Below are positions 1 to 64,000 of a DNA stretch of 64,000 nt, piece after piece. Made by a program: the position numbers and the translations under genes. The stretch is from Mobula hypostoma. Its lineage: Eukaryota. The notes under the pieces are model-generated. The model was not told the origin of the DNA. It worked only from the letters and a program-made list of their open reading frames with translations, and made no database searches. The first letter of the stretch is position 1; the number at the start of each line of letters is the position of its first letter. Where the stretch lies: contig NC_086097.1 in NCBI RefSeq assembly GCF_963921235.1, forward strand, positions 121,460,001 through 121,524,000, read 5' to 3'.

Positions 1-830
1 GCTAGGATCCACCTCACCTCGGCTACAGCCAGACGGGGTGCCTATTCCTTGGGTAGCAAGGGCTTTACTTGATGTCACATCATTCATTGCGTCCAGTCAT
101 GTGTAGAAGGCATTCAGCCTATCAGGAAGGGAGGTGTTGTCGATGCGCAGGGTGGATTAGTAATCTGTTACGATTGTCACATGCACCACGTGTACGTGGT
201 GTCACAAAGTTTTCTCGCTTTGTCTTCCTGATGACACGGGAGAGTGTGACTCCTGCTGACCTTACAGTTGTTCTGACCCCCAATCTGAAAGCAGCGTCCC
301 AATCCCTAAGCAATGCACAAACCTCTGCAGTCGGCCATGGTTTCTGGTTTGCTCTGGCAGTGTAGTCTTTAATCATGGTAACGTTCTCAATGCAGCCAAT
401 CTCTGATCCTGCGTATCCATCAATGTTGACATGATGATCATAGGTAGCCACCTCCCTAAATATGCTCCAGTCTGTCCTTTTGAAATAGTCCTGCACCGCT
501 GAGGTGGCAACTTCTGGCTGGGTCCAGATCTCCCTGTAAACTGGTTTGACTCGTTTAACCAGTGGTCTGTAGGCGGGAACCGGCAAAATATGTGTTCTGA
601 GTAGCCAAGGTCAGGGGTCGAGGTACAGCCTTGTAGGTTCGACGAACACTGGTTGCGAAATTGACATGCTGGTAAAACTTTGTCAGGACTGCTTTAAGTT
701 GGCACAGGACTGTTTTAAGTTGGCACGATTGAAGTCACCAGAAGCAATGAAGAAACTAAAAGGGGGAATAGCTTCAAGGTTGCAGATGGTGCTCTAGAGC
801 TCCTGCAGGGGTTTCCCAGCACTAGCACCG
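1..830 (-). mobile_element. Degenerate Rex1/Babar-type LINE ORF2 fragment (region between endonuclease and RT); boundaries approximate
   Basis: ORF 122..586(-) has PAYRPLVKR..DYFKRTDWSIFRE..ANQKPW.TAEV..LLR..DAAFR.G motifs typical of this clade. Confidence 0.7.
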
Positions 831-845
831 GCGGAGGGTGGGATG

Positions 846-2687
846 CAGTACTATGCAAAAGTCTTGGACGCATACAGTGCCTATAAATAGTATTAAACCC
901 CCCTTGGAAGTTTTCATGTTTTATTGTTTTACAACATTGAATCATGGATTTAATTTGGCTGTTTTGACACTGATAAACAGGAAAAAGACTTTTATGTCAA
1001 AGTGAAAACATACCACTACAAAGTGATCTAAATTAATTACAAATATAACGCACAAAATAATTGATTGTATAAATATTCACCCCCTTTAATATGACACATT
1101 AAATCATCACTGGTGGAGACAATTGTTTCAGTGCAGATCTGTTTTAGGAGACCTGTGTGCAATTAAGGTGTTTCAACTGATTGTAGTAAAATACACCTGT
1201 ATCTGGAATGTACAACTGCTGGTGAGTCAGTAACCTGACGAAGTGAAGACAAAAGAACACTCCAAGCATATCTGTGAAAAGGTTGTTGAAAAGCACAATT
1301 TAGGAGATGGATACAAGAAAATTTTCAAGTCACTAAATATCCCCTAAGTACTGTTAAGTCAATCATCAAGAAGGGAAAGAATATCGCCCAGCTGTAAATC
1401 TGCCTAGAGCAGGCTGTCCTCAAAAGCTGAGTAACCGTGCAAGAAGGGAACTAGTGAGGGAGGCCACCAAGAGACCTATGACAACTCTGGGGGAGTTACA
1501 AGCTTCAGTGGCTTGGCTGGGAGAGACTGCACATATAACAACTACTTCACCAGCCGCAGCTTTATGGGAGAGAGACAAGGAGAAAGCCACTGCTGGAAAA
1601 AAAAACTCAGATGAAATCTTGGCTAGAGTTTGTGGGAGGCATGTGGGAGACTCAAGTCAGCTGGAGGAAGGTTCTATGGTCTGATGAAACCAAAATGGCC
1701 TTTTTAGCCATCAGACTAGATGCTGTCTTTGGCATAAGCCAAACACTGCACATCATCAAAACATACCATCCCTTCCATGAAACATGATGGTGGCTGCATC
1801 ATGCTTCATGCAGCAGGCCCTGGAAGGCTTGTGAAGGTAGATGGTAAAATGAATGCAGCAAAATACAGGGAAATCCTGGAGGAAAACCAGATGCAGTCTG
1901 CAAGAGAACCGCAACTAGGGAGAAGATTTGTTTTCCAGCAAGTCAATAGAGCCAAAGCTACACAGGAATGGCTTAAAAATAACAAAATTAATGTCCTGGA
2001 GTGGCCAAATCAGATTCCAGATCCCAATACAATTAAGAATTTGTGGTTACACTTAAAAAGGGCTGTTCACTCACGATCTCCATGCAATCTGACAGAGTTT
2101 GAGTAGTTTTTGTAAAGAATAGTGTGGGAAAAACTGTAGTGTCTAGATGTGCAAAGCTGAAAGAGACCTATCCACACAGACTCAAGGCTGTACTTGTTGC
2201 CAAAGGAGCATTGACTAAACACGGACTTGAAGGGGGTGAGTAATTGTGCAATCAATTATTTTGTGTTAATAATTTTAATAAATTTAGAACAATTTGTAGG
2301 AATTTGTTTTCACTTTGACATTGAAGAGTCTTTTCTGTTGATCATTGTCAAAAAAGCTATGTGAAATCCAACAAATTTTATGACATGCATGAGTCATGAT
2401 AAACCTGATTCTAATATGGCTCTCTGTTGTGGACAACAGTAGGAAGGGGGCAGGGAGAGAGGAATCATGGTTAGGAAAAGGGGAAGGGAGAGAGAATGGA
2501 GCAGGAAACTCCTGAGAGACATTCTGCAATGATCAATAAACCAATTGTTTGGAATCAAATTACCTTGCCTGGTGTCGCAGGGCTGGATGTGTCTACACCC
2601 TCGCCGCCCTCAGCCCTTGGCGCTCTTCCTCATACATATATATGTATGTTTGTGTGTATATATGCCTAAGACTTTTGCATAGTATTG
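846..2687. mobile_element. Small Tc1/mariner-type MITE split by later insertions
   Basis: cagtactatgcaaaagtctt at 846 and its reverse complement aagacttttgcatagtattg ending at 2687. Confidence 0.7.
875..2370 (+). mobile_element. Degenerate Tc1-family transposon with long IR/DR-type terminal repeats; outer part of right TIR missing
   Basis: TA|CAGTG start; about 210-bp left TIR (875-1088) mirrored at 2230-2370. Transposase pieces (WSDETK at about 1676; KHDGGCIM..FVFQQ..VLEWP.Q.PD.N.IKNLW in ORF 1777..2106) with stops and frameshifts. Confidence 0.9.
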
Positions 2688-2975
2688 AAAAAAGGCCTGC
2701 ACTTTACCATTTTAAAAACTATTGGTGGTGTGCAGTGGGCCATTACTACCAAGGCATTCACATACCAGTTATATCAGGTCTGGTTCTATCTTTAGCAATA
2801 TTTAGTGAGATAGCAATGTTCCTACACTGAATTGTGGCAGACACTAAACTTTCAGGAGATGGAAACTCTTTATATCAAATTGATACATCATTAACAATGT
2901 GTAATCCTTGTTTTGAAGAGTCATTTAATTAATATCAGAAAAAAAAATCCATTATATTCACTTTTATTCCTTTAG

Positions 2976-3141
2976 ACTTAATTTCCCAGAACTCCTCATT
3001 GACTTATTCCCAGGAAGCACACGGGATGCATGTTTCCCAAAATCCATCACCTAGGAGTACTAGTCCTAGACCATCAGTGATTGGACGAACAGTACAGCGT
3101 CCCAGAGGAGATGGACAAGATGGTGATGCAGTATCTTCAAG
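2976..3141 (+). CDS. RTTN: Rotatin internal coding exon (1st in window; phase 1 in, phase 2 out)
   Basis: tttag|ACTTA acceptor, AAG|gtaagt donor. Translates [55 protein letters not shown], matching the recalled vertebrate rotatin segment [24 protein letters not shown]. Confidence 0.95.
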
Positions 3142-5089
3142 GTAAGTGAAATATTAGTCGTAAGGTTCATTTTATTATCAATGTATGCATTTACAATACA
3201 ACTTTGATATTTGTCTTCTCCAGATAGCCATGAAATACAGAAAGACCATGGGAGTTGATGAAAGAAAAAGTATCAACTGCCCCTCCCAGCACGAAATAGA
3301 AAAGGAACAAAACTCTTTAACCCCAAAATCCCCCACACACTCCCCCGCAAAAAATATCAGCAACTATAGTATCAAATCCCCACCTCTGCCCTACAGGAAA
3401 AAATACTAACAATAGCAATCCCTAACCCCCTCACTGTCATCCTTACAGAATACAATTAGTCTTTGCTTTCCAATGAGAATAACCAACAGTAACGTCTTTC
3501 CACTCCTACTGTGTGTCTCTTATGGGCAAGCCAGTTCTGAATCCAAACTTGTAATTCACCTGAATCTCATGTACCTTTATCTTTTGAAATAATCTAAGAG
3601 GGGCCTTATCAAATGCCTTACTAGAGCACATGTAGATAATGCCTAGTGCCTTACCCTCATCAAGCTGATTTGTTAACTCTACAACAAACTTGATCAGCTT
3701 TGCAAGGTATGGCCTGCCCTACACAAAGCCATGCCGACTGTCCCATGTAACAGCATTGTAGTTATTCAGAATATGATGCACTTTAAATTGCAAATCCATT
3801 TGTAACTATTTTCAAAATATTTTGTGATTTTTAAAGTTTTTGATTGAAAATTAAAGAAAGAACTAGTGGAGGTTTCTTTAAATGGACTTAAATAAAAAAA
3901 GGCAGAAAATACTGTAAATGCATAATGCATGAAGACAAAATCTAAATGGCCATTTCAAATATTGATTCTTCCATCATTTCTTATGAAAAGTCCATTCCTG
4001 GAAAACACTTCATTCTCCTAATGGATGTTGAGTGATTATCTATTTATCTGATATGTTCTGTTTTTATTTCTCATTTCAACTACTCAGTTTTCTTTCTTTT
4101 CCCTTTTCTTTGCGGAGGAAAGCTGTCTGAGATTGATGATTTTCTATGGCTAAGTTTAGGATGTTTGCTTTTGGTAATGAGCCATGTTCTCCACTGAGGT
4201 AAATCCTATCCTTTTTTCGATTTGAACATTAAAGATTGGCATTTTATTGTATTTAGCTATGGGGCAATTCATTCTCAGTATAATTTCCTGCATTGACAGA
4301 AAAGAGGCGATGGAAAGCGTGGCAGTATTCTTTGAAGTGCAAAAGAAATTTATTACAGAACATTTCAGTCCTAAGTCAGCCTTCACTGATTCATGAGCTT
4401 GTAGAATGAGAAACATAATGAGGTTATTCAGCTCATACAACCTGCTCTACCGTCCATGCTCAGGTTCCATCTTCACTAAATTGACAGGTAGGATTTGAGT
4501 CATGAAACTAGACTGGCACATCAGTACAGTACTGTAAATTAATTGACAAGTGATATAATTCAGCTCTAACTTTAATAAAAGGTAAAGAAGAATGGGATAC
4601 CAAATTAGATATTAAGGTAGAAAGTATACAGTATAGCTCCTACCTAGAATATTGGGTGCCGTATTGGACACCTGATCCTTAAGGGGGATTATTGTCTTTG
4701 AAAGGAAACAAATTGCATAGTGGATCCAATTTAGAATATCAGGAATCTAAAGATGGACATGATCTAACCGAAGTTTTCAAACTTCTATTGGAACTTGGGC
4801 AAATTTTCCACTGTAATTTTAATCACCTGAGTGTAACAATTTAAAGATCTATTGGGTTCAGAATACATAGGGAAATCAGATGGATTTATTTTCCTACTTT
4901 GAGAGATGTTAGAAATTACTTGTAGCCTTGGAGTGAGGAAGCCAGGGAGACAGACAAGTTATAAAAACCAAATCAAATTATCTCGTTGCACCTTCCCTTG
5001 CCCCAGCATTCTGTTGGCTACCAGTCAACTTTTACCAAACATTTGCTCGATTTGTAATGGCAAGCCACCTTGTGCCTGGTGTGTGAGTT

Positions 5090-5460
5090 TCTGATATCAT
5101 GAGAGTGATGCCATCTGGAGTTGAGCCATCTGTTGCTTAGCTCCTGTTGGTTCACTCACAGTGGTAAAGTCAAAGGGAAGGTTTCGAGCAAGAGCGATCC
5201 AAGCAAGACCTCAAAGTTGGAGCTGGCTGAAGGTGATGCAACCTCAGAATGACTGAAGGCGGAGGAAGGCTGCAGTAGTGAAGGGTCCCTCGTCATCTTG
5301 AATTCTATACCACTGGACTCTGACCCCAATCTGTTGAGGACCGTGTGGTGATTACTCGTGCATCAGCCTCTCCATGTTAAACAAAGTCAGGCACAGGCAT
5401 TCTCCATTAAGGGAATCCACCCTAACATCCTGGATTAAGTCCCATTGTGATCAGCAAGTG
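5090..5460 (+). mobile_element. RTE-related short non-autonomous element (diverged relative of 43276-43671)
   Basis: Shares atccaa.caagacctcaa.g.tgga and tgaaggcgga.gaaggctgca blocks with the 43.3 kb element. Related pieces at about 12650-13160(+) and 62555-62680(-). Confidence 0.5.
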
Positions 5461-5684
5461 GCAATGTGTGCAGGACTGAGGTCTGGAAGCCCCTCAGAAT
5501 ATGTGAATATTCTACAGCCATGTGAAGACAACCCCTTAGGGGAACATTGTACTTTACTTGAGTGATTGAATTACTATAGGTGTGTGAAATGAAGATGAGT
5601 TGCATTGGTCCATGTGTAGATTCCTTAAGAATCTGCAGTTGAGGCTGATTATTGAAAGTTTGCACAGAAAGTGAAGGAAAGAAA

Positions 5685-6270
5685 CTTGTGGAGCACTTTC
5701 ACAATCTCAGGAACCTCAGGTTTATAGCTTTTGAAGTAGTTTTGTGCTTTAGTGAATAGTTGATTTGTACACAGCAAGGTCCCAATGTGATCATAATTTC
5801 TATTTTTATTGTTTGATATCTAAACAGTGTTAAGATCACAAGGGAAACCCAGTTGCTGTGGTAGCTCCTAGCTTTCATTTTCTCACTTCATTCCCCCCAC
5901 CCACCTGGTTTCATTTATCACCTTCTAGTTTGTACTCTTTCCCCTCCCCATCCCACCATCTTATACTGTTTTTTTCCTCTTCCTTGCCAGTCCTGATGAA
6001 GAGTTTTGGCCTGAAAACTTGACTGCCTGACCTGCTGAGTTCCTCTAGCATTTTGTGTGTGAAACTCAGTTGCTGCTCTTTGAATTGATACTGTGGGATT
6101 TTTCATGTCCAGCTGGGAGGACAGATGGGTCTTGATTTAATATTTCAGTGAAAATATGGTACCTTTGACAGTGCAGCATTTGGCTCTGTACAGCTATACA
6201 GAAGTGTTATCCCTGATCTTGTGCTCAAGCTTTTGGAGTGGAAATTAAAACTATCATCTTATGAATCAAG
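5685..6270 (-). mobile_element. Ancient DeuSINE/SacSINE1-like SINE interrupted by a Penelope tail (about 5860-6060, +)
   Basis: Reverse complement resembles the recalled Deu-domain consensus (tgctgcactgtcaaaggt...taaa.caagacccatctg...aaaatccca). Second decayed copy at about 35555-35900(-). Confidence 0.55.
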
Positions 6271-7199
6271 ATTATTATTAGATGAACAGACACAACACTT
6301 GGCTTGTTGGTGTTTAACCAGACAATGTTTAATAAAGTATTTCTTTATTGCACACATCATTTTAAGTTTACAATAGAATAAGTGAAGTGCACCTTTCTTT
6401 TTCTTTTAAACCCCATAATAAGTAGCTGCCTCTAATCTGTATCTATTGTAACAACCTTTTGCAAGGAACAAGGAACAGTTGCAAAATGACAATTTGACTT
6501 CTCATACATTGTCAGTTACAAAATTAATCTGTATCTTCAGGCACTTGAAATTACATTTGACATGTTCTTAATAGTCTATCTGATGTTAACATTTTCTGAC
6601 CACTTACAGTGGATAAATCCTGGAGCATTTCAGAATCACAATGGCCTTTAAAATCACTGACATATGTCATAAAATTTGTGGCTTTGTAGCAGCAGTACAG
6701 TGCAATACATAACAAAGTATAAATTGTATATTAAGAAAATTTAAATTAAAAGTGCAAAAAGAGAACAAAAATAGTGAGAAATCTGAGGGCAGAGGGCAAG
6801 AAGCTGTTCGTAAAACATTGAGTGTTCACATGTATAAATATGTTCTTACCACAAGGATCAAAGCTAAGCCCTTGAAGATTTACATTTCGTATTGGTAATT
6901 TGATTTGTTGACAAAGTGTACGATAACAAAGTTTACTAACAATATAGATCTACATGAGAAAGTTGAGCTGCGGGAGAGATGTCAAGAATGGAAGCAATAG
7001 TAATATTAAATTAATTTTAAAAATGGTGAACAGAAGCATCTAGAATTACAATGGAAGAAAATGCAGAAAACTTTCATATAGTCATAGCAAGCAGTTTGAA
7101 GGTATGTCTGCCTTTATTGCAATGAGCTTAGAATATATGAGTAGGAGTATATGCTGCCAAAATGCAGGGCTGTAGTGAGACCAAACTTGGAGCAGAGAA

Positions 7200-7800
7200 T
7201 AGGATACAATAGAACTTTGTTGTCATTGTTTAGGCCAACGAGATTGTGATGCTGCTGCAGTCCATGCAACACAGATATTTACGATGCATATGGTACGGCT
7301 TAATTTAAAAAAAATCCTATACTTGAATGCAACGAGTGACTTCGATAGTCTGTGAAGCTCAAAGGCTACTGGTAAGCTGGGATGTAACATTATTCCGGAA
7401 GAAACTGTTTTCAGTCTTGGCTAGGTGGTTTCTGTAACTCCTACCAGATAGCAATGTCCAGAATGAGATGGGTCTTTAATGATGTGAAGAGCCCGCCATA
7501 GGCATCAAGAGTTATAGATTGTCTCAAGGTCCAGTAGTTGAGACCCATTGATATGCTGAGCCATCCTAATCACCTGCTGGAGTGCTTTGTGATTTGTCTT
7601 GTGGCAGGTGTAGCAGCACACTGTCATGCCGTATGTGAGTATGCTGTCTGTCGCACATCGGTAAAAGTTGGCCAACAGTTTTTGGAGAAGATTAGCTCTC
7701 CTTAAGCACTGCTGGTATTGTAGTCACCTTTGTGCCTTCCCTACTATTGAGGTTGTGTTGACGGACCAGGAGAGTTCCTCAGTGATGTGCATTCCTGAAT
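7200..7800 (-). mobile_element. Rex/Babar LINE 3' fragment
   Basis: Minus strand translates G.HITEELSWSVNT...LLANFYRC..DSILTYG, the C-terminal RT-associated region. Confidence 0.65.
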
Positions 7801-7849
7801 GTCCTAATTCTGCTCCCATGTCTTATTGTCTTAAATTGTGAATCTAATT

Positions 7850-8394
7850 TTTATAGATGCACCGTAGAAAGCATTCTTCTAGGGTACATCACAACCTGGT
7901 ATGGAAGTTGTCCTGTCCAAGACCGGAAGAGGCTGCAGAAGATCGTGAACACGGCGCAGCACATCACACAAACCAATCTTCCATCCTTGGACTCACTTTA
8001 CACCACACACTGTCGGAGCAGTGCTGCCAGGATAATCAAGGACACAACCCACCCAGCCAACACGCTTTTCATCCCTCTTCCCTCCAGAAAGCTCAGGAGC
8101 TTGAAGACTCGTACGGCTAGATTTGGGAACAGCTTCTTTCCAACTGTGACAAGACTGCTGAACGGATCCTGAACCAGATCTGCGCCGTACCCTCCAAATA
8201 TCCGGACCTGCCTCTCAGTTTTTTTGCACTACCTTACTTTCAATTTTTCTATTTTCTATTTATGATTTATAATTTAAATTTCTAATATTTACTAGCGATT
8301 TGTAATCCAGGGAGCGGGAAGCGCAGAATCAAATATCGCTCTGATGATTGTACGTTCTAGTATCAATTGTTTGGCGACAATAAAGTATAAAGTA
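7850..8394 (+). mobile_element. Rex/Babar LINE 3' end with UTR
   Basis: FYRCTVESIL..TWYG..AQHIT..LPSL..IIKD.THP..RFGNSFFP (ORF 7945..8172); ends gacaataaagtataaagtat. Confidence 0.75.
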
Positions 8395-9148
8395 TCATGT
8401 TTTCATTGTTATGCGTGCTTAGGTTCAGAGTTAAATGCGTTAAAAGTTAAGTGCATTAAAATGCATTCAAAGTTAAAATAATCTTTCTTTTGTCCTTGAT
8501 GACCTGACAAATACAGTGGCAAGTGTTCACAAGATTATACACCTCCACAAATCAGCAGGGGAAGGTGGATTGTGGTTGGTGCCCTCTGCAGTTGCCCTGA
8601 CAGAATTATGCACTCTGTGGAAACTTGAAGCAAAATAATTTAGTAGCCAGGGATTGTTTTAATGTGAATTTTCCAAATTGTAAGCCATTCATTTCTTTGG
8701 TAATAAAACTAATATTTAAAAAATGTACAGCTTTGGAAAGTGCAGAAACTGATTTAGGGATGTTTAAAATTGTTAGTAGATGTCCAAGCAGTCAAATTGC
8801 CTCAGTTCAATAATCACAGACCAGTTACACCATTTCTCTGTTGATAATTTTGGAGCAGTATTGGCACAAAGAATCAGTGCAATAGTGTCTCTGATAGTTT
8901 TAGCAATTGTAACCATTACCAATTCACTTCATGCATATGAAAGATAGCATTTTTCAAGATAAAATTTCTGTCTCATTCAAAGCATTTTGTATGATAGTAA
9001 GAAATAGAATTCTGTTAGAGACATTGCAGAAGTGTGCCACACCGTCAATGATTTAGCGGTCTGATCTTCAGTGCTTTCTGTTGAAATTTTGTTGAATATG
9101 TGTTGATATGTGTTTTCATGTCATTTCTCTTTTTAAATTCAATCTCAG

Positions 9149-9336
9149 TGGAAGTAGTTCTCAAGGATTTCCCAACAGCAGAAGTTCAGTGTCTAAGCAT
9201 TCGGTGGCTGACTTGACCCAGTTGGATCTGCCTGAGATGGAAAGTGAGAATTCCTTGGAACTTCAGTTCCAGCAGCTTAGTCTTCCACAGTTCTGTGTAA
9301 CTCTCCTGGAACATGCAGTACCTTTGCTCAAAACAG
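9149..9336 (+). CDS. RTTN: Rotatin coding exon (2nd in window)
   Basis: ctcag|TGGA acceptor, CAG|gtaagc donor. [62 protein letters not shown]; phases fit both neighbours. Confidence 0.96.
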
Positions 9337-9799
9337 GTAAGCAGTCTGGTGGAAACTTCGGGTTTTAATCAGATTGTATATCTCTGTTGCTTTTCTTTCC
9401 AACTTGGTCTATGAACCAGGGTATGCTTAATGATGAAAGATAGACTTAAGAGCACTGATGATAGAAACTGTTTCAGTACCTTTTATAAAAAAGAACATGC
9501 AGGACTTGATAGCTTTGTGTAGTAAAACAGCATTGCTCAGTTCCTGGAATTAAACTTGGCTGAAATTGAGTGCTCCTGTCCCTATATTTATAATGGATTC
9601 TCTCAACAAAACATGAAAATATGTGCAGTTGTGGAATGGAGCTTATACTGATGTTGGTTGTGTGGTATTTTGTTATGTGGAAACTGGAATTCATTTCTGC
9701 ATTTCGTTTATGCTAGTGAATTTGAAAGTGCATTTTGAAACTTACTGAAATGTTTATTTATTGCATTGAAGTTAAATACATTTGTGACTTTGACCCATA

Positions 9800-10260
9800 A
9801 ATACACGAGGTACATATGATGATAAGAGGCATAGACTGAGTGGACAGTCAGAGACTTTTTCCCAGGGCAGAAATATGAAAGTGCTAGAGAAGGGATTGAG
9901 AGGGATGATAAATCAGTCATGGTGGAATGGTTAAGCCGAAAGAGCAGAATTAGGTCCTGTGTCTTTTGGTCTTATGGAAATGGCTAATATGAGGGTGCAT
10001 AATTTTAAGGTGATTTGAGGAAAGTATAATGGTGATGTCAAAGGTAATGTTTTTACACAGAAAGTGGTGGGTGCCTGGAACCTGCTACTAGGAGTGGTAG
10101 TAGAGTCAGATACATTAGGGCCATTTAAGAGACAAATGGCCAATGGGTGAAAGAAAAATGGAGGACAATGTAGGAGGGAAGGGTGAGAATGGTCTTACAG
10201 TATGTTAAAAGGCCAGCACCACATTGTAGGCTGAAGGGCCTGTACTGTTCTATGTTCTAA
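9800..10260 (+). mobile_element. CR1 LINE 3' end fragment(s)
   Basis: ttttacacagaaagtggtgggtgcctggaa and ggctgaagggcctgtactgttctatgttcta, the CR1 3' hairpin and tail. Confidence 0.75.
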
Positions 10261-10619
10261 AGGGAATGTATTGCCACAGTAATATTCTTATTAATTGATA
10301 ACTGTTGGGCTGGTATTATTCAAAAGGAAAATGAAGCTAATAATGATTCAAGAAATATTGAAATTTTTCCTGTTATGCATCCTTATTATCTGATGATTGA
10401 TATACAGCATTGTGCACAGGCATTTGGATAATTGGTTTATTATTGTCAAGTACCAAAATGCAGTGAAAAGCTTTGTTTGCATGCCGCCTAGACAGATCAT
10501 TTAATCTGTATGTACATCATAGTAGCATAAAAGGAAAATAAAACTGAATGCAGAATATAGCATGACAGTTACACAAAGTCCAGTGAAGGTTTTCGAAGTG
10601 TAAGGCCCATGACGAGGGT

Positions 10620-11810
10620 CCACTAATTTTTGCTATATTATATGCTCTCTCATTTGCTTTCATGCTGTTTTTGACTTCCCTTGCCAGCTAAGGTTGCCTC
10701 ATCCTCCCTTTAGAATACTCCTTCATCTTTGCGATGTATCTATCCTGTGTCTTCCGAATTGTCCTCAGTAGCTCCAGCCATTGCTGTTCTACTGTCATCT
10801 CTGCTACTGTCCCCTCCAATCCACTTCTGCCAGCTTCTATCTCATGCATCTATAATTCCCTTTACTGCACGATAATAATGATATATCTGACTTTATCTTC
10901 TCCCTCTCAATTTGCAGGGTGAATTCGATCATGTTATGATCACTGTCTCTTAAGGGTTTCTTTACCTTATCCTCCCTAATCAAATCTGGTTCACTACACA
11001 ACACCCAATCCAGAATTGCCTTTTTCCTTGTGGACTCAACTACAAGCTGCTCTAAAAAGCCATCTCATACACATTCTACAAATACCTTCTCTTGGAATCC
11101 AACACCAACCTGATTTTCCAAATCTATCTGCACATTGAAATCCCCCATGACTGTTGTAACATTGCCCTTTTCACATGCCTTTTCTATCTCCCTTTATAAT
11201 TTGCACCCTGCCTCATTGTTGTAGTTTGGAGGCCTGTACCTAACTCACATCAGGGTCTTTTTACCCTTGCTGATTCTTTACACCACCTACAAGATTCTGC
11301 ATCTTTTGATCCTATGTCACCTCTTTTTAAGGATTTGATTTCATATTTTTTCTACCAACAGGGCCATCCCACCCTCTCACTCTACCAGTCTGTCCTTTCA
11401 ATACAATATGTATCCTTGGATGTTAAGCTCCCAACTATGTTTTTCTTTTGGCCATGCGATGCCCACAGTGTCATACCTGCCAATCTCTAAATGTGCTACA
11501 AGATTTTCTACCTTATTCCATATACTGAGTGATTTCAAATATAACACCTTCAGTCCTGTACTCATCATCCTTATGGATTTTGTCCCCATTTTGCATTTCA
11601 AATCATCCCACTGACTGCAATGTTTCCCTGTCATTTACCTGTCCATCCTCACACAGTGCATCTACTTGTATAGCAGCTGACCTATACTCAGCCTTATTAC
11701 TCTGGTTTCCTACCAAATTAGTTTAAACCCTCCCCAACAGCTCTAGCAAACCTGAAGGATATTGGTCCCCCTCAAGTTCAGGTCTTGCCTGTCCTTTTTG
11801 TACAGGTCAT
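10620..11810 (-). mobile_element. CR1 LINE fragment (ORF1/ORF2 junction and endonuclease), degenerate
   Basis: ORF 11398..11634(-) LKVLYL..SI.NKV..L.A.LEIG.YD.VGI..W...SWELNIQGY. Confidence 0.8.
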
Positions 11811-11879
11811 ATCAGAGGTTTTTAAGAGCAGATTAAGTAGATTTAATTCTAAAATTACTGTAATAAAATATATATTTAA

Positions 11880-12245
11880 GACCATAAGATATAGGAGCAG
11901 ATCTAGCCATTTGGTTTGAGTCTTTGCTCCACCATTCATTCTATCATGGCTGACTTATTATCTATCTCAACCCCTTTCTTCTGCCTTCTCCCTATAACCT
12001 TTGACACTCTTAATCAAGAACCTATTGACCTGCGCTTTAAATATACCCAATAACTTGCCTCCACAGCCGTCTTTGGAAATGAATTCCACAGATCCACCAC
12101 CCTCTGGCTGAAGAAATTCTTCCTTGTCTCTGTTCGAAAGGGAAGTCCTTGTATTCCGAAACTGTGCCCCCTGGTTCTAGACTCCCACGCTAATGGAAAC
12201 AGTCTCTCCACATCCACTCTATCTAGGTCTTACATGTTCAATAGG
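11880..12245 (-). mobile_element. CR1 LINE 3' end
   Basis: ORF 12014..12217(-) DVERLFPL..ESRTRGH..FRTE.RKNFFSQRVV.LWNS.P. Confidence 0.85.
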
Positions 12246-12357
12246 TTTGTATCAGGTTTAATATTACTGGCATATGTCATGAAATTTGTTGTTTTGCAGC
12301 AGCGGTACATTGCAATACATAATAGTTAAAAAAAAAACTATAGACTAACAATGAGAA

Positions 12358-12360
<3 letters not shown>

Positions 12361-12401
<41 letters not shown>
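12361..12401. repeat. (CA)20 microsatellite
   Basis: Perfect CA run read directly. Confidence 0.98.
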
Positions 12402-12403
<2 letters not shown>

Positions 12404-12406
12404 AGG

Positions 12407-13730
12407 CAGTGGATTGTGGTACTGGGAACACATCAAGATCAGAGCGTTTTGACCCAATTAAGTTGAAGTTTCATGGAAATAGTTAAAAAGTTGTTTTAAA
12501 AAAAATACAAACTACTATTTAACTGAGTAACAAATTATGTATTTAAATGAAATACAGAACAAATTGGAACATTACCAATGCTACTACAGTACTATAAAGC
12601 TGTATTAGTTCCTCAAGGGAGGAATTCATCCACTGCACGCTTCTGTGTATAGGGTGTCCAGGGAGGAGTAGCACCTCTGGTGGAGGGGCTTGTAGTGTTC
12701 ATTTTATGGCCGCTCATTCTCCCTTGCACCCAACCAGACACTCAGCTCCCACCTGTGGCTCCAAGTAGCTGTTTGCATGTGACAGCGGCCATTCTCCAGT
12801 ACAACGCTTTGACAAGTGGTATAAACCAGATGAGGGTAGTCGATGAGCTTCATACCCTGGTGAGATTGGGACATGCCTGTCCTTGCAGGTGAAGTGAGCT
12901 CCAATGTACTGGGCTGATGAGAGAAACAGTGAGATTCCACGGCCAAGAATGTGGTTCTGCAATGTTTTGTGGGGAGCAAAGTTTATGATGAGGCACAGAA
13001 GAAGTTATGATTACCCACTGCAAGAAAGGAAGACCCTAGTTTGTGATGCCTGCTCGTACCACTAGACCCGGACTACTGAGGTGAAGAGAGTTGAACTGTC
13101 CCAGTGCAATGACTCTTCCACATTAAAAACAGGTATCAGTGTCATCGTTGGATATGACAAACATCCTACACTCTGCCGTGTTCTTTTGACTGAGCAAAAT
13201 TAGCAAGACACCTAGTACAGAAAATGGACTGCTTTCATACAATGCTTCTGGTTGCATCCTCCAAATCTTCATTTTCATTGTAATACTCAGTATGGTTCTT
13301 GATGCTTTCCAATTCTTCATAGTTCTTAACTTGAAGTAGTGAAATTGTTTCATTTCGCTCCTGGCCATTTCTGGCATCTCCAAGCCTGAGTGCTTGAAAC
13401 CATAGTGAACAAAGCAATTCTAAATTGTCTTACTGATTATTTCCCTCCAACTATCAACTAACTACTTTTTAAACACAAGCACATGCAACTGACGCCATTT
13501 AAAAACTGTTTGCTCTGAGCATGGTGAAATGTCTTAACAGCCATGCAGAGCACACGACTGACACTAGTAGAAACTGTTCGACGGCAGTCTTCTGTCCCAA
13601 TTAAGCAGTATAGAGTTCCAAATAAACAAAAGAATTCCTGGTTATTTTCTCGATTAGTTACTGTTCTTTATTTATCCCAAATAAGTGGCTGCCCCAATTA
13701 ACTAATGGGCTAATTAACTGGAATCCACTG
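12407..13730. mobile_element. Tigger/pogo-like DNA transposon remnant interrupted by an RTE-related insert
   Basis: cagtggatt at 12407 and aattaactggaatccactg ending at 13730 form inverted termini; internal ccaattaa sub-repeats. Confidence 0.5.
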
Positions 13731-13779
13731 AATATTTAATTAAATCAAGTAAGTAGTGCAAAAAGGGGGGGAAAAAGGT

Positions 13780-14330
13780 GACACAGTGTTCATGGGTTCA
13801 TGGTCGATTCAGAAATCTAATGGTGGAGGAGAAGTTGCTGTTCATGGTATGTTCTGTGTGTGTCTTCAGGCTCCTGTACCTCCTCAATGAGATGAGAACA
13901 TGTCCTGGGTGATGGGGTTCCTTAATGGTAGATGTCGCCTTCTTGCGATGTCTCATTTTGAAGATGACCTTAATGCTGGGGAGGCTAATGCCCATGGTGA
14001 AGCAGGCTGAGTTTTCAACTTTCTGTAGTTTTTCCCGATCCTGTGCTGTGTCCCCTCTGTACCAGACGGTAATGCAACCATTTGGAATGCTTTCCTCCAT
14101 ATATCTGTAGAAATTTGTGAGTGTCTTTTGTAACATACCTAGTCTCCTAAAACTCCTAATGAACTATAGCAGCTTTTGTAATTGCATCAATATGTTGGAT
14201 CCAGGATAGATCTTCAGAGATGTTGATATCCAGGAACTTGAAGCTGCTCACCCTTTCCACTGCTGATCTATCGATGAGGACTGGTGTGTGATCCCTTGAC
14301 CTCCCCTTCTTGAAGTCCACAGTCAATTCC
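13780..14330 (-). mobile_element. Rex/Babar LINE 3' fragment, abutted by a CR1 fragment (about 14330-14510)
   Basis: ORFs 14156..14413(-) KELTVDF..VERVSSFKFL.INISEDLSW and 13798..14136(-) LTNFYR..EES...CITVWY. Confidence 0.8.
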
Positions 14331-14546
14331 TTCATTCTTCTAAACTTCAGCAAGTACAGGCCCAGAGCCATTAAACGCTCCTCAGACGTCAGCCCTTTCA
14401 TTTCTGGAATCATTCTCGGTAACCTCCTCTGAACCTTCTCCAGTCTCCGGTGCCTTATCGAGCCTCAACATTATATCCTTGATTCTAGTGCTCTCAAAAT
14501 GAATGCTAATAGTTTTTGTAGATTATGGAACTAAAAACATGGAATA

Positions 14547-15260
14547 AAATATACTGCGTCCGGTGCTCATGGTGCGGCCTTCTATATATTGGTGAGACCC
14601 GACGCAGGCTGGGAGACCGTTTCGCTGAACACCTATGTTCTGTCTGCCAGGGAAAGCAGGATCTCCCAGTGGCCACACATTTTCATTCCACGTCCCATTT
14701 CCATTCTGATATGTCTATCCACGGCCTCCTCTACTGTAAAGATGAAGCCACACTCAGGTTGGAGGAACAACACTTTATATTCCGTCTGGGTATCCTCCAA
14801 CCTGATGGCATGAACACTGAGTTCTCCAACTTCCGTTAATGCCCTTCCTCCCCTTCTTACCCCATCCCTTGTTTGTTTGTTTGTTTATTTATTTATTTCT
14901 CCCTTTTTTTTCTCTTTTTTCTCCCTCTATCCCTCTCACTATAACTCCTGCCTGCTCTCCATCTTCCTCTGGGCTCCCCTCCCTCTTTCTTTCTCCCTAG
15001 GCTTCCCATCCCATGATCCTCTCCCTTCTCCAGCCTTGTATCCCTTTTGCCAATCACCTGTCCAGCTCTTGGCTCCATCCCTCCCCCTCCTGTCTTCTCC
15101 TATCAGTTTGGATCTCCCCCCCTCCCACTTTCAAATCTCTTACTAACTCTTCCTTCAGTTAGTCCTGACGAAGGGTCTCGGCCCGAAACGCCAACTGTAC
15201 CTCTTCCAATAGATGCTGCCTGGCCTGCTGCGTTCCACCAGTATTTTAGGTGTGTTGGTT
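14547..15260 (+). mobile_element. Penelope-like retroelement 3' part: GIY-YIG endonuclease, pyrimidine-rich UTR and hammerhead-bearing tail
   Basis: ORF 14525..14839 IYCVRCSWCGLLYIGETRRRLGDRFAEH..PVATHF..RLEEQHFIFRLG.LQPDGMN. Confidence 0.9.
15161..15197 (+). ncRNA. Minimal type I hammerhead ribozyme motif of the Penelope tail, probably inactive
   Basis: AGTC-CTGACGA-A-GGG tctcgg CCC-GAAAC-GCC: core intact, but the cleavage triplet reads GCC instead of GTC. Confidence 0.7.
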
Positions 15261-16029
15261 GAATAAAATAAACATATTGCTTGCCTTTTAAATCAAGTCA
15301 TTTGAATAGGGTCATATTTCGAATAGGAAAAGTAGTGTTGCAAGTCCAGGGATAGGATGAGAGTTCAGCTGTGTTTGTGTGTAAATCAAAGCTGAACTAA
15401 TCTGCAAGGTTGATATTGTTGCTGGTTCTCTGTGGAGTCTGAGGCTAAAGGTGAGTGATTTTTGATTCACTGCAGCATTGCTTGTCAGTCTTTTTGATAC
15501 ATCGCCCTTTCTATATTGGGTAAAACAGGTAACAGTCAGTTGTAAACTGAACTTTCAGTAGTGTGAAATATTTGAAAATGCTTCATAATTCTGCAAGCTC
15601 ATCAGGTTCTTAATGACACCACAACTGTGTCAGCATGATTGCCATTCATTCATTCAGAACAGACTCCATGAGTTAGCACTATATCCAATACTGACTTATG
15701 ACTTCCTAGCAACTGTCCACTGTAAGGAAAATATTCTTTAAATTGAGATTCTGTGACCACAGTTACTGCTTTGAAAGCTTAGGTGTGGCTATCTTGATAA
15801 ACTTTAGAGCCATGTCAAGGCAGACCTTGCTGAAGTGATTAGACACTTTAAATTTAGCAAAGTATGCATGATGGATAAAATAGCACAATTGCTTAGTTGT
15901 TTATCTCAATGTGGTGGATGCAAGAATATTAAAACAAAATAGTTTTTAATGATCCTACTGGGTATTTTCTGTAAAATAGTCTGAATTTTTCAACAGCTCA
16001 TATGCACAAATCCTTCTATTCATTTCTGA

Positions 16030-16865
16030 AGCACTTTTCCTCAGAACCTGAGTGGTGGTCAACATATCTTTGATGATGAGTGCTGTTTTCCTGCAACAGC
16101 ACTTCATATTGATGTGCGCAGTGATGTGGAGGGTTTTATCTGTGATGGACTGGACTGTATTTACTACTTTTTGTCGGCTTTTCCATTCAAGGGCATTCCA
16201 TATCAGACTGATGCAACATTCAATATACTCTTCCCTGGACATCTGTAGCAGTTTGTTAAAGTTTTAGATGACATGCCAAATTTGCAAACTTGTAAGGAAG
16301 GTGCTGCTGTCCTTTTGAAATGGCACTTGTATGCTGGACTGAGGACAAGTTATCTGAAATGATAACACTGAGGAATTTAATGATGCTGAATGCTGACCCT
16401 CTCCACCTCTCATTCCCCCCCCCCCCCCGCCAAACCCCCGACAAGAACTGGCCATGGACCTCCATCAGCAAGAAGGTACAGGAGCCTCAGGACCCACACC
16501 ACCAGGTTCAGGAACAGTTACTACTTTTCAACTTGAACCAGTGGGGATAATTTCACTTGACATCACTCGCCCCATCATTGAACTATTCCCACAACCTATG
16601 GACTGACTTCTAAGGACCTTTCATCTCATGTTCTCCATATTTATTGCTTATTGATTTATTATCATTATTATTTCTTCTTGCTTTTTGTATTTGCTCTGTT
16701 TGTTGTATTTTGCACATTGGTCATTTGTCTGTCCTGTTGGGCGCAGTCTTTCATTGATTCTGCTGTGTTTCTTGTACTTACTGTGAGTGCCTGTAAGAAA
16801 ATGAATTTCAGGATTGTATTTGATGACATATGTCTACTTTGATAATCACTTTACTTTGAACTTTG
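16030..16865. mobile_element. Two Rex/Babar 3' fragments in opposite orientation (about 16030-16410 minus, 16470-16865 plus)
   Basis: Minus strand FL.V.ISDNLS, .KVVNTVQSIT, IIKD; plus strand ends in the family tail aagaaaatgaat.tcagg..gtat.tgatgac..actttgataat..tttactttgaactttg, also seen at about 30030-30333 and 46820-47080. Confidence 0.65.
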
Positions 16866-16939
16866 TGTTCATTTTGTAATCTGATGTCATTAACGTAATA
16901 AACGTTTGACCATTAAATTGGCACTAATTCTTTTTGCAG

Positions 16940-17055
16940 GTAGTAGGAAGATTGTGATATGTGTACTAGAGCTTTTGACAGAACTGGTGATGCTTATTAG
17001 TGATTCAATCTCTGAAGACGTCTGGGATGATGAGAGTCTGACCGGTCGAGAACTG
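16940..17055 (+). CDS. RTTN: Rotatin coding exon (3rd in window)
   Basis: ttgcag|GTAG acceptor, CTG|gtatga donor. GSRKIVICVLELLTELVMLISDSISEDVWDDESLTGREL. Confidence 0.93.
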
Positions 17056-19104
17056 GTATGAGTTTTGTGGGAATACGTTTGTCAACAGAACCTTGTATTC
17101 TATTAAGAAAAATCTGAATTGGTCTGAACATGTTTACATCTTTGAGCACTCTTAATTTCTCTTTTCAAATGATTTTAAATTAGTGATGACTTCAGTTTCT
17201 CACACAACACAGTGTTTTTATTTGTGTTATTTGCTCCTTGTTGGTATTGGTATTGTGCCGGCACCTTTCTTTCCAAAGCTTTTAAGATTCATCACTGGGA
17301 ATTGTCTTTGAATTCTTGTTATTAAGTCCTGATGTTGGTTTAAACTAGTGCTGCATGTCCAGAATCAAGTAAGGATTTGAATTGGTGTATCATCTTTCGC
17401 AAACTCAGAACATTCCAAAAATGGATTGCATTGCGATTCTGTTTCAATCCTAGGTACTGCGGTGCAGGAAATAAGGTTATCTACATAAACATCTAAGGTT
17501 CTGGTATATGTAGGGGAAAAAAAAATGGTTCTGCATTGAATAACAATGGATACCAATAAACTGGAATGGGGTTGAAGAAACTGAGGAAGAGACTATTGTA
17601 GCACACCCTGTTCTAAGTCCATAATCTATAAATAACAATGTTATGGATGTTTCTATTCTCACCTTTTAAATTTTCATTGGTTCTGACATATAGAAAGAAT
17701 TAGTTTTGCTTTTCTGCCAGTATAAAAGATAACTACCCAAATTAAATTTGGCATCAAATCTCACTGGCTGTTATACAAGAAAGGTACCATAATTATTTAG
17801 ATGTTAACATTTTCAATCACATTTTCTGTATCTCCAGGTGAGTGTTTCAGTTCTAACCAGTAGGGGGAAGCAGTGAATCAGTAATAAATGCACTGTACAG
17901 ACCATGACATACAAGCAAAACTGCCCTGTTCACTAGCTATATGCATAAATCCTGGAGGATGAGTGCTTATTTTCGCTTTTGCTCTTGTCTTATGAGAATG
18001 TATCTTAAAACCTCAGATGCTTGCAACTTTTTGGGGAACTGAGTTCCAAATTTCTACAACCATTAGTCTGAATAAGTCTTACATCATTCTGTTTGTGAAT
18101 GATCCATACTAAATTTAAGATAATGTCTCCTTTTCTTGATTTTTCCCACATGCAGATAAGCTTACCTGCACCAAGATCCTTTTAGCATTTAATCAGAGCA
18201 CAAGTTTCTGCAGCCATTCCAAATCTTTATCTTTCTTTTATCCCTGTGCTTTATCTTTCTTCATTTCCATACTTGAATGTGACATTAACTTTTTTTCTTC
18301 GTTATGCGTCCACCGTAATCATAAGGTCATCCAAACTTCTTTCCATATGAGTTGTATTATGTTTTCAGAAGGTGTAGTGGTCAAAACTGAACACAATACT
18401 CTACATTGAGCATGACTAAGACTCTATGCATACTTGTTCCTCATTGCATTTCAGCCCCTTGAAATAAGGTTAATAGAACATGGAATGTAGAATGTAGAAC
18501 AGTACAGTACAAAACAGACCTTTCAATGTTGTACTGACCTTTTAACCTTCTCTGAGATCAATCTAGCTCTTCCCTCCAACATAGCCCTCTATTTTTCTAT
18601 CATTTATGTGCTTATCTAAGAGTTTCTTAAATGTCCCTTATGAATCTGCCTCTACCAACATCCCTAGCAGTGCGATCCACGTGTCTGCTGCTTTTTGTGT
18701 AAAGAACTTAAACCCAGACATTCTCCAACCCCCCACACTGTCTGCCAATCATCTTAAAATTGTGCCCAGTGGTATTAACTGTAAATATTCTTGTAGATCC
18801 ATAAGCCATGGAACTGTTAAGTATTGATTGTAGCTAAATGAGAGCCACTTCATTGAGCTGAGTAAAGGATGCATGGCATTATAATTGTAAAATTATTTCT
18901 TCCCAAAAAGAGTGATTTGCATTTGAAATAATTAGTCGGATAAGGGAGAGACACTTATTAAGAATGCAATTTATTGGTAGATTGGGTAAGATGAAATATG
19001 AACAAATGGGCTTCATTGAACCCCATGGGGATTCATGAATGGGAATGATATATTCCTGTTCATGAATCTTTCTTCTGGTACTTTTTACATCACTACACCT
19101 ATTA

Positions 19105-20232
19105 CAGGGAAGATAATAGCACGTACAGAAGATTGGCTGACTGTCAGGAGGCAAAGAGTGGGAATAAACAGGGTCTTTTCTGATTGGCTGCTGGTGACTC
19201 ATGGTATATTGCATTCTAATGGTGTTCCACAGGGATCAGTGTTGGGACCGTTGCTTTTCACATTATACGTCAATGATTTGGATGACAGAATTAATAGCTT
19301 TGTGGCCAAGTTTCTGGATGATACAAGGTAGTTGGAGGGGCAAGTAGTGTTGAGCAAGCAGGTAATCTGCAGAAGGACTTGAGACAGATTTGGGGAATGG
19401 GTAAAGAAGTGGTAGATGGAATACAGTACAGGGAAGCATTTGTTCATGCACTTTAGTAGAAGGCATAAAAATTTAGACTATTTTCTAAATGGGGAGCAAA
19501 TTCAGAAATCAGAGGTGCAAAGGGACCCAAGAGTCCTCGTGCAGGATTTCCTAAAGATTAACTTGCAAGTTGAGTCGGTGTTAATGAATGCTAACATTGC
19601 ATTTGCCTTCTTTTCAAGAGAACGAGAATATCAAAACAAGTATGTAATGCAGAGATTTTACATGGCATTGGTCAGATGGTACTTGGAGTCTTGTGAGTAG
19701 TTTTGGGTTCCTTGTCTAAGAAAGGATGTGCAGCCATTGAAGACAGTCCAGAGGAGGTTCATGAGAATGATCCTGGGAATGAAGGTGTCAGCGTAGGAGG
19801 GGTGTTTGGCTCTTGGCCTGTACTTGCTGAGTTTAGAAGAAAGAGTTGGGGTGTGGGAAATCTCACTGAGATGTATTGTTTATTGAAGGGCCTAGAGAGA
19901 GTGGATGTGAAGAGAATGTTTCCTATAGTTGGGAAGTTTAGAACCAGAAGGCACGGCCTCAGAATAAAGGATGTCCCTTTAGAACAGAGACATGGAGGAA
20001 TCTGTTTGGCCAGAAAGTAGTGAATCTGGAAGTCATTACCACAGGCCCCTGTGGAGGCAAGTCATTGAGTATATTTAAAGCGGAGATTGATAGGTTCCTG
20101 ATGAGAAGGACATCAAAGCTTACTTAGAAAAGGCAGGGGAATGAGGTTTAGAGGGAAAATAAATCAACCATGATGATATGGCAGAACAGGCTGGCTGGTC
20201 CGAATGGCCTATTTCCGCTCCTATGTCTTATA
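19105..20232 (+). mobile_element. 5'-truncated degenerate CR1 LINE (RT C-terminus to 3' tail)
   Basis: GVPQGSVLGPLLFTLYVNDLD..KFLDDT, then tail ggcctatttccgctcctatgtcttat. Confidence 0.9.
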
Positions 20233-20433
20233 GTCATTTTAAACGGTACTGTGTTTTGTACTAAATATTTATTTTGCAATTTCTGTTCTCAGCATGCAAC
20301 AATGACTATTATTAAATCTTTAGTTAAGGTAAAGAAGCCAAAACAATTGCTGTATCAGTTAACCACTGTTATGGTTTAGGGTACTTCAAATGAGTAAGTC
20401 TAATGCTTTTCATTTTACTGTTTTTATTTACAG

Positions 20434-20604
20434 AAGGAAAGTCTGATAGGATCATTGGATGCTTTGGGGGAAGTTCTTGCTTATCATAATACCAGCATTG
20501 CTGTAGAACAACAAGAAGCGGCTATTGTGCACCACCGATTAGCGTTTATTAGTATTGCGCTATTCTCTGTGCGTTTTCTGCAAGTAGTCCTCCCTGTAGA
20601 GAAG
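20434..20604 (+). CDS. RTTN: Rotatin coding exon (4th in window)
   Basis: ttacag|AAG acceptor, AAG|gtgagc donor. [57 protein letters not shown]. Confidence 0.95.
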
Positions 20605-20717
20605 GTGAGCTGATGCATTTGTACCTGTTCACTTCCACAAGATTTCATTTGGATCTTGTGCACAATCAAATGTAAGTTTGCAGCTCTCTGCATATTTTTA
20701 TGTATGTTAAAGGACAA

Positions 20718-21005
20718 TTAAGATTAGCTTTGTCACATGTACATTGAAATATACATGAAGTGTGTTGTTTACACCAAGAGCAGTGTTGGGCAGCCCACAA
20801 GTGTTGCCACGCTTATGGTACCAACATAGCATGCCTATAGCTCACTAACCTTAACCTGTAGGTCTTTGGAATGTGGGATGAAGATGGAACAGCCAGAGGA
20901 AGCCCATGCAGTCATGGGGAGAAAGTACAAACTCTTGACAAGTAGCAGCAGGAATTGACCCTGATTCACGGTCATTAAAGCGATGTGCTAATCTCTATGC
21001 TACTG
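20718..21005 (-). mobile_element. tRNA-derived V-SINE copy
   Basis: Reverse complement contains catgggcttcctctggctgttcca..catcccacattccaaagac (V domain) and tail acatgtgacaaagctaatct. Confidence 0.7.
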
Positions 21006-23559
21006 TAAGTGTAATGATAGGTACTGATAGTTCTGTAATTACTTCTTGTTTCTGTGTGCACTTGTAATTGTAATTCATATGCAATTTTCCATTTCTCTTT
21101 TCTAAAGTTTTTTAAGCTTGCTTTTCATTGTGCAGTGTCTGACAAGACAGTGCGATGATATATCTAGGAACGTGTATAAAAAATGGCCAACTGAGCAAGG
21201 TATCTTCAACTGATGAAAACTCTGAAGGGCATTTGCTTATTAATATTGATAAGCTACTTCCTTTGATGGTTACACAATTGTGATGTAATTTACAGTGATT
21301 ATATGAAAAAAGCAGTGTGTATTTCCTGTTTTGGATAGGATATGAGATTAAATGTTGGCTTCTTTAAGTTCAGAAACTTCCCTTTTGCGCAAACCTTTTC
21401 AAATAGTGATTGAAATTGTGAACGGTTTCTTAGAAAGAAGCCAAACAAAGTCAAATCAAAAAACATTGCAGAACATCACTTGCTGTAGAAATTAGATTTT
21501 GAAACAATTTGCAATCCTCATAGGGCTTTTGTATTCACTCTGAAATTCCATTAAGTTGTTAATGGGCTGAATGCTTGCGCTTCACTCTCGACAATGGAGT
21601 CATCAACTAGATGATTCAAGGCTCGCCTTTGATACTGAGAATTACAGCATCATCATAGGGGTTTTACGAAATATTGCCTTAATCAAAAATCATGATCAGT
21701 ATTTATAAACAAGTTCTTAAGCCTGGTGATTCTGTGCTAAGTGTCTGCACCAATTTATATTCGTCTGCACCTACTATATTATTCTCCACACATACCCTTC
21801 AATTTAACCCTGATTCTACCAGTTGCATACAGAGCGTGGACAAACTACAGTAGCCAATTAACCAAAGAATCCACTTGAGAATCTGCTTGCTTTTGGAGGT
21901 ATGAAGCACCAGGAGGAAACAAACCCACATGGTCACAGGGAGACCACACAGACCCCCCACAAACACCAGAGAACAGGATTGAAACCAGTGACTGGAACTG
22001 AGGCAGTAGCCTTGCTGGCTATATCTTTGTGCTACTCTAGCTTGTTGAACGGAATCTCCGAAATGTTTAAAGTGACAATGTGATGTCTCCAGTGAATTTT
22101 AGTGATAAATGAGGCTTAAAGTTTAAATTGTGCTCGTTTTCTTCCCTGGTTACCTTTGGGGATCAAACAATCTAAATAGGACCATTAATCTGTCAGAATA
22201 ACTGGAGCATTGACCTTGTGCATCCCTTGTGTAGGCTCTGTCTGAGTTTCTCAGTTTGAATATCACTGATCTCATTGAACCTGATGTATTTTTCTGTTTG
22301 ATGCTGTAATTCATGAGTATTTATAAAGTGGAGAGAAAAACTACAGAGTAATTACTATTCAGCATACTCCTATTTTTTTTAAATGTATGTGGTTGCAAAA
22401 AATAAATGTATATAAAACATACTACTGTTGAATTTTCTATCCTGAGTGCACCCAGCTATTTTGTAAGTCCTTCTTTGTTACAGTACCACTGAAGTACTGC
22501 ACAGAGAAAGGCCCTTTGGCCCATCTAGCCCATGACAAACCATTTACACTGCCTACTTGCATTGACATACATAGCCCTCCAGACCCCTACCATCCATGTT
22601 CCTATCCAAACTTCTCTCAAATGCTGTAGTCGGGCTTACATGCACTGGCTGCTAGAGGGGAACATGAAGTTTCCCCTCGTTCCTCTTAAGCTTTTCACCC
22701 TTCACCCACTCAAATTCAGTGGTAAAAGCCTGCTTGTGTTTTCCCTATCTTTACCCCTCATAATTTTGTATACCTCTATCAAATCTTCCCTCAGTCTTCT
22801 GCGTTCCAAGGAATAAAGTCCTTGGTATAAGTTCCGCTTGGTAGTTTTGTGATGCCCACTGTTAGGGGAGCCTTCACGTATTCTGAAGTGGCTCCAATCA
22901 TTATGATTTCCGTTCTAACTAGTCTTGAAAAGAATAGAGCCATCTGATTTTGGGGTGATGAAATTAGTTGGGTGCGTATGGTCTTGTGAAGGCATCTTCA
23001 TCTGTGACTAAACTGTATGGTTAAATTAATTGGTACAGATGTTATACTGCTACTCGTTCATGCAGGAGTTGTTCCTAGATCGTTGTTGATGTAGGAACCA
23101 TGGCAGAGGAACATTATTCTCTACAAGAATAAGGTTAAAACATCCAGACCTATGAATAGGATATTCTGTCTGATATCAGAAGACCCAAAATGCAGTCAAG
23201 CTTTATACAGTGCGGTGCCTGCTATGCATTTTTATCAGTTCCTGGAATTAAAATGTGAGGAAGGAATTGTACTTGGAATAATTTTCAATAATTATTCAAT
23301 AAACATTCAATAAAGAGCCTTTTTTTAATGCTTTCTCCTGATTCACTCTTAGCATAATTAGTATCACAGGGTCATTTATTTGGTCTATAGCCTTTTGTGC
23401 CTTGGAGGATTATGTCATGTCTACCACTATGTCATGCATTGTTGGACATTTAATCAAGAAGATTTCTTTCACACTCTAGGTTTCAATCAAAAATTAATGT
23501 TACCACTCTGACTTACAAAAATATCTGCTTAGTTACTTCGAAAAAAAAATGAGATATGA

Positions 23560-23687
23560 CATGATAGTCTGATTAGCGCCATGCATTACAGCGCCAGGGG
23601 GTTCAATTCCCTCTGCTGTCTGTACATTTCTCCTGTGACCACATGGGTTTCCTCCAGGTGTTCCAGCTCCCCCCCACATTCCAAAGA
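23560..23687 (+). mobile_element. V-SINE 5' half (3' half resumes at about 27888-28052 after the CR1 insertion)
   Basis: B-box ggttcaattcc, V domain tgggtttcctccaggtgttccag..cccacattccaaaga; continuation tgtgggttagggttactaaattgtgggcatg...gacaaataaagctaat. Confidence 0.8.
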
Positions 23688-26600
23688 ATCAGAGCAAGAA
23701 GGCTGAGAGTGAATGGCTGATTTTCGGAGCCATGGTGGTTTTTACCACTTCGGGGTAAAAGAGAGGCAAGACTGCGCAGGCGTGTGACGTCAGCCAGTAG
23801 AGCACGAAAGGTTTAAAAAGAAGACCGTCATATCCAGCGGGCAGCATTCGGAGTGGGCAGCAGAGTGAGAGGCAGCAGAGTGATAGGGCTTTGGCTCAAC
23901 GGGCTTAGGCACTAACGGGACGAGGTGAGGTAGGTTTACTGTTGTTATTTGCGGAAAGGAGGAAGTATGTGTGTGAGGCTAGTTTTCTCTGCTCATATCT
24001 GTCAGATATGGGAGGTCCTGGAGTCTCCCAGCCTCCCAGACGGCCATATCTGCACCAGGTGTATCGAGCTGCAGTTCCTAAGGGACTGAGTTAGGGAACT
24101 GAAGATGCAGCTTGATGACCTTCGCCTGGTCAGGGAGAGCGAGGAAGTGATAGAAAGGAGTTACAGTCAGGTGGTCACACCGGGGCCATGGGAGATAGGC
24201 AAGTGGGTCGCAGTCAGGAGGGGGAAGGGGAAGAGTCAGGTACTAGAGAGTACCCGTGTGGCTGTACCCCTTGACAATAAATACTCCTGTTTCAGTACTT
24301 CTGGGGGGACAGCCTACCTGGAGAAAGCAACAGTGGCCGTGCCTCTGGCACAGAGTCTGGCCCTGTGGCTCAGAAGGGTAGGGAAAGGAAGAAGAAGGCA
24401 GTAGTGATAGGGAACTCTATAGTTAGGGGGTCAGACAGGCCATTCAGTAGATGCAGGAAAGAAACTCGGATGGTAGTTTGCCTCCCACGTGCCAGGGGCC
24501 GGGATGTTTCAGATTGCGTCCAAGATATCCTGCAGTGGGAGGGAGAACAGCCAGGGGTTGTAGTACATATTGGTACCAATGACATAGATAGGAAAAGAGA
24601 AGAGGTCCTGAAAAAAGAGTACAGGGAGTTAGGAAGAAAGTTGAGATGCAGGACCGCAAAGGTAGTAATCTCGGGATTACTCCCTGTGCCATGTGATAGT
24701 GAGAATAGGAATAGAATGTGGTGGAGGACAAATGCGTGGCTGAGGGATTGGAGCAGGGGATAGGGATTCAGATTTCTGGATCATTGGGACTTTTTTTGGG
24801 GCAGGTGTGACCTGTACAAAAAGGACGGGTTGCACTTGAATCCCAGGGGGACCAATATCCTGGTGGGGAGGTTTGCTAAGGCTACTGGGGAGAGGTTAAA
24901 CTAGAAATGTGGGGGGTGGGAACCGAACTGAAGAGACTGGGGAAGAGGAGGTTGGCTCACAAATAGAGAAAGCTTGTAGACAGTGCGAGAGGGAGGATAG
25001 GCAGGTGATAGAGAATGGACGCGCTCAGACCGAAGTTTTGAGATGCGTCTTTTTTAACGCAAGGAGTGTTGTGAACAAAGTGGATGAGCTTAGAGCGTGG
25101 ATCAGTACTTGGAGGTATGATGTGGTGGCTATTACAGAGACTTGGATGGCTCAGGAACAGGAATAGTTACTTCAAGCGCTGGGTTTCAGATGTTTCAGAA
25201 AGGGCAGGGAGGGAGGCAAAAGAGGTGGGGGCGTGGCACTTGATCAGAGACAGTGTCACGGCTCCAGAAAAGGTGGACGCTATGGAGGGATTGTATACAG
25301 GGTCTCTGTGGGTGGAGGTTAGGAACAGGAAAGGGTCAATAACTTTACCGGGTGTTTTTTATAGACCACCCAATAATAACAGGGATATCGAGGAGCAGAT
25401 AGGGAAGCAGATCCTGGAAAGGTGTAATAATAACAGAGTTGTCAGGATGGGAGATTTTAATTTCCCAAATATTGATTGGCATCTCCCTAGAGCAAGGGGT
25501 TTAGATGGGGTGGAGTTTGTTAGGTGTGTTCAGGAAGCTTTCTTGACGCAATATATAGATAAGCCTACAAGAAGAGAGGCTGTACTTGATTTGGTTTTGG
25601 GAAATGAACCTGGTCAGGTGTCAGATCTCTCAGTGGGAGAGCATTTTGGAGATAGCGATCATAATTCTATCTCCTTTACAATAGCATTGGAGAGAGATAG
25701 GAACAGACAAGTTCGAAAAGCGTTTAATTGGAGTAAGGGGAATTATGAGGCTATCAGGCAGGAAATTGGAAGCTTAAATTGGAAACAGATGTTCTCAGGG
25801 AAAAGTACGGAAGAAATGTGGCGAATGCTCAGGGGATATTTGTGTGGAGTTCTGCACAGGTACGTTCCAATGAGAGGGAAGTTATGGTAAGGTACAGGAA
25901 CCGTGGTGTACAAAGGTTGTAATAAATCTTGTCAAGAAGAAAAGAAAAGCTTACAAAAGGTTCAGAGAGCTAGGTAATGTTAGAGAACTAGAAGATTATA
26001 AGGCTAATAGGAAGGAACTTAAGAAGGAAATTAGGAGAGCCAGAAGGGGTATGAGAAGGCCGTGGCAGGCAGGATTAAGGAAAACCCCAAGGCATTCTAG
26101 AAGTATGTGAAGAGCAAGAAGATAAGACATGAAAGAATAGGACCTATCAAGTGTGACAGTGGGGAAAGTATGTATAGAACCGGAGGAAATAGCAGAAGTA
26201 CTTAATGAATACTTTACCTCAGTATTCACTATGGAAAAGAATCTTGGTGATTGTAGTGATGACTTGCAGCAGACTGAAAAGCTTGAGCATGTAGATATTA
26301 AGAAAGAGGATGTGCTGGAGCTTTTGGAAAGTATCAACTTGGATAAGTCACGGGGACTGGATGAGATGTACCCCAAGGTACTGTGGGAGGTGAGGGAGGA
26401 GATCGCTGAGCCTCTGGCAATGATCTTTGCATCATCAATGGGGACAGGAGAGGTTCCGGAGGCTTGGAGGGTTGCGGATGTTGTTCCTTTATTCAAGAAA
26501 GAGAGTAGAGATAGCCCAGGAAATTATAGACCAGTGAGTCTTACCTCAGTGGTTGGTAAGTTAATGGAGAAGATCCTGAGAGGCAGGATTTATGAATATT

Positions 26601-27887
26601 TTGGAAAGGTATAATATGATTAGGAATAGTCTGCATGGCTTTGTCAAGGGCAGGTCATGCCTTATGAGCCTGACTGAATTTTTTGAGGATGTGACTGAAC
26701 ACATTGATGAAGGAAGAGCAGTAGATGGATTTCAGCGAGGCATTTGATAAGGTACCCCATGCAAGGCTTATTGAGAAAGTAAGGAGGCATGGGATCCAAG
26801 GGGACATTGCTTTGTGGATCCAGAACTGGCTCGCCTACAGAACAGAAGGCAAAGCGTGGTTGTAGATGGGTCATATTCTGCATGGAGGTCAGTCACCAGT
26901 GGGGTGCCTCGGGGATCTGTTCTGGGACCCTTACTCTTCGTGATTTTTATAAATGACCTGGATGAGGAAGTGGAAGGATGGGTTAGTAAGTTTGCTGATG
27001 ACATAAAGGTTGGAGGTGTTGTGGATAGTCTGGAGGGCTATCAGAGGTTACGGCGGGACATTGATAGGATGCAAAACTGGGCTGAGTAGTGGTAGATGGA
27101 GTTCAACCCAGGTAAGTGTGAAGTGATTCATTTTGGTAGGTCAAATATGATGGCAGAATATAGTATTAATGGTAAGACTCTTGGTAGTGTGGAAGATCAG
27201 AGGGATCTTGGGGTCCAAATCCAAAGGACACTCAAAGCAGCTGCGCAGGTTGACTCTGTGGTTAAGAAGGCGTACGAATTATTGGCCTTCATCAATTGTG
27301 GAATTGAATTTAGGAGCCGAGAGGTAATGTTGCAGCTATTTAGGACCCTGGTCAGACCCCACTTGGAGTACTGTGCTCAGTTCTGGTCGCCTCACTGCAG
27401 GAAGGATGTGGAAGCCATAGAAAGAGTGCAGGGGTTATTTACAAGGATGTTGCCTGGATTGGGGAGCATGCCTTATGAGAATAGGTTGAGTGAACTTGGC
27501 CTTTTCTCCTTGGAGCGACGGAGGATAAGAGCTGATAGAGGTGTATAAGAGGAGGAGAGGCATTGATCGTGTGGATAGTCAGAGGCTTTTTCCCAGGGCT
27601 GAAATGGTTGCCACAAGATGACACAGGTTTAAGGTGCTGGGGAGTAGGTACAGAGGAGATGTCAGGGGTAAGTTTTTTACTCAGAGTGGTGAGTGCATGT
27701 AATGGGCTGCTGGCAACGGTGGTGGAGGCGGATGCGATAGGGTCTTTTAAGAGACTTTTGGATAGGTACATGGAGCTTAGAAAAATAGAGGTATATAGGT
27801 AACCTTTTTAATTTCTAAGGTAGGGACATGTTCGGTACAACTTTGTGGGCCGAAGGGCCTGTATTGTGCTGTAGGTTTTCTGTTTCG
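23688..27887 (+). mobile_element. Near full-length CR1 LINE (ORF1 zinc finger/leucine zipper + SGNH esterase; ORF2 APE endonuclease + RT), inactivated by stops and frameshifts
   Basis: ORF1: VVIGNSIVRG, VVHIGTND, DGLHLN. ORF2: NARSV.NK, ITETW, MGDFN, SDH, NYRPVSLTS, GVPRGSVLGP, KFADD, RPHLEYC. 3' hairpin gggccgaagggcctgt. Confidence 0.95.
23773..23819 (+). promoter_or_regulatory. Putative internal promoter of the CR1 5' UTR (NRF1-like, CRE, TATA-like)
   Basis: tgcgcaggcgtg (23773), TGACGTCA (23785-23792), TTTAAAAA (23812-23819). Confidence 0.45.
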
Positions 27888-28758
27888 ATGTGGGTTAGGG
27901 TTACTAAATTGTGGGCATGCTTTGTTGGCGGTGGAAGCATAGTGACACTTGCAAGCAGCCCCCAGCACGTCCTTGCACTATGTTGACTTGGTAAAAATAA
28001 CGCTCTTCACTATATATTTCTATGTACATGTGACAAATAAAGCTAATTTCTAATCTCAAACACAAATACCTGATCATATGTAGTAGATCTGTTTAAGGGG
28101 AATTGATTCACAAGCTATAACCAATTTGTCAGCATAAAGTGTTACTTCCACTTACCTGGTTTAATGATTGAACTACTGCAGCAAGAGGTGATTGTGAACT
28201 AGTAATCATGGTAAACCGCCACTTCCCCAAACTCCAGTGTTCTTACCTCCATGTTGCAGATTATTTTGGGTTGAAGTCCTGAAAGTCATCATTGAAACTG
28301 GTGCTCTCTAGCACCTTGCATTTGGTTAGTGCACAACGAATGGTGAGTAAAGTCAGGGTCGCAGGTTATCCCCATGGTCATACTCCAATTACACATGGGA
28401 CAATTAGTGTTTGTAGTGTTTTTTCCTTCTGGGCATCACAATCCAGTATAAGGGTAGCATTTGAAATATTTATTTCTCCTTGTACTTTCCAAGACAGGTC
28501 ATTGGCAGACTGAGCTTTGCTCATTGTCTTTAGCTCCCAAGGCTAAAGAGAGAATAATCACTTTGATCCTTCACAAAGTCTGAACTAGGCAGCTCAATTG
28601 CCTTCATATTTTGTGAAATTGACCATAGCAATCTCTTCAGAGGGTAGATGTGAAGCACCTCATTAATAAACTTTAAATAGCAATACAAGTCTCTAAATTA
28701 CAAATGTACTATGTAATATTCTTCTTGAAATGATTCTGTTAATGACTTAAAGTTATAA

Positions 28759-28840
28759 ACACAAGAGATTCTGCAAATGCTGGATATCCAGAGTAGTGCA
28801 CACAAAATGCTGGAAGAACTCAGCAGGACAGGACATCTAA
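28759..28840 (-). mobile_element. Penelope tail fragment directly upstream of an RTTN splice acceptor
   Basis: acacaagagattctgcaaatgctgga..cacaaaatgctggaagaactcagcagg matches the tail family seen throughout the window. Confidence 0.8.
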
Positions 28841-28862
28841 CTTGGAGTTTTTTTTTATTTAG

Positions 28863-29075
28863 GCTAGTGAAGTTCTACCAGAGAGCATAGGAAATGCACT
28901 TTATCTTCTGTCTCTGGATGTCCCATTCCGTTTGAGCTATTTCAGCATTCATGAGTCCATCACTGTCTACTTAGAGAAGGTCAGCTTGCAGAGCTATAAT
29001 ATGTACAAGAGAGCCACAGAGGTAGCACACTCAATGGAGTATGCATGTTCTTTTATCAAGGATGTTGAAGCAAAG
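28863..29075 (+). CDS. RTTN: Rotatin coding exon (5th in window)
   Basis: tttag|GCT acceptor, AAG|gtatgt donor. ASEVLPESIGNALYLLSLDVPFRLSYFSIHESITVYLEKVSLQSYNMYKRATEVAHSMEYACSFIKDVEAK. Confidence 0.94.
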
Positions 29076-30402
29076 GTATGTATACATTCTGTTTTATTTA
29101 TTAGTTCTGAAACTAGGGAATAAATATTTGTTGATTTTGACTGTTTTCCTTTTTTTTTCCAAAGAGCAATTGGCAGTTCTGTTTTCATACAGCAAGTCAG
29201 TAGTTAAATTGTTTTGTGGACCAAATTGCTTAAAAGAGTGAATCAATTTATACAGTCAGAGCAGTATATCACTTATATGTGTAGTTCTGTTGTCATAAAT
29301 GGTTTATAATATGAATGCATCTCCTTAATTCAAAATAATATTAATTTGCATTTATAAAATTTTAAATCTTCTTATTTTAATTGAGAAATATTAGTCCTCT
29401 TGTAATAAATATGATTACTTATGGGAACTGATACATGAAAGATGTTCTGAGACATCTTTTATTGTAAAGTTGTCAGACTACAGAGATACAGGTGAGAGCA
29501 TTTCCATGTTGAGTTTCAAAGGTTCTGTCTGAACCTCCATTAAAAGTGAGTATCACATTTAAAAAGAACCAAGTATTTCAGTGTGAAACAAGTCTCCATG
29601 AAACAGATATTTTTATTTCATCAGATTTTGCCAGAATTGTTTTTGATTTTGTTTTTTAATCAAAATCATTATTTGTAATTTTAATTGTGATTCCAAATTC
29701 TAAAATATGTCAACACATTAGATTCATGACCCATTAAAAATCTGTATCATGTATTTTCTGACCTATTTTACTAATTATACAAACCAATATGCACCATAGT
29801 ACATCTCTTTAAAATAAGAAACTCTTAAGTACCATTGAAGAGACCTTAAATTGTCATCATTGTCACAGCCATGCGGAAATAACACAGCTTTATTTCTGGG
29901 AATTGGAGCATTAATGTGGCAATAATTTCTATTTATCTTTCATAGTTGAATAACAGTGATAATCCTGCAATTCTTCTCCCACAATCTAAAGATAGCACTT
30001 GATATACTTGTTTATATTAAACTAGGTTAATACTTGTGGATAACTTCACTCACCTCAACACTGATCTGATCCCTGAACACAACCTGTGGACTTACTTTCC
30101 AGGAGTCTTCAACTCTTGTTCTCAATATAATTAGTTTATTTATCTGTTATGTAGCTATCTATTGATTATTAGCTTTTTAGTGTTTGCACAGTTTGTTTTC
30201 TTTTGCACTTTGTTTGATTGTCAGTCCTTGTGTGTAGCTTTGTTCTACTGTGAATTACTGCAAGAAAATGAATCTCAGGTTAGTATATGGTGATCTACTG
30301 TATACTTTGATAATAAATTTACTTTGAACTTTGCGGTTTTGCATGTAATATTTGGAAAGAGAAAAGCATGTTCTCAGCCTAATTGAATTCTCCTTCTTGC
30401 AG

Positions 30403-30515
30403 AGTGAACGGGATCTGATGGAATTGATTGAGTTAGCAGACCAGGCTGTGCTCAGCCTTCCCTACCATCAACAGCTACAGCTGGTCCAGAAGTTTATTGA
30501 CATCTGCTCAGAAAT
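30403..30515 (+). CDS. RTTN: Rotatin coding exon (6th in window)
   Basis: ttgcag|AGT acceptor, AAT|gtaaag donor (phase 2). SERDLMELIELADQAVLSLPYHQQLQLVQKFIDICSE(I). Confidence 0.92.
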
Positions 30516-31249
30516 GTAAAGAGGATGTTTCATATTATATTTAAATCTTCTAATAAATATAAATACAGAATATTCTTCTTAGGCAATCTCTTGGCTTTGA
30601 AGATCCTATGCTTCCATTGTAATAGTGTGGGTTCTGAGATGTGAATTTGTGACTCCAAGGTGCAGACACAGGTGGGGGAAGAAATACTTAAGAGGACAGG
30701 CTGTTTATTGTCAACTGGTGACAAGATTGTTTGCCATTTATTAAGCTTGCACTTGGTTTTGTTGGAAGCTAAAGGTACTAGTCATGGTGAGAATGGAATG
30801 CTGAATTAACCTGTCGTGTCAGTTCTCCATCCCACTTTCATTTTACATTGTTCCATCCAAACCTGTAACGTTAATTCAGCTTCTTCTCTTTCCACTGATG
30901 TTGTCTGGGTATTTCCAGCACCTGCAGAGGTCTGTCTCTCAGAGCTCCAGCACTGTTATTTTTTTTCCTCTCCTCTATCCTCCATCTCCTCCTTGCATCA
31001 TCTGCACTTAGTATGCCTTCACCAGCCCCTCACAACCTGGATTCCCAGAGCTTGGGTTATCTGGTCTGTCTTGCTCTTCACTCTTGCACAGATGTTTCCT
31101 TTGTTCTCACCATCCATTTTTCCTTGCACATCAAGCTGTGCTTGTTTTTTAAAATTCTATTGGAAGGTTGTGAACTGGAAACATGAACTCTTTTTGTCTC
31201 TTAAGATGCTATGGGTCCTGCAGAATATTTCTAGCATGCTTCTTGTACA

Positions 31250-31810
31250 TAATAAAGTGGCTACTGAGTGCATGTTTGTATCTTCTGCTGCAGCAGTCCA
31301 TCTATTTCAAGGTTCGAAGTGTTGTTTAGAGATGCTCTTCTGTTACAATGCGTGGTTATTGAATTACTGTTGCCTTCCTGTTAGCATGAACCAATATGGC
31401 CATTCTCCTCTGACCTCTCGTTAACAAGATGTTTTAACCCACAGAATTGCTGCTCATTGATTTTTTTTTTATTGCTTTTTACACCATTCTCTGTAACCTC
31501 TAGAGCAGGGGTTCCCAATCTCGGGTCCATGGGCCCCTTGATTAATTGTAAGGGTCCATGAGATAAAAAAAAAATTGGGAACCCTTGCTCTAGAAACTGT
31601 TGTGTGAAAACCCCAGGAGATCAGCAATTTGTGAGATACTCAAATCACCCTGTGTGACAGCAACGATTATTCTATGGTTAAAGTCACTTAGATCATAATT
31701 CTTCCCCGTTCTGATGTTTGGTCTGAACAACAACTAAACCTCTTGACCATGTCTGCATGTTTTTATGCATTGTGTTGCTTCCACATGATTGGCTGATTAA
31801 ATAACTGCAT
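31250..31810. mobile_element. Non-autonomous Tc1-type element (same family as 48727-49238)
   Basis: Colinear internal sequence with the 48.7 kb copy (gcgtggttat.tgaatta, ctctgacctctc.ttaacaag, ccaggagatcagcaattt, ttgaccatgtctgcatg). Confidence 0.75.
31506..31587. mobile_element. 82-bp hAT (Charlie-type) MITE
   Basis: TIRs CAGGGGTTCCCAA / TTGGGAACCCTTG; 8-bp TSD ctctagag (31498) / ctctagaa (31588). Confidence 0.9.
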
Positions 31811-31811
31811 A

Positions 31812-31956
31812 GCAACACACATAAAAGTTGCTGGTGAACGTAGCAGGCCAGGCAGCATCTCTAGGAAGAGGTGCTACCTGGCCTGCTGCATTCACCAGCA
31901 ACTTTTATGTGTGTTGCTTGAATTTCCAGCATCTGCAGAATTCCTGTTGTTTGTGT
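31812..31956. mobile_element. Fold-back Penelope-tail insertion
   Basis: gcaacacacataaaagttgctggtgaa.gcaggccagg and its reverse complement cctggcctgctgc.ttcaccagcaacttttatgtgtgttgc. Confidence 0.85.
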
Positions 31957-32423
31957 TGAAAATGGGATATACACTCAATGGCCACTTTATTAAGTACGCC
32001 TGCATAATTGCTTATTATCCCATTTTCACGCCCACTAGATTTCACGTGTCAAATGGCTGCATTCTGCACCCAAGTAGTTGTTTGATTAATTCTGCCTCCA
32101 GTTTGCTATTGGCAAGAGAACCATAATATATCAGGTTTTCCCTATAAGTTCCAAACAGAATCAGGTTTATTATCACAGACATACCATATGACATGAAATT
32201 TGTTATTTTGTGATGGCAGCAGTGTTGAGCAATGACATTAAAATCTATCAATTACTAAAATAAAGCAAAAAAAGGGAGTAATAAGGGTATGTGCTGATGA
32301 CGAAGGGGAAGAAGTTGTTCCTAAATCATTGAAGTTTGGTCTTCAGGCTCCTCCTGTACCCTTCTCCCTGATGAGAGTAGTAAGAGGCATATGCTGGATA
32401 GTGAAGGGCCTTAATGATGGATG

Positions 32424-32907
32424 CAACACACACAAAATACTGGAGGAACTGAGCAGGCCAGGCAGCATCTATGGAAAAGAGTACAATCAACATTTTGAGC
32501 CATGACTCTTCAGCAGGACAGTCCTGCTGAAGGGTCTTGGCCTGAAATATTGACTGTACTCTTTTCCATAGATGCTGTCTGGCCTGCTGAGTTCCTCCAT
32601 GTCAACTGTACTCTTTTTCATTGATGCTGCCTCTCCTGCTGAGTTCCTCCAGCATTTTCAAAGTTGCTGGTGAACGCAGCAGGTCAGGCAGCATCTCAAG
32701 GAAGAGGTACAGTCAACGTTTCAGGCCAGTCCCGGCCTGAAACGTTGACTGTACCTCTTCCTGGAGATGCTGCCTGACCTGCTGTGTTCACTAGCAACTT
32801 TGATGTGTGTTGCTTGAATTTCCAGCATCTGCAGAATTCCTGGTATTTGCATCCTCTAGCATTTTGTGTTTGTTGCTTGGATTTCCGGTATTTGCAGATT
32901 TTCTGTT
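32424..32907. mobile_element. Fold-back Penelope-tail insertion containing a second nested fold-back (32659-32851), inside a Rex/Babar fragment (about 32155-33045, -)
   Basis: Outer TSD cttaa[t/a]gatggatg (32410, 32908); inner TSD tcctc[c/t]agcatttt (32645, 32852); inner arms 32659-32727 and 32734-32802. Confidence 0.88.
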
Positions 32908-34288
32908 CTTAAAGATGGATGATGCTTTTTTAAGTCACCACCTCTTGAAGATGTCCTTGATGATGGCGTGGGCTGCCCCATTTCAAAACTGGCCAAGTCT
33001 ACATCCCTCTGCAGCTTCTTTTGATCCAAATACATTGGCGGCTCCATAACAAGCTGTTACTGTAAATCTATCACTATAAAGATTCTTAGACCATAGTCCC
33101 GGGAGATTATTACAAAATTTTGTATGACTATTATGTGATTTCCTAGTATAGTAAGATGGACACTTGACCTCACAGTTTTCCTCATTATGACCTTGCACCT
33201 TATTGTTTACCTGCACTGCACTTTCTCTGTAGGTATTACAGTTTATTCTGCATTGTTATTGTTTACCTTGTTAAACCTCAATGCACTGTGTAATGATTTC
33301 ATCTAATATGAACAGTATGCAAGACCGAGCTTTTCACTATCTCAGTACATCTGACAATAACAAACCAATGCCAATTACAATTCTGCCTGAAGGAGTGCCA
33401 CTTCAAAATAGTGTTACATGTTCCTCTACGTAATTGTGCAATTTTTATAAATGAAACTGTTTTCCTGATCTAGTTAAGTAGGCACTTAAAGGTACAGGGT
33501 TGTAACTTGCTGTCAAAGTAACTGAAGTCGATTTGCAAATGGTTTAGCAGCTTCACATCAGGAAGAGATTGTGGATAAGCTACATTCAGCATTTGCTGTT
33601 TAACATTTTCTGCTTTCATGTCACCTTCACAAAAGTCAAACCTTGTTGTAGGCATCAGCATTGAAATGCCCTGAATAGATTGAAGTTGAAGTACTTTAAT
33701 GGTAAATACATACTGTACTAAACTCACAAGAGGGTGATGTGTTCAAGATTTTCTTTTAGTGATATATGGTGTTAAGTTCCAGTGCCAACTGTTAAATCTG
33801 TCTAAAAAAAATGAGATTCCTTTTGTGATTTTAATCTCACAATTCAATCTTTTGGTCCCTTTTCCTGTTCTCTATCTAATTTGTATCTGATTTAGCCACT
33901 CACTTTATGCTTTCTTCTTGTCACTTGAGCTGTTCATTTCAATTTGGTTGTCTCAGATGATACATGGTGTATTTCTAATGTGCTTGGGCAGTAAACATCT
34001 AATCTTCCTCACTACAGTAGGATAACCTTGCACTTTCAGCAAAGTTAAAACATATAAGAAAAAAATCCCGTGGCTAATATCATTTGATTTCTTGCATGAC
34101 CGTTTATTTTCTCTTGTGGGTTCTGAAAAATATTTAGTCATAGTTTGAAAATATTTTCAAATACTAGGTATTTTTTGGCGTGAAAGCTCAACTTTAAATA
34201 ATAGAGGTTTTCGGGTTTTATTCTGTTTAGAGCTGACTTATGCTGCTAAAAAATCTGAATGATGTTATAGCTGTTCGTTTTTTTGCAG

Positions 34289-34415
34289 TTCTAAATCTGC
34301 ACAGGCCAGCCCAATACTTGAAGGAGAAAGTCAGAAAGTGTTCCTAAAACTGTTGTCTCATCCTTTGCCAGTTGTTAAAACTAAGACCTATCATTACTCC
34401 TTAGCTGTTGTCAAG
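34289..34415 (+). CDS. RTTN: Rotatin coding exon (7th in window)
   Basis: ttgcag|TTCT acceptor, AAG|gtaagc donor. [42 protein letters not shown]. Confidence 0.95.
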
Positions 34416-34554
34416 GTAAGCTAAGAACATTGTTGATCTCTTGTTAATGGGCTATAGATTTTACATTGATTTATTGTGTGTGTTCCACTGTAGATTTCTC
34501 TTCACTTGGTCATCTTCATCTTAAAATATTTTCTTTTACTTCTCCAACATAAGC

Positions 34555-35130
34555 CATAGAAACGGATTTATTTCATTCAGCCCATTGAGTCTGATCTGCC
34601 ATTCAATCATGGCTGATTTATTTTCCCTCAAACCAATTCTCCTGCCTTCTCCCTGTAACCTTTGAAGCCCTTACTAATCAACCTATGCTTTAAATATACC
34701 CAATGACTTGGTGTCCACAGCCGTCTGTGGCAATGATTATTGTGTTCCAAGTACGTGCAACTCTTAGATTCCCTTAGGCGTACAAGATGATAACAGGCAT
34801 AGATTAAGTGGAGAGCCAGAGACTTTTTACCAGGGCAGAAATGGCTAATACGAGGGGGTATAATTTAAAGGTGATTGGAGGAAAGTATAGGGAGGTGTCA
34901 GGTAGGCTTTTACACAGAGAATGGTGAGTACATGGAATGGCCTACCAGGGATGGTGATAGAGGCAGATACATTAATGGAATTTAAGAAAATCTTAGGCAT
35001 GTGTATGATAGGAAATTGGAGTGCTATATAGGGGACTAAGGGTTATATTTATCTTACAGTAGGTTAAAAGGTCGGCACAACATTGTGAGCCAAAGGGCCT
35101 GTAGAGTGCTGGTAATGCTTTATGTTCTGT
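34555..35130. mobile_element. Two CR1 3' end fragments in opposite orientation (about 34555-34737 minus, 34785-35130 plus)
   Basis: CR1 tail motifs (ccattcaatcatggctgat; ttttacacagagaatggtg; ggtcggcacaacattgtgagccaaagggcctgt). Confidence 0.75.
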
Positions 35131-36081
35131 TGACTGCATCTACATTCCAACATTTTAAAATGGAACTATTGGGCTGAATGTTTTGTTTTAGGATTCAAAC
35201 TTTCTGTGGTATTCAATGGTGTACAATGTTGTCAAAAATGAGGGCAGGTAACTAGTAATAGAGATAGGCCAGGAGAATGGAAGAGTGTGAGAATAGGCAG
35301 ACTGCATAATATTGCAAATGAGTCAGCAGCAGCCAGAGCTAACTGAGGATTGGAAAGGCTTCTGGTGAGAGGTACCATCACTGAAGCTCAGAATGCTGTG
35401 TTACGGAGATATCTTTATGACTTGGCATTCATATCAAATGGCTGTAACGGATGAAGCATGGATCGTGGTCCTTTTGTAAAGTCAGTGAAGACTAAACCAA
35501 CAAGAGATCCGGGCCACGTGTTTACAGTGGAACAGTCAAAGTTGAGACAAAATAACTTGTATTTATGTGATATTTAGCATATCACAATAACTTTACAACT
35601 GATATGCTAGCTTTTAAAGAGTAGTCATTATTGTCATGTAGCTGATCTATACATGGTATAGCCTGCAAAGTGTGCTGAGATAAATGAACAAAAACTGTTT
35701 CAATTGGTGTTGGTTGAGGAATAAATCATGGTTCGCAAACTGTATAAAATCCTCTATTAATCCTCATACTGCAAACCAGCTTGTGTCGCGTTCTTAACAG
35801 TCATTCAAAAATTAGTACTTCAACAGCAGAATATTCCTCAAAGCTGCATGAAATGTCAACTGAATGAAGTCCCATTGTGGAGCATAAATCTGAAGCCTAT
35901 TTTGGCAAGAACCAGACTGAAACAAGATGAACTTGTAATTCCAATATTCGTAATTGATGTTTTAGCAGAAGGAGCTTTGAAGAATATTGTTTTAATTCCA
36001 TGGTTAACATATGTTAACATACATAAAATTAATCCTGTATTCGATGCACTAATGGATTTATTTTTACATTTTCTTGCTAAG

Positions 36082-36207
36082 AATTGCTTGGGAATCCACA
36101 ATGTTACCAAACCAGCATCATCAGCATCTCATGGCATTCACTTCCTCCTCCATCCTCGTGTTCTGTATGAAATATGCACTTTTGGTTTACAAGACTCTGC
36201 TGTGAAG
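36082..36207 (+). CDS. RTTN: Rotatin coding exon (8th in window)
   Basis: gctaag|AAT acceptor (AAG type), AAG|gtactt donor. NCLGIHNVTKPASSASHGIHFLLHPRVLYEICTFGLQDSAVK. Confidence 0.93.
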
Positions 36208-37429
36208 GTACTTAGATTTCTAAATGTTTATTTAACAGGCAATGGTATACTCTTTATGAATTTAAGGTGTTGGAAGGAGATGGACTAGATGTGATCTGGA
36301 AATCTTTGAAAGGTAGACTACAAAAGATCATTCAGTCTATTGTCACCATTCTGGGTCTCTGTTGCAACTCATTAATTAGCTCATGGCCCACAATAATGAA
36401 AGTGCTTATCCTTGAAGTATGTACTCAGTTTACCTTTTGGCAGGTAAAATGTTATCCAGGATGCTTGGGAAATAAAAAACTGAAATATTACTGTAGGACA
36501 CTATTACTTGATAGATACATCTTGAGTACCATGTATTTGAGTATTGCTCACCATATTAGAGGGAAATTGTAGTTACTCAGATTTGAGTACAGAGATAATT
36601 TTCCAGCACTAAAATATTGTAATTGTGTGGAAAGGTGGAAGGCTTGGCTGTCTTTTTGGAGAGCACAAGCCATCAACTTGTGAGGGGCCAAGTTGAAATA
36701 AATAGAAAGTACCTATTTCTATCGAACATCAACATAAAATAATTGGTAGAAAGATAAAACATTATTTTTCCACTTTTAGGTTAAGAAGGGTCTGGAACTC
36801 TGCTAAAAGACTAGTAGAGGCAGAAACCCTCAAGTAAAACGAGAATTTTATTTTGGAATTGCAGGTAAAGAGTTGTGTTCTGCAGAGCTCCAAACCTGGT
36901 GTTGGAAAGTGTGATTAGGTTGGGTAGCTCTTTTATTTCCATTTGGTAGTGACACAATTGGCCTAATCTTCTGTATCATAACTAATACAGTTCTCTACTT
37001 GATATCTGACTCTATGCCTTTTTTAAATTGCCTTCAATCTATGATTATTGATTCTTTTGCCAGTGTGAACAATTTTTCCTTATCTCAGATTCCCTTGTCT
37101 TTCCCCATATTAGTCCAAAGTAAATCTATTCTATAAATTCATCAGTTTTTAAAAAAAATATTATTTTACTTTGTATGTTTATAGAGGCTAACACTCTCAT
37201 TTTCTTTTTTTTTTAGTACACCTCCATACTTTCAGTATTCTGTTTGGTTCTGAATTCTGATAATTATTTGCTTCTCCTGACCATTCATTATAATTTCTGT
37301 CTGAGTCTTTGACATCAGGGCAGTATATAATCCAGTGCAACATTAAGGAGTCCTATTCTAAGAGAAGTCAATTGGCATTAAAGGGAAATGTACCACAAGA
37401 ATTATGCCTCTCATAAAGGAAGATGGAGC

Positions 37430-37840
37430 AGCTTCAATCCATCTGCCGCAACAGATGGGAATTCCTGGTGGCCACCCATGTTAATTCTACTTCCCATTCC
37501 CATTCTACTGCCATGATGAGGTCACTATCAGGTTGAAGGAGCAACACCTCATGTTCCATCTGGGTAGCCTCCAATCTGACAGCATGAATATTGATTTCTC
37601 AAACTTCTGATAATTTCTCCTCATACCCCCTTCTCGGTTTTTTCAGTCTACATTCTGGCTTTCCTGTTACCTCTTCTCTTCTCCTCACCTACCTATTACC
37701 TCCTTCAGGTGCACCTTCCTCCTTTCCTTCCTCTCTTGGTCCTTTCTCTCCAACTAGATTCACTCTTCAACCCTTTACCCTTTCTACTTATCCACCTCCC
37801 AACTTCATTCTTCATTCCTCCCTTCCCCCTCACCTGGCTT
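37430..37840 (+). mobile_element. Degenerate Penelope-like 3' fragment
   Basis: cctggtggccacccat, gagcaacacctcatgttccatctgggtagcctccaa colinear with 14660-14840. Confidence 0.8.
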
Positions 37841-37989
37841 GATCAGTATGTTTCTTGAGGAAAATACTCTTGCTGAATCTGATACTGGAAAATAAAGAAG
37901 GTCAAATGATAGTTCATTCATTACAAGAACATTTGGAGAACAGTAATCACAAATGAGATTTAGATTAGTAATGGAAAGTGGAATTATTA

Positions 37990-38297
37990 GGCAAGGCAGG
38001 TTAATGTTCCATTTACAGTGCCTGCAATAACCAATCAGAGTTTGGTTTCCACCATCGCCTGAAAGCTGTATTTTCTCCCTGTAACATTGTGGGTTTCCTC
38101 TGGACATTCCAGTTTCCACCCACATTCCAAAGATGTGTGGTTAGGGTTAGCAAGATGTGGGCATGTTATGTTGGTGCCAAAAGAGTAGCGACACTTGCGG
38201 CCTGCCACCAGCAAAATCCTTGCTGATTTGATGTAAACAATCCATTTCACTGTATGTTTCAATGTACATGTGACAAATAAAGCTAATCTTTATCTTT
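37990..38297 (+). mobile_element. V-SINE copy, followed by an opposite-strand V-SINE with a different tail (about 38350-38632)
   Basis: gtgggtttcctctggacattccagtttccacccacattccaaaga and tail gacaaataaagctaatctt; the second copy has ggcacggtagtgtggtgg..ggttcaattc on the minus strand. Confidence 0.75.
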
Positions 38298-38992
38298 AAC
38301 TGCAATTCTTGATTGTTAATTTCAAAACTTGAAACTCCTTCAGCAATCTATTTATTTATTTATTGGGGTACTGTGTGGAATAGTTCTGTCCAGCCCTTCG
38401 AGCCACACTGCACAGCAATCTGCGATTTAATCTGCATCATGGGACAATTAACAATGACCAATTAACCTACCTGTGCGCCTTTGGACTGTGAGAGGAAAGC
38501 GAAGCAGCCAAAGGAAACTCACGCTGTCATGAGGAGAACATACAAGTTCCTTACAGGCAGTGACGAGAATTGAACCTGGGTCGCCTATACTGTAAAGCGT
38601 TGTATTAACCACCACACTACCGTGCCACCCCAAGTCAAAGCTGTATACTGTTCCACATAAAAGGTCATCTTTTCCTATTTTCCATGATCCTTTGCAACTT
38701 TGACGACCCTGTCCTGAATCAAATTGCTAATCCAAAAACCTGATTTCAATCTGTTTCATTTATCCATGGGTTGGCCTTTAGCTTTACTTGTCCATCCTAA
38801 TGTTCTGACTCCTGTTCTCCCAGCATGTGACCCCTATATTTTTTACATCTATTATAACCTACCCACTTTCTATTCACTCTTTATACAGTACCATTTAACA
38901 GTCATAACTAAAATTGCTTTAAAAAAGGACACATTAAAATCGGCTACTTTGTTACTGAAATACATTAAAACCTATTTTTGGTCTTGCTGTAT

Positions 38993-39172
38993 TAACACCC
39001 ACAAAATGCTAGAGGAACTCAGCAGGTCAGGCAACATCTATGGAAAGGAATAAATGGTTAACTTTTCAGGCTGAGACCCTTTCCATAGATGCTGTCTGAC
39101 CTGCTGAGTTCCTCAAACATCTTACATACAGTATGTTACTCTAGATTTCCAGCATCTGCAGAGCCTCTTGTG
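38993..39172. mobile_element. Fold-back Penelope-tail insertion
   Basis: gaggaactcagcaggtcaggcaacatctatggaaagg versus cctttccatagatgctgtctgacctgctgagttcctc; TSD tttttg[g/a]tcttgct[g/a]tat (38975, 39173). Confidence 0.85.
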
Positions 39173-39267
39173 TTTTTGATCTTGCTATATCTTGTTTAAT
39201 TGATTTGCTGAAGATATGTGAATGAATTTCTTACCAGTTATCAAAATACTTCTCTGTCATCACACAG

Positions 39268-39384
39268 GTGAACACTGCTGCGAAGGACATTCTCCTTTAC
39301 TTAATGCAAGGATACCTAGTTATGAGTGCTTTAAGCTGGAACAAGTTACTAGAAGCTTTATATCCTGTTATTCCTGTCCTGCAG
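39268..39384 (+). CDS. RTTN: Rotatin coding exon (9th in window)
   Basis: cacag|GTG acceptor, CAG|gtaatt donor. [39 protein letters not shown]. Confidence 0.95.
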
Positions 39385-39839
39385 GTAATTTTAACTTCAT
39401 ATTTCTGAAATTTATCTTGTTCTTAATTTTTTATGCAGCAGATACATCACTGGGTTCAACTATACCTGTCTTTATTACCAATATGCCAGAATAATCAGAA
39501 AGTTGTAATGAAACTGAAGGATTGAAGGGAGGCTCTGTATTCTGCTTTACCTCGGCATCACATTAATATTAACCTGCACACCATTAAAGGGCAGAATTAA
39601 ATATTCATTCTTCATAGACTTTGGCTGTAGAATAATTTTGCACTTGACTGCCCCATTCTGTAATGCAAGATGGCCAGGACCTGATTGACAAGGCCTTGTG
39701 TGATTTGCAGGTGAGCAAAAAGTAGCCTCACTTGTAAAATGCTGAGTAAACCTTCGTTAGATTAAAAACATCTTTGTCATCTGTCATTGCTATCAAGCAG
39801 TATAAAGATAAACTAAAAATTTTATCTTAAATAAGACAT

Positions 39840-40380
39840 AGTATAGTACAGGCACTTTGACCCATGATGTTGTGCCGACCTTTTAACCTACTCGAAGATC
39901 AGTTTAACCCTTCCCTCCCACACAACCCTCTTATTTTTCTTCCATCTAAGAGTTCTTTAAATGTCCAAATGTCCCTAATATATCTGCCGCTATCATCACC
40001 CCCGGCAGAGCATTCCGTGCACTTGCGACTTGTGATGTTGAAAAAAAATACCTCTGCTATCCCACCCTTTGATATCCAATTACCTTCAAATTATGCCATC
40101 TTGTATTAGCTTTGCTGCCCTGGGGAGAAGATGCTGACTGTCTACTCTATCAACTTATCAACTTCTGTACCTCTATCATGTCACCTCTCATACTTTGCTC
40201 CAAAGAGAAAAGCCCTTGATCACTTAACCTGTCCTCATGAGACATGCTTTCTAATCCATGCAGTATCCTGGTAATCTCTACACTTTCTCTAAAGCTTCCA
40301 CACCATCCTTGCTGCAATGAAGTGACCAGAATTCAACGCAGTACTCCAATTGTGGTCTAACCAGAGTATTGTAGAGCTTA
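39840..40380 (-). mobile_element. CR1 LINE 3' fragment
   Basis: cagtactccaattgtggtctaaccaga is the reverse complement of LVRP.LEYC; tail at 39840. Confidence 0.8.
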
Positions 40381-41714
40381 AATACTTAATTTAAATACTT
40401 AAGATACTTAAATATAAATGCTTAATTTAAATAAAACATTATTGCATATACAAATTGTTTAAAATATGATATCCTAACCTTGCCTGTCTTTCTCACAGCT
40501 GTAAACTTTCCATTGAAACAAATAAGCATGCAGCTTTATGGGTTAAGTATAACCTGTTGTAGAGTCTGAATGCAGATCCTCCAGCATACAGTCTGGGGAA
40601 CTTCAAGCAAGTCTTTGCTACTGCACTCTTTCCTGTTAGGCACACTGACAGATTTGCCATTTCTGGGCTTCTGTGTTCATAAATATGCCTGTATTTTACC
40701 AGCAAGATCGAATACAATACCTAAAATTTGTCATAGAGCCAGGATATTCTGTAAGTTGTGAAAACATTTGCATGAACAGGGAAGTTCCAAGCCCTCACAT
40801 TTTATTCGTTTAGAGATAAGGTAATGGGTCCTTCCAGCTGAATGACCCTGTACCACCCAGTTGCACTCTTGTGACCAATTAGCCTAATAACCCATCTTTG
40901 AAATGTGGGAGGGAACGGGAGCACTCGGGAGACCCTCACGGTCATAGGGAGAACGTGCAAACTCCTTACAGACATTGGCAGGGATTGAACCCACGTCACT
41001 GGCGCTGTAATAGCATTAGACTAACTGCTGCACTACCATATTTTATTGCAACTTATTTGTGAACGTGATGCAAATCCACTATTTGCTGTGAGAAGCAGGA
41101 GTTACATAGAGCTTTTTACTTAGTAAATGCTGCTCCTGCAGCCATGATGAAGCAAATATTCAGTGGAAAATTGGAAAGCATCTTGCACTTGGTGTAGTTT
41201 CATCTTAAACATGCTGCCTTAGAATTTATTAGTGTTAAGACTCTCTAGCACTTTTCCCTTCGTGCTTTCTTTAAAAGCTGCCTAAGTATTATGAGTTAGC
41301 GCTCACAGTCTAACTGCAACTGTCCACTTGTGATTCTTTTAAACTTTCTCAATTGGGAGATGATCTTTTTTAAAGCACTCCCTTGGAATCTTGCGCAGTT
41401 GCCAGCAGAGCTTGGGCTTCATCGCTGTTGGAAGTAAATGTCTTTCCTGTTTTAGAGAGTGTTTGATGTTTTAGAAGTGATTCATGCGTCGTGATAGGCT
41501 GTTTGTGTTGCGATGCCAGGTTACCATCTAGGGCAATGGTCAGATTAGCTTGGTAGGAACTGATTTCCAGATGTGAGGCGACCTCTAACATGAATCAGTG
41601 CAGGAGAAGGAATCCTGAGCTTACTAGATTTAGGAAGGTTACAGCTCTACAATTTGTGCATAATGTTTACATACAAAGTGAAAGTAAATTTATTATCAAG
41701 GCACGTGTATGTCA

Positions 41715-42034
41715 TGTGTTGATCCGTGGCCAAGTGGATAAGACGTCGGTCTAGTGATCTGAAGGTCACTAGTTAGAGCCTCAGCTGAGGCAGCGTGTTG
41801 TGTCCTTGAGCAAGGCACTTAACCACACATTGCTCTGCGATTCTGCGATGACACTGGTGCCAAGCTGTATCGGCCCTAGTGCCCTTCCCTTGGACAACAT
41901 TGGTGGCATGGAGAGGGGAGACTTGCAACGTGGGCAGCTGCCGGTGTTCCATACAACCTTGCCCAGGCCTGCGCCCTGGAAACCTTCCAAGGTGCAAATC
42001 CATGGTCTCACGAGACTAACGGATGCTTATTACA
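41715..42034 (+). mobile_element. tRNA-headed CORE-type SINE with RTE-like tail
   Basis: A-box tggccaagtgg, core gtgtccttgagcaaggcacttaacc, TSD tgtatgtca (41706, 42035); tail also present at 61977-62056. Confidence 0.75.
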
Positions 42035-43275
42035 TGTATGTCACAATATATTACTGTAAAATTAATTTTCTTGCAGGCATTTGCAGGAAGATAAAGAAGT
42101 ACAATGGAATTAATAAAACCTATTCATTAACAAAGGCTGACAAACAACCAATGTGCAAAGGAAGACACATCACACAAATAATTAAATAATATTGTGAATA
42201 TGAGTTGCAGAATCCTTGAAAGTGAGCCTATAGGTTGTGGATTCAGTTCAGAGTTGAAGTGAGTGAAGTTATCCATGCTAGTTCTGGAGCTTTGTATTCC
42301 ATTTGGGAGGAACAATACCTTATATTCTTACCTTATTACTTTCTTGCATGGCCTTCTGTCTCTTTCACCAATCAACTTCCTAGCTCTTTCTTTGATGGTT
42401 GTGGAGTAATAACTAGGCAGCATGATAACGTAGTGCTTAGTGTAATGTTATCGCAGTGCCAGCAACCTGGGTTGGATTCCCACCGCTATCCATAAAGAGT
42501 TCATACACTTTCCCTGTGGCCGTGTGGGTTTCCTCCAGCATTCCAAAGGTGTACGGGTTAATAGGTTAGCTGGTTGCGTGGGTGTAATCGAACGGCACAG
42601 GCTGATTGGGCCATATGGGCCAAGTACCATGCTGTATCTCAAAATAAATAACTAAGTCACTGTTCCTGTGATTGGTGGTGCCAGGAACAGAAAAGACCAC
42701 AGGAAGTGGTGCACACAGCCACGTCAAGACACAGTCTTTGTCGTAGCATTTTAACCGTTCAGGTACCAGGTTAGTTTTCACATACACACTAGGCAGACAA
42801 AAACTTCCTACACTTGCTTGCAACCAGAGAGAGAAACCACTCTTATCTCCTCTTATTAGCGGTCACTCACAGCTACTTACATGCTAATGGAGTAAGTTGG
42901 CCACATTGCAGATTTGCATCTCCAATTTGCTTGGCATTCTTGAGCTCAGTGACTGACCAGTCCACAGGTGTGCCCTCTTCCTTACTCAGCTTGGTGTAAC
43001 TAATGTACACATTCTGCAGTTGCTGGAAATCTTGAGCAACACACACAAAATATTAGAGGAACTCTGCAGGTCAGCCAGCATCTATAGAGGGGAACAAACA
43101 ATTGTTGTTTTGGGCCAAGACCCTTTTGTCAGGACTGGAAAGGAAGGAAGAAGAAGATAGAAAGAGAAGGTGGGCGAGCGAAAACAGATCAGAACTGGTA
43201 TTTTTTCACCATGCTTCAGCATGACATTAACTTTGACAGACAAAAGAGCGTTAAGCTGTCATGCAGTTTATTAGT

Positions 43276-43671
43276 CGTTGTCGTCGTGGCTATCCCTTGA
43301 GGTCAAGGGTGATGGTCTTCATTCTGAAGAAGTGGCCCACAGAGCAAAGACGCCTGTGTGTGTGTGTATTTGTTTAATATGTACTTCACAAATCAACCAA
43401 CTGATTCCAATGGCATGGAAACCACGACGACTGGAGCTGATGGATTTGTTGCAGCCTTCATCCGCCTTCACAGCCGTTGAGTTCGAAGTAACTTCATCTG
43501 CCTGTTCCACCGTTGAGGTCTTGGTTGGATTGTTCTTTGTCAGGGACCTCACCCTTGACCTTACCGCCCTGGGTGACCCTACCAGGAGCATAGCTCCAGA
43601 CGGCATCGCTTTTGGGATCACAGAACCACACAAGCCTCTCCACCACGACAAGGTGACAATCCACGGAGATG
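43276..43671 (-). mobile_element. Short non-autonomous RTE-derived element (5' end fused to 3' tail)
   Basis: Minus strand starts ..ccttgtcgtggtggagaggcttgtgt (BovB/Expander-like 5' end) and ends in a (acg)n-like tail; flanked by agttta[t/c]agt-type repeat (43265, 43672). Confidence 0.65.
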
Positions 43672-45384
43672 AGTTTATCAGTTACTCCTTATGAAACTGA
43701 TGACAGCCATACAAAAATTTAAGATTGGTTCCTAGTCTCCAAGTTGATAGATGCATGCTAAGGTGCTGAATGGAAAAAGATGACTTCCATGAAATGTGCT
43801 GTAAGTACTATTCACAGTGGCCCTGCACCCCTCTTTCTTGTTTTTTCTTGCTCCAATTCCACCTTACCTCACCTATTTCTCCTTCTTGCTCTCATCCTCA
43901 TTTCCATTGTCCATCCTTTTCCTCTCTCTTATTTCTTATCTTTGCCCTTTTGCTGGAGGATCTCGGACAGGGCTCTGTTTGCCTATACAACCATCTTAGC
44001 CGCAGAATCATGGATGAGTATTGGGAGTGCATTGTTTGCTGCAGGTAGGTAGATTGAGTTTGAGGAGTCCTTTAATAGGTCCCATATGCCAGAGTGATTG
44101 TCATTATTTTAGAACTCTCTCTGGTGGTTGTGAACAAACAGGAATGCAAAGCGAGTAGAGACTGTAGCTCTCAAACTTTAAAATACCAAGCTGAATCTTC
44201 AGAGAAATGATCCAGAGCCACAAGTAACCATATTTGTCATTATTACTTGCATATCACTGGAATGTTCTCTGTGATCAAGTTTCTCCATATTTTAGACAAA
44301 ACAAAATGATTTTTTTTTGTAATTTATTTCTTATTGAAGTTTATCATCAAACAAACATTTTAATGCCCCAAATTTTAAAAATCTAGATCTAGAGTTCAAG
44401 TGGCCGTACAAATCCAAGAACACACAATCCTGTTAATTGAGGATGGGAACAAATGCTGGAAATATAAAACCCAAATAGAAATGAAGTCCTTTATTTGCTG
44501 ATGCTGTTTGACTTGCTGAATATTTCTCATTTTCTTTTGTTACTTTACATTCTCTGTTTGCATAGAGAAAACATGTGATTCCAAAGAATTAACAAATGCT
44601 ATGCCCTTTACATTTAAGCTGTAGTCTTGTAATTTAGCTTTACACTTTTGGCTCTTGTATGTTGATTCTCAATGATATCAAGATTTGAAAGTTGCTTTGT
44701 AGCTAACATCCCTCTTGTGTACCAGTGGCATTAATAACTAAAATGAGAGGAAAATATAGGCTGATTATGCAACTTCAATCCATGTGAGAGACATCAGCAT
44801 CAACATATTTTTTAACTTGAAACAATCAGTATTTCTAATTTTATGTTTTCATTAGCTTTTATGTTTTCATGTCTGATGGTATTATTGAGCTTTCCCATTA
44901 TTTGCACATCTTCTTGATTGATTTAACTTAACCACCACGTCATGTCTTAAAGTAGATTTAGGAGTCAGCTGATCAGACTCTCTGTCTACATTGCACCATT
45001 CATTTTCACCTCAGTTCTAATTATATAGTTTTCCCATGCTTCCCATGTTATCTTCCTCTGACAGAAGCCTAATCAATATCTGCTCTGGAAATTTCAATTG
45101 AATCAATCTCTACAATCTGTTGGAAGAAGTGTGTGTTCTGATTTCCATCATGTTCATAAGGTAAAGGCACCTCTAAATTGCATAGTTCCAATTTTAATCT
45201 TGATTTAAAGTTCAATGTAAATTTATTATCAAAGTACATATATGTCACCATATAGTACTAAATTAAGGTTCACTTTCTTGCGGGCATTCACAGTAATTAC
45301 AAAGAAACACAGGAGAACTGATGGGGGAAAAAAATCTGAATTCCCTCATAAGATAAGTGTGTTCTTGGCATTTACTAAATCTCT

Positions 45385-45619
45385 GGGACGGCTGGTGGCA
45401 CAGTGGCATCAGCGTCGAACTTCGGAGCGAAGGCTCCTGAGACCCCCCCCCCCGGGCACGCTTTCCATCCGTGCCGAGTTGAGCATCGAGCTAGCCACTC
45501 GGCTTTGTAAAAAACAAAAAAAACAAGGGTCAAGTCAGGAACACTCATACCGTGACCCAATTAATCCAAAAGGAGACCAATCTTGACATTACACGCCAGG
45601 CAAGAATGTATGAATGAAT
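45385..45619 (+). mobile_element. Short tRNA-headed SINE with 9-bp TSD
   Basis: A-box-like tggcacagtgg, (tgaa)n tail, TSD taaatctct at 45376 and 45620. Confidence 0.7.
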
Positions 45620-45929
45620 TAAATCTCTTAATCATTTTATATATTTCAACTGTTCCACTGATGGCAAGTACAAATCAAGCTGTCCTCAAACTTTTCTGGT
45701 GAGTTTGAGCTGCACCCTCTGCAAGACTACCATAATGGAGAACATCAATGGCAAAATGTTTTTTTTTGTTTCTTCATTGTTCAGTTGCAAATTGGTTTGT
45801 GCATTTTCTGTCTGGTGTGAAATGTGATGATGTCCATTTCAAGGTTGTTTCATGCACCTTCAGAAATTTGATTAGGGGCTTCATAACATGTCACCTTTGA
45901 GACACTGACATGATTTCTATATCACAATT

Positions 45930-46285
45930 GTATAAGACTATTGAATATTGAAAGGCCAGATAGAGTGGACATGGCGAAGATTTTTTCTATAGGGGGGGAG
46001 TCTTGGACCTGAGGGCACAACCTCAGAATAGAAGGACTTCCCTTTAGAACAGAGATGAAGAGGAATTTCTTCAGCCAGAGGGTGGTGAATCTGTGGAATT
46101 CATTGCCACAGACAGCTGTGGAGGCCAAGACTTTGGGTATATTTAAAGCAGAGATTGATAGGTTCTTGATTCGTAGGGGTGTCAAACGTTATGTGGGAAA
46201 AGGCAAGAGAGTGAGGTTGAGATGGATAATAAATCAGCCATGATAGAATGGTGGAGCTGAATTCTGCTCCTACGTCTGATGATCT
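45930..46285 (+). mobile_element. CR1 LINE 3' end
   Basis: ORF 46055..46243 KRNFFSQRVVNLWNSLPQTAVEA. Confidence 0.85.
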
Positions 46286-48000
46286 AAAGATTGCTGATCT
46301 TCAAGCAATGCTTTTTTGAGCACTGCAGAAGTTTGACCTAGCTGTCTCAGGCACACTTCTTGTTAGGCAAGATTGATGTGCAAAATGGACCTTCATTTTT
46401 GATTTGTGTCTTCCCTGACTTAATGTTTAAAAAGCTTGTCCTCTATTTTTATTCTCCCCATCTATCACAGCTGAACTGCTAATTCTTGATTTTTCCTGCC
46501 ATTCCTCATCAATAAAATAAAGAAAATCACGATCTTTACACTGCCTCCTCAACTTTTTTTGACATGCTAAGCTCGTTAGTTCCTTGCTCTCTGTCCGTCC
46601 AAGGTACCCTTTATCATTAGAATGTTTGGTACAAACCTTTTCAGTGCTTCAGGTAGTGCTTGACTAAGGCGATGTACAAATAAAGCTTGGCATTCTTTGG
46701 TAATAAAAACATATTGGGCACATGGTCGTGTTTTGCTAATTTGTTTAAGTCCCCTAATATCTTTTGTTCTCCATCATGAATGATTCTCTCCATGAGAAAA
46801 TATTTTGATTTATACTTTCAGATAACTTCAATCGCCAGAAAACTGAACTGATCACTGAACACAACCAACAGAGTCACTTTCAAGGACTCTGCAACTCCTG
46901 TTCTCAGTTGCTGTATGTCTGTCTATCTACACAGTTTGTCTTTTGCACATTGGTTGTATGTCAGTTTGTGTGTAGTTTTTCATTGATTCTATTGTATTTT
47001 TTTCTACTGTGAACACCTGTAAGAAAATGAATCTCAGGGTAGTATATGATGGTATATACAGCAGCTGCTTTGATGATAAAACCAGAATGGTGACCCCATA
47101 TTCATTTCAGATTGCCATAGGAATGACTGCACTTTGTGTTCATTTGTCACTCTCTCCATCCATTTACATAAATACTTTCCCTCAACTTTCTATCATCCTC
47201 AAGTTTGAATATATCATTTTTTCATGTGTGATTAATATTTATGGTGAAAGGCTGAGTTCTGAAATCTGATTCCTAAGCATAATCAAAATCAGCTCTTCAC
47301 TCTCAATCTCTATTTTCAGTCTGTTTCCTCTCTACAAGCAGGCATCTGTTGTAAGATTAGGTCGAATTTCATGATTTTATTTTTGCTTTTAGTCTTGTGC
47401 AGCAACTAATCAATGTTGTCTGGTAGACCGTATAACTAATATCCGTGAATGTTTGCATCAATCTAGCAAACTAAAAATAGTCAATAAAATTAAGTAATAA
47501 TGACCTGTCCTTCTTCAATCGATTCACACCTGTCCAAGTGCCCAGTCGGATAACTTACCACAATTCACATTAAACAAAACATTTCTTTTTTTTTTCTCCC
47601 ATTCTTTTAAAATTATGGAATGGCATATCATTTACTAGTTTTATTTGAAAATGCAAGTTTTGCAGATGAAGAGTTTCAGGACTTAATGATGTGCTGTTTT
47701 CTCAGCTATCGTTTTTCATATCCTGAAGTATAAACCTTAGGACCCTTGAGATCTGTGTTGCCTTAAACCTTTTACTTTCTGCAGTAGCATTTTGTTATCT
47801 GCTGTATGTTCATTCTCTAATTTCAAGATTCAAGACTGCTTATTGTCATCAGTACCGGTGTAAAAGGAAAATAAAATAATTGTTACACCGAATCTGATGC
47901 AGCATGAACAAACAGCTAATACGCTTAACAAAACACAATAAAAGCAATCTTATAAGACAGAATGTACAGTAACTGAGTGTGGCTCTACATACATAAGATT

Positions 48001-48030
48001 AGTTTATATACAAACGTTTGTATATAAACT
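48001..48030. repeat. Perfect 30-bp palindrome
   Basis: agtttatatacaaac|gtttgtatataaact is its own reverse complement. Confidence 0.95.
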
Positions 48031-48483
48031 GTACATATAGTGATATAAAGAAACACAGTAGGGCAGTGACTGTCACTGTAGGTATGAGGTACTGGCTCAT
48101 CCTTCATTGCGATATGAATGGAGTTGAATAGAGTTTATAAAAACAGTCACCTTTAACATGGCATTTACATAGGTTTAATCCCTACCTAGATAATGAATTT
48201 TCTCAGAATCCTTGGCTACTTCAATTAGGTTCAGGGGATGTTTAGTAGATTACTCCTTGAGTGATATCATAATAAGTCTCAATATGTGGTTTGATTTTTC
48301 TCTTGTGTTCTTTCAGGAAAAAATATTCAATTTTATTTCCTCAAGATGAGGCACATCACAAAAAAAATACAAATTGAATATTGGAATTAAACTGAGTTTG
48401 AGCGCCAGTCCTTCTGTCAATGAAAGTGACCATTATTGTTTTGAAGCATCATCATTGATCATTGTGTTCATTGAATTTTATAG

Positions 48484-48623
48484 GGGTTTGCAACTGTCGA
48501 AGAGTCACTAGGTCGCTGTATTCTTGCATTGAGTGAGCCATGCAGTGGATCTGTACCTGGAGTTTTATCAAAGACAGCAAGGATCCATGCCTCTCTACGA
48601 CTCTTTATGAGTAAACAGCATCC
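48484..48623 (+). CDS. RTTN: Rotatin coding exon (10th in window; not shown in the ORF track)
   Basis: ttatag|GGG acceptor, TCC|gtaagc donor (phase 2). GFATVEESLGRCILALSEPCSGSVPGVLSKTARIHASLRLFMSKQH(P); bridges the phase 0 to phase 2 gap between its neighbours. Confidence 0.9.
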
Positions 48624-48726
48624 GTAAGCAGAATAATTTATTTTAAAGTAACCCACTCTTTGGTTTTGGACTGAAATCCAACTATGTAAAGAAATCAAAC
48701 AGTAGCGGAATCAAATTGTGTTTATG

Positions 48727-49238
48727 CACTCAGTGGCCACTTTATTAGGTACAGGGATGGAACCAAGTATGGCATTCAGTTGCTGTAGACCTATCCACTT
48801 CAATGCACGACGTGTCATGCATTCACAGGTGCTCTTCTGCAAACTATTGTTGTAAAGCGTGGTTATTTGAATTAATGTTGGCTTCCTGGCAGTTGAGCCA
48901 ATCCGGCCATTTTCCTCTGACCTCTCATTAACAAGGCATTTTCATACACTGAACTGCCATTCACATGTATTTTTTTCGTACCATTCGCTGTAATCTCTAG
49001 AGACTTGTGCATGAAAATCCCAGGAGATCAGCAATTTTGTGAGATAGCTCAGAACCAGCAATCATTCCACAGTCAAAGTCACTTGGATCGTATTTCTACC
49101 CCATTCTGAAGTTTGATCTGAGCAACAACTGAACCTTGACCATGTCTGCATGCTGTTTATGCATTGAGTTACTTCCACATGTTTGATTGGATTTTTGCAT
49201 TAACTAGCAGGTGTACTTAATAAAGTAGACATCGAGTG
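48727..49238. mobile_element. Non-autonomous Tc1-type element
   Basis: TIR cactcagtggccactttattaggtaca and degenerate tgtacttaataaagtagacatcgagtg|TA. Confidence 0.8.
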
Positions 49239-49991
49239 TATATGAAGAGAACTGTGAATGTGAACTGCCACTATATGGATTAATATGGTCTACATTCATT
49301 CAGTTTTCCTGTACTGTCCTCTGATTCCTTGACTGAAGTTGCTTTAAAATATATATATCACTTTTGCTCTCTATATTCAGTTTATCTTGAAACAGTGTTG
49401 TTTTGTTTAGATTTCTCCAAACAAAGAAAGCCATCTCAGTACCTACCCTTTCAAACCCTTAAGTTTTATATTTGTTCATTTTCTAAAGAAAATATGATGC
49501 TTATAAGCCGGGATGACATGATAAAAGTGACTAGAAGACTCCTACTTCTCAGATGACTGGACAATAAGTTGGATGGTAATCTCTGGCATGTCAATGCAAA
49601 CATTAATGTGCAAATTGAGTTTAAGATGCTTTGTTCCTTTGGAGATTTCTCTGTTAGCAGGAAGATAAGAAAGGCTTGAAGTCTGGATACTCAGCTGTAA
49701 GTAACTCAATGCAATTACTAGGTTTTGCTTTGAAATTTTTTAAATTGATTACTTAAATGTGATTTGAGTGGCAATAAGTTAAATTCAACAGTTACTTTTT
49801 GTTTTTTGCTATACCTTCAGAACTTCTAATCAGATCATTATCAGAATGATAGTTTTTGAATTAAATTAGTACAGCTTTAGTTCTGTAAATTTGTAACATA
49901 CTTATCTACCTCATTTATAACTGGTCTACTTTGTTATCCATAATCAAATTTATTTTTCCTGAATGTAATACAGTTTTTAATTCCAACAAAT

Positions 49992-50318
49992 ATGTAGCGG
50001 TTAGCGTAAGGCTTTACAGCACCAGGGACCAGGGTTCAATTCTCAGCGCTGTCTGTAAGGAGATGTAGTTCTCCCAGAGGCTGCGTGGGTTTCCTCCAGA
50101 TGCTTCGGTTTCTTCACGCATTACAAAGATGTACAGTTAGGATTAGTAAGTTGTGGGCATGCTGTGTTGGTGCTGGAAGCATGGCGACACTTATGGGTTT
50201 CCCCCAGTAAATCCTTGGATTGTGTTGGTCTTTGACGAAGAACAAATTATTTCCATAAACTATAAGACATTGGAGCAGAATGTATGTTTCGTGTACCTGT
50301 GACAAATAAAGCTAATAT
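49992..50318 (+). mobile_element. V-SINE copy abutting an RTTN splice acceptor
   Basis: tagcggttagcgtaa A-box region, ggttcaattc B-box, gcgtgggtttcctccagatgcttcggtttc V domain, tail gacaaataaagctaat. Confidence 0.8.
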
Positions 50319-50351
50319 GTATTTATTTAATTTTTTTTCTGTTTGATCAAG

Positions 50352-50523
50352 AGTGCGATCCGTGGCTATTACACACTTAATGCCACACCTGCTAAATGAA
50401 GACAGGGTCACTGATAAACTGCCTGCATTACAAGGAAGTATATTCAACAATGTGTCTGATCTGTATATATTGGATAAGCCTATTGACTTACAGTTGGAAG
50501 ACATTGGCAAAACATTTTTAAAG
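50352..50523 (+). CDS. RTTN: Rotatin coding exon (11th in window)
   Basis: atcaag|AGTG acceptor (AAG type), AAG|gtaaga donor. VRSVAITHLMPHLLNEDRVTDKLPALQGSIFNNVSDLYILDKPIDLQLEDIGKTFLK. Confidence 0.92.
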
Positions 50524-50670
50524 GTAAGAATCCTTTTTTTTCTTTTGTCCATATACAGTAGGTCATGCCTCGTTGCACTATAAAGTTTGTCTTTCCAGAC
50601 ATATAATTCCTAAAAATGTGGTAACAGGATGCTCAAGGTAAAAGCTAAGCGACAAATATTATGAATCAAG

Positions 50671-53600
50671 TGAAACCCCGGTTTTCTCGAGTTTCTCTGG
50701 AAACGACTTGTTATCCCTTGCTACCTGCCTTCCGACTTTTCGCCAACAGACTCACAGTTCTTTGCCGCTTAAGTCTAGGAATTACACACTCCGGTCCTGC
50801 CAAATCTGCGAGATTGGGACGTCTCTCCCACTCAAACCCCGGTTTGTGTGAATGCTGTGTAATTTGCTACCCTGTCACAAGTTGTTGCCAGTACAGCACA
50901 CTCCATATGATTAAAGGAATTATATTTATCAATATTAACTAAAGGGTGAGTAAAGCAAAAGTGGCCCATTATAAATTAAACAGTCAAATGTGCTCAGGTT
51001 GGAACTCAACTCGAATAAAAGTCATATTCATTGATTCTCAGTAGACTTCTTCACCTTGCTCCATCGGATCACGGTCTCCACTGGGTCAAGTCCTACAATC
51101 GGTTCTCTCCAGGGTCTTCTCTCCTCATCTCCTGCCAAACAAAGACCCCAGTTCACACCGGTGTCAGGCACACCAAAACAAAACCGTTCTTCTGATTGGG
51201 TGGCTCGCATTGCAAAGCACACATTATCCCTAACCATAATGGAAACACTGCATCTACTGAAAGACCATTACGTTAGCAGTGAAACCTTTACCAGGGCGTT
51301 ACACTCTTTCCCCCCCACCAAAAATAGTCACCTTTTCATGACTGAGATAACTTATCAGCCCTTCATGAGTAACACGAATTCTCACAGAAATTTCGTGACA
51401 TCAGGACCTCCAGTCCAGGTGTAAATGGCAGTGACATATCTCACCAAGGGGATAGGCACCACACTCTGTTCCCTCGGTGCGACATAGGCCACTCTATCTG
51501 GGGGTTTCCTGACTCTTTGAGACCTTCTTACCCCATCAGACTTCTTCAGTTTCAGACATTCCCTGGGCTCTTTCCTGTCTACATCAGGAGGTCCATTACC
51601 TGTCCATTACTCATGCCTTTCAACAACTCAGGTCCCCTTGTCACTTGACTGAGCTCAGCTTCCTGCCCAGTTACTGTAGAGTCAAGAGTCCCGTCATTGT
51701 TTAACCGCAGACTTGCCTGCCCACTGCTAGTTCCTCCCATTCCACCTGCCTCAGCCTGAGGAGGATTGGGGATCTCTTTGTCAATTTTTGGGGAGTTTGC
51801 AAAGGGCAGCATATATCACACCCCCATTTCCTCATCCTCTGTGTCCGTATTGCATTCAGTGGTTAGGTTCAGTCTCGCCCTTTCTGCTGCTTGTCCGTTG
51901 GTTCTTCTATGTCGCCGAGGAGTCCTCTTACGAGGTGTAGGGTCCAGGTCAGGCTCTGGGTCAACATATATCTTTTGCCTTAGAGGTAGAAGGTGGTTCC
52001 GATGGAGAATACTGACAGATTCATTCCCATTCTCTCTTTTCACCCGGAAAACTGGTACGTTAGTAGGGAAGTGGTGTTAGGTAAATTGAAGGGATTAAAG
52101 GCAGATAAATCCCCAGGGCCAGATGGTCTGCATCCCAGAGTGCTTAAGGAAGTAGCCCAAGAAATAGTGGATTCATTGGTGATAATTTTTCAAAACTCTT
52201 TAGATTCTGGACTAGTTCCTGAGGATTGGAGGGTGGCTAATGTAACCCCACTTTTTAAAAAAAGGAGGGAGAGAGAAACCGGGGAATTATAGACCGGTTA
52301 GCCTAACATCGGTGGTGGGGAAACTGCTGGAGTCAGTTATCAAAGATGTGATAACAGCATATTTGGAAAGCGGTGAAATCATCGGACAAAGTCAGCATGG
52401 ATTTGTGAAAGGAAAATCATGTCTGACGAATCTCATAGAATTTTTTGAGGATGTAACTAGTAGAGTGGATTGGGGAGAACCAGTGGATGTGGTATATTTG
52501 GATTTTCAGAAGGCTTTTGACAAGGTCCCACGCAGGAGATTAGTGTGCAAACTTAAAGCACAGGGTATTGGGGGTAAGGTATTGATGTGGGTAGAGAATT
52601 GGTTGGCAGACAGGAAGCAAAGAATGGGAATAAACGGGACCTTTTCAGAATGGCAGGCAGTGACTAGTAGGGTACCGCAAGGCTCAGTGCTGGGACCACA
52701 GTTGTTCACAATATATATTAATGACTTGAATGAGGGAATTAAATGCAGCATCTCCAAGTTTGCGGATGACACGAAGCTGGGTGGCAGTGTTAGCTGTGAG
52801 GAGGATGCTAAGAGGATGCAGAGTGACTTGGATAGGTTAGGTGAGTGGGCAAATTCATGGCAGATGCAATGTAATGTGGATAAATGTGAGGTTATCCACT
52901 TTGGTGGCAAAAACAGGAAAACAGATTACTATCTGAATGGTGGCTGATTAGGAAAAGGGGAGGTGCAACGAGACCTGGGTGTCATTATACACCAGTCATT
53001 GAAAGTGGGCATGCAGGTACAGCAGGCGGTGAAAAAGGCAAATGGTATGCTGGCATTTATAGCGAGAGGATTCGAGTACAGGAGCAGGGAGGTACTACTG
53101 CAGTTGTACAAGGCCTTGGTGAGACCACATCTGGAGTATTGTGTGCAGTTTTGGTCCCCTAATCTGAGGAAAGACATCCTTGCCATAGAGGGAGTACAAA
53201 GAAGGTTCACCAGATTGATTCCTGGGATGGCAGGACTTTCATATGATGAAAGATTGGATGAACTAGGCTTATACTCGTTGGAATTTAGAAGATTGAGGGG
53301 GGATCTTATTGAAACTTATAAAATCCTAAAGGGATTGGACAGGCTAGATGCAGGAAGATTGTTCCTGATGTTGGGAAGTCCAGAACGAGGGGTCACAGTT
53401 TGAGGATAAAGGGGAAGCCTTTTAGGACCGAGATGAGGAAAAATTTCTTCACACAGAGAGTGGTGAATTTGTGGAATTCTCTGCCACAGGAAACAGTTGA
53501 GGCCAGTTCATTGGCTATATTTAAGAGGGAGTTAGAAATGGCCCTTGTGGCTAAAGCAATCAGAGGGTATGGAGGGAAGGCTGGTAACTTATGTACGAGT

Positions 53601-54905
53601 CTGCTCTCAAAATCCTGTTGCTGATTGCTATGTGTCTACCTGGAGAGGCCATAATGAACGAAATACTTTTCCCATAACACTTTGGCCGGGGTGGACGCTC
53701 TCTGATCCTTTGTAGGGAAGGCTTGCACATATCTGGTACAGTGATCGGTAATAACCGAGACATTCTCCATGTTGCTGACATCAGGCTCTATTGATAGAAA
53801 ATCCATACATACCCAATCAAGTGGCTCTGCACTCTGCAAATGAGATAATGGAGTGACCCTTGTAGGCAGCTTCTTCCTCCGTATACATAGTATGCACGAA
53901 TTGCGGTACTCTTCGACCTCTGGTTTCATTTCAGGCCAGTAGAACAGATCTCTGGCCAATCCACTTGTCTTGCCAACCCCCCAAATGACCTGAATCATCA
54001 TGAAAGATCCTCTCCTTTTGTCTTCCTTCCTTTCCACCCCAAGGGAGGGTAACCACACAGAAGCTGATTCAAAGAGTGACTCACTTTAGAGTAGTCCTTC
54101 ATGAACCTCCAATAGTACCCACCGAGTCCAAGGAATGAGCGTAGGGAACTCACAGTATGGGGCCTTGGCCATGAGGTCACTGCCTCAATCTTTGACTGAT
54201 CAGTACCTACTCCATCCCATGAGACTATGTGCCCAACCTAGCTGACAGAAGTCTGGCACTTGTCCAGTGAAAGCTTTAATCCTTCAGCTTTCAGGCGGTC
54301 TAACACCTTCCGTAGCCTCGCTTCATATTCCTCCAAGATGGACCCAAACACTGTGAGATCATCCAGGTACACCAATACCTCAAGCAAATTCATATCCCCC
54401 ACTGTTTTCTCCATGACATGCTGGAAAGTAGCCAGGGTTCCTGATATATCCTGGGGCATCGTTTCAAACTGGAAGAATCCAAGTGGACATATGAATGCCA
54501 CCTTCTCTTTGTCAGTCTTACTCATGAAGATCTAATAATACCCACTCCTCAAGTCCAGCACACGGAACCACTTTGCACCATTCAGACAGACCAACGTGTC
54601 CTCAAATCTCAGGACCATATACTGGTTGGGGACAGTACACCTGTTCAGAGCCTGATTGTCCACACACATACGTACCTTCCCATTCTTCCTGGCCACTACT
54701 ATTGGGGATGCATAGTGACTCCTGTTTTCAGTGATGATCCCAGCTTCTTTCAGCTTCTGCAGATGCTGTCAAGCACCTTCCACCTCTGCAGGTACCAGTC
54801 GCTGTGACCTTTCTCTGCACGGGGTGTCCTCTGTCACCCGGATAATGTGGCAAGTGCTCTTGGAACAACCCACATCAAACTCGTCGGTAGAAAAGACGTC
54901 TTCCA
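50671..54905 (-). mobile_element. Gypsy LTR retrotransposon remnant (RT and integrase pieces, PPT, 3' LTR about 50671-51303); gag and 5' LTR lost
   Basis: RT: AFICPLGFFQF..MPQ..VYLDDL..KLSLDKCQ (54238..54525). Integrase: FYWP..C..C, CMDFL..DHCTRY (53636..54058) and LHRNHLLPL. Minus strand GGTGGGGGGGAAAGAG|TGTAAC is a PPT/LTR junction at 51303. Left LTR boundary uncertain. Confidence 0.9.
52058..53586 (+). mobile_element. Young CR1 RT fragment inserted in the Gypsy integrase; truncated at both ends
   Basis: KSPGPDGLHPRVLKE, QHGFVKGKSCLTNL, YLDFQKAFDKVP, VPQGSVLGP, KFADDTK; very few disablements. Confidence 0.95.
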
Positions 54906-54908
54906 GCT

Positions 54909-55757
54909 TCACTCCTGGCACTTATACTTGCAGGCAGATCAAGTGCTACACCTGCCCCTACACCTCCTACCTCACTACCATTCAGGACCCCAAACAGTCC
55001 TTCTAGGTGAAGTGACACTTCACCTGTGAGTCTGTTGAAGTTATCTACTGTATTCGCTGCTCCCAGTGTGGACTCCTGTATATTGGTGAGAGGCAGCATA
55101 GATTGGGAGACTGCTTCACTGAGCACCTACGCTTCATCCACCGGAAAAACAGGTATCTCCCAGTGGCCACCCATTTCAATTCCACTTCCCATTCCTATTC
55201 TGTCATGTCACTCCTGTACTGTTGCGATGAGGCCACACTCAGGCTGGAGGAGCAACACCTTATATTCTGTCTGGGTAGCCTTCAATGTGATCTCATGAAC
55301 ACTGATTTCTCGATCTTCCAGTAATGCCCCCCACCCCTCCCCCTTCACCATTCACCATTCCCATTTTCCCCTTTCACCTTATCTCCTTTCCTGCCCATCA
55401 CCTCCCTCTGGTGCTCCTCCCATTTTTCTTTCTTCCATGGCCTTCTGCCCTCTGCTATCAGATTCTCCTTTTTTTCAGCCCTGTATCTCTTTCACCAATC
55501 AACTTGTCAGCTCTTTGCTTTATCTCTCCACCACCCCTCCCCCTCCAGTTTCACCTGTCACCTTGTTTTCCTTCATTCCTTCCCCCATCTTCTTACTCTG
55601 ACTCCTCATCATTTTTTCTCCAGGCCTGATAAAGGGTCTTGGCCCAGAATGTCGACAATACTAGTTTCCATAGATGCTGTCTGGCCTGCTGAGTTCCTCC
55701 AGCATTTTGTGCGTGTTGCTTGGATTCCCAGCAACTGCAGATATTCTCTTTGTGATT
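54909..55757 (+). mobile_element. Penelope-like element 3' part (Zn linker, GIY-YIG, UTR, decayed hammerhead tail)
   Basis: PGTYTC..KCYTCP, HFTCES..VIYCIRCSQCGLLYIGE, RLEEQHLIF; decayed hammerhead cctgataaagggtcttggcccagaatgtcgac at 55625. Confidence 0.9.
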
Positions 55758-56842
55758 GGAATACTGTATATTTCCTTTTTCTTTTTGACTAAATTCACCA
55801 CCTCTCTCGCCAGTCTTGGGCAGATATATACCTGCTCTTTCAGTAGTCCCACAATATTGCTTTAGTTACAGTATTTGAAGCCAATTTTTAATATTATAAC
55901 TAGTGTGTAAGCTATCATAACCAACTTTCTGTATCATTTAACATTGTTTTGGGAATTTGCAGGTACTTCCAGAATGATGTATTCATGTGATCTGTATGAA
56001 ATTTCTACACAAAAAAATGACTTGTTTACATATAATAGTCTTTGAAGTATTTTGGGGCAAAATTGACCATCTTTTGAGACAATTGTGAATTTTTACAATT
56101 GTAAGTCGAATCCCACACTTCTAATGTTTTGAAAACTCTAGAATATGAATCAAAAGGTACATTCTTACTCCTGATCAACACCTCCTGGGTCCTGCCACCC
56201 TTCAATCCTCTGACCACAATATTCTATCACACTCCCTCTGACCCCGATTACTTTTCCTCGGTCACCATCACTACTTCATCATTTCCTGTCAGTCACCTTA
56301 TGTACAGATACTCCTGTAACTGTCGTCACTTTATGTACAATACAGACAATGCTAATCTTATGTACTTACATTTATTGTGTTCTTTATACTTACTGTGTTT
56401 TTTATATGCTGCTTTGGATCCGGAGGAACAATCCTTTTGTTCAACTTTACGCTTAACCACCTTGGATCATGAATCTTGAATCTCCCTACACTTACAACTC
56501 CGATTCTGATTATGGCAGTACATTCCTCTCCTCCCAACACTACCACCAAATCCAGTCCCAGACCAGAGTAATGCATTTCCTATGCTAACTGGTCCACAGC
56601 TGAAGCATTCATCAGTTTGTCACTGAAAAACCAAATGACTGTATAGATTTGGTTTTGGTAAAATTTCTAGAATAACCTATGGCAAGTTATACTCTTGGGT
56701 TGTGAAGCTAGATCATACTGTCCAAGCAAGATTAATGTACTCCTTTTTAACACACAGCTTTGTAGCTTGTTGCAATGACACACTTCAACAGAGACTTCGG
56801 TGAATTGTTTCATCAATATCATGCTCTTGTCTTGTGTTCTAG

Positions 56843-56942
56843 GATGATAGTATTTATAAAGTATATGAAATCTTGATCTCGGAGACTGTTGACCTGATTC
56901 TACGGAAATCTGCAGCAGAACAGCTAGCAATTATGGCACAAG
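56843..56942 (+). CDS. RTTN: Rotatin coding exon (12th in window)
   Basis: ttctag|GAT acceptor, AAG|gtaaac donor. DDSIYKVYEILISETVDLILRKSAAEQLAIMAQ. Confidence 0.95.
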
Positions 56943-57159
56943 GTAAACACTTCACAGTTTGTGCAGTGATTTTGTATTATTTTTCAAATGGTAGAGTTTT
57001 TACTTGTCTGTTGCATGAAGCTGTCCTTTTTCTTCCCTGTTTTAGATACATTATTTAAATATATCGTACTGTAAAGTGAATCTTGACCATAAAAGATTGT
57101 ATTAATTTAGTGCATCTCTTATATTAAGGACCTGTTCAGAACAAATTCATATTTTAAAT

Positions 57160-57465
57160 GAGATTAGCTTTAGTTGTCACACATCCATCAAAACATACAG
57201 TGAAATGCATTGTTTTCATCAATTCAAATCAGCAAGGATTGTGCTGGGCAGCCTGCAAGTGTCGCTGTGTTTCTGGCATCAACACAGCATGCCCAATACC
57301 ATCTAATCCTAACTGTATATCTTTGGAATGTGGGAGGAAACCGGAGCACGTAGTCACAGGAAGAACATACAAATTTCCTTACAGGCAGAGGCATGATTTG
57401 AACCCTGATCGGTGAAAGCTGGCACTGTAAAGTGATGTGTTAACCACTGTGCTACCATACCACCC
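57160..57465 (-). mobile_element. V-SINE copy
   Basis: tctttggaatgtgggaggaaaccggagcac (reverse complement of the V domain); agattagctttagttgtcaca tail. Confidence 0.8.
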
Positions 57466-58671
57466 AATATTCAAAAGCAACAGCAAATGCTCTTTCCTCC
57501 AATAAGTAGATTAATTATTTCATTTCTGCTCTGACTGTGCAAAGCAAGCTCATCCAGACTGTCAGGGAGGTGTGGATCTGAAGGCATGTCAGGAAGTTTC
57601 CTTCCTTTTTGGGTACCTGGTAACTCAAAACTTATAATCTGTGCAAATATATAGTCATGAGCATGAAAGAACACAGTAAGGGAATATACAGCAAGAAAAA
57701 TATACGCATTCCACATAGTCTTGAAATCACATTTTTTGCCATGCTATTTGTTCCAATGTGGTCTCTATTGCTCTCTTCTGTTGGGTGCCTGGCTTCCATA
57801 TGTCCTGCAGAGCTCAGTGCAGCTCAAGGTCTGTCTCAGCACAGACAACTAGCTGCACTGTGAGAATGGATATCACAGCCAGTGAGACCAGTTTCCAGGC
57901 TCACTGGCTGTGAATAATGCCAGTAATATTCTTCCACATTGGTGCCCTCATTGCACTAAGTTGTGCAGACTAAGTTGATTTGTGCCCAGCACCAGACCAG
58001 AAGATCTATTCTGAATTATGTAATATTATTCCTGTATTGCATGTTAAGTTAAAAATTTACCAGCCAATGGAGAAAAAGATGGAAGAAGCTATTTGGGGAA
58101 AAAATACAATATCCCCACTGATTCCTGGGAATCTAGGGCCAAAGTGTTGAAGGAGTATTTGGATGGTACTGAAAATCTCATTGGGTATCATTGTTAATCA
58201 ATGGTAGGAGCAGTCCACCTTATGAGCCCAGTCACCTTGTCAGTAGTGACCGGCCCCTTCAGTGGAAGAGCCTGTGATTCCTATATCAGCCTCATTCAGG
58301 ACTCACAAAACCAGAGTGGAAGCACGCCATCCTCAATCCCGAGGGAAGGAGATGCATGAATATTCTCATGGGGGATGAGAGATGGATAATTATTCTTTTC
58401 AAATTGCCATGTTCAAAGGATGTTCATGCAGTATATGGAAGCAATATTAAAAATCTAGAATTCATTTAGTCTAGAAATTAAATGGCATGGATGTGGGCTT
58501 TAGATCTGTCATGCCCGTACCAGGACTTTGGCAGATCTTTTCAATTACAGTCATTTCCATGCTCATTTCCAGAACTGTTTTGTATGTTAATATTGAACCC
58601 GTTTTCACTCAGTGCTTTCCAAATTGCAACCTGCTACATTAGAATAAATCATGTTTGTTATTTACTTGCAG

Positions 58672-58760
58672 ATGCTAAAATCCATGAAGCACTAAAAAAC
58701 CTTGGAATAGTAGAAAAGATAGTTTCACTGATATATGAAAGTGTACACAAAAATGGAAAG
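58672..58760 (+). CDS. RTTN: Rotatin coding exon (13th in window)
   Basis: ttgcag|ATG acceptor, AAG|gtattg donor. (D)AKIHEALKNLGIVEKIVSLIYESVHKNGK. Confidence 0.92.
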
Positions 58761-59835
58761 GTATTGCAATATGCTTTTTCTTCGGTCTGTGCTCATTGAC
58801 ACAAATTTTAAGTTGATTTGTGAAGGTTCATTTAATAGCATTTTTCAAGTCCCTTTGACTGTATGCATTCTGACCATTTTTAGTTTTTGTGACATCTGAA
58901 GAACTTAGTGTTATTTACTTAAAATTTAGGACTTCAATTATCGATTGGTAGGGTGAGCCAGATATATTTTTCAGACACAAACTCCACTATAGTTTTTACT
59001 GATACCAGCTTTATTATTCTAAATTTGTTTTAAATATGTGGTAGTATGTGAATTTTACCTTGCATTTATTGAATTATCAATACAAAATTCTTGATCTTTA
59101 TGTTACTATTGTATCCTGTGAAAGGGCAAGAAAAGATGCAATATAAATTGTCAGTAACTTTGCAAAGGTAAAATATTGGAGTCAGTTTTCTATGTTTGAA
59201 AGTTTATCAGTTTATTTGGTTTTATTCTCAAGGCTTTAGTCGATGATTTGAAAAATTGGGTAGTCATGATTATTTCACTTACTTTTCGCTCTGTCTCCTT
59301 CCTGCATCTTTAAAGTGTGTGGTGTATTCACAGATTGTTATCTGATCATTTGACATCCTCAACTGCATTTCCCACTATCTTTGACATTGTATTAATGTAA
59401 ATATTCCAGTGATGGGCTTACTCCTATAATATGTTTCACTTGTCAGTTGTACAAAAATTCATCTTGGCAACTATTGAATATTTTTAGTTTTTAAAAGAAA
59501 AACTCTAGAATTTTTTCCTACTTAGATGGCAAAAAGGTGTGTATCTTTTCAAGTGGAGTGAATATAAAGCTATGTTGTATTTGCTAAAGCAAGCACACCT
59601 AGTATTTAAACAAGTGACTCAAATCCTAGTTATAATTTAATTGGATAGTTTATCTCTCAGCAGAACATCATACTTGGGTTGTAATGCTTGTAGAGGGTTA
59701 ACTACTTCTTAAAAAAAGAAGTTGGAAAACCACTTCAAATATGATTCAGTTTGCTTAGGATTAGTTTAGAATTGTTCATTTCTTTAATATGGTTGCATTT
59801 ATAGTATATATGTTTTTATTATTCCCCTTGAATAG

Positions 59836-59953
59836 GGCATGCAGTGTTTAGTGTTGCCATGTGTTTCTGTTTTACGGAAACTGGTTTACCTGGATCCTGC
59901 ACTTCGTCACGACCTGGCTCAGCAATCCTCTTTTCTACTTGCTCTTTTCAGAG
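59836..59953 (+). CDS. RTTN: Rotatin coding exon (14th in window; gene continues beyond the window)
   Basis: aatag|GGC acceptor, GAG|gtgagc donor (phase 1). GMQCLVLPCVSVLRKLVYLDPALRHDLAQQSSFLLALFR. Confidence 0.94.
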
Positions 59954-60054
59954 GTGAGCTCTTGAACTTGCTTGCATTGCTCTTCTCTAATCGAAAAGTT
60001 GAGCTTATTAGTGATGCCTTGCCTGATTTGCCAAAATGGGAGAGTCCAGACGTG

Positions 60055-60231
60055 AACAAGAGAAAATCTGCAGATATTGGAAATCCGAGCAACACATGCA
60101 AAATGCTGGAGGAATTCAGCAGACCGGGCAGCATCTACGGAAAAAAAAGTACAGTTGCTTTTTCGGGCCGAAACTCGACTGTACTTTTTTTCGTAGATGC
60201 TGTCTGGCCTGCTGAGTTCCTACAGCATTTT
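60055..60231. mobile_element. Fold-back Penelope-tail insertion
   Basis: Inverted arms around cgggccg; TSD gagagtc[c/t]agac[g/a]tg (60040, 60232). Confidence 0.85.
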
Positions 60232-61289
60232 GAGAGTCTAGACATGTTACTTTTATTCTCCTCTCTGACTTGCATCTTTTTTGAGATCTGTTATCAGTAT
60301 TGTTACATTTAAAGTGAAGGTTCTTTATCAGTAAGGGCATCAAAGTTATGGGGAAAAGGCAGGAGAATGTGGTTGAGAGATGATAAATCAGTCACAATGG
60401 AACAGTGGGGGAGACTGAATGAGTCAAATGGGTAATTCTGCTCCTATATCTTTTGGTCTTATGATTGTGTTCAATAAATTGTTTAGGACAACTTAATATA
60501 GAATACAAATGAAGAGCTTGAGTTATGAGTGAATTAATATAACTATAATCCACAGGATTCTCTGAAAATGCATTGGTTATACAGTTTTCTGGCATTTTTA
60601 TTACAGTTAGAGCAAAGCCATAAAAAGGCAGACAAGGGCATGCCACATATCTCTGGGTACACTTTGTTAGTTAGAACATTGGTAAGAATGTGGTGCCATG
60701 TTTAAACTTTGTTACCTCCAATGAGTAGATGATAGTTAGAATCTCGGAGTACTTGATGAGACTGTGGGACAATTAAAAAGAATGGGGTTAATGTATTACT
60801 GTTAATGAATGGTTGGTGGTCAGTGAAAACTTATTGGGGCGAAGTTTCTCTATCTCCATAGTATGTTTCTATGAATCTATATCCAGCCAGACATAAGATT
60901 AATTTGGTACCTTAAAATTATCATTACTGAGGATGGCTGTAGAAACACAGAGTGACAGTATTATTAGGAAATGCATAGATGAACGAAGATCGCGACCAAT
61001 TACCTAACCTGGGTTGGGGATTTGGAGAAGCACGTTTGGTATTTTACTGCTGGTGATTGGTTCCTTAATGGGATGAAGCATTTAGAACATTGATGGAGAG
61101 GAAGTACTTAATCAATCTCTTGGGATAGGATAACTTTGCTGTAATGTGAAGGTGTTGGGGATGGTGGGGTGCAAAAAATCTTCAGTCCAATTTGAGGCAA
61201 GTCTTATGGCAAACATTGGTTTGCCTTAGCTTAATACGTTCATTGTTTTGAGAAGATGTCTCTAGGTGGCCACTTTAATGCATATATAT

Positions 61290-62155
61290 TAGTCTTGTAT
61301 AAAGCTAGATAACTTTTGGATAACTTTTGCTATCAAAAGTCTTGGATCTGGACCTACAACCTAATTTGCTTTTGTCAATATTTGGGATTATCCCATCGGA
61401 AGCAGGAAACATTCCTGTTTCCGCTCAATGTATGATAGCCTTTTCGACTTTATTGGCTAGGAGAGCCATTTTATTGAAGTGGAAGGATTCTAATCCACCT
61501 ACGGCCTTTTATTGGCTCTCCTCCATTATGTCTTGTTTAAGTTTAGAGAAAATAAGAAGTTGGACATTTGATACATCCTTTAAATTTGAGCAAATCTGGC
61601 GACCTCTTTTCTACTTGCTCTTTTCAGAGGTGAGCTCTGAGCTCTGAATTTGATTTCATTTAATTTGATTTATTACTCTTTCAATTTTTTTTTCGAAGTT
61701 TTAGATTTGATCAGAAAGTCTTTCTTTTGTTTTTGGTCGTATCTTCAGAATGGACTGCCCGGTCCCTTTTTTTTTCTTTTTTTTTGTATAGTGTAGTGGT
61801 TTTTTTTTTCTTCATTTAAAATTCAAAGCTTTTTCTTTCCTCTTCATGAACTGATAAGAGGAGAATTGCTGTTTTCTTTTTTTTATTATATATTATATAC
61901 TAGCTTAACACTATGTATGATTTTGATAATGTCTATCTTAATCTTGCTTTCTATTGTTATTGATATATATATTTGAACCTTGCCCAGGCCTGCGCCCTGG
62001 AGAGTGAAGACTTTCCAGGCGCAGATCCATGGTCTCGCAAGGCTAACGGATGCCTTTATTTAATATTTATATATATTTGAGATAATTCTCCTCTTGTTTG
62101 TATTTATGTTCCTTTTAAATCAATAAAAAGATTAATAAAGAAAAAGAGAGAGAAG
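61290..62155 (+). mobile_element. L1-clade LINE 3' end (ORF2 C-terminus, T-rich UTR, A-rich tail)
   Basis: ORF 61327..61647 IFG..F.TLLARRAILLKWK...PPT...W...I...L.LEKIR..F.QIWRP; tail aatcaataaaaagattaataaagaaaaag. Confidence 0.8.
61603..61638 (+). repeat. Exact 36-bp copy of 59927-59962 (RTTN exon end + 5' splice site)
   Basis: cctcttttctacttgctcttttcagaggtgagctct is identical at both positions. Confidence 0.97.
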
Positions 62156-62223
62156 ATGTCTTCAACTGCAATTTACTGAAATTGTACAACTCCACTCCAT
62201 GTTAGCCATCTTATGATTGTCCA

Positions 62224-62451
62224 AACAACAGGAATTCTGCAGATGCTGGAAATTCAAGCAACACACATAAAAGTTGCTGGTGAACGCAGCAGGCCAGGCA
62301 GCGTCTCTAGGAAGAGGTGCAGTTGACGTTTCAGGCCGAGACCCTTCGTCAGGAGGGTCCTGACGAAGGGTCTCGGCCTGAAACGTCGACTGCACCTCTT
62401 CCTAGAGATGCTGCCTGGCCTGCTGCGTTCACCAGCAACTTTTATAATGTT
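62224..62451. mobile_element. Young fold-back Penelope-tail insertion
   Basis: 88-bp arms 62267-62354 and 62358-62445 (2 mismatches), loop ggg, perfect 13-bp TSD ttatgattgtcca (62211, 62452). Confidence 0.93.
62356..62391 (+). ncRNA. Minimal type I hammerhead ribozyme motif (mirror copy on the minus strand, about 62321-62354)
   Basis: GGTC-CTGACGA-AGG gtctcgg CCT-GAAAC-GTC^GACT. Intact CUGANGA and GAAA core, stem I GGUC/GACU, loopless palindromic stem III ACGU, predicted cut after 62387. Confidence 0.8.
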
Positions 62452-63219
62452 TTATGATTGTCCATTTTATTTCATACCGTTCGAACAATTATAGTAGAAG
62501 TGTGATCAATCGAGTTATGATGTTCTTCTAAATGTTCTTTTAAGGTTTATCCCTTAATGGAGAACATTTCTGTGTGACGTTGCTCAATGTGGGGAGGCTG
62601 ATACACAGGCAGTCACCACATGTTCCTTGACAGATCGGGGTCGGGGTCCAGTGGCATGGAATGCAAGATGACAGGGAATGTAACAACTACAGTTTGTTTC
62701 AAAGTTATTCTGTGTCTACCTTTGTACACTTTGCTTTTCTTTCCTTCTTATTTAGTGAAATATAGCTTAGATACTCCTTGATAGAAAGATTTATATCCCA
62801 AGACTTTTTACTGAAGTGCAATGAATTGATAGCTTGGTATTTCATGGCTTATATCCTTGCAGTATAATACCATGTGTCAGCAGGGAAGATAGTTTAAGTG
62901 ACTCTTCTAGCGTTCATCTTCACAAGTATGAAATTAATTAGTTTGAATTCTGGGAGCAAAATAGAATGTATGAACATGCAACTTACTTTGGTTTCTTTGA
63001 GAAAGGACATTTTCAGTCTACAATGGTACAAAGTAATTCAGATCATTGCAACATACTAATGACAAGTGCAAACTTTTGAATTGTTTTCTTTCAGCTACTC
63101 CACTGCTATTTTTGACAGGTCATTATATTTGAAAATGTATCACTATTAGATGCCTTTTTAATATTGAAAATTATGCATTGTAACTAGTTTTATCCATGAA
63201 TCAATATTTAGACTCTTAA

Positions 63220-64000
63220 TCATAAGATCATAAGACCATAGGACATAGGAGCAAAATTAGGCCATTCAGCCCATTGCGTCTGTTCCGCCATTCCATCATG
63301 GCTGATTCCAGATCCCACTCAACTCCATACACCTGCCTTCTCGCCATGTCCTTTGATGCCCTGACCAATCAGGAAATAACCAACTTCCTCCTTAAATATA
63401 CCCATGGATTTGGCCTCTACTGCCGTCTGTAGTATAGCAGTCCACAAATTCACTGCTCTCTGGCTTAAAAAAAAAATCCTCCTTACCTCTTCACCAATTT
63501 GCACATTGCACATTCAGATGGAGATGTAATGTAAAGATTTTTACTCCTTGTATATGTGAAGGATGTAAGAAATAAAGTCAATTCAATTCAATTCAAAAAG
63601 GTCTCCCCTCAATTTTGAGGCTGTTCCCTTTAGCTCTGGAAACCCCACCATAGAAAGCATCCTCTCCACGTCCACCCTATCTGGTCCTTTCAACATTTGG
63701 AAGGTTTCAATGAGATCCCACCGCATTCTTCTAAATTCCAGTCAGTACAGGCTCAAAGCTGCCAAATGCTCCTCATATGTTAACCCCTTCATTCCCAGAA
63801 TTATCCTTGTTAGCCAAAGACAACAAATCCTTTTAGAGATATGGGGCCCACAACTGTTGACAATACTCCAAGTGCGGCCTGACTAGTGACTGATAAAGGC
63901 TCAGATTATCTTCTTGCTGTTATATTCTATTCCCCTTGAAATAAATAGCAACATTGCATTTGCCTTCTTTACCACTGACTCAACCTCTAAATTAACCTTC
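63220..64000 (-). mobile_element. CR1 LINE 3' part, interrupted by a short LINE tail (about 63494-63596, +)
   Basis: ORF 63319..63513(-) SQRAVNLW..AVEA..GIFK; caatactccaagtgcggcctgactag is the reverse complement of LVRPHLEYC; insert ends aataaagtc(aattc)3. Confidence 0.85.

What the first reader, a model, noticed from the sequence alone, without database searches (positions are those of the whole stretch)
62211..62464. Young hairpin retro-insertion carrying a hammerhead ribozyme on each strand
Seen: a 228-bp insert with a perfect 13-bp TSD, made of the Penelope tail folded back on itself (88-bp arms, 3-nt loop). Both mismatches are G-U wobbles on the + (RTTN sense) RNA. The hairpin apex lies right at the 5' edge of the hammerhead, so CTGACGA..GAAAC-GTC reads outward on both strands. 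Established: Penelope-like elements carry minimal hammerheads with palindromic stem III thought to cleave as dimers, and often show inverted terminal repeats. Inference: the antisense arm would sequester the ribozyme in the pre-mRNA, making the insertion tolerable in an essential gene. The unit may be a non-autonomous, retrozyme-like element rather than a one-off truncation.
Basis: partly seen in the sequence, partly recalled or inferred. Interest (0 to 1): 0.72.

Follow-up and report, generated by a model that had tools for sequence, protein, structure and literature searches.

The report
Ordinary two-armed Penelope retrotransposon stub
This 228-base hairpin in an intron of a shark-or-ray rotatin gene is one of hundreds of similar stubs of a Penelope-like jumping gene, likely built afresh at each insertion rather than spreading as its own element, and its two ribozyme motifs are predicted to be inactive.

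Summary
The anatomy is real: 13-bp TSD, 228-bp insert, 88-bp arms, GGG loop, hammerhead core on both strands, inside an RTTN intron. It is the known Penelope-like insertion unit (one tailed arm plus an inverted tail-less arm) of a 3.5-kb Neptune-type element with about 52,000 exact hammerhead copies here. 822 places have an apex at this edge; 33 different loops occur among 50 listed. The nine copies with this exact apex span at least five haplotypes and both polarities, so no propagating hairpin family was found. The minus-strand motif has no stem I; the plus-strand one has 4 bp and is predicted to be buried. The insertion is shared with a second organism label, so it is not brand-new. The less ordinary point is family-wide: 5' ends pile up at the hammerhead's upstream edge, not at its cut site, and the two arms of one insertion stop there together (51 of 52; 30 of 36 in a second subfamily). 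That favours a short RNA template. The scan has reported this pattern many times before, on other DNA of this genome and in other genomes.

The parts
62211..62223 (.). left target-site duplication (13 bp)
62224..62354 (-). tailed arm: element positions 0 to +131 (0 = the T that opens TCCTGA, two bases before the hammerhead core), antisense to RTTN
   Evidence: 94.7% identical to the L125 copy
62224..62260 (-). one-sided Penelope 'tail' (about 37 nt between the two inferred RT start sites, about +95 and +131); in full-length copies it is the start of the ORF
   Evidence: tail concept from PMC11167929 and PMC8557442
62325..62352 (-). hammerhead core on the - strand; stem II 4 bp, stem I absent (T62324 change and CCC upstream), predicted dead
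62355..62357 (.). GGG junction between the two 5'-truncated arms; with its neighbours it reads like a copy of the stem II strand (inference)
62358..62451 (+). tail-less arm: element positions 0 to about +94, sense with RTTN; last 6 nt decayed
62356..62391 (+). minimal type I hammerhead motif on the + strand: core 62360-62387, predicted cut after 62387, stem I 4 bp (3 Watson-Crick + 1 G-U), stem II 4 bp closed by G-U instead of G-C, palindromic ACGU; predicted buried in the hairpin
62452..62464 (.). right target-site duplication (13 bp)
59836..59952 (+). nearest upstream RTTN (rotatin) exon; the insert is in the following intron

Best explanation
The insert is two 5'-truncated ends of a Neptune-type Penelope-like retrotransposon lying head to head between a 13-bp duplication, likely made during a single insertion event and likely inert since. 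Shown: the anatomy, the parent element, the two 3'-end classes (about +95 and +131), shared haplotype of the two arms of one insertion, varied junctions, and the pile-up of 5' ends at -30..+5. Inferred mechanism: the element's endonuclease nicks both target strands about 13-14 nt apart; each nick primes a cDNA on element RNA, one from the +131 start site and one from the +95 site; both cDNAs end near the hammerhead's upstream edge, most likely because the template RNA begins there (in full-length copies this pLTR sits at the 5' end, directly ahead of the ORF); the two cDNA ends are then joined with a few slipped or templated bases (here GGG). The hammerhead on each strand is a by-product of this geometry, and the template was not cut by the ribozyme. 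Confidence: about 0.9 for 'ordinary Penelope insertion product, not its own family', about 0.65 for two separate priming events, about 0.45 for run-off at an RNA 5' end.
For: Parent: 3,513-bp unit, partial tandems, ORF opening in the tail at +87; RT and GIY-YIG Pfam matches at E 2e-4 and 3e-4; CX4CxxC linker and YIDD, DKG motifs read directly. Unbiased sample of 99 tailed insertions on C1 0-8.1 Mb: 52 two-armed, 45 single, 2 other; TSD 13-15 bp in 41 of the 52; 11 of 99 have both arms ending in -12..+5, like this one. The short 3' end is a start site in its own right: 17 of 65 single arms end at +90..+105 and 48 at +130..+147, none between. 822 places with the apex at this edge, 33 different loops among the 50 listed (counted by hand). 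Arms of one insertion share a haplotype in 35 of 41; same-loop insertions do so in 14 of 68 pairs, different-loop ones in 135 of 878. Truncation rate per nt 0.028 at -5..+5 against 0.0005-0.0013 upstream of -30; 5 of 151 ends at the cut site +28..+33. Second subfamily: 0.020 against 0.0004-0.0027, 0 of 126 at the cut site. Genome-wide exact counts fall from 51,876 (0..+29) to 26,361 (-19..+12) and 24,641 (-35..-4). Arms concordant short/long in 51 of 52 (22.5 discordant expected) and 30 of 36 (p 5.6e-4). In vitro, an anole PLE protein cuts and extends both strands, starts at two internal sites that delimit the tail, is predicted to be a dimer and does not need hammerhead cleavage (PMC11167929).
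Against: No extra G (cap signature) at the two candidate starts: G 30, A 33, C 37 of the first 100 of 3,488 before position -2; G 29, A 34, T 37 of the first 100 of 1,320 before -6, both counted by hand. The 5' ends are spread over about 35 nt rather than sharp. Arm lengths correlate overall (Spearman 0.75), so concordance could also come from two coupled enzymes stopping together. Of 8 near-full-length copies that pass +58 of the upstream pLTR copy, 2 end at -2 and -23 and 6 read through. Concordance was weaker in the second subfamily (6 of 36 discordant; 9 of 90 insertions unresolved). The Pfam matches are below the curated cut-offs, and no tree was built for the Neptune call. The three genome-wide patterns differ in degeneracy and haplotype, so their ratio is rough. 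No RNA 5'-end data were available.
Confidence: 0.75

Rival explanations
1. Same insertion-time product, but the cDNAs stop because a dimeric RT stalls at a structure or bound protein at the hammerhead on a long RNA, both subunits stopping together.
For: Hotspot coincides with the stem I 5' strand; arm lengths correlate across all sizes; recurrent junction snippets copied from stem II suggest slippage at this point; no cap-G signature.
Against: In 16 of 52 two-armed events (15 independent) both arms pass the edge, with 5' ends up to 1,823 nt apart, so coupling is loose. By inference RT has already copied the 3' strand of stem I when it reaches the 5' strand.
Confidence: 0.3
2. The second arm is made by self-priming (snap-back) on one nucleic-acid strand, as proposed for inverted PLE junctions with an antisense template (PMC3846280).
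For: Arms share a haplotype; some junctions are near-perfect palindromes; it would also couple arm lengths.
Against: The tail-less arm ends at the same +90..+105 site used by single-arm insertions; either arm can be the longer one at the apex; TSDs are normal.
Confidence: 0.2
3. One reading: the whole hairpin is a non-autonomous, retrozyme-like element that is transcribed and reinserted as a unit.
For: The exact GGG apex occurs 9 times, and some loops recur (one 6 times among 50 listed). Two long insertions 1.4 Mb apart share one internal junction.
Against: The 9 copies span at least 5 haplotypes; the tail is on one side of GGG in 3 and on the other in 6; short arms range from about 48 to 100 nt. 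This copy's haplotype (including T at +84) is not matched by the other 8. Same-loop copies are hardly more alike than others (14 of 68 against 135 of 878). There are no head-to-tail tandem units, which define non-LTR retrozymes (bioRxiv 10.64898/2026.07.22.740005).
Confidence: 0.04
4. The hairpin was retained because it silences a ribozyme that would otherwise cut RTTN pre-mRNA.
For: The antisense arm is transcribed first on the RTTN strand and the motif's stems are predicted never to form.
Against: A single minimal motif did not cleave in vitro and dimers were weak (PMC4209133); this copy has a shortened stem I and G-U at the 10.1-11.1 pair; two-armed insertions are about half of all events anyway.
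Confidence: 0.05

Closest known systems
Insertion unit of endonuclease-bearing Penelope-like elements: pLTR, adjacent inverted 5'-truncated copy, one-sided 30-40 bp tail (PMC8557442, PMC3846280)
   Same: Head-to-head inverted copy, tail on one arm only, TSD, pLTR overlapping the ORF start, partial tandems in long copies.
   Different: Both arms are cut down to about 95-131 nt with no ORF body; the papers, in the parts I read, do not report a truncation hotspot at the hammerhead edge.
Minimal hammerheads (min-HHR) in pLTRs of metazoan PLEs (PMC4209133)
   Same: Type I core, one unpaired base before stem II, short stem I, palindromic ACGU without stem III loop. That paper also notes pairs of motifs on opposite strands about 100-700 bp apart.
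   Different: Here the two motifs are 7 nt apart; stem II is 4 bp and closed by G-U, not G-C; the - motif lacks stem I.
Poseidon element of Anolis carolinensis, PAc (PMC11167929)
   Same: Two internal RT start sites delimiting the tail just downstream of the hammerhead; both DNA strands cut and extended; uncut RNA used.
   Different: The parent here has the Neptune-type Zn-finger linker, and its ORF opens in the tail at +87 rather than inside the hammerhead.
Non-LTR retrozymes (bioRxiv 10.64898/2026.07.22.740005)
   Same: Non-coding, hammerhead-bearing, derived from PLE pLTRs.
   Different: Retrozymes are head-to-tail tandem repeats; this is a head-to-head pair with a junction that is not inherited as a family.

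Membership tests
EN+ Penelope-like element insertion | Parent encodes RT plus C-terminal GIY-YIG endonuclease | tested here: met
   RVT_1 E 2.1e-4 and GIY-YIG E 3e-4, both under Pfam's cut-offs; YIDD, DKG and Cys/His motifs read directly
EN+ Penelope-like element insertion | pLTR formed by partial tandem and overlapping the ORF start | tested here: met
   3,513-bp unit; upstream pLTR copy continuous with the ORF in 10 of 20 near-full-length loci; ORF opens at +87
EN+ Penelope-like element insertion | Inverted 5'-truncated copy with a one-sided 30-40 bp tail | tested here: met
   arms of 131 and about 94 nt here; 52 of 99 sampled insertions two-armed
EN+ Penelope-like element insertion | Target-site duplication | tested here: met
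   13 bp here; 13-15 bp in 41 of 52 two-armed copies
Neptune clade | CX2-5CxxC Zn-finger-like linker between RT and EN (PMC8557442) | tested here: met
   CX4CxxC ahead of the EN domain in L055, L056, L257
Neptune clade | Placement in an RT tree | not tested
   no tree built
Minimal type I hammerhead | Core boxes CUGANGA and GAAA-UH with palindromic 15.2-16.2 | tested here: met
   both strands
Minimal type I hammerhead | Helix I of 4-5 bp | tested here: inconclusive
   + strand 4 bp including one G-U; - strand 0 bp; parent 5 bp
Minimal type I hammerhead | Conserved G10.1-C11.1 pair | tested here: not met
   G-U in both motifs and in the L257 parent copy; other family copies have C
Minimal type I hammerhead | Self-cleavage as a dimer | not testable with these tools
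   needs an in vitro assay; Rfam gave no hammerhead match
Non-LTR retrozyme | Head-to-tail tandem units each with a complete hammerhead | tested here: not met
   single head-to-head pair
Non-LTR retrozyme | Propagation of the unit as a family | tested here: not met
   9 exact-apex copies, at least 5 haplotypes, both polarities
Non-LTR retrozyme | Circular or monomeric RNA expressed | not testable with these tools
   only assembled contigs were offered; no RNA holder listed

The most novel reading that the evidence does not exclude
About half of all insertions of this Neptune family are copied from an RNA whose 5' end lies just upstream of the hammerhead, with a dimeric RT priming both target nicks at the two start sites of the 5' pLTR. 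Tens of thousands of genomic stubs would then map the element's transcript start and record a two-primer integration mechanism in vivo, and the 150-nt pLTR stub might act as its own short template.
Probability: 0.4. Interest if true: 0.45.

Novelty: new member of a known kind. Interest (0 to 1): 0.2.

Why it matters
The locus itself is ordinary: one of hundreds of like stubs, probably neutral. The family statistics bear on an open question, how Penelope-like elements integrate and what their hammerhead does. One tailed plus one tail-less arm, no pile-up at the cut site, and paired stopping at the motif's upstream edge give concrete predictions for CAGE/RACE and for the existing in vitro system (PMC11167929).

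Tried and rejected
Rfam: no match at gathering score in the window; only generic hairpin matches at E<=10. Cap-G signature at positions -2 and -6: not seen. Spliced template: the sequence upstream of the motif looks like a 3' splice site and D. virilis has an intron ending there (PMC4209133), but single-arm copies ending at -2..+1 abut their TSD or share no upstream exon, so rejected. Propagating long inverted master: the L055/L056 junction occurs only twice in the genome, so rejected. Target-template microhomology at the start sites: means 1.3 and 0.9 nt against 0.44-0.49 shuffled (32 of 44 loci had a TSD call), but my control ignores the bias of taking the longest TSD, so inconclusive. Expression: no RNA holder listed; contigs cannot show RNA ends. 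Empty allele: no contig spans the whole stretch and no joint skipping the insert was among the rows shown (15 of 489 joints shown); the left flank 62170-62206 was covered in 1 of 4 runs. PDB search with an RTTN exon frame: nothing. Look-up of earlier findings by sequence: nothing. Literature: six searches ran; in the listings and the parts read I found no report of a hammerhead-edge truncation hotspot, but subscription papers (for example Arkhipova 2006, Lunse 2017) and supplements were not seen.

Full report
Observation. The structure is as described. A 13-bp duplication (62211-62223, 62452-62464) flanks 228 bp holding 88-nt arms (62267-62354, 62358-62445) around GGG. Both mismatches are G-U on the + strand, but both are transitions, so by inference this has about a 1-in-4 chance. 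The hammerhead core reads outward on both strands. A homology search with an exon frame returned rotatin in 8 of 9 hits by name and the ninth with the rotatin Pfam domain; tblastn puts RTTN on the + strand with the insert between exons at 59836-59952 and 65478-65567. That the host is a shark or ray is my reading from the repeat family (recalled) and the top hit; no call names it.

Parent element. Positions are given relative to the T opening TCCTGA (0); the predicted cut is after +29 and the tail ends at about +131. Upstream of the motif the family continues into a pyrimidine-rich 3' region and an ORF. A full-length copy (L257) has a 3,513-bp unit, a 935-codon open stretch beginning in the tail at +87, and a GIY-YIG part in another frame. 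Pfam gives RVT_1 and GIY-YIG below their cut-offs. The CX4CxxC linker marks the Neptune type by the criterion in PMC8557442; no tree was built. In 10 of 20 near-full-length loci an upstream pLTR copy runs straight into the ORF. The exact hammerhead stretch occurs 51,876 times and one tail variant 31,306 times.

How common is this shape? I took the first 100 exact tail matches on contig C1 (99 insertions; one has tails on both arms). 52 are two-armed head-to-head, 45 single, 2 have other inversions. Second arms end mostly at +84..+109 (46 of 52); single arms end either at +90..+105 (17 of 65) or +130..+147 (48 of 65). So there are two 3'-end classes about 37 nt apart, the tail of PMC8557442, which PMC11167929 ties to two RT start sites. 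11 of 99 insertions have both arms ending within -12..+5, as here. Genome-wide, 822 places match an apex with a 0-12 nt loop at this edge; the 50 listed carry 33 different loops (hand count).

Is the hairpin its own family? The exact apex occurs 9 times. These copies differ in TSD and arm length, carry the tail left of GGG in 3 and right in 6, and span at least five haplotypes. In 44 apex-class loci (24 from the two searches, 20 more picked mostly for recurrent loops), the arms of one insertion share a haplotype in 35 of 41 scorable cases, while different insertions share one in 14 of 68 same-loop pairs and 135 of 878 different-loop pairs. Junctions therefore recur independently. Against this reading: two long insertions 1.4 Mb apart share one internal junction, but only those two in the genome.

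The ribozyme motifs. The parent can form stem I of 5 bp and stem II of 4 bp. The + motif here has 4 bp of stem I (the GGG loop supplies one G-C and one G-U); the - motif has none. Both have G-U at the 10.1-11.1 pair. In the insert with 150-nt flanks an arm pair has probability 0.99997 and the motif's stem pairs about 1e-23 to 1e-38 (the stem counts printed for the + motif in that call were off by two bases and were redone). A single minimal motif showed no cleavage in vitro and dimers little (PMC4209133). Masking is predicted, but nothing suggests that it was needed.

Age. A contig of organism A bridges the right junction with 33 insert letters. Contigs of organism B, about 1% diverged in the flank, carry 23 insert letters with the junction, fewer than the tool's 31-letter bar for bridging. 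A contig of organism D, about 9% diverged, stops matching exactly at 62452 with 108 further letters that were not shown, consistent with an empty site. The insertion is lineage-specific but apparently older than the A/B split, if those labels are separate species.

The family-wide signal. 5' ends are not spread evenly. Per-base truncation rate is 0.028 at -5..+5 and 0.012-0.017 at -30..-6, against 0.0005-0.0013 further upstream; 5 of 151 ends lie at the cut site. A second, older subfamily (first 90 of 3,966 matches) gives 0.020 at -5..+5 and 0 of 126 at the cut site (boundaries less exact, 9 of 90 unresolved). Genome-wide counts halve between 0 and -19 and then barely fall. The two arms of one insertion stop together: 35 both short, 16 both long, 1 mixed, with 22.5 mixed expected; in the second subfamily 22, 8 and 6. 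Independent stalling of each enzyme does not fit. The simplest account is a template whose 5' end lies there, which fits PLE transcription from a promoter inside the upstream pLTR (PMC2377424, PMC6765202) and an Inr-like TCACT at -19..-15, the motif noted in rotifer pLTRs (PMC3846280). Against it: no cap-G excess, a broad rather than sharp edge, general correlation of arm lengths, and 6 of 8 long copies reading through the upstream copy.

Verdict. A new member of a known kind; the retrozyme reading fails its membership tests. Earlier scan notes describe the same thing: 17 findings in at least 12 genomes by words and several in this genome, including the edge hotspot and the transcript-start idea. 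My reading was written down before I saw them; they are unchecked and are not counted as support.

Papers seen: PMC11167929 parts 1-2 of 4 (abstract, main text, start of methods); PMC4209133 parts 1-2 of 4 (results, discussion); PMC3846280 passages and the Discussion; PMC8557442, PMC2377424, PMC6765202 passages; bioRxiv 10.64898/2026.07.22.740005 part 1 of 5 and passages. No supplements were read; they may bear on whether the hotspot is already in print.

Noticed in passing
window 31811-31952, 32423-32594, 32658-32848: Three more fold-back insertions of this family or a relative in an RTTN intron; the middle one (older) also turns at the hammerhead edge, the others at about +34/+48 and +17/+12.
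   Followed up: partly
L055 and L056 (G000:C1 about 0.40 Mb and 1.82 Mb): Two separate long two-armed insertions share an identical internal junction (-797 joined to -2620) found only twice in the genome; possibly ectopic conversion or one re-mobilisation of an inverted copy.
   Followed up: partly
L258 (G000:C21:136336500-136346400) and L257 (C76): A near-intact tandem of more than two 3.5-kb units, and a full-length copy whose 5' end is at -2 of its upstream hammerhead.
   Followed up: partly
apex junctions listed: Several junctions contain a short copy of the stem II strand placed before the core, as if the cDNA end had slipped between two GTC triplets; the GGG loop fits this class.
   Followed up: partly
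element positions -21..-1 (e.g. L025-L054): The sequence just upstream of the hammerhead reads both as a branch point plus pyrimidine tract plus AG and as two Inr-like motifs; D. virilis has an intron ending at the same place (PMC4209133).
   Followed up: partly
window 14549-15264 (+) and 54909-55337 (+): Older single-arm family copies in RTTN introns, sense to the gene; the first has a mutated hammerhead core.
   Followed up: no
window 24281-27548 and 52246-53403: ORF fragments that look like decayed CR1-type LINE endonuclease and RT (label recalled, not searched); 53636-54085 resembles an LTR-retrotransposon integrase fragment and 1738-2106 a Tc1-like transposase fragment.
   Followed up: no
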